DNA of 43,917 nt from Candidatus Dadabacteria bacterium. Its GTDB lineage: Bacteria > Desulfobacterota_D > UBA1144 > Nemesobacterales > CSP1-2. The translations under genes were made by a program, and so were the position numbers. The stretch spans positions 1 through 43,917 of the forward strand of contig JAHFBK010000003.1 in the NCBI GenBank assembly GCA_023250035.1. The letters run 5' to 3'. Below the pieces are notes generated by a model, which was not told where the DNA came from, did not search any database, and saw nothing but the letters and a program-made list of their open reading frames with translations. Numbering within the stretch: position 1 is the stretch's first letter; every line of letters begins with the position of its first letter. This document shows positions 1 through 43,917 of the stretch, piece by piece.

Positions 1-183
1 AAAGTAGAAGTCCACTCCTTTGTAGTGTAATATTCCCTTGCCTACATCGCCGCCTATAATAAATCCAAGTTGTGTTTCGTCAATCTCAATTGTTCCTGAA
101 GGGATTTTTTCCTGAGCTGATACTAATGACGTAATCAAGAGAATGAAGGTGACTACCATAAATTTTGTTATATGTCTAAACAT
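1..183 (-). CDS. secreted hypothetical protein, first 61 codons only (gene runs off the left edge)
   Basis: The reverse complement reads ATG (183-181) MFRHITKFMVVTFILLITSLVSA/QEKIPSGTIEIDETQLGFIIGGDVGKGILHYKGVDFYF, which looks like a signal peptide. AGGAGG (rc of 191-196) lies 7 nt upstream. The frame is open to position 1. It is absent from the ORF track because there is no stop in the window. Confidence 0.5.
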   Translation of the reverse strand, partial: MFRHITKFMVVTFILLITSLVSAQEKIPSGTIEIDETQLGFIIGGDVGKGILHYKGVDFYF

Positions 184-477
184 GATATTTCCTCCTGCCA
201 AATGGATTTTTGGGAACCTTAGTTCCGTGATGACTTGTGTGGTTTTGTTCACAATAAATTACCTCCTTCTCAACTTTACTTATAAAAGCCAATGATGGGC
301 AAAAATTTTAATAGAGAAATCTAAAAAGTAAACATCATCTAGAAAATATCCTCTGTCTTAGTTATGACTCAATTTATTTTGTTAATTTCTTATCTTAGTT
401 GCAGATGTATTTGAGCCGTGTTAATTTAACTAAGCCTTATTAACATCTCTCTATAAAAAGACCAGGAGCAAATTAGA

Positions 478-1248
478 GTGTACCCAGTGCTTTTTAGAAT
501 AGGTGATATTGCAATCTCTTCCTATGTAGTAATGTTGATAATTGGTTTCCTGGTAGCTTATGTACTCTGTATAGGAGAGTTTAAGAGAAAAGGACTCAGT
601 GAGGGCCTTCTTGATCTTGTTTTTGCTGCCTGTGTGATCGGTGGTATTGTAGGGTCAAAGATACTTTCTCTGATAGAAGAGGTAAGCTTAGAGGATCTAA
701 TGGCTGATCCTGTAAGGTATCTATCATCAGGGTTCACGGGCCTGGGTGGTTTTGTGGGCGCCGTTATACTTGTTTATGTTATTGTAAGATTAAAAAAGGT
801 AAACTTTTGGCTAGTTACTGATGCAATGGCTCCTACAGTTATGATTTATGCTATTGCGAGGGTTGGCTGCTTTCTAGTTGGAGATGACTATGGAATACCT
901 TCTAATTTGCCTTGGGCCATGGCTTTTCCTAAAGGCTATCCTCCAACACATGATATGGTTCACCCTACTCAAATCTATGAAGCACTAATAACATTCGGGA
1001 TATTTGTTTATATATGGAAGATTCGAAAAAAAGATATGCCAATCGGCAATCTCACAGCGATTGTTTTCTTATTGGCAGGGGCAGAGAGGTTTCTTGTAGA
1101 ATTTTTAAGAAATACACACCCAAGTTTCATACCCGGCATTTCTTTAGCTCAACTTATGGCACTTGGATTAATCGTTGCAGGAGTTTTAAAACTCTTACAG
1201 CTTAGAGCGCATGAAAGAAAAAATCCAAAACTTAAAGTCAAAGGGTGA
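478..1248 (+). CDS. lgt: prolipoprotein diacylglyceryl transferase-like protein, copy 1
   Basis: 256 aa polytopic membrane protein with Lgt-family landmarks: N-terminal FRIGDIAISSY, signature-like ARVGCFLVGDDYG, PWAMAFP, HPTQIYE, ERFLVEFLR. GTG start preceded by AGGAG. Confidence 0.8.
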   Translation: MYPVLFRIGDIAISSYVVMLIIGFLVAYVLCIGEFKRKGLSEGLLDLVFAACVIGGIVGSKILSLIEEVSLEDLMADPVRYLSSGFTGLGGFVGAVILVYVIVRLKKVNFWLVTDAMAPTVMIYAIARVGCFLVGDDYGIPSNLPWAMAFPKGYPPTHDMVHPTQIYEALITFGIFVYIWKIRKKDMPIGNLTAIVFLLAGAERFLVEFLRNTHPSFIPGISLAQLMALGLIVAGVLKLLQLRAHERKNPKLKVKG

Positions 1249-1367
1249 CTGATGTCAGGGAATGAAAAATTGGGATTAATCACCTCATATTTTTATTTTA
1301 GCTATATTGAAACCTTGTTGACATAAGCCCATTTAGAAAACTCGATAACGAGGCCAGGAGCTTTAGA

Positions 1368-2120
1368 GTGTACCCAGTACTTTTTAGAATTGGAGATTTT
1401 GCGATCTCTCCCTATCCAGTAATATTTGTTATCGCTTTCCTTGTAGCTTATATCCTTTGTAAAGGTGAGTTTAAAAGAAGGGGCTTAAGTGAGGATCTTC
1501 TAGATCTGCTTCTCGTTGCTAATGTTATTGGTGGAATTGTAGGGGCAAAGATTCTTTTTCTCATGGAGAATGTAACCTTCCTTGAATTTATTGGGGATCC
1601 TATCAGGTATCTTTCTTCCGGGCTTACATTTTTAGGGGGTTTTCTGGGAGCAGTTTTTTTGATTTTAGTTGTTGTGTGGGCGAAGAAGGTAAACTTCTGG
1701 CTAGCCGCGGATGCAATGGCTCCTGCCCTTGTTATCGGCTACGCTATTGCAAAGATTGGCTGCTTTCTGGTTGGGGATGACTATGGAATCCCTTCTAATC
1801 TACCCTGGGCTATTTCCTTTCCTAAGGGTGCCCCTCCAACAAATGAAATGGTGCATCCTGCTCAGATCTATGAAATGCTGGTGGCAGCGGGAATATTTGT
1901 GTTTGCGTGGAAGATTCGCAAATGTAATAAGCCTATTGGATGGCTTACTGCAATTGTTTTCATACTAATGGGGCTAGAAAGGTTTCTTGTAGAGTTTGTG
2001 AGAAATACAACACCAAGCTTTATCCCCGGAGTTTCTCTAGCTCAGCTCATGTCCTTTGGATTGATAGTCGCAGGGGTTTTAAAACTCTTTCAGCTTAGAA
2101 TGCGAACAAAAAACCCTTAG
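1368..2120 (+). CDS. lgt: prolipoprotein diacylglyceryl transferase-like protein, copy 2 (tandem paralog)
   Basis: 250 aa, roughly two-thirds identical to copy 1 over its full length (AKIGCFLVGDDYG, HPAQIYE, ERFLVEFVR). It has the same GTG start context (ccaggagc..ttagaGTGtacccagt). Confidence 0.8.
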   Translation: MYPVLFRIGDFAISPYPVIFVIAFLVAYILCKGEFKRRGLSEDLLDLLLVANVIGGIVGAKILFLMENVTFLEFIGDPIRYLSSGLTFLGGFLGAVFLILVVVWAKKVNFWLAADAMAPALVIGYAIAKIGCFLVGDDYGIPSNLPWAISFPKGAPPTNEMVHPAQIYEMLVAAGIFVFAWKIRKCNKPIGWLTAIVFILMGLERFLVEFVRNTTPSFIPGVSLAQLMSFGLIVAGVLKLFQLRMRTKNP

Positions 2121-2248
2121 AGGTTAAAAGGAAGCGAGATTAGCTGATCCGCTTATTATTTATTCTTCATTTTGCTCCAACAGCTAGATTAAAATTAGGC
2201 CTTTGCACCTTTTATTTTTGAGTGGATAATATTTCTCCAACCTGAAAT

Positions 2249-3589
2249 ATGTCTAGACCACAAGACCAACCAAAAGAACTAAACCCTACGCAGCTTATTA
2301 TTCTTACGTTTGCGGCTGCGTGTATTGCAGGAGGGCTTCTCCTAGAGATTCCAATAGCTACTCATGAAGATGTATCGTTCATAGATGCGGTTTTTACCGC
2401 TACGTCCGCAGTGTGCGTCACAGGGCTTGTTGTTGTTGATACTGGGACTACATTTACAGATTTTGGAAAACTGGTAATTCTTCTTTTAGTACAATTGGGT
2501 GGCCTGGGAATAACTACCTATGGAGTCGTATTTACTTCTGTACTTACTGGACGAATTAGCCTAAAGGATAGAGCAATGATACGTGACTCTTTTGCCCACT
2601 TTGGAGTGGTAAACTTTAGGCATCTATTGTATGAAATCGTTATATTTACATTATTGACCGAATTACTTGGTGCGATATTTCTTTTTATATTTATTCCGCA
2701 TGATGGTTTTTTTACTGCACTCTTTCATGCTGTAGCTGCCTTCTGTAATGCCGGATTTTCGTTTTATCGGGATAGCTTTACAGGTTATAGAGGAAGCGTC
2801 GGGGTTAATCTGGTTCTTGTCTGGCTTATCATAATGGGTGGAATAGGGTTTCTCACAGTGCGTGACCTCAGGCTATACATTCTTAAAAAAATTCCACAAA
2901 TCTCACTTCACTCGAGGATTGTGCTTCTGGTCTCTGCTTTTCTACTTATAGCTGGAACGTTTGCAGTACTCGTATTTGAGTGGAATAACGCTCTAGTAGG
3001 TATGCCAATAAAAGAGAAAGTACTTACTTCGCTTTTTCAGTCTGCTAGTGCGAGAACAGCGGGGTTTAACACTGTTGACCTTACGTTGCTATCAAGTTCC
3101 ACACTTTTAGTCCTGATAATTTTAATGTTTATCGGAACATCCCCCGGTTCATGTGGCGGCGGAGTAAAGACTTCAACATTAGCTGTAATGCTAGCTTTGG
3201 CAAAGAATCGTTCTTTGGGAAGAGACGAGGTTTTTCTTTTTAAGAGAACCATTCCCAAGGATATTGTGTCGAAAGCTCTTACTGTGGTAACGGCAAGTTT
3301 ATTGGTAGTAATTTTAATGTCCCTATTACTAACAGCTTCAGAGGGTTGGGGAAACCCTTACACTAAAATGCCTGGCACTTTTATGGATGCGCTTTTTGAA
3401 ACTGTCTCTGCTTTTGGGACAGTAGGTCTATCGGTCGGAAATACAGCAGAGCTTTCAACTTTCGGCAAAATTGTGGTAATATTCACTAAGTTTATTGGTA
3501 GAGTTGGCCCCCTTGCTCTTGCTTTGGCTGTTGGTGGTGAAAAAGCCCTTCATTATAAATATGCAGAAGAGAGAGTGATGGTTGGATGA
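2249..3589 (+). CDS. ktrB: Trk/Ktr-type potassium uptake membrane subunit (TrkH/KtrB family)
   Basis: 446 aa multi-pass membrane protein with repeated pore-loop motifs (TSAVCVTGL, CNAGFS, ARTAGFNTV, FGTVGLSVG). Its stop overlaps the next start (ATGA). Confidence 0.85.
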   Translation: MSRPQDQPKELNPTQLIILTFAAACIAGGLLLEIPIATHEDVSFIDAVFTATSAVCVTGLVVVDTGTTFTDFGKLVILLLVQLGGLGITTYGVVFTSVLTGRISLKDRAMIRDSFAHFGVVNFRHLLYEIVIFTLLTELLGAIFLFIFIPHDGFFTALFHAVAAFCNAGFSFYRDSFTGYRGSVGVNLVLVWLIIMGGIGFLTVRDLRLYILKKIPQISLHSRIVLLVSAFLLIAGTFAVLVFEWNNALVGMPIKEKVLTSLFQSASARTAGFNTVDLTLLSSSTLLVLIILMFIGTSPGSCGGGVKTSTLAVMLALAKNRSLGRDEVFLFKRTIPKDIVSKALTVVTASLLVVILMSLLLTASEGWGNPYTKMPGTFMDALFETVSAFGTVGLSVGNTAELSTFGKIVVIFTKFIGRVGPLALALAVGGEKALHYKYAEERVMVG

Positions 3590-4260
3590 AAAAGGGTAAG
3601 TTTCTAGTTGTTGGGCTTGGAAATTTTGGCTCAAACTTAGCCAGAAGGCTTTTTGAAAGGGGGCAGGAAGTAATAGCTATTGATCTTAACGATAAGAAGA
3701 TAATAGAAGCCAAAGATTATGTATCTGAAGCCGTTGTAGCTGATGCCACTCAGAGAGAAACTTTAGAGCAACTTGGTCTCGGAACAATAGATACAGCAGT
3801 GATAAGCCTCGGAGAAGATAGAATTGATGCAAGTGTGCTTGCTACCCTTCATCTGAGGGATATGGGGATAAAAAATATAATCGTGAAGGCAATATCTCCT
3901 GATCATGCAAGGATAGTCGAAACAATTGGTGCTACTGAAATCATATCCCCTGAAAAGGAAGCTGCCCTAAGACTTGCAGAAAGATTGAGCACTCCACATG
4001 TATTTGAGCAAATTAATCTTCATGAGGGATACACATTAGTTGAAATGATGTGCCCGAAAGAACTATGGAATAAAACGCTCAAAGATGCGGGGATAAGATC
4101 AAAATACGGATTGACAGTTGTCTGGATAAAGAGAAAAAAACCAGACGGTAAAGAGATTTCGATGGTTCCACGCCCTGATGACATGGTTATCGAGGGTGAC
4201 GTCCTTTTTATTCTTGGTGAGGAAAAGGCAATTGAAGGGTTTAAGAAGCTTAAGACATGA
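3586..4260 (+). CDS. ktrA: Trk/Ktr-type potassium uptake NAD-binding subunit (TrkA-N plus TrkA-C domains)
   Basis: 224 aa with an N-terminal Rossmann motif (VVGLGNFGSNLA), a C-terminal RCK_C-like segment, and ATGA overlaps on both sides. Confidence 0.85.
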   Translation: MKKGKFLVVGLGNFGSNLARRLFERGQEVIAIDLNDKKIIEAKDYVSEAVVADATQRETLEQLGLGTIDTAVISLGEDRIDASVLATLHLRDMGIKNIIVKAISPDHARIVETIGATEIISPEKEAALRLAERLSTPHVFEQINLHEGYTLVEMMCPKELWNKTLKDAGIRSKYGLTVVWIKRKKPDGKEISMVPRPDDMVIEGDVLFILGEEKAIEGFKKLKT

Positions 4261-5177
4261 AAGTGATCTTCGACCCAGAAGTACCCCTTAAATTTTCTAC
4301 CTCTGCAACAATTGGAATTTTTGATGGAGTTCACATCGGACACAGAAGAATTATTAGTTCTCTGAGAAAAGATGCTAGAGAAAAGGGTATTAGTTCTTGT
4401 GTGATAACCTTCCATCCCCATCCGCAAAAGGTGCTACGCGGGATTGATATTCCACTTATAGTTCCGCTCAAAGAAAGGTTTAGGCTTCTTGAGAAAGAGG
4501 GTGTGGATGTTACTGTGTGCTACAGTTTCACAAAAGAATTTGCATCTGTTCAGGCCGCGGATTTTGTTAGAGATATGCTAGTTGGAAGACTTGGCATTAG
4601 AACTATATTTGTCGGTCCGGATTTCTTCTTTGGAAGAAATAGGGAGGGGAACATTAATCTTCTTGAAGCCATGGGAAAAACTTATAACTTTGAGATTAGA
4701 AGGGTTGAGCCTGCTTTATTGGACGGTGAGATTATAAGCAGCACTACTATAAGAAAACTGATCGAAGAAGGCATGGTAAGGAAAGCGGCAAGGTTTCTTG
4801 GCTATTCATTTTCAATAGAAGGTACAGTTAAAGAAGGAGAAAGGAGAGGAAGAAAGTTAGGATTTCCAACTGCTAACATTGATACAGACTGGGAAATGCT
4901 CCCAAAAAGAGGAGTATATGTTACATGGGCACATTTAGGTGGCGAAAGGTTTGAAAGTATTACAAATGTAGGCGTTCGTCCTACTTTTGGCGACAATCGG
5001 CTACTGGTGGAAACCCACATAATTGATTTTAAGGATGACGTCTATGGAAAACCTATTAGAATTGAGTTTGTAGATAAATTAAGGGACGAGAGAAGATTTG
5101 AAAGCATTGATGCGCTTGTTGAACAGATATCGAGGGATGTAAAAAGAACTAAAGAGATCTTTTCTGAACTTATTTAA
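4257..5177 (+). CDS. ribF: bifunctional riboflavin kinase / FMN adenylyltransferase
   Basis: 306 aa with GIFDGVHIGH in the N-terminal FAD synthetase part and GRKLGFPTANI in the C-terminal riboflavin kinase part. Confidence 0.9.
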   Translation: MKVIFDPEVPLKFSTSATIGIFDGVHIGHRRIISSLRKDAREKGISSCVITFHPHPQKVLRGIDIPLIVPLKERFRLLEKEGVDVTVCYSFTKEFASVQAADFVRDMLVGRLGIRTIFVGPDFFFGRNREGNINLLEAMGKTYNFEIRRVEPALLDGEIISSTTIRKLIEEGMVRKAARFLGYSFSIEGTVKEGERRGRKLGFPTANIDTDWEMLPKRGVYVTWAHLGGERFESITNVGVRPTFGDNRLLVETHIIDFKDDVYGKPIRIEFVDKLRDERRFESIDALVEQISRDVKRTKEIFSELI

Positions 5178-5223
5178 GCGATTTTTGATTTGAGTGTATC
5201 TATAACAATGAAGGGGAGCCGCT

Positions 5224-6072
5224 TTGATTATAAAAGCAACCACTAAGGTTTATGGGATATTTGGTCATCCAGTAAACCATAGTCTATCTCCCCAAATGCA
5301 TAATGCTGCTTTTCAATCACTACGACTCGACTGTGTTTATCTCGCTTTTGATGTCCACCCAAAGGATTTCGAGATAGCTGCTCGCGCTATAAGGTCTATG
5401 TGTATTTCTGGAGTAAATATTACGATTCCTCACAAAGAGAGCATTATTTTTTTTCTGGATGAAATTTCCCCTGAAGCAAGTCTTACTGGCGCGGTAAACA
5501 CTGTAAAAAACGTGGATGGAAAACTCATAGGATATAACACAGATGTCAGCGGTTTTCTAAGAGCGATAAAGGAGGATTTAGGTTTTCATCCAAAGGGGCT
5601 AAGTGCAGCTCTGATAGGGGCAGGTGGTGCAGCGCGTGCCGTTCTTACATCTCTTTGCATGAACGAGGCATACCAGGTTTACGTGATTAATAGGACCTTG
5701 GATAAGGCAAAGAGATTGGCCTCGGAGTTTAAAAAGGGTTTTAAAGATATCTTTATACAAGCTGTTTCTCTCGATGATAAAGACGAGATAAAAAATATTC
5801 TAGGTAAAACTAATCTTCTTGTGAATGCTACATCAGCAGGAATGAAAGGGGTTGATTCAGTTGAAATACCATTAGAGCACCTTCCAAAAGAAGCGGTGAT
5901 CTATGATCTAGTTTATGATCCCCGTGAGACAAATCTCATCAAAACTGCGAAGGAATTAGGACACAAGGCATCTGGGGGATTGAGCATGCTTCTCTATCAG
6001 GGGGTAGAAAGCTTTGAGATATGGACAGGTAAAGACGCTCCGGCTGGCGTCATGAAAAAGGCACTTGAGTGA
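5224..6072 (+). CDS. aroE: shikimate dehydrogenase
   Basis: 282 aa with SLSPQMHNAAF, NITIPHK, NTD and GAGGAARA motifs. TTG start with GGGGAG upstream. Confidence 0.9.
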   Translation: MIIKATTKVYGIFGHPVNHSLSPQMHNAAFQSLRLDCVYLAFDVHPKDFEIAARAIRSMCISGVNITIPHKESIIFFLDEISPEASLTGAVNTVKNVDGKLIGYNTDVSGFLRAIKEDLGFHPKGLSAALIGAGGAARAVLTSLCMNEAYQVYVINRTLDKAKRLASEFKKGFKDIFIQAVSLDDKDEIKNILGKTNLLVNATSAGMKGVDSVEIPLEHLPKEAVIYDLVYDPRETNLIKTAKELGHKASGGLSMLLYQGVESFEIWTGKDAPAGVMKKALE

Positions 6073-6168
6073 ATTAGATAGGTTAGGAGTGGGTGATTAA
6101 TTTAATTGACAATCCCTTCTATAATAATTAAACTTTTAATCTGGTTTTAATGTATGGAGGCTTGTTAA

Positions 6169-7713
6169 ATGGATACTGGATTAGTAAAGATATTTGATAC
6201 AACCCTTAGAGACGGGGAGCAAGCGCCTGGCTGCGGTATGACGGCTGAGGAAAAGCTTAGAGTAGCATATCAGCTTGAAAAATTAGGGGTGGATGTTATC
6301 GAGGCTGGTTTTCCAGCTTCGTCTGAAGGGGATTTTCAATCAGTAAAGCTCATTTCGGAGAGCATTAGATCATGTGAAATTGCAGGGCTTTGCAGGGCTA
6401 ACTTTAACGATATAGATAGGGGTTGGGAGGCAGTAAAAGGAGCTGAAAGCCCGAGGATCCATACATTTATCGCAACCTCTAATATTCACTTGAAACATAA
6501 GCTTGGTAAAACGAGGGATGAGGTATTAGAAATCATAAGTGCGGCAGTCAAACATGCAAAGCGCTATACCGAAAATGTCGAGTTTTCATGTGAGGATGCA
6601 ACAAGGACAGACCTTGACTACTTATGCAAGGCCGTAGATATTGCTATAAAGGCTGGAGCTACAACGATTAACATCCCGGACACAGTTGGATACACAGTGC
6701 CTGAGGAATTTTCCTATATCATAAGAACCTTGAAAGAGAAGGTAGAAAGTCTTGATAAAGTAATACTCAGTGTGCATTGTCATAACGACTTAGGACTGGC
6801 TGTAGCAAACTCTATTGCTGCAATTAAGGAGGGTGCGAGGCAGGTTGAATGCACTATTAATGGCCTTGGAGAAAGGGCGGGGAACGCATCACTTGAAGAG
6901 ATCGTGATGGCTCTTAAGGTACGCCATGACCGTAACCCCTTTAAAACTAGGATTGTTACTGAACAGATTTATCCGACAAGCAGGCTTGTAGCTCATGTTA
7001 CCGGGGTTAATGTTCAGCCAAATAAGGCGATAGTAGGTGCAAACGCCTTCGCACATGAGGCTGGCATTCATCAAGATGGCGTTCTCAAAGAAAGAATAAC
7101 ATACGAAATTATGACACCAGAAGAGGTTGGGATTCCATCGAATAAAATAATCCTTGGGAAGCACTCCGGGAGACACGGTTTTAAACGCCGTCTTGAGGAA
7201 TTTGGGTATTTTCTTAGTGAGAGCGATTTTCAGCGTGTGTTTCAAAGGTTTAAGGAATTAGCTGATAAGAAGAAATATGTATTTGATGAGGATATAGAAG
7301 CATTAATTAGTGATGAGTTTATCCGCTCGTCTAATTTCTACAGGATTATTTCTGCAAATTTTGCAAGTGGCACTGATATGCGACCTGTTGCGACCGTAAA
7401 ACTTTTGATAGATGATGAAGAGGTAACTGTCTCTGAATACGGTGATGGTCCTGTTGATGCAGCATATAAGGCAATCTCTAAAGCAACAGGAATAAGTCCA
7501 AACCTAGAACATTACATAGTAGCCGCAATCACAGGCGGCACCGATGCGCAGGGCGAAGTTACAGTGAGAATAGAGGAGGATGGTGTTGTTTCTCAAGGAC
7601 AGGGAGCAAGCACTGATATTATAGTCGCAAGTGCAAAAGCCTTTATAAATGCACTCAATAAACTCCGCTGGAGAAAAGAGCACCCAAAACTAGCCTCTAC
7701 TAAAGGGGTTTAG
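6169..7713 (+). CDS. leuA: 2-isopropylmalate synthase (citramalate synthase not excluded)
   Basis: 514 aa with TTLRDGEQ, HCHNDLGLAVANS and HQDG motifs plus a C-terminal LeuA allosteric-type domain. Confidence 0.85.
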   Translation: MDTGLVKIFDTTLRDGEQAPGCGMTAEEKLRVAYQLEKLGVDVIEAGFPASSEGDFQSVKLISESIRSCEIAGLCRANFNDIDRGWEAVKGAESPRIHTFIATSNIHLKHKLGKTRDEVLEIISAAVKHAKRYTENVEFSCEDATRTDLDYLCKAVDIAIKAGATTINIPDTVGYTVPEEFSYIIRTLKEKVESLDKVILSVHCHNDLGLAVANSIAAIKEGARQVECTINGLGERAGNASLEEIVMALKVRHDRNPFKTRIVTEQIYPTSRLVAHVTGVNVQPNKAIVGANAFAHEAGIHQDGVLKERITYEIMTPEEVGIPSNKIILGKHSGRHGFKRRLEEFGYFLSESDFQRVFQRFKELADKKKYVFDEDIEALISDEFIRSSNFYRIISANFASGTDMRPVATVKLLIDDEEVTVSEYGDGPVDAAYKAISKATGISPNLEHYIVAAITGGTDAQGEVTVRIEEDGVVSQGQGASTDIIVASAKAFINALNKLRWRKEHPKLASTKGV

Positions 7714-7720
7714 AGTTAGA

Positions 7721-7833
7721 GGTTCGTGTATCGTGGATTGTGTATCGTAAAGCTTGTATCGAATCGTTTGACTGAGCCCTTCGGCTAACTCAGGACAGGC
7801 TCATGACGAGGTCACGAATCACAAACACGAACC
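7721..7833. repeat. structured intergenic element: imperfect long inverted repeat around a small stem-loop
   Basis: GGTTCGTGT (7721-7729) and ACACGAACC (7825-7833) are a perfect 9 bp inverted repeat. The arms extend imperfectly (about 8/12 more). TGTATCG occurs three times in the left arm. The centre has AGCC-CTTC-GGCT (7775-7786) nested in GAGCC...GGCTC (7774-7802). Confidence 0.4.
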
Positions 7834-7860
7834 ACAAGTTGCGAACCCAGAGCTACGAAA

Positions 7861-9348
7861 ATGCCTTTCCCCACAGAAACAATTAAAAGATACATTGCTG
7901 CAAGATACCCTATTCTCTATCTTGTATCATGGGAGGAAGATAGAGTTGAGAGGATGTTATCGCTTCTTGGAGCGAGGCTTTTTACAACCCCTATTAAGTT
8001 TTATACGTGGTCCTGTATAAGCGGGTTAAGAAGCAACGGAATTGAAATAGAAAATACGAATGATCTGATCCAGGCTTTAGACCGGATTACAAGAGAAGAA
8101 GAGATAGGATTTTATCTCTTTAAAGACCTCCATTTCTTTCTTAACGATCCCAGATTAATTAGAAAGCTCAGGGAAGTTTATAGGGCTCTCAGAACTAGCT
8201 ACAAAACCCTCTTCATACTTTCTCCTTCTTTAATTCTTCCTAATGAGCTTGAAAAAGAGGTAACAGTAATTGACATCGGCCTTCCGGATGTAGATGAGGC
8301 TGGAAAGATTTTTGACCTTGTAATAAATTCCAATAAAGACTTTGAGAAGATTCGAGGCTCTCTTAACCCAACAATTAGAGAAAAATGTCTCCGGGCAATG
8401 CTCGGGTTTGGATCAACGGAGATGGAGCTTGCCCTAACAAAAATTCTTGCCGGAAGGGAAAGCGTGGGTGAAGAGTCAATTGAAGCGATTTTGGAAGAAA
8501 AGGCTCAGCTTGTAAGGAAATCCGGAACAATTGAGTTTGTAAGGGCCCGTATTGGTTTAGATGATATCGGAGGGCTTGAAAACCTCAAAGAGTGGCTTCA
8601 AACAAGGGCTCTAGCCTTTTCTAGTGAAGCCAAAAGGTTCGGGCTTGACATGCCAAAGGGGGTTCTACTAATGGGTATTAGCGGTTGTGGGAAGAGCCTT
8701 TGTGCTAAAGCAGTGGCTACGGCATGGGACCTTCCACTACTGAGACTCGATTTAAATCAAGTTTACAGTGGTGCTTTTGGTAGTCCCGAGGAGGCTTTTC
8801 GAAGGTCTATAAAGACAGTTGAGGCGATTGCGCCCTGTGTTCTGTGGATTGACGAGATAGAGGCCGGGATAACAAGAAGCGGTGAGAAGGCGAGCGACAG
8901 CCCGGCATCAAGGATATTTGGTTATTTTCTTACCTGGATGCAGGAAAGGGAGCATGCAGTCTTTATAACTGCTACTGCAAACCAGATAGACTTGCTTCCT
9001 CCCGAGATCTTGAGAAAGGGAAGATTTGACGAGATATTTTTCGTCCCACTTCCATCTCACAAAGAAAGAAAGGAGATATTCAGAATTCATCTTCTTCACC
9101 GTGGAAGAAATCCAGACTCCTTTGATTTAGACTCGCTTGCCAAGAATACGGATGGGCTTAGTGGTGCTGAAATTGAACAGGCTGTTGTATCAGCGCTCTA
9201 TGAATCATTTTCTATGGGAAAGGAGCTAGATGAAAGGGAGTTAATAATAGCGGCGTCTTTAATCGTTCCCCTATCCACAACTATGCGAGAAGAGATTTCA
9301 AAACTAGAGCGCTGGTCATCAAACCGAGCGGTAAAAGCATCAAAATAA
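7861..9348 (+). CDS. Ycf46-like AAA+ ATPase (degenerate N-terminal domain plus one classical AAA module)
   Basis: 495 aa with Walker A GISGCGKS, Walker B VLWIDEIE, LRKGRFDEIFF and LSGAEIEQ. The N-terminal RYPILYLVSWEEDRVE...YTW...FKDLHFFLNDP pattern matches my recollection of cyanobacterial/plastid Ycf46. Confidence 0.75.
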   Translation: MPFPTETIKRYIAARYPILYLVSWEEDRVERMLSLLGARLFTTPIKFYTWSCISGLRSNGIEIENTNDLIQALDRITREEEIGFYLFKDLHFFLNDPRLIRKLREVYRALRTSYKTLFILSPSLILPNELEKEVTVIDIGLPDVDEAGKIFDLVINSNKDFEKIRGSLNPTIREKCLRAMLGFGSTEMELALTKILAGRESVGEESIEAILEEKAQLVRKSGTIEFVRARIGLDDIGGLENLKEWLQTRALAFSSEAKRFGLDMPKGVLLMGISGCGKSLCAKAVATAWDLPLLRLDLNQVYSGAFGSPEEAFRRSIKTVEAIAPCVLWIDEIEAGITRSGEKASDSPASRIFGYFLTWMQEREHAVFITATANQIDLLPPEILRKGRFDEIFFVPLPSHKERKEIFRIHLLHRGRNPDSFDLDSLAKNTDGLSGAEIEQAVVSALYESFSMGKELDERELIIAASLIVPLSTTMREEISKLERWSSNRAVKASK

Positions 9349-9532
9349 ACATAGCTTCATTAATATGCTCTGATTTCTAGATACTACATTTATTGCATCT
9401 AACAATTGCGATAGATCTCTATTTACAAGCTAAAACGGGAATAAGAAATATAACATTTCACCAATGTGGATGGGAAATAAAAAGTGTAATAGCACTTGCA
9501 AAAATTAGAGGAGATACAAAGGAGGATAAGGC

Positions 9533-16601: not shown

Positions 16602-18287
16602 TCATACCTCCTTGATTATGGATTTTAACTTTTCACCCAACACGTCTCCAAGCTTTACAGAACCATCTCCTTGAGAAGATAGAAAACTAGAAACCCTCTC
16701 TTTCTCTAGCCATTCTTCATACCTCCTCTTGCTGAGATTAACTTGACGCTTCACCTTATCAAGCCCTATTACCAGGGCTGTGAGCTCGTCCCCTACTTTA
16801 ATGAGTTTAGATAATTCCTTTGACCCTTCTCGGCTGAATTCCGAGGCTCTTATAAATCCTTGTAACCCGTTTTCAAGCCCAACCAATATCCCAGCTTCTC
16901 TTATGTCTATAACCTTTCCACTTAAGTTGGTTTCTTGAGGCTTGTAACTTTCAAGCGCATCCTCCCACGGGTCTTCTGTTAGTTGCTTGATTCCTAGTTT
17001 GATCCTTTGGTTCTTCACATCGACATCAATAACAAAAACGTCTACTGTATCCCCGACTGTGAACGTATCCTGTGGGTTTACTCTACCTTTCCATGAAATA
17101 TCGGAGGCGTGAACTAATCCTACCAAATCCTCTTCAACCTCAACGAATATACCTTTATCTATTACATTTTTAATCTTCCCTTTTATTCTTGTTCTAGATG
17201 GATTCCTTTCTTTGAATAATTCCCATGGGCTTGGCTCAATGCGTCGTAGGCTGAGTGCGATTCTTCTTTTCTCAACATCAACCTCAATCACAATCACCTC
17301 TACACGACTCCCAACATGTACTAACTCCTTTGGATGTCTGAACCTCTTAGTCCATGTTATTTCAGAGACGTGGACTAACCCTTCAACACCCGGTTCAAGC
17401 TCAACAAACACACCAAAATCCGTTGTTGAAACTACCTTACCCCTAACCTTTACCCCTGGCTTATATCTTATATCAGTAAAAGTCCAAGGGTCAGGCTTTA
17501 TCTGTTTAAGTCCGAGATAGATTTTTCCATTTTCTTCAATCCTTAATACTCTAACCTTTATTTCTTCATTTATCGGTACTATATCACTCGGGTGTTTTAC
17601 CCTCCCCCACGATAACTCACTTATTGGTATGAATCCCTCAACTCCACCCAAGTCAACAATTACTCCACGGTCGACGATTTTTATAACCTTGCATGAAACG
17701 ATTTTCCCCTCTTTTAGCGATGAAAGGGCCCTCTTTCTTTGTATCTCCTTTTGTTCCTCTAGGTATGCTTTTCTTGATAGGACCATCCCCTCGTTTGATA
17801 GTTTTACAATCTTTGCTTCCAGTATTTTCCCAATGTATTGATCAAGATCACCGTGAGGTTTAAGGTCTACCTGGGATGAAGGAAGAAACGCACGTATTTC
17901 AACATCATCCCCAACATCTGCTATAAGACCTCCTTTTACCTTTTCAATGATTTTTCCAGTGACTAATTTTCCGCTAGCGAATAATTGTTCTAACCTTTCA
18001 GATTCCTTAAAAAGATCTGCTCTTCTTTTCGACAGCGTAGGAAGGCCCTCTTCGCCCCTCCATTTCTCAAGAATCACCTCAACCTCGTCTCCAACGTTAA
18101 CCTTAAGGCCTCCATTCTTTCCATAAAATTCGACTATAGGTGCGATCCCCTCGGACTTAAAACCAAAATCAATAAATACCTCTTCATCGTCAACACGTAC
18201 AACTTTTCCTTTAAATATCTTCCCTCTATCTGGGATACGAAGACTTTCTTCAAGAAGCTCTGAAAAATTCTTTTCTTCCATACGCAT
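16602..18287 (-). CDS. rpsA: 30S ribosomal protein S1
   Basis: 561 aa with six tandem S1 OB-fold repeats (G.V..V...G.FV.L..G..G..H.SE pattern recurs). The start may be Met3. Confidence 0.9.
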   Translation of the reverse strand: MRMEEKNFSELLEESLRIPDRGKIFKGKVVRVDDEEVFIDFGFKSEGIAPIVEFYGKNGGLKVNVGDEVEVILEKWRGEEGLPTLSKRRADLFKESERLEQLFASGKLVTGKIIEKVKGGLIADVGDDVEIRAFLPSSQVDLKPHGDLDQYIGKILEAKIVKLSNEGMVLSRKAYLEEQKEIQRKRALSSLKEGKIVSCKVIKIVDRGVIVDLGGVEGFIPISELSWGRVKHPSDIVPINEEIKVRVLRIEENGKIYLGLKQIKPDPWTFTDIRYKPGVKVRGKVVSTTDFGVFVELEPGVEGLVHVSEITWTKRFRHPKELVHVGSRVEVIVIEVDVEKRRIALSLRRIEPSPWELFKERNPSRTRIKGKIKNVIDKGIFVEVEEDLVGLVHASDISWKGRVNPQDTFTVGDTVDVFVIDVDVKNQRIKLGIKQLTEDPWEDALESYKPQETNLSGKVIDIREAGILVGLENGLQGFIRASEFSREGSKELSKLIKVGDELTALVIGLDKVKRQVNLSKRRYEEWLEKERVSSFLSSQGDGSVKLGDVLGEKLKSIIKEV

Positions 18288-18347
18288 CTCTTAATTGGTT
18301 ATATTTAACCGCATAGCCTCCGGTAGTTATCGTTGCAAACTATAATC

Positions 18348-19199
18348 CTAAGCCTTCTCGAGACCATTGAGTATTTCTTCAATGATCCAAGACGGAGTTG
18401 AAGCACCTGCAGTAACCCCGATCGTTTTTTCATTCAGGTCTAGGCCTAAAGAAGGAACCTCATCGGCCGTTTCTATTTGATAGGTGTTTGGGTTTACCTC
18501 ATGGCAGAGCTTTGCGATCTTTGTTGTATTTGAGCTGTTCTTTCCGCCTATTACAATCATCACATCCACTGATTTAGCAATCTCAACGGCTTCACGTTGC
18601 TTGTTAAAAATATCATCGCATATGGTATTAAAAATCTTTATTTCTTCTACACTTCTTTGAAGAAACTCTTCCACCACTTCACGGAATCTGTCAAAGGCAA
18701 TAGTAGTTTGCGCGACGATCCCAACCCTTTTCTTCAAAAATACCTGATCTTCTAATTCAGATTTACTATCTACTACCATGACGTTTTCAGGATCTGCGTA
18801 GCTTATGGCGCCAATAATTTCGGGATGGTTTTTATCACCAACTATTACTATAAAATATGCCTCCTCAGCGAGTCTCTTCACAGAGTGTTGAAGCTTCTTA
18901 ACAATCGGGCATGTAAGGTCAACGACATTAAGCCCTCTCTCTTTTGCTACGCTGAGTGTTCCTAAAGGTACGCCATGGGCACGAATCATCACAGTGCCAC
19001 TAGGGGCGTCTTCAAATTTGTCTATGACCTTTACACCCTTTTCTTCAAGGTGCCTTACGACCTGGGGATTATGGATTATGGGACCAAATGAATATACATC
19101 CTCTTCCGATTTATCTGTAACCTCATAAGATTTTTTTAACGCCCTTTCCACTCCAAAGCACACGCCAGCCGTCTCAGCCAATATGATTTTTTTACTCAT
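18348..19199 (-). CDS. ispH: 4-hydroxy-3-methylbut-2-enyl diphosphate reductase
   Basis: 283 aa with GVCFGVERA, IHNPQVV, LTCPIV and TICDDI motifs (Cys ligands). Confidence 0.9.
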   Translation of the reverse strand: MSKKIILAETAGVCFGVERALKKSYEVTDKSEEDVYSFGPIIHNPQVVRHLEEKGVKVIDKFEDAPSGTVMIRAHGVPLGTLSVAKERGLNVVDLTCPIVKKLQHSVKRLAEEAYFIVIVGDKNHPEIIGAISYADPENVMVVDSKSELEDQVFLKKRVGIVAQTTIAFDRFREVVEEFLQRSVEEIKIFNTICDDIFNKQREAVEIAKSVDVMIVIGGKNSSNTTKIAKLCHEVNPNTYQIETADEVPSLGLDLNEKTIGVTAGASTPSWIIEEILNGLEKA

Positions 19200-19879
19200 C
19201 TAAGATTATGACCCTCCATAATGGTTTTCATTATCATTTCTACCGCTGTGTCAACTGTAAGATTAGTTGTATCTATTATGACTGCATCGGGAGCAGGATG
19301 CAAGGGTGACTCCAAGCGTTCTTTATCTTGTTTATCCCTTCCTTCTATATTGCTTTTTACCTCCTCAATACTTACCTTAATCCCGCTTTCCTTTAGTTGA
19401 ATTCGCCTTCTTCTTGCACGTTCAGACAAAGAAGCGTCAACGTAGAACTTAAAATCTGCGTTAGGGAATACATAGGTTCCCATGTCTCTTCCCTCGGCCA
19501 CGATGTTACCTTTTCGGGCAATTCTCCTTTGCATTCCCCTAAGATAGTCCCTTACTACCTTTTTAGTAGCAACATCTGAAGAAAGTTTGGAGATCTCTGG
19601 GGTGCGGATTTCCTCTGTCACATCTTCCCTGTTTAGAAATACCCTCGGATTGGAATTTTGGTCTCTTTCAAAAGAGATATGGGTTTGTAACAGCATCTCT
19701 GATAGCCTTTTTTCGTTATCAATATTAATATTCTTTCTATGTACTAATAGTGCAATTGCTCTATACATAGCCCCAGTATCCAGATATGAATATCTAAGCC
19801 TTTTTGCTATGGCTCGAGCAAGTGTGCCCTTTCCTGCCCCCGAAGGTCCATCAACGGTTATTATAATACCTCTTTTCAT
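19196..19879 (-). CDS. cmk: cytidylate kinase
   Basis: 227 aa with P-loop DGPSGAGKGT, YLDTGAMYR and GRDMGT. It overlaps ispH by 4 nt. Confidence 0.9.
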   Translation of the reverse strand: MKRGIIITVDGPSGAGKGTLARAIAKRLRYSYLDTGAMYRAIALLVHRKNINIDNEKRLSEMLLQTHISFERDQNSNPRVFLNREDVTEEIRTPEISKLSSDVATKKVVRDYLRGMQRRIARKGNIVAEGRDMGTYVFPNADFKFYVDASLSERARRRRIQLKESGIKVSIEEVKSNIEGRDKQDKERLESPLHPAPDAVIIDTTNLTVDTAVEMIMKTIMEGHNLR

Positions 19880-19889
19880 CAGAATTACT

Positions 19890-19961
19890 TAGCCACGGAG
19901 AACACAGAGTTCACAGGGAGGAAAGTTTTATTCTCTTTGTACTCTGTGACCTCTGTGGCTA
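19890..19961. repeat. 72 bp imperfect hairpin element (TAGCCAC..GAG..CACAGAG type), copy 1
   Basis: The left arm TAGCCACGGAGAACACAGAGTTCACAGGGA pairs imperfectly (about 24/30) with the right arm TCTCTTTGTACTCTGTGACCTCTGTGGCTA. A T-run follows. It fills the aroA-cmk gap. A related copy lies at 42408-42486. Confidence 0.55.
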
Positions 19962-19967
19962 GTTTTT

Positions 19968-21275
19968 TCACCCCCTAAGTCTTCTCATCACATCAAAGAA
20001 TCCGGGGAAAGATACAGATACGCAATCGCCCCCTTCAATCACGGTAGTACCCTTAGCACGGGTTCCAGCAACAGCAAGAGCCATAGCAACTCTATGGTCT
20101 CCCCAGCTTGAGCATTCTCCACCTATTAGGTCTTCTTTTCCCCTGATTGCCATTCCATCATCTAACTCTTCAACCTCAGCTCCCAGTTTTTTTAACTCTG
20201 TTGTCATAGCCTTAATCCGGTCAGTCTCTTTTACTCTTAGTTCTTTTGCGTCTGTTATTATAGTTTCACCCTCAGCGAAGCATGCAGCCACTGCGATTAC
20301 AGGAAGCTCGTCTATTGCCTTGGGGATTATATCGCCTTTTATCTCAGTGGCTTTTAATGTGCTTGCCCTGACCAATATGTCTCCTACAGGTTCCCCGCTT
20401 TCATCCCTTTTATTAATAATTTCGATGAATCCATCCATTTTTCTTAATATTTCTATAGCGCCAATTCTATCTGGATTTATTCCTACGTTTTTAATTAGGA
20501 TTTCAGAGCCGGGGTTGATTAGTGCGGCAACTATGAAAAAGGCTGCTGAAGAGATGTCGGCGGGGACTGATATCTCAGCCCCTTTAAAATCTTCTCCGCT
20601 TCTGATTTTTACGGAAGCGCTATTTCTCTCAATATGAACCCCACAATGAGTAAGCATCCTTTCTGTATGGTCTCTCGTAGGTGTTGGCTCAATTACCTCA
20701 GTCTCCCCTTGAGCATAAAGCCCTGCAAGAAGAAGAGCGGATTTTACCTGAGCGCTTGGTGCCGGTAACTCATACCGTATGCCTGACAACTTCGTTCCTT
20801 GGATAGCTAGCGGGAGCCTTTTCCCTCCGTCACGTCCCCAGATTCTTGCCCCCATTAGAGTCAGGGGTTTCACAACCCTCTCCATTGGTCTAACCCTCAA
20901 ATATTTATCTCCGGTGATCGTGCTGAAGAATTTTTGCGCACTTAGTAACCCCGTAAGTAGTCTTGCCGTGGTTCCCGAGTTTTCTGCATCAATTGTATCC
21001 TCGGGCTCATTAAGTTCAATAAGCCCTTTACCCTTGATTTCGACATTATTTCCCTGAATTTCAATCGGGACTCCGAGCAGCCTCATAGCATTTACAGTAG
21101 ATAGGGTATCGCCACAGGAGAGAAAACCGTTGACAGTAGTCATTCCTTTTGCAAGGGAACCTATAATAACCGCTCTGTGGGATATGGATTTGTCCCCAGG
21201 AGGAGTGAATTCTCCCCTTAAAGGAATAGAATCGCCCTTAATCGTTTCTTGAGACATGAAACTAAAAATTACCAT
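19968..21275 (-). CDS. aroA: 3-phosphoshikimate 1-carboxyvinyltransferase (EPSP synthase)
   Basis: 435 aa with PGDKSISHRA, NSGTTARLL and DHRVAMA motifs. The true start may be the Met at 21257. Confidence 0.9.
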   Translation of the reverse strand: MVIFSFMSQETIKGDSIPLRGEFTPPGDKSISHRAVIIGSLAKGMTTVNGFLSCGDTLSTVNAMRLLGVPIEIQGNNVEIKGKGLIELNEPEDTIDAENSGTTARLLTGLLSAQKFFSTITGDKYLRVRPMERVVKPLTLMGARIWGRDGGKRLPLAIQGTKLSGIRYELPAPSAQVKSALLLAGLYAQGETEVIEPTPTRDHTERMLTHCGVHIERNSASVKIRSGEDFKGAEISVPADISSAAFFIVAALINPGSEILIKNVGINPDRIGAIEILRKMDGFIEIINKRDESGEPVGDILVRASTLKATEIKGDIIPKAIDELPVIAVAACFAEGETIITDAKELRVKETDRIKAMTTELKKLGAEVEELDDGMAIRGKEDLIGGECSSWGDHRVAMALAVAGTRAKGTTVIEGGDCVSVSFPGFFDVMRRLRG

Positions 21276-21464
21276 TTCTACAAAAGGTGGGCAATAAGTA
21301 AAAAGAGCCGGGATGAGAAAAGAGATTACAGAAAAAAGATTTCATACAAAAACTTGACATAATGACAATGTCTATTTTGCATAAAAACGGTTCAAAACAA
21401 CCGATTTTTATACCAATGCAAATACAAAAAGCATTGGAAAACAAAGCTTAAAGGAGGGACCACT

Positions 21465-22235
21465 ATGAAAGGAATGAAATGTTTTGTTTATTTGGTAATT
21501 CTGATTTTTAGCTTGGGTGCCTATGCTATCGAGTCGGCAGCCCAAAACTTAATTGCCACCTGTGCTGATGATCCTGGTGCTCCGGGTTCATATATGCTCA
21601 CCGCAAACCTTTCATCTTCAGGCAACTGTTTGGAGGTGGGAGCCGCTAATGTCACGATAGACCTGAACGGCTTCCAGATAGAGAAGACGGCGGGAGGTGG
21701 GTTAACGGCTGGGATCAAATTCTCAAACTCACTTTTGGACCCGCAAGGGATTACAGTCCGCAACGGGACGATCAAAGGGTTTTCGTTCGGTATCAACCTA
21801 AGCGGGGGTCGTAGTTGCCTGGTTGAGAATATAAGTGCCAGGGATAACACTTCAGCAGGTATTCGTGTAGATAGTGGTTGTACCGTTAGAAATAACATTG
21901 CTGTTGACAATTTAGGGAGCGGTATAGTAGCATCCGAGGCCAATATCATTAGCGGTAACACCGCCTACTCTAATGACCTTGACGGGATAGATGTCGGTTC
22001 AGATAATCTTATAAGTAACAACAACGCCAGCCTTAACGCTCGTGATGGTATATCCACTAATGGTTTCGGTTTTCAAAATCTCATTAGCGGTAACACCACC
22101 AGCGGTAACGGTCAGGACGGGATACAGATTGACTGTCCGAGTAACCTTACTGGAAACATAGCGCAGGGTAATGGAGTTATGAATGTTAACCTGATTGGCC
22201 TAGGTTGTAAGCGCTTTGGTGATAACCTTTTCTGA
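21465..22235 (+). CDS. secreted parallel beta-helix repeat (PbH1-like) protein
   Basis: 256 aa with signal peptide MKGMKCFVYLVILIFSLGAYA and repeated N-x-(I/A)-x-x-N...DGI turns (ISGNTAYSNDLDGIDV, ISNNNASLNARDGIST, ISGNTTSGNGQDGIQI). More G+C-rich than its neighbours. Confidence 0.7.
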   Translation: MKGMKCFVYLVILIFSLGAYAIESAAQNLIATCADDPGAPGSYMLTANLSSSGNCLEVGAANVTIDLNGFQIEKTAGGGLTAGIKFSNSLLDPQGITVRNGTIKGFSFGINLSGGRSCLVENISARDNTSAGIRVDSGCTVRNNIAVDNLGSGIVASEANIISGNTAYSNDLDGIDVGSDNLISNNNASLNARDGISTNGFGFQNLISGNTTSGNGQDGIQIDCPSNLTGNIAQGNGVMNVNLIGLGCKRFGDNLF

Positions 22236-22293
22236 AATTATTGCTTTATCAAAACCGTCCGTCGTTCTGCTGGTTTAAGCGAAACATTCAAAT

Positions 22294-22321
22294 GTAGGGG
22301 CACGTTGCAACGTGCCCCTAC
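22294..22321. repeat. REP-like palindrome GTAGGGGCACGT-TGCA-ACGTGCCCCTAC
   Basis: Perfect 12 bp stem with a 4 nt loop, framed by GTAG/CTAC, 15 bp from the left inverted repeat of the RAYT unit. Confidence 0.8.
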
Positions 22322-22336
22322 CATAAACAAAGGTAA

Positions 22337-23356
22337 GGGGTCAGGCTTTGGTTATTTGATTATTTATCTAGCGAGTCCCCTTGTCATATCCCTCAATTGT
22401 TTTTGTAACACTATGTCTGTCTCCAACTCCTTCCTAATCTGATTAACTGCTATACTTAATGTTGATAAATCTCTCCTAACTATTCTCGCATATTCACTAA
22501 GAGACCCATCCCCATATTCCGCCACCATAAATGCTATAATACCCCTAACCCTCGATAATTCCCTCTGCCTGCTGAGTGAAATTAACTCTTCTCTCTTTAC
22601 TTTAAATTTTTTGCATACTAAATCTATAATATCTTCTACTTTGTATTTCTTCTCTAACCTCATATACACTTGTCCTAACACTTGTTCTATAAATCTATCG
22701 TCTCCCAATATCCTTCCCTCTTCTGATCCATAATGAAACTCCCTTCTGTATACGCCATCCAATCCCTCAAAAATGAACTCCTCGTACTTTCTTCGTGCTG
22801 TTTTTTGCCTCTTCGAAAATTGAGATAATACATATTCAATTGTTAACCATCTATTTGATTTTCTCCCTAAATAGCATAAATGCCCACTCCACTCATAATC
22901 TTCTGGTAATTTCTTTATCTTAGCCCTCACCGGATTAAGATGTATATATCTTACTAATTCTAGCAAATATCTTTCTTCATCAATCAAAATAGCCTTATAT
23001 CTTCCTTGAAACAGATGGCCTATTCTTGAAATCTTTTTATTTATGTAATTTGTATAGCGAAAGGATAAGTTCTGGATTATTTTTGATAAAGATACCTCAG
23101 ATACTTGAATTAACATATGAACATGATTGCTCATCCAGCAATATGCATGAATTCTGTGTTTGAATCGATCTATTCCATTTTGAACCAAATTTTCGAAATA
23201 ATTTCGATCCTGATCTGAGAAGAAGATATCTTGTCCATCATTACCTCTCAGAATTACATGGTAAAAACCACCAGGTATATAAATCCTCGGTTTCCTTACC
23301 ATAGAATAGAGATTATCATGACAAATTCAATAATCAAATAAGCAAAGCCTGACCCC
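22337..23356 (-). mobile_element. RAYT-like transposase gene bracketed by 28 bp inverted repeats
   Basis: GGGGTCAGGCTTTGGTTATTTGATTATT (22337-22364) matches the reverse complement of AATAATCAAATAAGCAAAGCCTGACCCC (23329-23356) at 27/28. The transposase ORF lies exactly between them, with its stop codon at the inner edge of the left repeat. Confidence 0.7.
22364..23302 (-). CDS. IS200-like HUH/Tyr (Y1) transposase, RAYT-like, with a C-terminal DnaA-domain-IV-like HTH
   Basis: 312 aa with GGFYHVILRGN, the HUH motif SNHVHMLIQV, LFQGRYKAILI (candidate catalytic Tyr) and YIHLNPVRA. The C-terminal ELISLSRQRELSRVRGIIAFMVAEYGDGSLSEYARIVRRDLSTLSIAV resembles the DnaA C-terminal HTH. Confidence 0.8.
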   Translation of the reverse strand: MVRKPRIYIPGGFYHVILRGNDGQDIFFSDQDRNYFENLVQNGIDRFKHRIHAYCWMSNHVHMLIQVSEVSLSKIIQNLSFRYTNYINKKISRIGHLFQGRYKAILIDEERYLLELVRYIHLNPVRAKIKKLPEDYEWSGHLCYLGRKSNRWLTIEYVLSQFSKRQKTARRKYEEFIFEGLDGVYRREFHYGSEEGRILGDDRFIEQVLGQVYMRLEKKYKVEDIIDLVCKKFKVKREELISLSRQRELSRVRGIIAFMVAEYGDGSLSEYARIVRRDLSTLSIAVNQIRKELETDIVLQKQLRDMTRGLAR

Positions 23357-23502
23357 ATTTTTCGTTAACAATGATAGGAAGGGTATTTAACTTGACAGTT
23401 ACTCCTACCTCCCATAATCTACAAGCTAAATTGGGCACGGGGATTAAATAAATCTAACTTAAGTTCATTGTCCTATTATAAAAACCTAAAGAAGGTTTAA
23501 AA

Positions 23503-24441
23503 ATGATTACAGCCCTTGGCGGAGGGGTCGGAGCGGCTAAGTTTCTAAAGGGTCTCTCTCGAATCCTCGAAGGAGAACTATTTACTACAATAGTCAATAC
23601 TGGAGATGATATAGCAATCTCTGGGTTACGAATATCTCCAGATATCGACACAATAATTTACAGGCTTTCAGGGTTGGTAGATAAAGAAAAAGGGTGGGGG
23701 ATTAAGGAAGATACTTTTCATGGCTTGGAAGCGCTTGGGAGGTTCGGCGTCGAAACCTGGTTTAAGCTTGGCGATAAAGATCTCGCAACCCATATTTACA
23801 GAACCTATTTAAGAAATAGAGGGTTTACCCCCTCTGAGATCACAAATGGAGTCGCCAAGGCATTCGGAATCAATAATATTATGATCATTCCAATGACCGA
23901 TGATGAGGTAGAAACCCGGGTCATGACTGATGAAGGTGAGATGCACATTCAGGAATATCTGGTTAAAAGCGGTATGAAACCTAAGGTAAAGGGGATATCA
24001 ATAAAGGGAATAGAGAACGCAAGGCCAGCCCCTGGTGTAATTCAGGCGATAGAGGAGGCAAGTGGGATCATCGTTTGTCCAAGTAATCCTATTATTAGTA
24101 TTGGCCCAATATTGCAGGTTAGGGGGGTTAGAGAAGCACTTAAAAGAACACGGGCAAAGGTTATAGCAATCAGCCCCCTTGTAGGTGGGGCGCCCTTAAA
24201 GGGACCCGCAGACAAGCTGATGAGGGGTTTAGGGTTAGAGGTTTCATCAGCACAGATAGCAAGGCTATATGGGGATTTTTTAGATGAGATCGTAATTGAT
24301 GAAAAGGATGCCTTTGAGGCGGATACAATAAGGTCAATCGGGATAAAACCCCTAGTTGCAGATACTGTGATGTCAAATGACGAAAAGGCCGAGAGGCTTG
24401 CTAGGCGGGTATTGGAGCGTTTTGAGGACACCAGCATATAG
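23503..24441 (+). CDS. cofD: 2-phospho-L-lactate transferase (F420 biosynthesis)
   Basis: 312 aa with N-terminal MITALGGGVGAAKFLKGL, NTGDD and CPSNPIISIGPIL, the typical CofD/FbiA pattern. Confidence 0.85.
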   Translation: MITALGGGVGAAKFLKGLSRILEGELFTTIVNTGDDIAISGLRISPDIDTIIYRLSGLVDKEKGWGIKEDTFHGLEALGRFGVETWFKLGDKDLATHIYRTYLRNRGFTPSEITNGVAKAFGINNIMIIPMTDDEVETRVMTDEGEMHIQEYLVKSGMKPKVKGISIKGIENARPAPGVIQAIEEASGIIVCPSNPIISIGPILQVRGVREALKRTRAKVIAISPLVGGAPLKGPADKLMRGLGLEVSSAQIARLYGDFLDEIVIDEKDAFEADTIRSIGIKPLVADTVMSNDEKAERLARRVLERFEDTSI

Positions 24442-24570
24442 GAACGCCATCCCTTCGATGTTCTCAGGACAGGCTTGGCGGAGGGCATGACCGAAGAGGA
24501 GATTCTTAGAGCGTTTCCTGATCTGTAACGTGAGGATATACGCAATACTCTGCTGGTGAATGCGTATCAG
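24442..24570 (+). pseudogene. DUF433-type antitoxin C-terminal remnant with an in-frame stop
   Basis: Hand translation in the cofD frame right after its stop: ERHPFDVLRTGLAEGMTEEEILRAFPDL*REDIRNTLLVNAYQ. This resembles the DUF433 C-terminus (..G.s.eeIl..yP.Lt.edi..al.ya). TAA at 24526-24528 interrupts it, and there is no N-terminal part or start. Confidence 0.4.
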
Positions 24571-24579
24571 TTACATAGT

Positions 24580-24801
24580 TCATTTATGTTCATAGGGAAA
24601 AAGGGGTTTTTTAGCTTTAGTAAATAGCGATTCATCAATTTGAATATCTTTCCAAATTCCTTTGAGCGAGCCACGATTTCCCGTCTTTTTGGTCTTTGGT
24701 ATCAACTTAGTAGTCAATAAATGAATTATTTTATGTAATTGAGGAATCTTATCGTCTGGTACTTTTTCTATTTCTTTTAAGAGCCGTTTCTTATAGCTCA
24801 T
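24580..24801 (-). CDS. orphan small antitoxin-like protein (DUF2281-like)
   Basis: 73 aa with an N-terminal LLKEIEKVPDDKIPQLHKIIHLL and a C-terminal GSLKGIWKDIQIDESLF, patterns I associate with DUF2281-type antitoxins. No toxin ORF follows. Confidence 0.4.
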   Translation of the reverse strand: MSYKKRLLKEIEKVPDDKIPQLHKIIHLLTTKLIPKTKKTGNRGSLKGIWKDIQIDESLFTKAKKPLFPYEHK

Positions 24802-24876
24802 GTTTTATACCTTTTTAAACTTTTTCCATATTAACCTCAATATATATCAATTGACGGTATAAAATCAGGTTTGATT

Positions 24877-24885
24877 TGATATAAT
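24877..24885 (+). promoter_or_regulatory. candidate extended -10 promoter for cofE-cofG-cofH-frhB-like
   Basis: TGATATAAT (TGnTATAAT) lies about 50 nt upstream of the preferred cofE ATG at 24935. There is no good -35. Confidence 0.3.
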
Positions 24886-24934
24886 AGTTATGCTTAGCTA
24901 TAGCTGGACTGAACTTGATGTTCAAGGAACACAA

Positions 24935-25690
24935 ATGCCAAATAGCATTTCAATCATACCACTTTTGGGAATTCCTGAGATTAAACCAGGGGATAATCTG
25001 GTAAAGATGTCAATTGATGCTGCGTTTAAGCAAGATGTGACTATAGAAGACAGAGACATTCTAGTTTTCGCTCAGAAGATAGTTTCAAAATCAGAGGGGC
25101 GGATTGTAAATATAAGCGAGGCTTCTCCATCCCCTTTTGCTCTAGAGATCGGAAAACTACTTGACAAAGACCCCCGAATTGTGGAAATAATACTAGGAGA
25201 ATCCCGAAGAATTGTTAAAATGGATAGGGGAAGACTGATAGTAGAAAACACAAAAGGGATTGTTTGTGCTAATGCAGGTGTAGATATGTCGAATGTAAGC
25301 GGAGGAATGGAAGCAACTCTACTTCCAAAAGACCCTGATGAATCTGCAAAAAGGTTCGCAGAAGAATTCAAAAAAGAACTCGGAGTTGATGTGGCGGTAA
25401 TAATAACGGATACTGTAGGGAGACCATGGAGGGATGGTCTTGTTCAGATAGCAATTGGATGCTATGGAATCAGTCCTTTAAAGGACTATAGGGGTAAGAA
25501 AGATTCTAAAGGATACGACCTTCGTGCAACGGCACTCGCTGTAGCAGACGAAATCTCCTCTGCTGCAGGATTGGTAATGGGAAAGACTGAAGGGGTGCCA
25601 GTTGCAATAGTGAGGGGATATGAGTACGAAAGGAGTAAAGAAGGCGCAAAATTGCTTTTGAGGGATCCAGATAATGACCTCTTTCGTTAA
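24935..25690 (+). CDS. cofE: coenzyme F420-0:L-glutamate ligase
   Basis: 251 aa from MPNSISIIPLLGIPEIKPGDNL (AAGGA upstream), with AQKIVSKSEGR, CANAGVDMSNV and ITDTVGRPWR motifs. The ORF track extends to 24890, but that start would precede the candidate promoter. Confidence 0.8.
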   Translation: MPNSISIIPLLGIPEIKPGDNLVKMSIDAAFKQDVTIEDRDILVFAQKIVSKSEGRIVNISEASPSPFALEIGKLLDKDPRIVEIILGESRRIVKMDRGRLIVENTKGIVCANAGVDMSNVSGGMEATLLPKDPDESAKRFAEEFKKELGVDVAVIITDTVGRPWRDGLVQIAIGCYGISPLKDYRGKKDSKGYDLRATALAVADEISSAAGLVMGKTEGVPVAIVRGYEYERSKEGAKLLLRDPDNDLFR

Positions 25691-26972
25691 CGAAGCTCAG
25701 GAATTTTTGGGCTCTGAAAGAATTAGAGAAATGTTCAAGCACTTTGGCATAGAGGGTGCTTCATTAAGAGCTCCATCTCCTAGATTGGAAGAGATACTAA
25801 TCAAAGTAAGCTCAGGTGAAACAATCAATAGAGAAGATGCCTTATTCCTTATGAATTTAGGTAGGAATGAGATAGCTTTCTTAGTTCTCGCAGCATCAGA
25901 AGTTAGGGAGAGAGGCAAGAATAAAACGGTTACATTCTCTAAGAACGTGTTTGTACCTCTAACAAGACTATGTCGTGACCACTGTGGTTACTGCACATTT
26001 AGGATTGAGCCTCAGGAAGGAGAGCTTTTTGTTCCGCCCGAAGAGGTTATAAATGCAGCAAGGGAAGGGGCAAGTGTTGGTTGTACAGAATTACTTTTTG
26101 TAACTGGGGATAAGCCTGAGCTTGTCTATACTGTCTATCGTGATGCGCTTGCAAGATTAGGATACAAAACTACCGCAGAGTATTTGGTGGCCATGTCTGA
26201 GGCTGTACTCAAAGAGAATATTTTTCCACACACAAACCTTGGTATTGCAAATCATGATGAACTCTCTGCACTTAGAGAATCAAATGCAAGCATGGGGCTT
26301 ATGCTTGAGAACATAAGCCCAAGGCTTCTTCAGAAGGGTGAGGCCCACTACCGTTCTCCCGACAAGGTGCCTAAGCTCAGGATTAGGACAATGGAGTATG
26401 CAGGAGAGCTAAGGATTGCATGGACATCCGGCATTCTTGTAGGTATAGGAGAAACCTTAGAAGAGAGGGCAGATTCCCTTTTTGCTATAAAGAGGCTCTC
26501 TCAGGATTATGGCCATATTCAGGAGATAATTATTCAGAACTTCAGCCCAAAGCCGGGAATTCGTATGGAATTGCACCCAGTTCCGACTTTTCTTGATATG
26601 CTTAAAACTGTGGGGATTTCAAGGCTAATTTTTGGTGAAAAGATGAATATTCAAGTACCCCCTAATCTTAATCCCAAAGCGTTTCCTCTTCTTGTTCTGG
26701 CTGGGGCTAACGATCTGGGTGGGGTATCCCCAATGACGATTGATTATGTAAATCCTGAGGCTCCCTGGCCCCAGGTAGAAAGGATGGAGAGAATATTAAA
26801 CGAACTTGACTTAAATCTTAAAGAAAGACTTCCTATTTACCCTGAGTTTATTAGTGAGGAGTTTTTAGATAGAAGGGTTTTAGAGCGGATGACAAAGGTT
26901 ATTGACTCTTCGGGTTATGTAGCACAGGAGGTGCACAATGGAAATGGAAGAGGTAAAACAAAGGATAGTTGA
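25674..26972 (+). CDS. cofG: FO (7,8-didemethyl-8-hydroxy-5-deazariboflavin) synthase subunit 1, radical SAM
   Basis: 432 aa with NVFVPLTRLCRDHCGYCTF (CxxxCxxC) and a GDKPE motif. It overlaps cofE by 17 nt. The start is uncertain; Met20 is an alternative. Confidence 0.8.
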   Translation: MTSFVNEAQEFLGSERIREMFKHFGIEGASLRAPSPRLEEILIKVSSGETINREDALFLMNLGRNEIAFLVLAASEVRERGKNKTVTFSKNVFVPLTRLCRDHCGYCTFRIEPQEGELFVPPEEVINAAREGASVGCTELLFVTGDKPELVYTVYRDALARLGYKTTAEYLVAMSEAVLKENIFPHTNLGIANHDELSALRESNASMGLMLENISPRLLQKGEAHYRSPDKVPKLRIRTMEYAGELRIAWTSGILVGIGETLEERADSLFAIKRLSQDYGHIQEIIIQNFSPKPGIRMELHPVPTFLDMLKTVGISRLIFGEKMNIQVPPNLNPKAFPLLVLAGANDLGGVSPMTIDYVNPEAPWPQVERMERILNELDLNLKERLPIYPEFISEEFLDRRVLERMTKVIDSSGYVAQEVHNGNGRGKTKDS

Positions 26973-28140
26973 GAATAGATCTCTCGGATTAGATGCGCTT
27001 ATTTCAAAGGTTAATGGAAGAACAGCGGAGATCATTAATAAATCCTTTAACGGATATGAAATATCTGTGGAGGAAGGAGAACACCTTTTTAACATTGATG
27101 ATATAGATGAGTTATCTCTTCTTGCAATTGCCGCAGATGAGATGAGGCGTGAGGATGTAGGTGATGTCATTACTTATGTGATAAATAGGAATATAAACTT
27201 CACCAATATATGTGACACATGGTGTGGCTTCTGTAACTTCATGGCGCCAGAGGGTGATGAGAGGGCTTATTTTCTAACTATGGAAGAGATTGCAGAAAAA
27301 ACAAAAGAGGCACGCGAGTTAGGCGCAACAGAGGTTTGTATGCAGGGCGGAATGCATCCTGATATAGATGGAAGATTTTACGTTGAGCTTATTAAGACGG
27401 TAAAGAAAGCCGTGCCAGATATGCACACGCATGCGTTTTCTCCATTCGAGATTTATTATGGGGCTAAGACCCTTGACATAAGCGAAGAGGATTTTATAGA
27501 GATGCTTAAGGACGTTGGACATAACACCTTCCCCGGCACTGCCGCTGAGATTCTAGATGAGGAGGTAAGAACGATAATTGCGCCTAGAAAGATCCCTACA
27601 GAGGTTTGGATACGAGTAGTGAAGAAGGCTCACAAAGCTGGGATGAGGACAACATCAACTATAATGTATGGACATGTAGACAAGCCCTACCATTGGGCTA
27701 AACACATCGGTGTTTTGAGGGATATTCAAAAGGAGACAGGTGGCTTTACTGAGTTTGTTCCATTAAGGTTTATTCCATGGAAGACAAGGCTTTATAGAAA
27801 ATCTAAGGGTAAGGTGAGGCCTGGTCCAACAGACCTTGATCAGCTAAAGATGTATGGTGTTTCAAGACTCATGCTTCGTGGATGGATTAACAACATCCAG
27901 GTCTCATGGGTAAAACAGGGCCCTGAGTTTGCACAGTTTTCACTTACTGCAGGTGCAAATGATTTTGGTGGAACATTGATGGAGGAGCATATCTCAAGGG
28001 CAGCCGGAGCAGAGCACGGACAATATTTCCCACCTGAGGAGTTTCGTCGCCTTACAAGGGGGATTGGACGCATTCCCGCTCAGAGGTCAACCACTTATGA
28101 TATAATAAAGACATTTAGTAGGGAGGAAGTGGAAGAATAA
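26938..28140 (+). CDS. cofH: FO synthase subunit 2, radical SAM
   Basis: 400 aa with VINRNINFTNICDTWCGFCNF. AGGAGG lies 7 nt upstream. It overlaps the cofG end by 35 nt. Confidence 0.85.
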   Translation: MEMEEVKQRIVENRSLGLDALISKVNGRTAEIINKSFNGYEISVEEGEHLFNIDDIDELSLLAIAADEMRREDVGDVITYVINRNINFTNICDTWCGFCNFMAPEGDERAYFLTMEEIAEKTKEARELGATEVCMQGGMHPDIDGRFYVELIKTVKKAVPDMHTHAFSPFEIYYGAKTLDISEEDFIEMLKDVGHNTFPGTAAEILDEEVRTIIAPRKIPTEVWIRVVKKAHKAGMRTTSTIMYGHVDKPYHWAKHIGVLRDIQKETGGFTEFVPLRFIPWKTRLYRKSKGKVRPGPTDLDQLKMYGVSRLMLRGWINNIQVSWVKQGPEFAQFSLTAGANDFGGTLMEEHISRAAGAEHGQYFPPEEFRRLTRGIGRIPAQRSTTYDIIKTFSREEVEE

Positions 28141-29342
28141 TGAGTGAAGCTGTTCCAGTCGAGTTTAATAAGACATTTAACAGGATGATGAATGAGGTCG
28201 TTGCGCTTGGAAGCTGTTGTGGCTGTTCTATGTGTGTTGTCACATGTCCTTATGGGGTTATTAAGTACGACCATCAATCAATGTTCCCCTATGTGGCAAA
28301 ACCAAAAGGGGATTTTGATTATTGCCCTATAAGTGAAGAGGTTGGCTGCGATGTCTGTGCAAACGCTTGTGAGAGATTAGGACCGGAGCACATGAAGCCA
28401 ATAAAGCCTGAAGAGCTTGATGTTCACGTGTTTGGAAGAGCAAGGCGTGAAGATGAATACTATGGCGTTACACGGTTCATATGCGCAGCAAGGAGCACCA
28501 ACCCGAATGTGGTTGCAAACGCTGAGGACGGCGGGGCTGTAACCGAGATTCTTAAATGTGCTTTTGAAGAAGGGATAATTGACGGTGCAGCAGTGGCTGC
28601 CCCTTCAGATAAGATGTGGCTTGAGCCTGTGCCAAAGGTTGTTAAGAGCGTTGATGAGCTTATACAAACAACAAAATCCTGGTACACATATTGTGCAACT
28701 CCTTTGGCTCTTAAAGAGGCTGTAGATAAGCATAAGCTCAGTAAATTAGCCTTAGTTGGGGTTTCATGCGAGGTGTCGGGATATGGGACGACGGTAGGAG
28801 CGGACAGTAGCTTCATCGCTGCTGAACGAGGTGAAAAAAACGTAGAGAGGCAGAATAAACACCTCAAGCAGTATGTAGATGCAGTTCAGTTCACAATAGG
28901 GCTTCTCTGCACAGAGACCTTTGTTTTTGATGGGTTTATCCACGAGTATCTTCAAGACAAGGTTGGAATAGATCCTCAAGATGTTGTCAAGGTAAATGTG
29001 AAAGGTAAGGTAGTTACAGACATAAAAGATGGGACAAGGATTGAAACTCCACTCATTGAGGCTAGGGTTTATCAGAGACACCAGTGCAATTATTGCGGTG
29101 ACTTTAGCGCTGAGCATGCGGATATTTCAGCAGGCGGTGTCGGTTCGGACGGGTGGACAATACTTATTTTAAGGTCTGAAAGAGGGGAGAGGATTTTTAA
29201 ACGCACGATTGAAAAGGGCTATCTTGAGGTTAGACCTGCATCTGAGTTCGAGCGATCTATGAAGGTATTAAAAAGGCTTACTGAAACACAGAGAAAAAGG
29301 GCAGACGAGCAGTATGTTTCGATCGGGAGTTTGAGGAGATAA
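28140..29342 (+). CDS. FrhB/FdhB-family coenzyme F420-dependent oxidoreductase subunit with an N-terminal 2x[4Fe-4S] ferredoxin-like region
   Basis: 400 aa with Cys clusters CCGCSMCVVTCP and CPISEEVGCDVCANACE, then FrhB-type N and C domains (AEDGGAVT..., LCTETF, CNYCGDFSAEHADISAGG). Its start overlaps the cofH stop (TAATG). Confidence 0.7.
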   Translation: MSEAVPVEFNKTFNRMMNEVVALGSCCGCSMCVVTCPYGVIKYDHQSMFPYVAKPKGDFDYCPISEEVGCDVCANACERLGPEHMKPIKPEELDVHVFGRARREDEYYGVTRFICAARSTNPNVVANAEDGGAVTEILKCAFEEGIIDGAAVAAPSDKMWLEPVPKVVKSVDELIQTTKSWYTYCATPLALKEAVDKHKLSKLALVGVSCEVSGYGTTVGADSSFIAAERGEKNVERQNKHLKQYVDAVQFTIGLLCTETFVFDGFIHEYLQDKVGIDPQDVVKVNVKGKVVTDIKDGTRIETPLIEARVYQRHQCNYCGDFSAEHADISAGGVGSDGWTILILRSERGERIFKRTIEKGYLEVRPASEFERSMKVLKRLTETQRKRADEQYVSIGSLRR

Positions 29343-29350
29343 AATTTTTG

Positions 29351-29375
29351 TAGAGGCGACCCGCCGGGTCGTCTA
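29351..29375. repeat. degenerate REP-like hairpin directly after the frhB-like stop (possible terminator)
   Basis: TAGAGGCGACCC-GCC-GGGTCGTCTA, related to TAGGGGCGACC-GGCA-GGTCGCCCCTA at 32323-32348. Confidence 0.5.
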
Positions 29376-29395
29376 AATCTAAAACACCATATTTA

Positions 29396-29696
29396 AATAG
29401 TGACAGACACTATTTTAATATTTTCTCCCCTTTTCCAAAGGGGAGCTAGAGGGGATTTTAAAGCTCCTTTTTTTCAAAGAATGGTTGAGGATTCAAATCT
29501 CCCTAAATCCCTCTTTAACAAAGAGGGACTTAACATCCTCCCCTTTTTATAATAGGGTGTATAGACCGGGGAGCTAGAGGGGATTTTAAAGCTCCTTTTT
29601 TTCAAAGAATGGTTGAGGATTCAAATCTCCCTAAATCCCTCTTTAACAAAGAGGGACTTAATATTCTCCCCCGAAAATATTGACAGACACTATTTT
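29396..29696. repeat. composite about 300 bp repeat region: two about 95 bp direct repeats bracketed by a duplicated 16-mer
   Basis: 29450-29544 and 29568-29662 are near-identical (period 118 bp; they differ only near the 3' end, TAACATCCTCCCC vs TAATATTCTCCCC). TGACAGACACTATTTT occurs at 29401-29416 and 29681-29696. Internal hairpins are CTCCCCTTT-TCC-AAAGGGGAG, GGAGCT..AGCTCC followed by T7, and CCCTCTTT-AACA-AAGAGGG. Confidence 0.8.
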
Positions 29697-29766
29697 TTTA
29701 CAATGCCATCAATAGGGAATTAAAGAAAGTTATTATCAAAAACCCCTTGTCGGATTATCTTGCATT

Positions 29767-30501
29767 TTAGCAATAATAAATTTCATCTTTTACCAAACCA
29801 CCAATCACAAGTATAGAAACAAGCTCCCTGATAACATCTTTTGGTAACGAGCTTTTCTCTAAGTCTCTAACAGTCTTTTCAATATCGTATCTTACCCTTT
29901 TTATAATTGCTTTCCCGTCTTCGATGACTGCGTAAGAGGCCCTTGGATTATAGTCCCTTGGCTGTCCCACTGAACCTGGATTTAAAACAGTTACTCTCCC
30001 TAGCTGTCTTATGAAGGGTTTATGAGAATGGCCTACAAGTATAAAGTCTGTATCGGTTTCTCCAAATTCATTCTCAATTTCTAATTCTTCAATATCTGAG
30101 GTTATGCTTCTGTAAAGCCTATCTTTATTTGAACCATGCATGAAATGGAACTTTAACCCGTCAAGTGTTGCGTGGTTTTCGAAAGGGAGCCTCCTTAGAA
30201 AACCAACCTCGTCGCTTGCGATTAAGCCTTCTCCCCATTCTCGTGTTTTCATGGATAATTCTCTAAGATCTAATGAGCACCCGCATCCGATACCATAGGC
30301 AAGAGCATGGTCATGATCTCCTCTAACACCCCAGAAATGGTTTGTTGATGAATCCATGAGAAACCTGACACACTTCCTTGGATTTGGTCCAAAATCAACC
30401 ACATCTCCTAGGAAGATGAGAGCATCGTAACTTTCCTTAGTCAATATAGCTTCTAGTGCGTACCAGTTAGCGTGTATGTCTGAAAGTACTAGGATTTTCA
30501 T
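29767..30501 (-). CDS. metallophosphoesterase (YfcE/MJ0936-like)
   Basis: 244 aa with LSDIHAN, GDVVDFGP, GDHDH, MHGS and GHSH motifs. Confidence 0.8.
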   Translation of the reverse strand: MKILVLSDIHANWYALEAILTKESYDALIFLGDVVDFGPNPRKCVRFLMDSSTNHFWGVRGDHDHALAYGIGCGCSLDLRELSMKTREWGEGLIASDEVGFLRRLPFENHATLDGLKFHFMHGSNKDRLYRSITSDIEELEIENEFGETDTDFILVGHSHKPFIRQLGRVTVLNPGSVGQPRDYNPRASYAVIEDGKAIIKRVRYDIEKTVRDLEKSSLPKDVIRELVSILVIGGLVKDEIYYC

Positions 30502-30603
30502 ATGGTGGTATTCTATCCTTAGTTTATTAACGGAGTATTAAGAAAAAGTTAAGATAGTGTTAGTTGAGAAATTTGTATTTTCTGGACTTAACCGTCCTGA
30601 ACA

Positions 30604-31485
30604 TTATCTAAAGATGCTTGTGTTATCATGAAAATAAATAATTATGGCTGTTGCTATAATCCAAAGAAGTACGCAAGTAAATAGCCATTTATCTTTAAGA
30701 AGCGCTTCAGTAGGGTCCCCGCTAGTGTCCGTCTGAACAAGATACATATAACGAAGAACCCCATAGCACACAAATGGGACAGTAATAACGAAAGCTCTAG
30801 GCCCTCTTTCTACGGCATATAGCGAATAGGTCACAATTGCTGTCGTAGCAAATATGCTTAGCGCAGTATCGAGAAAATTCATTCTGTATTTAGCTAGAAC
30901 CCTTCTAAACATAGTCGAGTTATCTAGTGACACAAGCTCAAAACGCCTCTTTCCAAAAGCTAGGAGTAGAGAGAGTAGAAATGTTGTAAGAAATAGCCAG
31001 CTTGAAACCTCTATCCCAGAAGCCTCTCCTCCAGCGCCGATTCTAAAAACAAATCCGAGAGCGATGCAAATGGCGTCTAAAATCACTATGTGCTGGAGAA
31101 AGAGTGAATATGCAATATTAAGTATCAGGTAGAGAATTATTATTAAAATAAAGCCTTCTCCAAATCTTAAAGAAAGCCCCATTGATAAGATAAAGGTTAA
31201 TAAAAGCAATATAATTGACATGCCAACGCTTACACTTCCAGAAGCTATTGGGCGGAATTTCTTTATAGGGTGAAGTCGGTCGGTTCTCAGATCAAAAAGG
31301 TCGTTAATAATGTATCCTGTAGAGGAAGCAAATGAAAAAGCAAAGAATGCCTGAACCATTTTAAAGAAGATAGTTGGATCTGCGAGAAACGCCCCTCCGA
31401 AAAAGGGCGGAGCTATAATGAGTAGGTTTTTTATCCACTGATGAGGCCTAAGAAGACGAATATAATCTATAAATGGAATTTCCAT
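30604..31485 (-). CDS. UbiA-family prenyltransferase, decaprenyl-phosphate phosphoribosyltransferase-like
   Basis: 293 aa multi-pass membrane protein with N-terminal YIRLLRPHQWIKNLLIIAPPFF and NDLFDLRTDRLHP (the NDxxDxxxD motif). Confidence 0.7.
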   Translation of the reverse strand: MEIPFIDYIRLLRPHQWIKNLLIIAPPFFGGAFLADPTIFFKMVQAFFAFSFASSTGYIINDLFDLRTDRLHPIKKFRPIASGSVSVGMSIILLLLTFILSMGLSLRFGEGFILIIILYLILNIAYSLFLQHIVILDAICIALGFVFRIGAGGEASGIEVSSWLFLTTFLLSLLLAFGKRRFELVSLDNSTMFRRVLAKYRMNFLDTALSIFATTAIVTYSLYAVERGPRAFVITVPFVCYGVLRYMYLVQTDTSGDPTEALLKDKWLFTCVLLWIIATAIIIYFHDNTSIFR

Positions 31486-32235
31486 TTGGGTATCATTCTA
31501 CTGTTTTTAGTAGTTATATCAACGAGTTTTATTGTCTCTAGGTATATTAATTATATGAACGATGCTAAAAAGCACATAATCATAATAGCTCATCGCGGCG
31601 CAAGTGCTTATGAGCCTGAAAATACCCTTCGCTCCTTTAAAAGAGCCTTTGAATTAGGAGCGGATATGATAGAGTTTGATGTACGGCTCTCCCGCGATAG
31701 GCATCTTGTAATCATGCACGATGAAAAGGTAGATAGAACAACAAGTGGAGAAGGTCTGGTGAAAGATAAAACAGTTAGCGAACTAAAAAAGCTCGATGCA
31801 GGAATGGGAGAAAGCGTTCCCACACTCGAGGAAGTAATCGCTCTTGGAAAAGGGAAGATAGGGTTTGTAATTGAACTAAAAGAGCCAGGAACGGAAGAAG
31901 GCGTAATAAGTTTGATAAAAGAGAACGACCAAATTGAACATGTCTTTATCGTGTCTTTCAATCAGAATTTGCTAAAAAGAGTAAAGGAGTTAGAGTTGAA
32001 AGTAAAAACAGGTCTTATTCTTCTTTCCTCTACTGATCCAATAAGGCTAGCCAAAGAATGTCGAGCAGATGCGGTTGCCCCTTTTCACGATTTCATAACG
32101 GTGGATTTAATAGAAAAGGCACATCAAAACAACTTAAAAATAATCACATGGACGGTTGATAATCGAGGGGAGGCTGAGTCACTGAGAGAAGCTGGAATTG
32201 ATGGTATAGTTACGAATAAACCTGATATATTGTAG
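31441..32235 (+). CDS. glycerophosphodiester phosphodiesterase, probably membrane-anchored
   Basis: 264 aa with IIAHRGAS..ENTL, MIEFDVRLSRD, HDE and VTNKPD. The N-terminal hydrophobic stretch HLGIILLFLVVISTSFIV is present only if the start is 31441, which overlaps the divergent UbiA gene by 45 nt. The alternative Met is at 31555. Confidence 0.75.
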   Translation: MRPKKTNIIYKWNFHLGIILLFLVVISTSFIVSRYINYMNDAKKHIIIIAHRGASAYEPENTLRSFKRAFELGADMIEFDVRLSRDRHLVIMHDEKVDRTTSGEGLVKDKTVSELKKLDAGMGESVPTLEEVIALGKGKIGFVIELKEPGTEEGVISLIKENDQIEHVFIVSFNQNLLKRVKELELKVKTGLILLSSTDPIRLAKECRADAVAPFHDFITVDLIEKAHQNNLKIITWTVDNRGEAESLREAGIDGIVTNKPDIL

Positions 32236-32272
32236 GTGCGTATTGATTATATTTGACTTATGTATGCTAATT

Positions 32273-32302
32273 GTAGGGGTTTGTGATTAATCAAACCCCT
32301 AC
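32273..32302. repeat. REP-like palindrome GTAGGGGTTTG-TGATTAAT-CAAACCCCTAC
   Basis: 11 bp perfect stem with an 8 nt loop and a GTAG/CTAC frame. Confidence 0.75.
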
Positions 32303-32322
32303 CAGATATATTGGCATCTTGC

Positions 32323-32348
32323 TAGGGGCGACCGGCAGGTCGCCCCTA
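32323..32348. repeat. REP-like palindrome TAGGGGCGACC-GGCA-GGTCGCCCCTA
   Basis: 11 bp perfect stem with a 4 nt loop, 20 bp from the previous hairpin, upstream of cysE. Confidence 0.75.
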
Positions 32349-32400
32349 CAATCTTCCTTGACTTAAGCTCCTTTGGTCTTTATCTTTATTCACAAGATAA

Positions 32401-33096
32401 ATGGAGATTTTTAAGGAGATTAGGTCAGATTTTAATGCGGTTTTTGAAAGAGACCCCGCTGCTAGAAGCTCCATTGAAGTAATATTTGCCTACCCTGGGT
32501 TTCATGCAATATTTCTCCATCGCATTGCCCACTGGTTATGGAATAATCATTTGAGGTTTCTTGCCAGGTTTTTGTCGCACATTTCACGTTTTCTTACCGG
32601 CGTTGAAATTCATCCAGGGGCTAGAATCGGAAAGGGTTTTTTTATTGACCACGGAATGGGGGTTGTGATTGGCGAGACGTCTGAGATCGGTGATAATGTC
32701 ACGATCTATCACGGAGTCACATTAGGTGGAACCAGCTTCAGTAGAGGAAAGCGCCATCCAACAATTGAAAGCAATGTCACTATTGGAGCAGGTGCTAAAA
32801 TATTAGGTCCCCTTACTGTTGGTTCAAACAGTAAAATAGGGGCAAACTCAGTTGTAATAGTGGATGTGCCGCCGAGTTCTACTGTTGTAGGCGTCCCTGG
32901 TAAAACTGTTCTTAAAGAGGAATTCCCAGTTTATCCCGACCTTGAACATAATAAGCTTCCTGACCCCGAAGAGCGTGCTATCCAATCCCTTATAGAACAG
33001 GTAAAGGAACTTGAAAAGCGCATCAATTCCCTTGAAAATGACCTAGAAAAGACCAAAGAAGAAAATAGAGTCCTTCAAGTAGTAAAAACAAAGTGA
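32401..33096 (+). CDS. cysE: serine O-acetyltransferase
   Basis: 231 aa with DPAARS, left-handed hexapeptide repeats ([38 protein letters not shown]), and a C-terminal coiled extension. Confidence 0.85.
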
Positions 33097-33131
33097 AAAA
33101 CAATTTATATAGGAATTCACGGAATTAAAAC

Positions 33132-33515
33132 ATGTTCGAATTTCTCAAGGATAGAGGTCTGCGTTTCTATGACGAAGCTAGGGGAGATTTTGAAAAGGGG
33201 TATTATGATTTTTGCCTGTTTCATTCTGAACAGATGGTACAGCTTCTACTTAAGTATCTTATAGCGGTTAAGATAGATGACTTTCCTCGTATCCATTCAG
33301 TTTCACGACTATTTAAAGAAGTAGCAAATCTTTATGGACAGGGGGTAATGGACTTTTACAGGGATAATATCTCTATAATAACAGCGCTTGAAGAGGCATA
33401 CGTTGGTGCGAGATACATTGATATAGAGTTTGATAAAGAAATAGCAGCACAGGTTTTAGATTTTGGGGAAAGGTTTTTGAAGATGGTTGAGGAGATAAGA
33501 TCTCGTGGACATTGA
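33132..33515 (+). CDS. HEPN domain protein
   Basis: 127 aa all-helical protein with the pattern ...A..DF..G.YDFCLFHSEQ..QL.LK...HS...L....EEAYVGARY typical of PF05168-type HEPN. I did not find a clear Rx4-6H motif. Confidence 0.65.
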   Translation: MFEFLKDRGLRFYDEARGDFEKGYYDFCLFHSEQMVQLLLKYLIAVKIDDFPRIHSVSRLFKEVANLYGQGVMDFYRDNISIITALEEAYVGARYIDIEFDKEIAAQVLDFGERFLKMVEEIRSRGH

Positions 33516-33828
33516 AACCCTTACAAATTATGAACGTTATAGAACAAACTGGAAGAAATATGTATCTCAGATAAAATCCGAGGTTATAAAGCTTTGCTCA
33601 GATACAGAGGTATATATTTTTGGTTCCGTCGTTAAAGGAAACACCCATCCAACAAGCGATATAGATGTGCTTTTAGTTTCGGTTGAGTTTAAAAATATAA
33701 AAAAGAGAATTGAGACTCATTCAAAGTTAAAATTATTGTTTCTTGATGCACCCTTTGAGTTTCATCTCATATACCCGGAGAAATTCCCCTTTTACAAGAA
33801 GATGGCAAAGGAGATGGTAAAGATTTAA
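33505..33828 (+). CDS. minimal nucleotidyltransferase (MNT) domain protein
   Basis: 107 aa with the GSVVKGNTHPTSDIDVLLV signature (GSx10-ishDxD). GTG start overlaps the HEPN gene by 11 nt. Confidence 0.7.
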   Translation: MDIETLTNYERYRTNWKKYVSQIKSEVIKLCSDTEVYIFGSVVKGNTHPTSDIDVLLVSVEFKNIKKRIETHSKLKLLFLDAPFEFHLIYPEKFPFYKKMAKEMVKI

Positions 33829-33836
33829 TAGTTCTA

Positions 33837-35048
33837 ATGAAAAGAGTCTACTTAGATTACAACGCAACAACGCCGATTGACCCTCGTGTTCTTGAGGCGA
33901 TGATTCCTTATATGAAGGAGGAGTTTGGAAACCCTTCGAGTATCCACTCCTATGGAATGGCAGGAAAGGCTGCGCTTGATAATTCAAGAGAACAAATAGC
34001 TGAGCTTCTCGGAGCACGCCCTAAAGAGATTGTTTTTACGAGTGGTGGAAGTGAGAGTAATAATTTTGCTACAAAAGGAATTGCTTTTCTCCTAAGAGAG
34101 AAAGGGAACCATCTAATTACCACTCAAGTGGAACATGCTTCCGTTCTTGAAACATGTCGATTTCTTGAAACACAGGGGTTTCGAGTTACTTATCTCGGGG
34201 TAGACAAATACGGTCTTATTGATTTAGAGGAACTTAAAGAAACAATAACAGATGATACAATTCTCGTTTCGGTTATGTTTGCAAATAACGAAACTGGCGT
34301 GATAATGCCTATACAAGAAATTGCAGAGCTCGTGAAAGAAAAGGGGGTTATTTTTCATACCGATGCTATCCAGGCTGTCGGAAGGATTGACATAAATTTG
34401 AAGAATCTCCCAGTTGATCTTCTGTCTCTTTCTGGTCATAAACTCTATGGGCCAAAGGGGATAGGCGCGCTATTTGTAAGAACTGGTGTAGAGACACGCC
34501 ATGGCGTGTCTCTACAGCCTCTTATTCACGGAGGAGGACAGGAAAGAGGAAGGCGTTCAGGTACAGAGAATGTGGCTGGAATTATGGGACTTGGGAAGGC
34601 ATGTGAAATTTTGAAAGAAGATGCAGGATACAAGATGCAGGGTGCAAGAATAAAAGAATTGAGGGATGAGCTTTACGAGGGAATATCGGAAAGAATTAGC
34701 GGATTAAAACTAAACGGTCATCCTGAAAAGAGGCTTTCAAATACATTAAATTTGAGTTTTGAGGGAGTAGAGGGTGAATCGCTCGTAATGAACCTTGACC
34801 TTGAAGGGATAGCCGTATCTACCGGCTCCGCCTGTTCCGAAGGAAATGTTGAACCTTCCCATGTCCTACTTGCAATGGGTCTATCCAAAGAGCAAGCCGT
34901 TTCATCCCTGAGATTCAGTCTTGGAAGGTTCACGCGTAAAGAAGATATAGACAGAGTGCTTGAAGTTCTCCCTGTGATTATAGGGAGGATAAGAGGAATT
35001 AGATTGGTAGAGACGCCATTAATGGCGTCTCTACAGGATAGGAAATAA
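33837..35048 (+). CDS. nifS: cysteine desulfurase (NifS/IscS family) carrying REP-derived segments
   Basis: 403 aa with YLDYNATTP, GNPSSIHS, TSGGSESNN, SLSGHKLYGPKG (PLP lysine), HGGGQERGRRSGTENV and the active-site region STGSACS. Confidence 0.85.
   Translation: MKRVYLDYNATTPIDPRVLEAMIPYMKEEFGNPSSIHSYGMAGKAALDNSREQIAELLGARPKEIVFTSGGSESNNFATKGIAFLLREKGNHLITTQVEHASVLETCRFLETQGFRVTYLGVDKYGLIDLEELKETITDDTILVSVMFANNETGVIMPIQEIAELVKEKGVIFHTDAIQAVGRIDINLKNLPVDLLSLSGHKLYGPKGIGALFVRTGVETRHGVSLQPLIHGGGQERGRRSGTENVAGIMGLGKACEILKEDAGYKMQGARIKELRDELYEGISERISGLKLNGHPEKRLSNTLNLSFEGVEGESLVMNLDLEGIAVSTGSACSEGNVEPSHVLLAMGLSKEQAVSSLRFSLGRFTRKEDIDRVLEVLPVIIGRIRGIRLVETPLMASLQDRK
34488..34515. repeat. REP-like perfect palindrome GTAGAGACACGCCATGGCGTGTCTCTAC inside the nifS ORF
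   Basis: A 28 nt perfect palindrome read in-frame as V-E-T-R-H-G-V-S-L-Q. The intergenic copy at 40337-40363 is identical over 27 nt. Confidence 0.85.
35007..35034. repeat. REP-like perfect palindrome forming the 3' end of nifS
   Basis: A 28 nt perfect palindrome translated as the nifS C-terminal LVETPLMASLQ, followed by DRK-stop. Confidence 0.85.
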
Positions 35049-35626
35049 TGTGTAACGCGGATTTATACAGAGGGAAATACCGGATAAAACCCGCCAGATT
35101 AAAAGAATGGGATTGTTCATCTAGTGGTTATTATTTTGTCACGATTTGTACAAAAAATCAGGAATGCGTATTTGGTAGAATAGTTGATGATAAAATGGTA
35201 TTAACAGGGATCGGAAACATCGTAAAACGATATTGGTTAGAAATTCCAGAACATTTTCAAGATGTTAAATTAGATGAATTTATAATTATTCCAAATCATG
35301 TTCATGGAATTGTAATAATTAATAATCAATATTGTAGAGACGCCATTAATGGCGTCTCTACAGATAGTGGAGGAATTACAAGAGCGCATAATCCTATGTT
35401 ATCGGAAAATTCATTATCAAAAATAATACGTTGGTATAAGGGACGATGCACATTTGAAATCAATAAAATTCAGAGAAAATTCTGTTTTACCTGGCAATCC
35501 AGGTTCTATGACCATATTATCCGAAATGAAAAATCGTTACAAAAAATCAGGGAATACATAAATAACAACACATTAAAATGGGATATAGATGAAAATAACC
35601 CTGCTGTTTTTTGCAAAGAAGACTAG
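35048..35626 (+). CDS. IS200-like HUH/Tyr transposase, RAYT-like
   Basis: 192 aa with YYFVTICTKN, the HUH motif PNHVHGIVII, and WQSRFYDHIIRNE (candidate catalytic Tyr region). Its start overlaps the nifS stop (TAATG). Confidence 0.75.
   Translation: MCNADLYRGKYRIKPARLKEWDCSSSGYYFVTICTKNQECVFGRIVDDKMVLTGIGNIVKRYWLEIPEHFQDVKLDEFIIIPNHVHGIVIINNQYCRDAINGVSTDSGGITRAHNPMLSENSLSKIIRWYKGRCTFEINKIQRKFCFTWQSRFYDHIIRNEKSLQKIREYINNNTLKWDIDENNPAVFCKED
35334..35361. repeat. REP-like perfect palindrome inside the RAYT-like ORF
   Basis: Identical 28-mer to 35007-35034, read as (C)RDAINGVST between the HUH motif and the Tyr region. Confidence 0.85.
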
Positions 35627-35670
35627 AGAATGAAAGCCCTTGTTACTAAGAAAAAGCGGATATACATTAT

Positions 35671-35697
35671 GTAGAGACGCCATTGATGGCGTCTCTA
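35671..35697. repeat. REP-like palindrome (one central mismatch) overlapping the argC stop codon
   Basis: GTAGAGACGCCATTGATGGCGTCTCTA. The argC stop (rc of 35695-35697) lies within its last 3 nt. Confidence 0.8.
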
Positions 35698-36735
35698 AGG
35701 AAACACTGGAGGCATGTCTAGCCCTAGGGATTCAGGAAATCCCATCATAACGTTCATATTTTGAATAGCCTGACCTGATGCGCCTTTTACTAGGTTGTCA
35801 AGAACTGAGATTATAATTGCAGTTCTATTCTTTGGATTTGCCCTTATCCCAATGTCACAGAAGTTTGAACCCCTGACATCTCCTGTTGATGGGTAGGTTT
35901 TTTCAGGTGTGATTCTTATGAATCTTTTTCCCTTATAGAAATTTTCATAAAGTTCAAGAAGCTCTTTAGTTGTTATTTCTTCTCTCAGTCTTACATAAAT
36001 GGTAGAAAGAATCCCCCTATCCATAGGGATCAAATGTGGTGTGAATGAAACCCTTACGTTAAGTCCTGAATAGTTTGAAAGAACCTCGTCAATCTCAGGC
36101 GTGTGGCGATGATCCCCGACCTTGTAAGCTTTTACACCTTCATTCACCTCACAGAAATGGTAAGCAAGCTCCGGTGACCTTCCAGCGCCTGAGACGCCTG
36201 ACTTGGAGTCAATTATGATTGAGTCCTCTTCTATCATCTTGTTTTTAACCACCGGCGCAAGCCCTAGAATCGCAGATTCTGGATAACATCCGGGGTTTGC
36301 AACGAGTTTGGCTTTTGCAATCTTGGATTCAAAAAGTTCTGTTATTCCGTAAACCGCCTGAGGGATTAATTCAGGGCATGGATGTTCCCCATACCATTCC
36401 TTGTAGACATGGTAGCTCAGCCTGAAATCTGCACCCAAGTCTACAACCCTTTTTCCTCTCTCTACGAGTTCTTCAACTACCTTTGCCGATGCCCCGTGGG
36501 GAAGTGCGGCAAAGACAATCTCGATCTCATCGGGTATTGATTTCAAATCAAGTGGCTGAAGTTCCAGCTTGAAGAAGTTTCTTAAATGAGGAAGAACTTC
36601 TGAAACCGTTTTCCCAGCGTGTTTTTCGGCTGTTGCGTGGGTCACTTCAACTTTGGGATGAGTAATAAGGAATCTGAGAAGATCGCTTCCAGTGTAGCCA
36701 CTCGCTCCAAGCACCGCAACGCTTTTCTTCTCCAT
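35695..36735 (-). CDS. argC: N-acetyl-gamma-glutamyl-phosphate reductase
   Basis: 346 aa with GASGYTG and the NPGCYPES active-site Cys region. Confidence 0.9.
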   Translation of the reverse strand: MEKKSVAVLGASGYTGSDLLRFLITHPKVEVTHATAEKHAGKTVSEVLPHLRNFFKLELQPLDLKSIPDEIEIVFAALPHGASAKVVEELVERGKRVVDLGADFRLSYHVYKEWYGEHPCPELIPQAVYGITELFESKIAKAKLVANPGCYPESAILGLAPVVKNKMIEEDSIIIDSKSGVSGAGRSPELAYHFCEVNEGVKAYKVGDHRHTPEIDEVLSNYSGLNVRVSFTPHLIPMDRGILSTIYVRLREEITTKELLELYENFYKGKRFIRITPEKTYPSTGDVRGSNFCDIGIRANPKNRTAIIISVLDNLVKGASGQAIQNMNVMMGFPESLGLDMPPVFP

Positions 36736-36878
36736 GGGATTTGAAAAGTATCTGGTAATTGAGGTAAATGCAAGTTTTCATTGGGCTTACGCCTTATTAA
36801 ACCTTGACTCTAGGGGTCAAAATATGTAATGTAAAATATAAATACCATTCTGAATCTAACTCATCCTGGAGGAATACG

Positions 36879-37886
36879 ATGTCAATTAAGGTAGGCATTA
36901 ATGGCTTTGGAAGAATTGGTAGAAACGTGCTCCGAATCGGGGTTGAAAGAAAAGGATTAGAATTTGTAGGTATAAACGATATTACTGATGCTAAAACGCT
37001 TGCTCATCTTTTTAAATATGACTCTATTTTTGGTTCCTATAAAGGCGAGGTTAAGTCGGAAAACAGTCATGTTGTAATAGACGGGAAGAAGATAAGGGTC
37101 TTTTCGGAAAAAGAACCATCAAGGATTTCTTGGGAGGATGTAAGTGCACAGGTGGTTGTTGAGGCAAGCGGGCTATTTACCTCAAGGGAAGCCGCATCAA
37201 AACACCTTCATGGAACTGTAAAGAAGGTGATAATCACAGCACCTGCAAAGGGTGAGGTTGACCTTACCACTGTTTTAGGCGTAAATGAGAATCAATACGA
37301 TCATTCAAAACACCACGTTTTATCTAACGCCTCCTGCACTACGAACTGTTTTGCAATGCTTGTCAAGGTGTTACATGAGAATTTCAGGATTAAAAGAGGA
37401 GAGATGTCTACGATTCATTCCTACACAAATGATCAGAGAATACTCGACGCCCCACACAAGGATTTAAGAAGGGCACGTGCTGCAGCATTATCTATAATTC
37501 CTACTAGCACTGGGGCCGCAAAGGCGATTGAATTGATATTCCCTGAATTAAAAGGCAAATTGAGCTCGGTGGCGATGAGGATTCCTACTTCTGATGTATC
37601 GCTCGTTGACTTTTCATGTGAGGTGGAAAAGGTTTCGACTGCTGGCGAGGTTAACAGAAAATTTAAAGAAGCCTCTGAGCGGGAGCTTAAAGGCTATTTG
37701 AGATACGTAGATGAAGAGCTCGTTTCTGTGGATTTTGTGGGTGATACACATTCTGGGATCTTTGATTCATCTCTTACCTCCGTTGTGGATGGCACACTTG
37801 TTAAGGTTCTAGGATGGTATGATAACGAATATGGATACTCATCTAGGGTAGTAGACCTGATCGAATTCATTGGAGATAAGTTTTAA
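36879..37886 (+). CDS. gap: glyceraldehyde-3-phosphate dehydrogenase
   Basis: 335 aa from MSIKVGINGFGRIGR (GGAGG 6 nt upstream), with the SNASCTTNC active site and WYDNEYGYS. The 25 aa N-terminal extension in the ORF track (36804) is unlikely. Confidence 0.9.
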   Translation: MSIKVGINGFGRIGRNVLRIGVERKGLEFVGINDITDAKTLAHLFKYDSIFGSYKGEVKSENSHVVIDGKKIRVFSEKEPSRISWEDVSAQVVVEASGLFTSREAASKHLHGTVKKVIITAPAKGEVDLTTVLGVNENQYDHSKHHVLSNASCTTNCFAMLVKVLHENFRIKRGEMSTIHSYTNDQRILDAPHKDLRRARAAALSIIPTSTGAAKAIELIFPELKGKLSSVAMRIPTSDVSLVDFSCEVEKVSTAGEVNRKFKEASERELKGYLRYVDEELVSVDFVGDTHSGIFDSSLTSVVDGTLVKVLGWYDNEYGYSSRVVDLIEFIGDKF

Positions 37887-39079
37887 TGGCAAAAATGGTG
37901 GTATCCGACCTTCCTGATTCTACGTTTGAAGGGAGGCGAGTGTTTGTGAGGGTTGACTTTAATGTGCCGATTAAAGACGGGGTAATCAGCGAAGATTATA
38001 GAATTAGAAGAACAATCCCAACCATTGATTATCTTATAGAAAGGGGAGCAAAGGTAATCCTTGCCTCACACCTTGGAAGGCCAAGAGGGATGGTAATCCC
38101 TGATCTTTCTTTGAGACCTGTTTCCTTACGCCTTTCTGAGCTTCTTGGAAAGCATGTTAGTTTCATAGAATACGGACTAAACGATGAGGTGAAAATGGCT
38201 GTTCACGAGCTTCAAGAAGGTGAGGTAATGCTTCTTGAGAATCTAAGATTTCACAAGGAGGAAACGGAAAACGATCCCCATTTTTCAAAGGAGATTGCAT
38301 CGCTTGCGGATATTTACGTAAACGACGCTTTTGGTACATCTCATAGAAAACACGCTTCAACTTACGGAATGGCATTTAACTTTGATTTGAGGCTGGCTGG
38401 ATTTCTAGTTAATAGGGAGTTAAAATTTCTTACTAGACTACGTGAAAACCCTGATCACCCATATGTCGTAATAGTAGGAGGATCGAAAATTAAGGATAAA
38501 ATAAACGCACTGAAGCATCTACTAGAGAAGGCTGACAAGGTTCTTATTGGTGGCGGAGTTGCTTACACATTCCTAAAAGCTAAGGGGGTGAATGTAGGGG
38601 GCTCTATAACAGAAGATGAAATGATTGATTGGGTAAGGGAATCATTAGAAGAATACGAAGAAAAGATCTTTCTTCCTATTGACCATGTAGTTGCAGAAAG
38701 TCTTGAACATAGAAAAATCTGTATGGTTGTGGATCAGGAAATCCCTGAGCATTTTAAAGGGTTCGACATCGGGCCTAAAACGGTGAATCTATACACATCG
38801 GAGATTAAGGGAACAGGGTCTATTTTCTGGAACGGCCCCATGGGGGTCTTTGAAGTGAGTGATTTTTCGGCAGGCACAACACACATAGCACGCGCGATTG
38901 CGCTTGCTACATGGCGTGGAGCTACAACCGTAATCGGAGGTGGGGACACAATCGCTGCCATAAGAAAGGCAGAGGTAATGGATTCTGAAATCGTTCATAT
39001 TTCTACCGGAGGTGGAGCTTTCCTTGAATTTCTTGGTGGTGCTGAGCTTCCCGGGATCTCAGTGCTTTGTGATAAATAA
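37886..39079 (+). CDS. pgk: phosphoglycerate kinase
   Basis: 397 aa with RVDFNVP, ASHLGRP, DAFGTSHR and GGGD motifs. Its start overlaps the gap stop (TAATG). Confidence 0.9.
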   Translation: MAKMVVSDLPDSTFEGRRVFVRVDFNVPIKDGVISEDYRIRRTIPTIDYLIERGAKVILASHLGRPRGMVIPDLSLRPVSLRLSELLGKHVSFIEYGLNDEVKMAVHELQEGEVMLLENLRFHKEETENDPHFSKEIASLADIYVNDAFGTSHRKHASTYGMAFNFDLRLAGFLVNRELKFLTRLRENPDHPYVVIVGGSKIKDKINALKHLLEKADKVLIGGGVAYTFLKAKGVNVGGSITEDEMIDWVRESLEEYEEKIFLPIDHVVAESLEHRKICMVVDQEIPEHFKGFDIGPKTVNLYTSEIKGTGSIFWNGPMGVFEVSDFSAGTTHIARAIALATWRGATTVIGGGDTIAAIRKAEVMDSEIVHISTGGGAFLEFLGGAELPGISVLCDK

Positions 39080-39103
39080 AAATATAAAAAGGGGGATAGA
39101 AAA

Positions 39104-40189
39104 ATGGCAAAAGCTCAAACATCTGCAAAAGGAAATATAGATTGGGTTCTTGAGTTATTGGGAAATGAAGCAGACTCTATTCTAAGTCACAAATGTAAAA
39201 CAATTCCAAAAGAGCAGTTGCATCTTCCAGGACCTTCTTTTGTTGATGAGGTATTGGTTCCTTCGGACCGCACTCCTTCTGTCTTGAGGAATATGCAACT
39301 ACTTTTCAATACCGGCCGCTTAGCAGGCACTGGATACCTATCTATCTTACCTGTTGATCAGGGCATAGAGCATTCTGCAGGGGCCTCTTTTGCTCCGAAT
39401 CCAATCTATTTTGATCCTGAGAACATTGTTAAACTTGCGATTGAGGGGGGTTGTAATGCTGTTGCTTCTACACTTGGTGTCTTAGGGTCAGTTGCAAGGA
39501 GGTATGCGCATAAGATCCCATTTCTTGTCAAGATTAACCATAATGAATTACTTACCTACCCAAACAAATACGACCAAATCCTCTTTGGCACTGTGGATCA
39601 AGCCTTTCAGATGGGGGCTGTCTCTGTCGGAGCAACTATATATTTTGGCTCACCGGAGAGCACTCGCCAGATTCAAGAGATATCAAGGGCTTTTCAATAT
39701 GCTCATAGTTTAGGATTAGTCACAGTGCTCTGGGCATACCTCCGGAATCCTGCTTTTAAGGTTGGTGATACTGATTATCATCTTTCTGCTGATTTAACTG
39801 GACAGGCTAATCACCTAAGCGCAACGATTGAAGCCGATATAGTAAAACAAAAGCAAGCTGAAAATAATGGAGGGTTTAAAGCCTTAAAATTTGGAAAGAC
39901 GGATGAAAGGGTTTATACGGAACTAACTTCAAGCCACCCAATCGATTTAACCCGTTATCAGGTCATAAATTGTTATATGGGAAGGGCTGGTTTAATTAAT
40001 TCAGGCGGTGAGTCCGCAGGTGCTAGTGATCTTGCCCAAGCAGTACGTACAGCGGTGATAAATAAAAGGGCCGGTGGAATGGGATTAATTACTGGACGGA
40101 AATCCTTCCAGAAACCGATGAAAGAAGGTGTAGAATTACTAAACGCTGTTCAGGATGTTTATCTAAATAAAGATATAACGGTTGCATAG
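39104..40189 (+). CDS. fbaB: class I fructose-bisphosphate aldolase (FbaB/DhnA type)
   Basis: 361 aa, collinear with E. coli FbaB as I recall it ([91 protein letters not shown]). Confidence 0.85.
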
Positions 40190-40198
40190 ATTTAAATT

Positions 40199-40620
40199 GT
40201 AGGGGCGAGTCTTGTACTCGCCCTATCTGATGGGTACCCTGGACATTCTTGTCCCACATAAGTTATCCTCCCCCTTGCGGGGTCCAGTATCTCGAGCGCA
40301 GTCTGCGAGAGATGGAAATAAAAAATCAAGGTGGGGGTAGAGACACGCCATGGCGTGTCTCTAAAATAACGTGAGGCAGAATTAAGTGTAGCGGAGACCT
40401 TTAGGTCTCCATGGGCATTTGTCATTCCCAAATGTTACCCACTAAAGGCATGTGTGTACAAGCTTTATTGGGAATCCAGATGACTATTTTTGTATGAGCA
40501 ACTTCCAGCCGCGATAAAGATTGTAGGCACGAATTTATTCGTGCAAAGTAAGAAAGGAAAGCACAGACAAGCCTGTGCCTACAAAAAATTGTAGATTGTA
40601 GGCACGAATTTATTCGTGCA
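40199..40620. repeat. cluster of six REP-like hairpins (BIME-like) in the fbaB-fbp convergent gap
   Basis: The six hairpins are: 40199-40226 GTAGGGGCGAGTCTTGTACTCGCCCTAT; 40337-40363 GTAGAGACACGCCATGGCGTGTCTCTA; 40388-40410 GTAGCGGAGACC-TTTA-GGTCTCC; 40523-40545 and 40598-40620 GTAGGCACGAATTTATTCGTGCA (identical); 40561-40582 GCACAG-ACAAGC-CTGTGCCTAC. Confidence 0.8.
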
Positions 40621-40680
40621 ATAAAGTAGGGACCGCTGCGATATAATCGAACTAGGTAAAGATGTAACACTCGTGTGAAT

Positions 40681-41691
40681 TCAGGCAGATGGGTAGTCAC
40701 TTATAAATTCCTCTGCCTTTAATACCATCTCCTCTGAACCAATGAAGATAGGGGTTCTTTGATGCAGTTCTTTAGGCTCAATATCCAGGATACGTTTGTA
40801 TCCATCCGATGCCCTGCCTCCAGCCTGTTCTACTATGAAAGATATGGGATTGCATTCATAAAGAAGTCTTAACTTCCCGCGTGGAGCCTCTTTTGTCGGG
40901 GGGTAAATAAATATGCCACCGCTGATTAAGTTTCTATGAATATCCGCTACCATTGAGCCAATGTACCTCAGTGAATAGGGACGGTTTGTCGCTTTATCCT
41001 CTTGCTTACAGTATCTAATATACTGTTTTACAGGTTCGGGAAAGCTTACAAAGTACCCCTGATTAATCGAATATATCTTACCGCTCTTTGGTGTTTGCAT
41101 GTCGGGATGAGAAAGACAAAATTCACCAATAGAGGGGTCTAGGGTAAACCCATTTACTCCATGACCTGTAGTATAGACAAGCATTGTTGAAGAACCGTAA
41201 ACGATGTACCCTGCCGCAACCTGCTCAGAGCCTTTCTGGAGAAAATCTTGTAAAGTGGGGGGACCCATTGATGAAACCTGTCTGTATATAGAGAATATCG
41301 TTCCGACAGATACATTGACGTCAATATTAGAAGAACCATCCAGTGGATCTATAGCAACAATGTATTTTGCATTTTTTGATATTTCATCATCAAAGACGAT
41401 GATATCTTTAGTTTCTTCAGAGGCAATGCCAGAACATTGCCCTCCTAGTTTTAAAGCTGCAATAAAGCGAGTATTAGCGTAAACATCTAACTTTTTTACC
41501 TCCTCTCCCTGCACGTTTATGGCGCCTGTCGTGCCTAAAATATCTACTAACCCGGCTTTATTTACCTCTCTATTAACAACCTTAGCCGCTAGACCTATGT
41601 CTCTCAGCAGGCGAGATAATTCGCCTTTAGTATAAGGCAATTCATCCTGCTTTCTGATAATGAACTCGTCTAACGTTTCTATACCAATCAT
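40681..41691 (-). CDS. fbp: class 1 fructose-1,6-bisphosphatase
   Basis: 336 aa with [10 protein letters not shown], the [11 protein letters not shown] region and the YPP...[10 protein letters not shown] motif. Confidence 0.9.
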
Positions 41692-41786
41692 GTTAAAAAT
41701 TTATAGTTATTAAGTAGTATACTCTTATCATTTTAATTTAAAATTTTAAATTGGCAAAACTTTCTGTTAGGGAGACTAACGAAATT

Positions 41787-42389
41787 TTATTTCTTAGACT
41801 CTTTCCCTCTTCCCTTTTTTTCTAGATAAGTTTCTTTAACCTTTTCAACTTCTTTTATTGCAGCTTTTATTCCCTTATCCTGGACTAATTTCTTTGCCTT
41901 TTGTAGATTCTCATCAAATTCATCAGGGATGATTTCTTTAAGGATTGATAATGACTCTTTAATATATGTAACTAGAATTGAGTTGATAAACGGAGGTCCT
42001 TTTTCTGATAAAAAGAAACCGAGACCTGCTATAATGAGAAAAGATATAATGACTCCCTTTATCGCACCAAAAAAGCCTCCACATATTCTATTAAACCAGT
42101 TTAGGTTTAAAGTGCCTACAATTTTGTTAAGTACGTAACCAATTAGGTTAATCACTACAAATGTGAAAAACATAATGAGAAGAAATCCGCATATGCTTGC
42201 TATACTCTTGCTTTTAATAAAGGAAGTTTTTATCAGTACTTCCCCAAGATAAGGATAAAACAGTACGGCAGCTAGGATTCCTCCAATAATAGCAAAAATT
42301 GATATTATCTCTTTAATAAGCCCGCGTTTGAGGCCAAGAAAAGCAAAGAGAGAAATTACTATTAAAATTACTACGTCCAGCCAGTTCAT
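41787..42389 (-). CDS. cvpA: CvpA-family membrane protein
   Basis: 200 aa with N-terminal MNWLDVVILIVISLFAFLGLKRGLIKE, four hydrophobic helices, and a charged C-terminal tail. Confidence 0.75.
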   Translation of the reverse strand: MNWLDVVILIVISLFAFLGLKRGLIKEIISIFAIIGGILAAVLFYPYLGEVLIKTSFIKSKSIASICGFLLIMFFTFVVINLIGYVLNKIVGTLNLNWFNRICGGFFGAIKGVIISFLIIAGLGFFLSEKGPPFINSILVTYIKESLSILKEIIPDEFDENLQKAKKLVQDKGIKAAIKEVEKVKETYLEKKGRGKESKK

Positions 42390-42407
42390 GTTTTAAGGGT
42401 TTCGAAT

Positions 42408-42486
42408 TAGCCACAGAGGGAACCGAGAACACAGATAAGTATTTAAAAAAGATTTTTCTCCTTGACCTCCGGGATCTCCATGGCTA
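42408..42486. repeat. hairpin element (TAGCCAC..GAG..CACAGA type), copy 2
   Basis: TAGCCACAGAGGGAACCGAGAACACAGATAAG ... TTTCTCCTTGACCTCCGGGATCTCCATGGCTA followed by T8. It shares the TAGCCA / TGGCTA ends and the GAGAACACAGA core with 19890-19961, and fills the sbcC-cvpA gap. Confidence 0.45.
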
Positions 42487-42508
42487 TTTTTTTTACTCAA
42501 ATCTACGA

Positions 42509-43917
42509 TTAAGAATAAAGAATCTCAAAGGTTGAGCCCCTTCCGGTTTCTTTAGTTACATCTATCCTTACCGGGAATTTGTCCTTTAATTCATCAATAT
42601 GAGTGATAACAAGGATCTTATCGAAATCACTTATTATCGTGTTAATAGCTTGTATAAATTGACTAAGTCCGTCTTTATCCTGTGTGCCAAACCCTTCATC
42701 AATTATAAGGGTTCTAAGCTGTGCTCCGGAGCGGTTTGCAATGAATTTTGATATTGCGATTCGTAATGCAAAATCTATCCGAAATGCTTCTCCTCCTGAA
42801 AATGTTTCGTAGCTCCTGGTTCCATAATTATCACCTACTTTTATTTCAAGCGTCTCTTTCTCTCCACCTTTCTGCGTTGGTTTTACCATCTCAAGGCTCA
42901 GTGTCATGCCACTGTCTGTAAGCCTTGTTAGTAGCTTGTTTGCCTCAATATCAATCTCGGGTATTGCAGATTCTATAATGAGAGCCTGAATCCCGTTCTT
43001 TCCGAAGGCCTTTTCGAGCTCTTGATATACAGTTAAATCGTATCCTAGTTTTTTAGCCTGTTTTATAGCCTCTTCTCTCTTGCCTTCTAGCCCTGTTATC
43101 CATTCCAATTTACTATTAACCCTGCATTTTTCTTGAACTATTTCATCCCTAGTCTTTTTTAGTTTTGAAATGTCATCTTCAATAACCCTTTTCTTCTTTT
43201 CCAGTGCTTCACTCTGGGTTATCACCGCTTCATGCTCTTTTATCTCCCTCTCGGCTTTTTCAAGTTGCACACTTTCGGTGTTTAATCTTCCCTTGAGATT
43301 TTCAAGCTCTTTTTCTCTTAGACTTAAGATTAATTTTGCTCTATCAAGACTCTCTTTTTCTTTTGTAAACCTTTCCATACTCTTGAGAATAGATTTTAAT
43401 TCTTTATGTTTTTGCTCGTCATATCGGAGTTCTCTAATCTGGTTTTCAATTTCTAAAGCCCGTTCTTTGTACTCTACAGCGAAAAGACCTTCATCAAGGG
43501 TCTTAGTAAGTGAGAGAGTTTTAGCTTTAATACTTACAAGCTGGCTCTCAATCTCATCCTTATTCGATTTCGCATCTTCAAGACGTTTGTTCTCGGTTTG
43601 AAACTCTCTTAATGATTCAAGTTTGTGCTTTATTTCTTTATGTTGTCTCTCATCATAAGCTGTCTTCCTTATCTCCTGGGTTATCTCTTTAAGCTCATAT
43701 CGGAACTCGACGCCAAAATCCTCTTTTTCGATTATATTTTTAAGTCTATCTAGTTCATTTTTAGCTAATTCTTCATATCTTTCAAGGCCTAAGATCCTTG
43801 CAAGGACATCTTTTCTCTCAGCAGGTGTCCTTTTTGTAAATTCATCTGCCCTCCCTTGAAGGATAAAAGCTGAACAGATAAATGAGTCGTAATCCATTTT
43901 AAGGGTTTTCTCGATTG
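42509..43917 (-). CDS. sbcC: SbcC/Rad50-family ATPase, 5'-truncated by the window edge
   Basis: The frame is open to the right edge (IEKTLKMDYDSFICSAFILQGRADEF, the SbcC Q-loop-like region), followed by a long coiled coil. C-terminal signature FSGGEAFRIDFALRIAIS, Walker B LIIDEGFGTQD and D-loop/His ILVITH. Confidence 0.8.
   Translation of the reverse strand, partial: IEKTLKMDYDSFICSAFILQGRADEFTKRTPAERKDVLARILGLERYEELAKNELDRLKNIIEKEDFGVEFRYELKEITQEIRKTAYDERQHKEIKHKLESLREFQTENKRLEDAKSNKDEIESQLVSIKAKTLSLTKTLDEGLFAVEYKERALEIENQIRELRYDEQKHKELKSILKSMERFTKEKESLDRAKLILSLREKELENLKGRLNTESVQLEKAEREIKEHEAVITQSEALEKKKRVIEDDISKLKKTRDEIVQEKCRVNSKLEWITGLEGKREEAIKQAKKLGYDLTVYQELEKAFGKNGIQALIIESAIPEIDIEANKLLTRLTDSGMTLSLEMVKPTQKGGEKETLEIKVGDNYGTRSYETFSGGEAFRIDFALRIAISKFIANRSGAQLRTLIIDEGFGTQDKDGLSQFIQAINTIISDFDKILVITHIDELKDKFPVRIDVTKETGRGSTFEILYS

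Follow-up and report, generated by a model that had tools for sequence, protein, structure and literature searches.

A GTAG-tagged palindrome carried in frame by nifS, probably a tolerated REP insertion, beside a RAYT-like gene in a relative of Candidatus Dadabacteria

Results

The nifS locus and its palindrome

The DNA analysed here, referred to as the window, is a 43.9-kb stretch (43,917 nucleotides) of contig JAHFBK010000003.1 from a Candidatus Dadabacteria bacterium (assembly GCA_023250035.1). It carries a gene encoding a NifS-type cysteine desulfurase, a putative transposase gene directly behind it, and GTAG-tagged palindromes within these genes and in several spacers. The features are as follows, with the strand given where one was assigned.

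22294..22321: perfect 28-nt palindrome of a second GTAG family, GTAGGGGCACGTTGCAACGTGCCCCTAC, intergenic
32273..32302: 30-nt GTAG hairpin, GTAGGGGTTTGTGATTAATCAAACCCCTAC, intergenic, upstream of cysE
33837..35048, plus strand: NifS-type cysteine desulfurase ORF, 403 aa, host of two REP copies
34487..34516, plus strand: intragenic REP variant A, perfect 30-nt palindrome, NifS residues 218-227 (VETRHGVSLQ), frame 0
35007..35034, plus strand: REP variant B, GTAGAGACGCCATTAATGGCGTCTCTAC, in the last codons of nifS, residues 391-400 (VETPLMASLQ); upstream flank of the transposase gene
35048..35626, plus strand: putative REP-associated tyrosine transposase (RAYT / TnpA-REP, subclass 2.4-like), 192 aa, IS200-like Y1 transposase
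35334..35361, plus strand: REP variant B, in frame in the transposase ORF, residues 96-105 (CRDAINGVST), in the HuH-Tyr linker
35671..35698, plus strand: REP variant B with one loop difference and A as last base, just 3' of the transposase ORF
40199..40410: mosaic of other GTAG-tagged hairpins, GTAGGGGCGAG...CTCGCCCTA at 40199-40225 and GTAGCGGAGACC...GGTCTCC at 40388-40410, in the same spacer as the following copy
40337..40364, plus strand: intergenic REP variant A, between convergent DeoC-family and FBPase genes

The product of the nifS ORF matches Pfam Aminotran_5 (2.6e-89), E. coli IscS (1P3W; 2.7e-117) and NCBIfam TIGR03402 FeS_nifS, the last with 547.3 bits and thus above the cut-off of 530.75. 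The sequence retains the PLP lysine (SGHK, K202) and the catalytic cysteine (GSACS, C333). Comparison of the window gene with its orthologs gave dN/dS values of 0.05-0.16 overall and, when the gene was split at the insert, of 0.05-0.10 upstream and 0.08-0.16 downstream. Judged from these comparisons, nifS is a functional gene under strong purifying selection on either side of the insert.

A preliminary description of this DNA had placed a palindrome with unbroken frame at 34488-34515 inside nifS. The sequence search of the window recovered it as GTAGAGACACGCCATGGCGTGTCTCTAC, a 28-nt GTAG...CTAC core which, together with one base at either end, makes a perfect palindrome of 30 nt (34487-34516) in frame 0 of the ORF. 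With its GTAG tag, 13-bp stem and length of 28-30 nt, the element matches the definition of a short (20-40 bp) GTAG-ended stem-loop. The predicted RNA fold has an energy of -26.3 kcal/mol (z = -6.65), and 100 dinucleotide-preserving shuffles contained 0 matches to the palindrome. The second copy that had been noted at 40337 was also recovered, at 40337-40364, and differs from the nifS copy by one mismatch at the last base. The nifS hairpin was flagged as terminator-like; an intragenic terminator was rejected, the tail GCCTCTTATT being weak and the downstream half of the gene being under selection. At gathering thresholds, the sole Rfam match in the window was a tRNA at 10911-10984, and the literal string GTAGAGACGC returned unrelated matches only when searched in the literature.

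Aligned with the window NifS, IscS/NifS proteins of solved structure lack 4-6 residues at the position of the insert. An AlphaFold model of the window NifS (mean pLDDT 81.3) places residues 218-227 right after the strand 210-214 and before the poorly ordered HGGGQERG segment. The REP-encoded residues probably lie in a predicted surface loop, and the insert is presumably neutral for the enzyme.

The repeat family in the window

The pattern TAGAGAC-N(6-20)-GTCTCTA occurs at five sites in the 43.9 kb, against 0 expected by chance. These five GTAGAGAC...GTCTCTA palindromes bear out the earlier proposal that the nifS element belongs to a repeat family rather than to ordinary coding sequence. Variant B, GTAGAGACGCCATTRATGGCGTCTCTAC, accounts for three occurrences. 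These three copies and the RAYT-like gene, all within 1.2 kb, had been overlooked in the preliminary description. All copies are strong predicted hairpins, with RNA z-scores from -4.6 to -7.2. On the minus strand, the CTA at 35695-35697, within the downstream variant B copy, serves argC as its TAG stop codon, and REP-encoded C-terminal tails of nifS, like the one formed by the copy at 35007-35034, occur in many orthologs and in several frames. The hairpin cluster at 40199-40410 resembles a BIME (bacterial interspersed mosaic element, a cluster of REPs).

The repetition that marks GTAG-type REPs is thus seen in five window copies, together with copies at orthologous and other sites in related contigs. 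The association with a cognate RAYT (a REPtron) is seen as well, in that the Y1 transposase ORF (35048-35626) lies between the copies at 35007-35034 and 35671-35698. The nifS copy departs from the extragenic location of such repeats; its intragenic site is compatible with membership because published surveys already include intragenic members. It is not part of a REPIN, an inverted REP pair with short fixed spacing, as the next copy lies 519 bp away.

The transposase gene next to nifS

The ATG of the transposase gene overlaps the TAA stop of nifS (TAATG). The encoded protein passes the cut-off for Pfam Y1_Tnp (31.3 bits, cut-off 23), and it matches NCBIfam REP_Tyr_transpos over the C-terminal part only, with 52.8 bits, below the cut-off of 80. 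Its match to the structure of E. coli TnpA-REP (4ER8) is weak and colinear over the HuH and WQ...Y regions. The HuH and WQ motifs of subclass 2.4 are both found (PNHVHGI and TWQSRFYDH), and the Y motif, YINNNT, agrees with YIxNNP in five of six positions, with T for P; the transposases of relatives, including that of the related locus L126, have YIxxNP. The feature peculiar to this subclass, an in-frame REP between HuH and Tyr in addition to flanking REPs, is also found (35334-35361, CRDAINGVST). On these sequence features, the ORF at 35048-35626 fits a subclass 2.4-type RAYT / TnpA-REP. The transposase gene's own copies are of variant B and the nifS copy is of variant A.

Inserted and uninserted nifS alleles

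The surplus of six residues (18 nt) at the palindrome, previously proposed from the general NifS/IscS pattern, was confirmed among orthologs: in about 70 of the 120 closest homologs the sequence is shorter by exactly six residues at this point. These read R-DGVK------LGP-LIHGGG or a near variant, where the window reads RTGVETRHGVSLQPLIHGGG. About 30 of the 120 have RTGVETRHGVSLQPLIHGGG or a degenerate form of it, and a few show a four-residue surplus, such as R--VETFHGMSLQ and VEAFRGTPLQ. A segment of equal length in repeat-free orthologs, or an alignment without an indel, would have spoken against the proposal; the ortholog alignment showed neither. The NifS family has natural length variation at this site, with 10-, 14- and 16-residue forms.

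At the DNA level, the uninserted allele reads AGA GAT GGA GTA AAA TTC GGT CCT and the window reads AGA ACT GGT GTA GAG ACA CGC CAT GGC GTG TCT CTA CAG CCT. Compared in this way, 27 nt (GAG...CAG) stand in place of about 9 nt (AAA TTC GGT), which makes the inserted allele 18 nt longer. Inserted and uninserted alleles have the Val codon GTA in common, and no target sequence is duplicated. The inserted forms compared at the DNA level share the right junction CTAC-AG-CC, intact or degenerate, and the frame is kept in all inserted orthologs.

A search of metagenome contigs with NifS gave six close loci, too few for a large covariation set. The order cysE, nifS, argC, gap, pgk, deoC, fbp is kept at all loci compared, and in the window, L125, L126 and the P0036 contig nifS and argC are separated by a transposase gene. 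At the related locus L121 nifS is uninserted, yet the same REP is present at the orthologous DeoC-FBPase spacer, so absence of the insert from this nifS does not mean absence of the family.

In a neighbour-joining tree the inserted state is scattered, and the uninserted clade P0011-19 is nested among inserted sequences. Around the site, L121 nifS and the window DNA are 78-81% identical; over most of the remaining gene the value is 90-96%, and it drops again, to about 80%, near columns 240-300. These dips suggest, at the sequence level, that nifS alleles are mosaic.

Pairing of the insert across orthologs

For the analysis of covariation, nine orthologous intragenic copies were used, whose nifS DNA is 70-98% identical to that of the window. 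Standard pairs fill 90.6% of the stem cells, and six of the 13 stem pairs show changes on both sides. None of 500 shuffles equalled the observed covariation score, in a control that ignores the kinship of the nine sequences; when the 3' partner columns were slid by 1-3 positions, 27-52% of the cells were paired. Stem variants include GTAGAGACATTCC..GGAATGTCTCTAC in L122, GTAGGAAC..GTTCCTAC in L127 and GTAGGTGC..GTACCTAC in L209. The insert peptides drift among orthologs (VETRHGVSLQ, VETFHGMSLQ, VGTRHGLFLP, VGARHSVYLP), and because the encoded peptide changes along with the stem, what is constrained is not the protein. For the intergenic variant A copy at the 40337 site, orthologous copies are present in L125 and L121 only. 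Since intergenic variant A is confined to these closest relatives, the intragenic copy is the longer-lived of the two.

Occurrence in other phyla

A scan of one genome per species with GTAGAGACRC-N(4-12)-GYGTCTCTAC gave at least 120 stretches. Among the matches listed, palindromes of this class were found in Bacteroidota, Cyanobacteria, Chloroflexota, Planctomycetota and others; the outer 10 bp were constant, and the inner bases varied and were complementary in most copies. At least eight of the 132 palindromes listed lie inside RAYT-like ORFs, seven of those eight in the HuH-Tyr linker, so that a REP occupies the same transposase position in RAYT-like ORFs of other phyla. The matches listed from other phyla also include in-frame palindromes in genes for AcrB, RecG, MoeA, a molybdopterin oxidoreductase, an AIRS/HypE-like protein and a pullulanase.

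Discussion

Origin of the insert

The palindrome in nifS is best read as a GTAG-tagged copy of a RAYT-mobilised REP family that inserted in frame and was tolerated, its pairing being kept up by processes that re-match the two arms. We give this reading a probability of about 0.85. It draws directly on observed family membership, presence and absence of the insert among orthologs, the unbroken frame, the selection acting on nifS and pairing through two-sided changes. Under this reading, a GTAG-tagged REP copy would have inserted into the coding part of nifS, immediately past the strand that comes after the PLP lysine. By analogy with E. coli TnpA-REP and IS200/IS605, the cognate HuH/Tyr single-strand transposase encoded directly 3' of nifS may mobilise the REP on single-stranded DNA, where we assume that the RAYT flanked by variant B recognises the variant A hairpin. 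About 9 nt would have been replaced by 27 nt and the loop lengthened by six residues, which the enzyme would have tolerated while the gene stayed under strong purifying selection. The reading frame was kept because the net gain is 18 nt. The junctions are unlike those of clean cut-and-paste transposition, because about 9 nt of ancestral sequence were replaced and no target was duplicated.

Given the scattered inserted state in the tree, a single insertion would need later recombination or replacement, for which the sign seen is the local drop in identity in L121. One old insertion, followed by allele exchange and by a 6-nt deletion in one branch, is favoured because the inserted forms share the right junction. 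Repeated insertion at the nifS site is possible. Simple excision was rejected as the origin of the uninserted P0011-19 clade, as removal of 18 nt gives TGVSLQ and not DGVKFG.

Two other origins were weighed. The palindrome could have been made in place, by local inverted duplication of ancestral nifS through a replication template switch, with the identity to the 40337 copy being secondary. The 18 extra bases, TGTAGAGACACGCCATGG, are indeed the exact reverse complement of the palindrome's last 18 bases, and without them the frame stays open as TGVSLQ. Such a duplication needs a pre-existing right arm, GTG TCT CTA CAG, and the uninserted orthologs have AAA TTC GGT or AAG CTC AGC instead; moreover, the same sequence occurs elsewhere in the window and at orthologous intergenic sites, and the GTAGAGAC foot is common to the copies flanking the RAYT gene of the window and to at least 132 palindromes from many phyla. 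With the right arm missing from uninserted alleles, we regard duplication in place as ruled out for practical purposes and leave it a very small residual probability. Smaller still is the probability of an artefact, whether a wrongly joined contig (misassembly or chimera) or a pseudogene whose frame only looks open. In its favour there is the general fact that assembly can go wrong at palindromes, and nothing more specific; against it, the insert is found in the same frame in about 30 orthologs whose assemblies are independent (ENA, JGI, NCBI and Logan), and both halves of nifS are under purifying selection.

What keeps the arms paired

A further explanation concerns the persistence of the hairpin rather than its arrival. 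The nifS hairpin might itself be functional and kept by selection, as an mRNA structure acting in decay, processing or translation, or as a site on the DNA recognised by the RAYT or by some other protein that binds hairpins, with the six residues as a by-product. It could then be an RNA element of the nifS-transposase transcript, or a protected master copy of the REP at a place where imprecise deletion kills an important gene. If true, this would explain how the copy outlived the intergenic ones and how pairing was kept while the peptide drifted. The 90.6% pairing and the six two-sided pairs have persisted despite a synonymous divergence of 0.4 to more than 1.5 between inserted lineages, the encoded peptide changes freely, and the intragenic copy is common to lineages that no longer share intergenic copies. 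Departures of the G-U type on the sense strand also exceed those of the A-C type by 7:2, a difference that is not significant and for which the A-C cases were read by hand.

Against selection on the hairpin stand the many close relatives without the insert and the decaying copies among those with it, which retain 9 Watson-Crick pairs and one G-U pair of 13 in L126 and 8 and 2 of 13 in L210. Quasi-palindrome template switching, a mutational mechanism already known to make the two arms identical again (PMC7202029), should also produce two-sided changes, and so should conversion by other REP subfamilies: in L124 the left arm, GTAGGGGCACG, matches the beginning of the second family of the window (22294), and the GTAGGAAC foot recurs in the L126 spacer. 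Besides, the covariation rests on nine sequences only, with a shuffle control that ignores their relatedness. We therefore consider a selected hairpin unlikely, roughly one chance in eight by our reckoning. The lasting pairing is most simply explained by processes that re-match the arms of the palindrome, with quasi-palindrome template switching and conversion from other REPs as candidates, and any function of the hairpin would be additional to them.

Relation to known repeats

In the passages on superfamilies and intragenic copies of Di Nocera, De Gregorio and Rocco 2013 (BMC Genomics 14:522, PMC3733652), REPs are sorted into GTAG and CGTC superfamilies, and GTAG REPs lying wholly within ORFs for known proteins, with the frame unbroken, are reported from many species. 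Like those repeats, the nifS element has a 5' GTAG tag, and its stem of 12-13 bp is at the long end of the range given there. Further likenesses to the repeats described in those passages are the predominance of copies downstream of genes or at gene ends, with a minority inside ORFs; the alternative complementary stem residues among subfamilies, with frequent G-T pairs; and the associated RAYT genes flanked by REPs. Unlike the cases in those passages, the present one involves nifS as host gene and relatives of Candidatus Dadabacteria / Thermodesulfobacteriota MAGs as host lineage; here, too, inserted and uninserted orthologs define the indel to the base, and its persistence can be traced across lineages.

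The transposase finds its counterpart in subclass 2.4 as characterised by Quentin et al. 2018 (BMC Genomics 19:475, PMC6006769), whose description of that subclass gives NH[IFV]H, WQ and YIxNNP motifs, a length of about 194 aa, a spread over Cyanobacteria, Bacteroidetes and various other phyla, and, uniquely, in-frame REPs in the transposase gene between HuH and Tyr; the same paper cites REP insertions in unrelated genes. Bertels et al. 2017 (PMC5581495) found the equivalent group 4 to be rare in Proteobacteria and present in 17 classes. The window transposase shares with the subclass, as described in that account, NHVH, WQ, a similar length (192 aa), long flanking REPs and the in-frame HuH-Tyr REP. 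Unlike the subclass as described there, it ends its Y motif in T rather than P, is fused into the nifS transcription unit (TAATG) and belongs to a phylum outside those named in that account.

REPINs, which are pairs of REPs moved by RAYTs of groups 2 and 3 (Bertels and Rainey 2011, PMC3116915), are likewise hairpin repeats that are not autonomous, and a RAYT that is present in one copy and inherited vertically is believed to move them. The nifS copy differs in being a singlet, and its RAYT belongs to group 4 / subclass 2.4 and not to group 2 or 3.

The preliminary description had regarded an in-frame insertion of REP/RAYT type as unusual and had named the Rickettsia palindromic elements (RPEs) as the precedent. 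That view is not supported, since intragenic GTAG REPs and REPs within transposase genes appear in the cited parts of PMC3733652 and PMC6006769, respectively. The nifS element shares with RPEs the persistence of a palindromic repeat in frame in genes for functional proteins, apparently in tolerant surface regions. It is unlike them in being a 28-nt GTAG-tagged REP with an adjoining RAYT in a relative of Dadabacteria, and its sequence is neither that of RPE-1 nor that of the CGTC-tagged RPE-4 and RPE-6 of Rickettsia. In the passages concerned, PMC3733652 assigns RPE-4 and RPE-6 to the CGTC superfamily, for which it gives no dedicated transposase as known, and presents RPE-1 as longer palindromic insertions. 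The nifS element thus behaves like an RPE without being one. In-frame intragenic GTAG REPs and REPs in subclass 2.4 genes are known; new, relative to the passages cited, are the host gene, nifS, and the lineage.

Implications

Peptides such as VETRHGVSLQ or RDAINGVST inside conserved proteins are repeat-encoded, which is a warning for annotation. The locus presents an unusually well-resolved REP in a housekeeping enzyme, with both alleles among close relatives, an adjoining transposase gene and orthologous copies over a large synonymous divergence. The ortholog set can be used to ask what keeps palindromes paired, whether selection, templated repair or conversion, and whether repeats trapped in coding sequence are long-lived reservoirs of REP families.

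REP-encoded tails at the 3′ ends of nifS genes

When analyzing the nifS orthologs of related genomes, we found that many of them (among NifS homologs P0002-P0049 and at related loci L129, L131, L132 and L210) carry C-terminal tails encoded by a REP, which is read in two different frames and yields several variants:

VETPLMASLQ
RDAIHGVS
VETRLIASL
DVETHNYASLQ
RRDAMNGVF

Orthologs without the internal insert carry such tails too, indicating that the gene-end REP site either predates the internal site or has been reused more frequently.

In the window, the stop codon of nifS overlaps the start codon of the transposase gene (TAATG, 35046-35050), and the end of nifS and the start of the transposase also share a coordinate in the contig of homolog P0036. 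This overlap suggests that the two genes may be co-transcribed or translationally coupled. On the minus strand, the stop codon of argC (35695-35697) is formed by the final bases of the REP at 35671-35698.

Upstream of nifS, two overlapping ORFs encoding a HEPN-domain protein and an MNT-type nucleotidyltransferase (33132-33828) lie between cysE and nifS and make up a toxin-antitoxin-like pair. Among the related loci compared, the pair was found in the window, L125 and L121, and was missing at the equivalent position in L122, L123, L126, L127 and L128.

Other repeats and features of the window

The spacer between the DeoC and FBPase genes (40190-40680), the content of which turns over fast among related genomes, combines at least three distinct GTAG-tagged hairpins in a mosaic similar in make-up to a bacterial interspersed mosaic element (BIME), a cluster of REPs:

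40199-40225, GTAG-tagged hairpin
40337-40364, GTAG-tagged hairpin
40388-40410, GTAG-tagged hairpin

A 34-nt GTGG-tagged hairpin (GTGGGAATGTCCC...GGGACATTCCCAC, 14493-14526) is located inside a roughly 1.4-kb AT-rich region (13370-14760), which has no ORF of 70 aa or longer and is possibly a foreign island or a degraded one. An inter-ORF spacer contains a tandem duplication (29440-29671; period 128 nt, 1.8 copies, 98% identity), and a tRNA-Ala (CGC) at 10911-10987 is the sole tRNA or Rfam match within the window.

REP palindromes in proteins of other phyla

On three Bacteroidota-type contigs the palindrome is read as VETQNFASLP/Q within large proteins:

L045, 3387-3414
L105, 5886-5913
L020, 6096-6123

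Judged by motifs such as YPNPxxxxL and GxYFI, the parts of these proteins that hold the palindrome look like putative C-terminal secretion-sorting domains. In L087, a contig of another phylum, the palindrome (5388-5415) lies in a RAYT-like open stretch of 402 aa (about 4563-5771) that contains approximately 200 residues of low-complexity repeats with DDGRGLHG and PHET units, and it occupies the HuH-Tyr linker, as in other RAYT-like ORFs. These repeats and the linker palindrome fit the variable insertion domain described for subclass 2.4 (Quentin et al. 2018, PMC6006769).

Follow-up and report, generated by a model that had tools for sequence, protein, structure and literature searches.

In the 43,917-nt stretch of Candidatus Dadabacteria DNA analyzed here (the window), nifS and argC are convergent, and the spacer that separates them very probably houses a REPtron. 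Such a unit pairs a domesticated IS200-like tyrosine transposase gene with palindromic repeats of its own; here it would be a RAYT gene of subclass 2.4, present once and inherited vertically, with cognate REPs of the "double-foot" GTAG...CTAC type. With it, the candidate phylum Dadabacteria would join the hosts of subclass 2.4 REPtrons. The cassette is an ordinary, long-resident REPtron and reveals neither a new kind of element nor a new mechanism. The natural series seen at this one locus is unusually complete, comprising an apparent ancestral empty site, a cassette whose REPs have become part of coding sequence, orthologues that carry or lack the intragenic REPs, and probable secondary loss that leaves behind a REP-coded NifS tail.

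The RAYT (TnpA-REP) gene occupies positions 35048–35626 of the + strand and encodes a protein of 192 aa, close to the median of 194 aa for the family; its ends align with those of its homologues, and there is no C-terminal extension. A total of 2347 homologues were found, several of them called RayT by their source. In the family alignment (A1), N83, H84 and H86 of the NHVH motif (residues 83–86) are invariant and V85 fits NH[IFV]H, while the WQ motif (W149-Q150) is likewise invariant. All 19 invariant residues are present in the window protein, including H84, H86, W149, Q150 and Y170. Its Tyr motif, Y170-I-N-N-N-T, has Thr for the final Pro of YIxNNP; the orthologue at the related locus L005 reads YINNNP. 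Pfam Y1_Tnp (PF01797) matched with 31.3 bits (cut-off 23) in the C-terminal half only, because a REP insert splits the domain. With the AF2 model as query, Foldseek returned IS608 and ISDra2 TnpA, IS200 and 4er8 at E values of about 1e-6 to 1e-5, pointing to an HUH/Y1 fold. NCBIfam NF047646, which describes the E. coli-type RayT equivalog, gave 52.8 bits, below its cut-off of 80, over residues 120–177 only; judged by sequence, the window protein is a relative of E. coli-type RayT and not an equivalog. In PMC6006769 (Quentin, Siguier, Chandler & Fichant 2018, Table 1), the signature of subclass 2.4 is NH[IFV]H, WQ and YIxNNP; this subclass equals RAYT Group 4 of Bertels et al. 2017 (PMC5581495). 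REPs of the form 5' GT[AG]G ... C[TC]AC 3' lie within 1 kb on both sides of the gene, the left one ending 13 nt before the ATG and the right one beginning 44 nt after the stop. By motif and REP context, the gene matches TnpA-REP subclass 2.4/Bertels Group 4.

As the original prediction from this DNA had it, two copies of a 28-nt palindrome (GTAG...CTAC; type A) bracket the gene for a 192 aa HUH/Tyr transposase. The left copy (35007–35034, given without strand, as are all REPs here) is perfect, with 14-bp arms, and matches GTAGAGACGCCATTAATGGCGTCTCTAC exactly; the right copy (35671–35698) differs from it by two mismatches, A>G in the loop and C>A at the last position. That prediction missed a third, perfect type A copy (35334–35361), which lies in frame within the RAYT gene and encodes (C)RDAINGVST, and a sister palindrome of type B (GTAGAGACACGCCATGGCGTGTCTCTAC; 34488–34515) within nifS. 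Another type B copy (40337–40363) is intergenic; the 490-nt spacer that holds it is crowded with further GTAG hairpins. The window thus holds five GTAGAGAC-type copies, three of them inside coding sequence, and at least eight more GTAG-footed hairpins of other sequence. None of 100 dinucleotide-preserving shuffles contained a match to the palindrome, and each REP copy, folded as ssDNA, gave −12 to −15 kcal/mol (z = −7.5 to −10.7). These elements are dispersed, multi-copy palindromes of 20–40 nt with a GTAG foot, the properties by which REPs are recognized. An Rfam scan of the whole window returned one tRNA only, and the hairpins were covered by no RNA family.

Beyond the window, five MAGs, of Dadabacteria or from groundwater, carry the exact REP core, at 10 unique sites in all, and many contigs of groundwater run X1 match the REP alone and then diverge. 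The palindrome is often solitary, occurring at many sites without a transposase. An identical 26-nt core is present in Bacteroidota, Omnitrophota, Planctomycetota, Spirochaetota, Melainabacteria, Cyanobacteria and Dadabacteria. A RAYT ORF lay within 8 kb of exact-core copies from other phyla at only 4 of 80 loci, so these loci do not tie the exact REP to a RAYT in those genomes.

Two REP-derived segments are part of the nifS coding sequence (33837–35048, + strand), which encodes a cysteine desulfurase NifS of 403 aa (Pfam Aminotran_5, 2.6e-89). NCBIfam TIGR03402 (FeS_nifS) matched with 547 bits, above its cut-off of 530.75, with residues 4–388 aligned, and dN/dS versus relatives is 0.11–0.17. 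The left REP, read in the nifS frame, specifies V-E-T-P-L-M-A-S-L-(Q), followed by D-R-K and a TAA at 35046–35048. The protein ends ...RGIRL[VETPLMASLQ]DRK, just as had been read earlier (LVETPLMASLQ, then DRK-stop). Orthologues without the left REP have tails such as ...REISSSDKGNLPQSAQRVS, ...ANSDRMRSFDL or similar, and the alignment to the family model ends at residue 388 of 403. Set against these orthologues, the left REP has evidently given NifS a new tail of 15 residues. The sister REP, encoding VETRHGVSL(Q), lies in a loop that reads RTGVETRHGVSLQPLIHGGG in the window versus RDGVK------LGPLIHGGG in orthologues of 87–88% identity; from this alignment, it evidently adds six residues inside NifS (net +6 aa). 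Solved IscS structures have a gap of 4–6 aa at the insert position, and decayed versions of the type B insert are seen in other lineages. The AF2 model of NifS is mediocre (mean pLDDT 71), with the tail (392–403) below 50 and the insert just before a low-confidence region (229–244). From this model, the REP-coded tail is probably disordered.

The situation at argC (35695–36735, − strand; N-acetyl-gamma-glutamyl-phosphate reductase, 346 aa, Pfam) is different. The original prediction held that the cassette had apparently replaced the native 3' ends of both genes. This stands for nifS, whose tail differs from those of its orthologues, but not for argC, whose terminal DMPPVFP is unchanged. ArgC tails were compared in seven loci, and ...DMPPVFP is identical in five of these, namely the window, L004 and L005, which have the cassette, and L001 and L008, which lack the transposase gene. 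The outgroups L178 and L179 retain the terminal MPPVFP, and the tail aligns end to end with the solved structures 1xyg, 1vkn and 2cvo. Identical C-termini in relatives without the cassette had been named in advance as evidence against rewriting, and on these terms the rewriting of argC is refuted, the tail being the same with and without the cassette. The argC stop does lie in the right REP, as claimed, since its TAG is the reverse complement of 35695–35697, within the 3' arm. The loci differ here only in the stop codon (TAA, TGA or TAG), and TAG is also used in L005 and L008, whose stops lie clear of any REP. The right REP abuts argC and overlaps its stop codon only.

To place these events in time, we compared eight related Dadabacteria loci. 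In L005 (NifS 84% identical), the order is nifS-REP-RAYT-REP-argC, and the cassette is present as well in L006 (NifS 86%) and L004 (NifS 98%); the position of RAYT is orthologous in four related assemblies. Values of dS between the window and L005 are 0.82 for RAYT, 0.80 for nifS and 1.05 for argC. The dN/dS of RAYT in this comparison is 0.14, and the gene is under purifying selection. The junction common to the window and L005, and a dS equal to that of the flanking genes, show that the cassette entered the spacer once, in an ancestor of a Dadabacteria subclade, and has diverged together with its neighbours. An empty site, for which a search of related genomes had been proposed, exists in two relatives: nifS and argC are convergent without the cassette in L178, with a spacer of 55 nt, and in L179, where the two genes overlap by 26 nt. 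By this comparison, the ancestral state is one in which nifS and argC are directly convergent. RAYT is absent from L001 and L008, yet by dS both loci fall inside the clade bounded by L005, and L008 still has the REP in its nifS tail. The gene was probably lost again in these two lineages. We considered L001 as a possible pre-insertion state and rejected it on the grounds that dS places it within the clade bounded by the RAYT-bearing L005; secondary loss is thus more likely there, and L178 and L179 are the real outgroups.

The REP inside the RAYT gene lies directly after the HUH motif, in the linker between the HUH and Tyr motifs, and keeps the frame. In the AF2 model, this segment is a disordered loop, with pLDDT <50 at residues 95–118. 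Of 51 intact homologous genes recovered from metagenomes, 50 (∼98%) have a hairpin in the same linker. Its outer stem (GTAGAGACG/CGTCTCTAC) is conserved and its inner stem is fully compensated, with 99.5% of cells paired, 27 double-sided changes and 0 of 500 shuffles as high. Flanking hairpins are present in 47 genes, and in 19 of these one matches the internal hairpin at 80% identity or more. The idea that the internal REP was inserted long ago and has been passed on unchanged was rejected, given that in close homologues it is absent, read in another frame (VETCHGMSLQ), built on another inner stem or present in tandem copies; this variable state implies turnover of the internal REP. It is conceivable, though doubtful, that the hairpin is a working part, either an autoregulatory self-recognition site (in the gene or its mRNA) or a "seed" copy that travels with the transposase. 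The fixed site, the perfect palindrome, the compensated inner stem, the matches to flanking hairpins and the 26-nt core shared across phyla fit such a role. A neutral alternative fits equally well, namely that the enzyme works mainly close to where it is encoded, and that insertions there survive only if they fall in the disordered linker. The hairpin is at least dispensable, because the orthologous RAYT of L005 is intact without it (a 36-nt indel).

The nifS/RAYT junction (AGGATAGGAAATAATG; 35035–35050, + strand) contains SD-like AGGA motifs, the nifS stop and the RAYT ATG. The 1-nt overlap noted previously (TAATG) can be read directly, the last A of the nifS TAA being the A of the ATG (35048–35050). 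L005 has the same junction (ATAGGAAATAATGTGTAACGC). In three lineages the ATG lies 0–12 nt from the nifS stop, with a 1-nt overlap in the window, a 4-nt overlap in L006 and an 11-nt gap in L005; on this comparison, the stop/start overlap itself is not conserved, the nifS stop of L005 lying 11 nt upstream of the ATG. A scan for sigma-70-type sites over 34306–35048 of the + strand turned up no promoter-like sequence. A terminator scan found no terminator-like site between nifS and RAYT; of the three type A REPs it lists only the internal one, on the minus strand and antisense to RAYT. Given this absence of promoter and terminator signals and the tight junction in three lineages, co-transcription of RAYT with nifS is plausible. 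Three metatranscriptomes from the same groundwater study yielded, over positions 32300–37900, two small argC contigs and one REP-only match, leaving the junction uncovered. The tight coupling to a host gene had been singled out as the unusual part, but Di Nocera, De Gregorio & Rocco 2013 (PMC3733652) already describe GTAG REPs that donate TAG stops, REPs inside ORFs, and RAYTs that are probably expressed by upstream read-through.

How might the locus have come about? E. coli RayT cleaves single-stranded REP at the GTAG foot (PMC3479197). By analogy with this enzyme, the window RAYT would nick and rejoin single-stranded REP hairpins at the GTAG foot, acting by preference near its own gene. Permissive sites nearby (the nifS tail, the nifS loop and its own linker) would gather in-frame REPs, with selection removing disruptive hits. 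RAYT, with no promoter signal of its own, would most likely be transcribed by read-through from nifS. Its translation would then start from the SD-like AGGA motifs of the junction, possibly through termination-reinitiation. In some lineages (L001, L008) the transposase gene would have been lost later. A resident RAYT could in this way remodel a protein encoded by its neighbour, here with a new C-terminus and six internal residues in NifS, while selection keeps both genes working.

Other explanations can be put forward. RAYT might be functionally tied to nifS; selection would then have favoured TAATG as a translational coupling, so that the output of transposase follows Fe-S/cysteine metabolism. 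Consistent with such a tie, the left REP and the ATG stay close to the nifS stop (0–12 nt) in all of window/L004, L006 and L005, SD-like motifs lie in the last nifS codons, and there is neither a promoter-like site upstream nor a terminator between the genes. On the other hand, the overlap varies from lineage to lineage, homologous RAYTs are found in unrelated contexts (downstream of a DarT/Macro pair in L009 and of a polyprenyl synthase gene in L011), L010 has extra genes between RAYT and argC, and the gene has gone from L001 and L008 without visible compensation. Moreover, read-through expression is the default expectation in the literature. We consider a functional tie improbable. Less probable still is that the cassette is an autonomous IS of the IS200/IS605 type, active and of recent arrival, rather than a resident domesticated gene. 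The Y1 transposase fold and motifs and the hairpin at each end would suit such an element, and in structure IS608 and ISDra2 TnpA come closest (E about 1e-6), their HUH/Tyr chemistry on ssDNA hairpins presumably being shared. Yet the locus and junction are the same in lineages separated by a dS of ∼0.8, equal to that of the flanking genes, as expected of a syntenic, vertically inherited gene. Autonomous IS200/IS605 elements have multiple near-identical copies, distinct end hairpins and often tnpB; here there is one RAYT copy in 44 kb, no tnpB-like ORF was found near it in the 44-kb window, both ends are the same symmetric palindrome instead of distinct left and right subterminal hairpins, and the palindrome stands alone at many sites.

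A further possibility is that the palindromes are mainly host elements of the convergent genes, acting as bidirectional terminators or stabilizers of mRNA 3' ends, with the transposase incidental. REP hairpins do lie at the 3' ends of nifS, RAYT and argC, L008 and L178 keep other GTAG hairpins in the nifS–argC spacer without RAYT, and stabilizer and terminator roles of REPs have been published. However, none of the three copies is a same-strand intrinsic terminator for nifS, RAYT or argC, three of the five GTAGAGAC-type copies are in coding sequence, where termination would do damage, and in many genomes hairpin and RAYT gene vary together. As a primary explanation this is unlikely, to much the same degree as a functional tie to nifS; as a secondary role it is compatible with the REPtron explanation and does not replace it. 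Somewhat less unlikely is that RAYT is decaying in the window lineage, with an intact ORF but an inactive protein. Four substitutions fall at family positions of at least 90% conservation (S15P, Y23C, M81I and P175T, the last in the YIxNNP motif), and L005 has the consensus residue at all four; activity may be weakened in this lineage, to judge from these residues. Outright decay is at odds with the retention of all 19 invariant residues, the overall dN/dS, an identical ORF in the independent assembly L004, and three cognate REPs that are perfect or nearly so, which suggests recent activity or conversion.

The REPtron explanation agrees in most respects with what has been described for subclass 2.4/Group 4. 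In PMC6006769, these systems are defined by GTAG REPs of the "double-foot" kind and by REPs lying in frame in the stretch from the HUH to the Tyr motif; the NH[IFV]H and WQ motifs, a length of about 194 aa, long REPs with 5' GTAG and 3' CTAC, and a scattered distribution across phyla are all features in common with the window. Differences are that Dadabacteria is not among the host phyla named in the accessible parts of PMC6006769 and PMC5581495, that the Y motif of the window is YINNNT rather than YIxNNP, and that host genes in the window have also taken flanking REPs into their coding ends, in a gain/loss series that can be resolved. PMC5581495 gives a single copy per genome, vertical inheritance and absence from plasmids as the marks of a domesticated RAYT. 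E. coli TnpA-REP/RayT with its REP and BIME elements (PDB 4er8; Messing et al. 2012, PMC3479197) resembles the window system in its HUH/Y1 fold (Foldseek E = 1e-5), in GTAG-footed hairpins as presumed substrate, and, probably, in being a single domesticated gene between its own REPs. In contrast, it belongs to subclass 2.2, the NF047646 match of the window protein falls short (52.8 vs 80 bits, C-terminal half only), E. coli REPs are imperfect, single-foot and extragenic, and there is no REP inside the E. coli gene. With the GTAG REPs surveyed by Di Nocera and coworkers, the window shares a REP terminus that supplies or overlaps a TAG stop (argC) and REPs wholly within ORFs with the frame kept (nifS, RAYT). 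The window lineage is not covered by that survey, and here orthologues with and without insertions date and polarize each event.

Rickettsia palindromic elements (RPEs) are reportedly inserted in frame in protein genes, as Ogata et al. are said to have described in 2000, and the two systems have in common that short palindromic repeats are tolerated as in-frame peptides in housekeeping proteins. They differ in that RPE-1 elements are longer and in that the window elements are GTAG REPs adjoining their own RAYT, whereas RPE-4 and RPE-6 have been grouped with CGTC REPs, which have no known transposase of their own (PMC3733652). A literature search for REP-coded peptides (RDAINRVST and others) gave matches to unrelated primer sequences, none of them relevant. 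For annotators, the peptides VETPLMASLQ, VETRHGVSLQ and RDAINGVST in unrelated proteins are to be read as REP read-throughs, not as conserved motifs.

In the ORF map, nifS (33837–35048, + strand) and argC (35695–36735, – strand) flank a 192-aa ORF (35048–35626, + strand) that encodes the HUH/Tyr transposase RAYT. The window contains three copies of the 28-nt palindrome GTAGAGACGCCATTAATGGCGTCTCTAC (REP type A) rather than two: exact ones at 35007–35034 and 35334–35361, and one with two mismatches at 35671–35698. No match to it was seen in 100 dinucleotide-preserving shuffles. As single-stranded DNA, each copy is predicted to form a hairpin with an 11–13-bp stem (–12 to –15 kcal/mol, z of –7.5 to –10.7). 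A sister palindrome sharing this outer stem (type B, GTAGAGACACGCCATGGCGTGTCTCTAC) lies at 34488–34515 and 40337–40363. The original prediction of a REP-RAYT-REP cassette at this site described the locus correctly, missing two intragenic copies, the middle type A copy inside RAYT and the first type B copy inside nifS. Three REPs are captured in frame, with frames read directly. The left type A copy encodes VETPLMASL(Q) in nifS, followed by DRK and the TAA stop, the final A of which is the A of the RAYT ATG; the middle copy reads (C)RDAINGVST in RAYT; and the type B copy in nifS encodes VETRHGVSLQ. The TAG stop of argC lies on the opposite strand at 35695–35697, within the 3' arm of the right REP.

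RAYT passes the Pfam Y1_Tnp cut-off (31.3 bits versus 23), although the alignment covers only its C-terminal half, the domain being interrupted by the inserted repeat. Its homologues number 2347, several of them called 'REP element-mobilizing transposase RayT' by their source. In a 43-sequence alignment, RAYT keeps every invariant residue, including N83, H84 and H86 (NHVH), W149, Q150 and Y170 (in YINNNT). The AlphaFold model (mean pLDDT 77) is confident in the core, which by Foldseek matches TnpA of IS608, ISDra2 and IS200 as well as E. coli TnpA-REP (4er8), with E values of 1e-6 to 1e-5. Residues 95–118, which include the REP-coded peptide, are disordered in the model and lie between the HUH strand (84–91) and the following helix (123–142). 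Against the NCBIfam equivalog for E. coli-type RayT, the protein scores 52.8 bits, under the 80-bit cut-off; it is a relative of that type, not an equivalog. TnpA-REP subclass 2.4, equivalent to Bertels' RAYT Group 4, is characterized in the subclass descriptions of Quentin, Siguier, Chandler and Fichant 2018 (PMC6006769) by NH[IFV]H, WQ and YIxNNP motifs, a length of ∼194 aa, REPs that are long or 'double-foot' (5' GTAG ... CTAC 3'), and a REP in frame between its HUH and Tyr motifs. RAYT of the window has all of these features save the final residue of the Tyr motif (Thr, not Pro), and the locus is a subclass 2.4 element of an already described kind, in a little-studied phylum. Four substitutions affect sites with ≥90% family conservation, and none of them is present in the orthologue at L005, a related nifS-argC locus; hence RAYT may be weakened in the window lineage.

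The chief value of the locus lies in a clean evolutionary series at nifS-argC, together with a warning for annotation of REP-coded peptides. Among named NifS homologues, the closest come from Candidatus Dadabacteria (e.g. CSP1-2, 91%), the others being MAGs labelled Thermodesulfobacteriota. L004 (NifS 98% identical to that of the window) has the same cassette, with RAYT and ArgC 100% identical; an Arg to Cys change in its nifS REP-coded insert (34488–34515) breaks one palindrome pair. In L006 (86%), the nifS tail is REP-coded (SVETPLMASLHDKK), the TGA stop overlaps the RAYT ATG (ATGATG), and RAYT carries the internal REP. L005 (84%) has the order nifS-REP-RAYT-REP-argC with the same junction as the window (ATAGGAAATAATGTGTAACGC), 11 nt from the nifS stop to the RAYT ATG, and a type B-like right REP 18 nt from the argC stop. 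Its RAYT (178 aa) is without the internal REP, the difference being a clean 36-nt indel (linker IIENQ/QGGIT, versus IINNQ[YCRDAINGVSTD]SGGIT in the window). L007 and L008 (93%) have the nifS-tail REP and lack RAYT, and their 234-nt spacer is crowded with other GTAG hairpins. L001 and L002 (∼86–88%), also without RAYT, have a 48-nt spacer, end nifS with SSSDKGNLPQSAQRVS and lack the insert within nifS. Empty sites, sought among relatives, are found in two outgroups lacking RAYT: nifS and argC are directly convergent in L178 (83%; 55-nt spacer) and overlap by 26 nt in L179 (75%). Elsewhere, a more distant RAYT homologue (L010, 68%) again lies upstream of argC, with two extra genes between, and two other homologues sit in unrelated gene contexts.

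The cassette had been predicted to rewrite the 3' ends of both neighbours. This holds for nifS, where the window tail RL[VETPLMASLQ]DRK stands in place of endings like ANSDRMRSFDL or GSDRLKSLSL in REP-less orthologues, beyond residue 388, at which alignment to the NifS family model and solved IscS structures ends. Across 120 orthologues, REP-coded peptides from either open frame of the palindrome (VETPLMASL, VETRHL, SDVETHNYASLQ, VETRLIASL, RRDAIHGVS, RRDAMNGVF) lie at the 3' end of nifS in many lineages, making this end a recurrent REP landing site. The internal nifS site is likewise polymorphic, with an 'empty' form (RDGVK------LGPLIHGGG) versus RTGVETRHGVSLQPLIHGGG in the window, and decayed forms in other lineages (e.g. 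VGARHGVSLQ, VEAFRGTPLQ). Since NifS of the window passes the NifS equivalog cut-off and shows dN/dS of 0.11–0.17, it is most likely functional. For argC, the predicted rewriting is refuted. The window, L004, L005, L001 and L008 share one and the same ...DMPPVFP tail, of which L178 and L179 also keep the terminal MPPVFP, and the alignment of the window protein with solved ArgC structures runs through to their final residue. The stop codon is TAA in L178 and L179, TGA in L001, and TAG in the window, L005 and L008, in the last two without an abutting REP. The REP is thus without effect on ArgC protein, with only the stop codon varying; supply of TAG stops by GTAG REPs is a published generality (PMC3733652).

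Synonymous divergence from the window is 0.29–0.34 for L008, 0.51–0.61 for L001 and 0.80–1.05 for L005, which is the farthest of these loci and shares the window's junction. Between the window and L005, RAYT shows dS of 0.82 and dN/dS of 0.14, alongside 0.11 for nifS and 0.05 for argC. By these values RAYT has diverged in step with its neighbours under purifying selection, the signature of a resident, domesticated gene. The simplest history, by a parsimony argument that inter-strain recombination could blur, would be a single insertion into a nifS/argC spacer that was convergent and tight to begin with, and RAYT would later have been lost in the L001 and L008 lineages. A hint of recombination in nifS comes from L004, where nifS is only 97.5% identical to that of the window, versus 100% for RAYT and argC.

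Among 51 RAYT homologues with an intact HUH-WQ segment, taken from fresh metagenome contigs, 50 carry a hairpin in the same linker. These hairpins conserve their outer stem (GTAGAGACG/CGTCTCTAC), and the inner stem is gene-specific yet perfectly complementary. Over sixteen distinct linker 28-mers, pairing holds in 99.5% of cells and 27 changes are double-sided; shifting the partner by 1–3 columns lowers pairing to 26–54%, and none of 500 shuffles matched the observed pairing or covariation score. Internal and flanking hairpins are at least 80% identical in 19 of 47 cases, and more than 90% of the 120 closest RAYT proteins have a DAINRVST-like peptide at this site. These results make the internal REP the family's most diagnostic feature, one already published in the family descriptions of PMC6006769.

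By analogy to the E. coli enzyme (PMC3479197), RAYT protein would recognize the folded single-stranded REP hairpin, then nick and rejoin it at the GTAG foot. The 44-kb window has five GTAGAGAC-type copies, none farther than 6 kb from the RAYT gene, and REP insertion in nifS occurs exactly in the subclade in which RAYT adjoins now or did formerly. Based on this clustering and this match, we propose that RAYT acts preferentially near its own gene, with selection retaining only in-frame copies in permissive segments. Local action plus selection would explain, neutrally, why the disordered RAYT linker so rarely lacks a REP. We consider it unlikely that the intragenic REP has a function instead of being simply tolerated.

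Exact copies of the 26-nt core TAGAGACGCCATTRATGGCGTCTCTA occur in 86 stretches from species-representative genomes. The hosts are Bacteroidota (with many copies per genome), Omnitrophota, Planctomycetales, Spirochaetota, Melainabacteria, one cyanobacterium and several Dadabacteria MAGs; in the MAGs of Dadabacteria the copies have unique flanks, as expected of dispersed REPs. Such identity across phyla is unusual compared to Pseudomonas or E. coli REPs; it fits the patchy, transfer-prone distribution given for subclass 2.4 in PMC6006769. At 24 of 79 sites, the core lies inside an unbroken ORF of at least 90 aa, and it is read in frame in a CoaE-like protein (SRDAINGVST), an MnmA-like protein (VETPLMASLR), a radical-SAM-like protein and others. 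Identical cores were seen in at least seven phyla (L012–L091; e.g. L055:6580, L041:4527, L053:802, L075:6228).

Coupling of RAYT to nifS had also been predicted. A scan of the + strand for one promoter type found no sigma-70-like site at 34306–35048, and no terminator-like site was found on that strand between nifS and RAYT. This arrangement fits transcription of RAYT by read-through from nifS, already supposed in the literature (PMC3733652). Across 32300–37900, three groundwater metatranscriptomes from the same study gave two small contigs on argC and one match confined to the REP, leaving the nifS-RAYT junction uncovered. SD-like AGGA motifs lie 4 and 9 nt ahead of the RAYT ATG, in the last nifS codons, and translation may possibly occur by termination-reinitiation; the stop/start overlap is not conserved among relatives.

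Other repeats were seen in the window and its relatives. The intergenic spacer at 40190–40680 (490 nt) resembles a BIME-like cluster, with at least six different GTAG-type hairpins, including a type B REP, two copies of TTGTAGGCACGAATTTATTCGTGCAA 75 nt apart, TAGGGGCGAGTCTTGTACTCGCCCTA and GTAGCGGAGACCTTTAGGTCTCC. Other double-foot GTAG palindromes, whose stems are unrelated, lie at 22294–22321, 29350–29375, 32273–32302 and 32323–32348 (GTAGGGGCACGTTGCAACGTGCCCCTAC, GTAGAGGCGACCCGCCGGGTCGTCTA, GTAGGGGTTTGTGATTAATCAAACCCCTAC, TAGGGGCGACCGGCAGGTCGCCCCTA), all extragenic and near gene ends. Several REP families are side by side in the window, yet a single RAYT is visible there. In L007 (2455–2500) and L008 (1345–1390), the nifS-tail REP sits within a longer palindrome, ATTGTG-GTAGAG...CTCTAC-CACAAT, whose flanking 6 nt are also inverted; this may be the footprint of an element insertion or rearrangement. 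In L001, another inverted repeat, GCCACAGAG...CTCTGTGGC, overlaps the nifS tail (4535–4600; NLPQSAQRVS) and may be a further small mobile element rewriting the nifS end; a similar repeat pair containing CCACAGAG lies at 19931–19964 and 42405–42438 of the window. Strains vary within nifS: a contig from a groundwater DNA sequencing run differs from nifS at 18 positions within 34127–34283, and neighbouring contigs are identical to the window.

Between cysE and nifS, 33132–33828 encodes a HEPN protein (127 aa) and an MntA-like nucleotidyltransferase (107 aa) with an 11-nt ORF overlap, a pair resembling a type VII toxin-antitoxin module. The same pair occupies this slot in L001, L002 and L004, unrelated 175–237-aa ORFs do so in L003, L006 and L007, L178 has two small ORFs, and L005 and L179 have nothing. 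Two intergenic 104-nt direct repeats at 29440–29671 (98% identical, 128-nt period), each with a 9-bp hairpin (TCCCTCTTTAACAAAGAGGGA), have no Rfam match; nor does the 1.4-kb region at 13366–14761, where no ORF exceeds 63 aa and a strong hairpin lies at 14492–14527 (14-bp stem, AGTGGGAATGTCCC...GGGACATTCCCACT). At 478–2120, a neighbouring pair of paralogues (256 and 250 aa) has 73–74% nucleotide identity over ∼600 nt, which indicates a tandem duplication.
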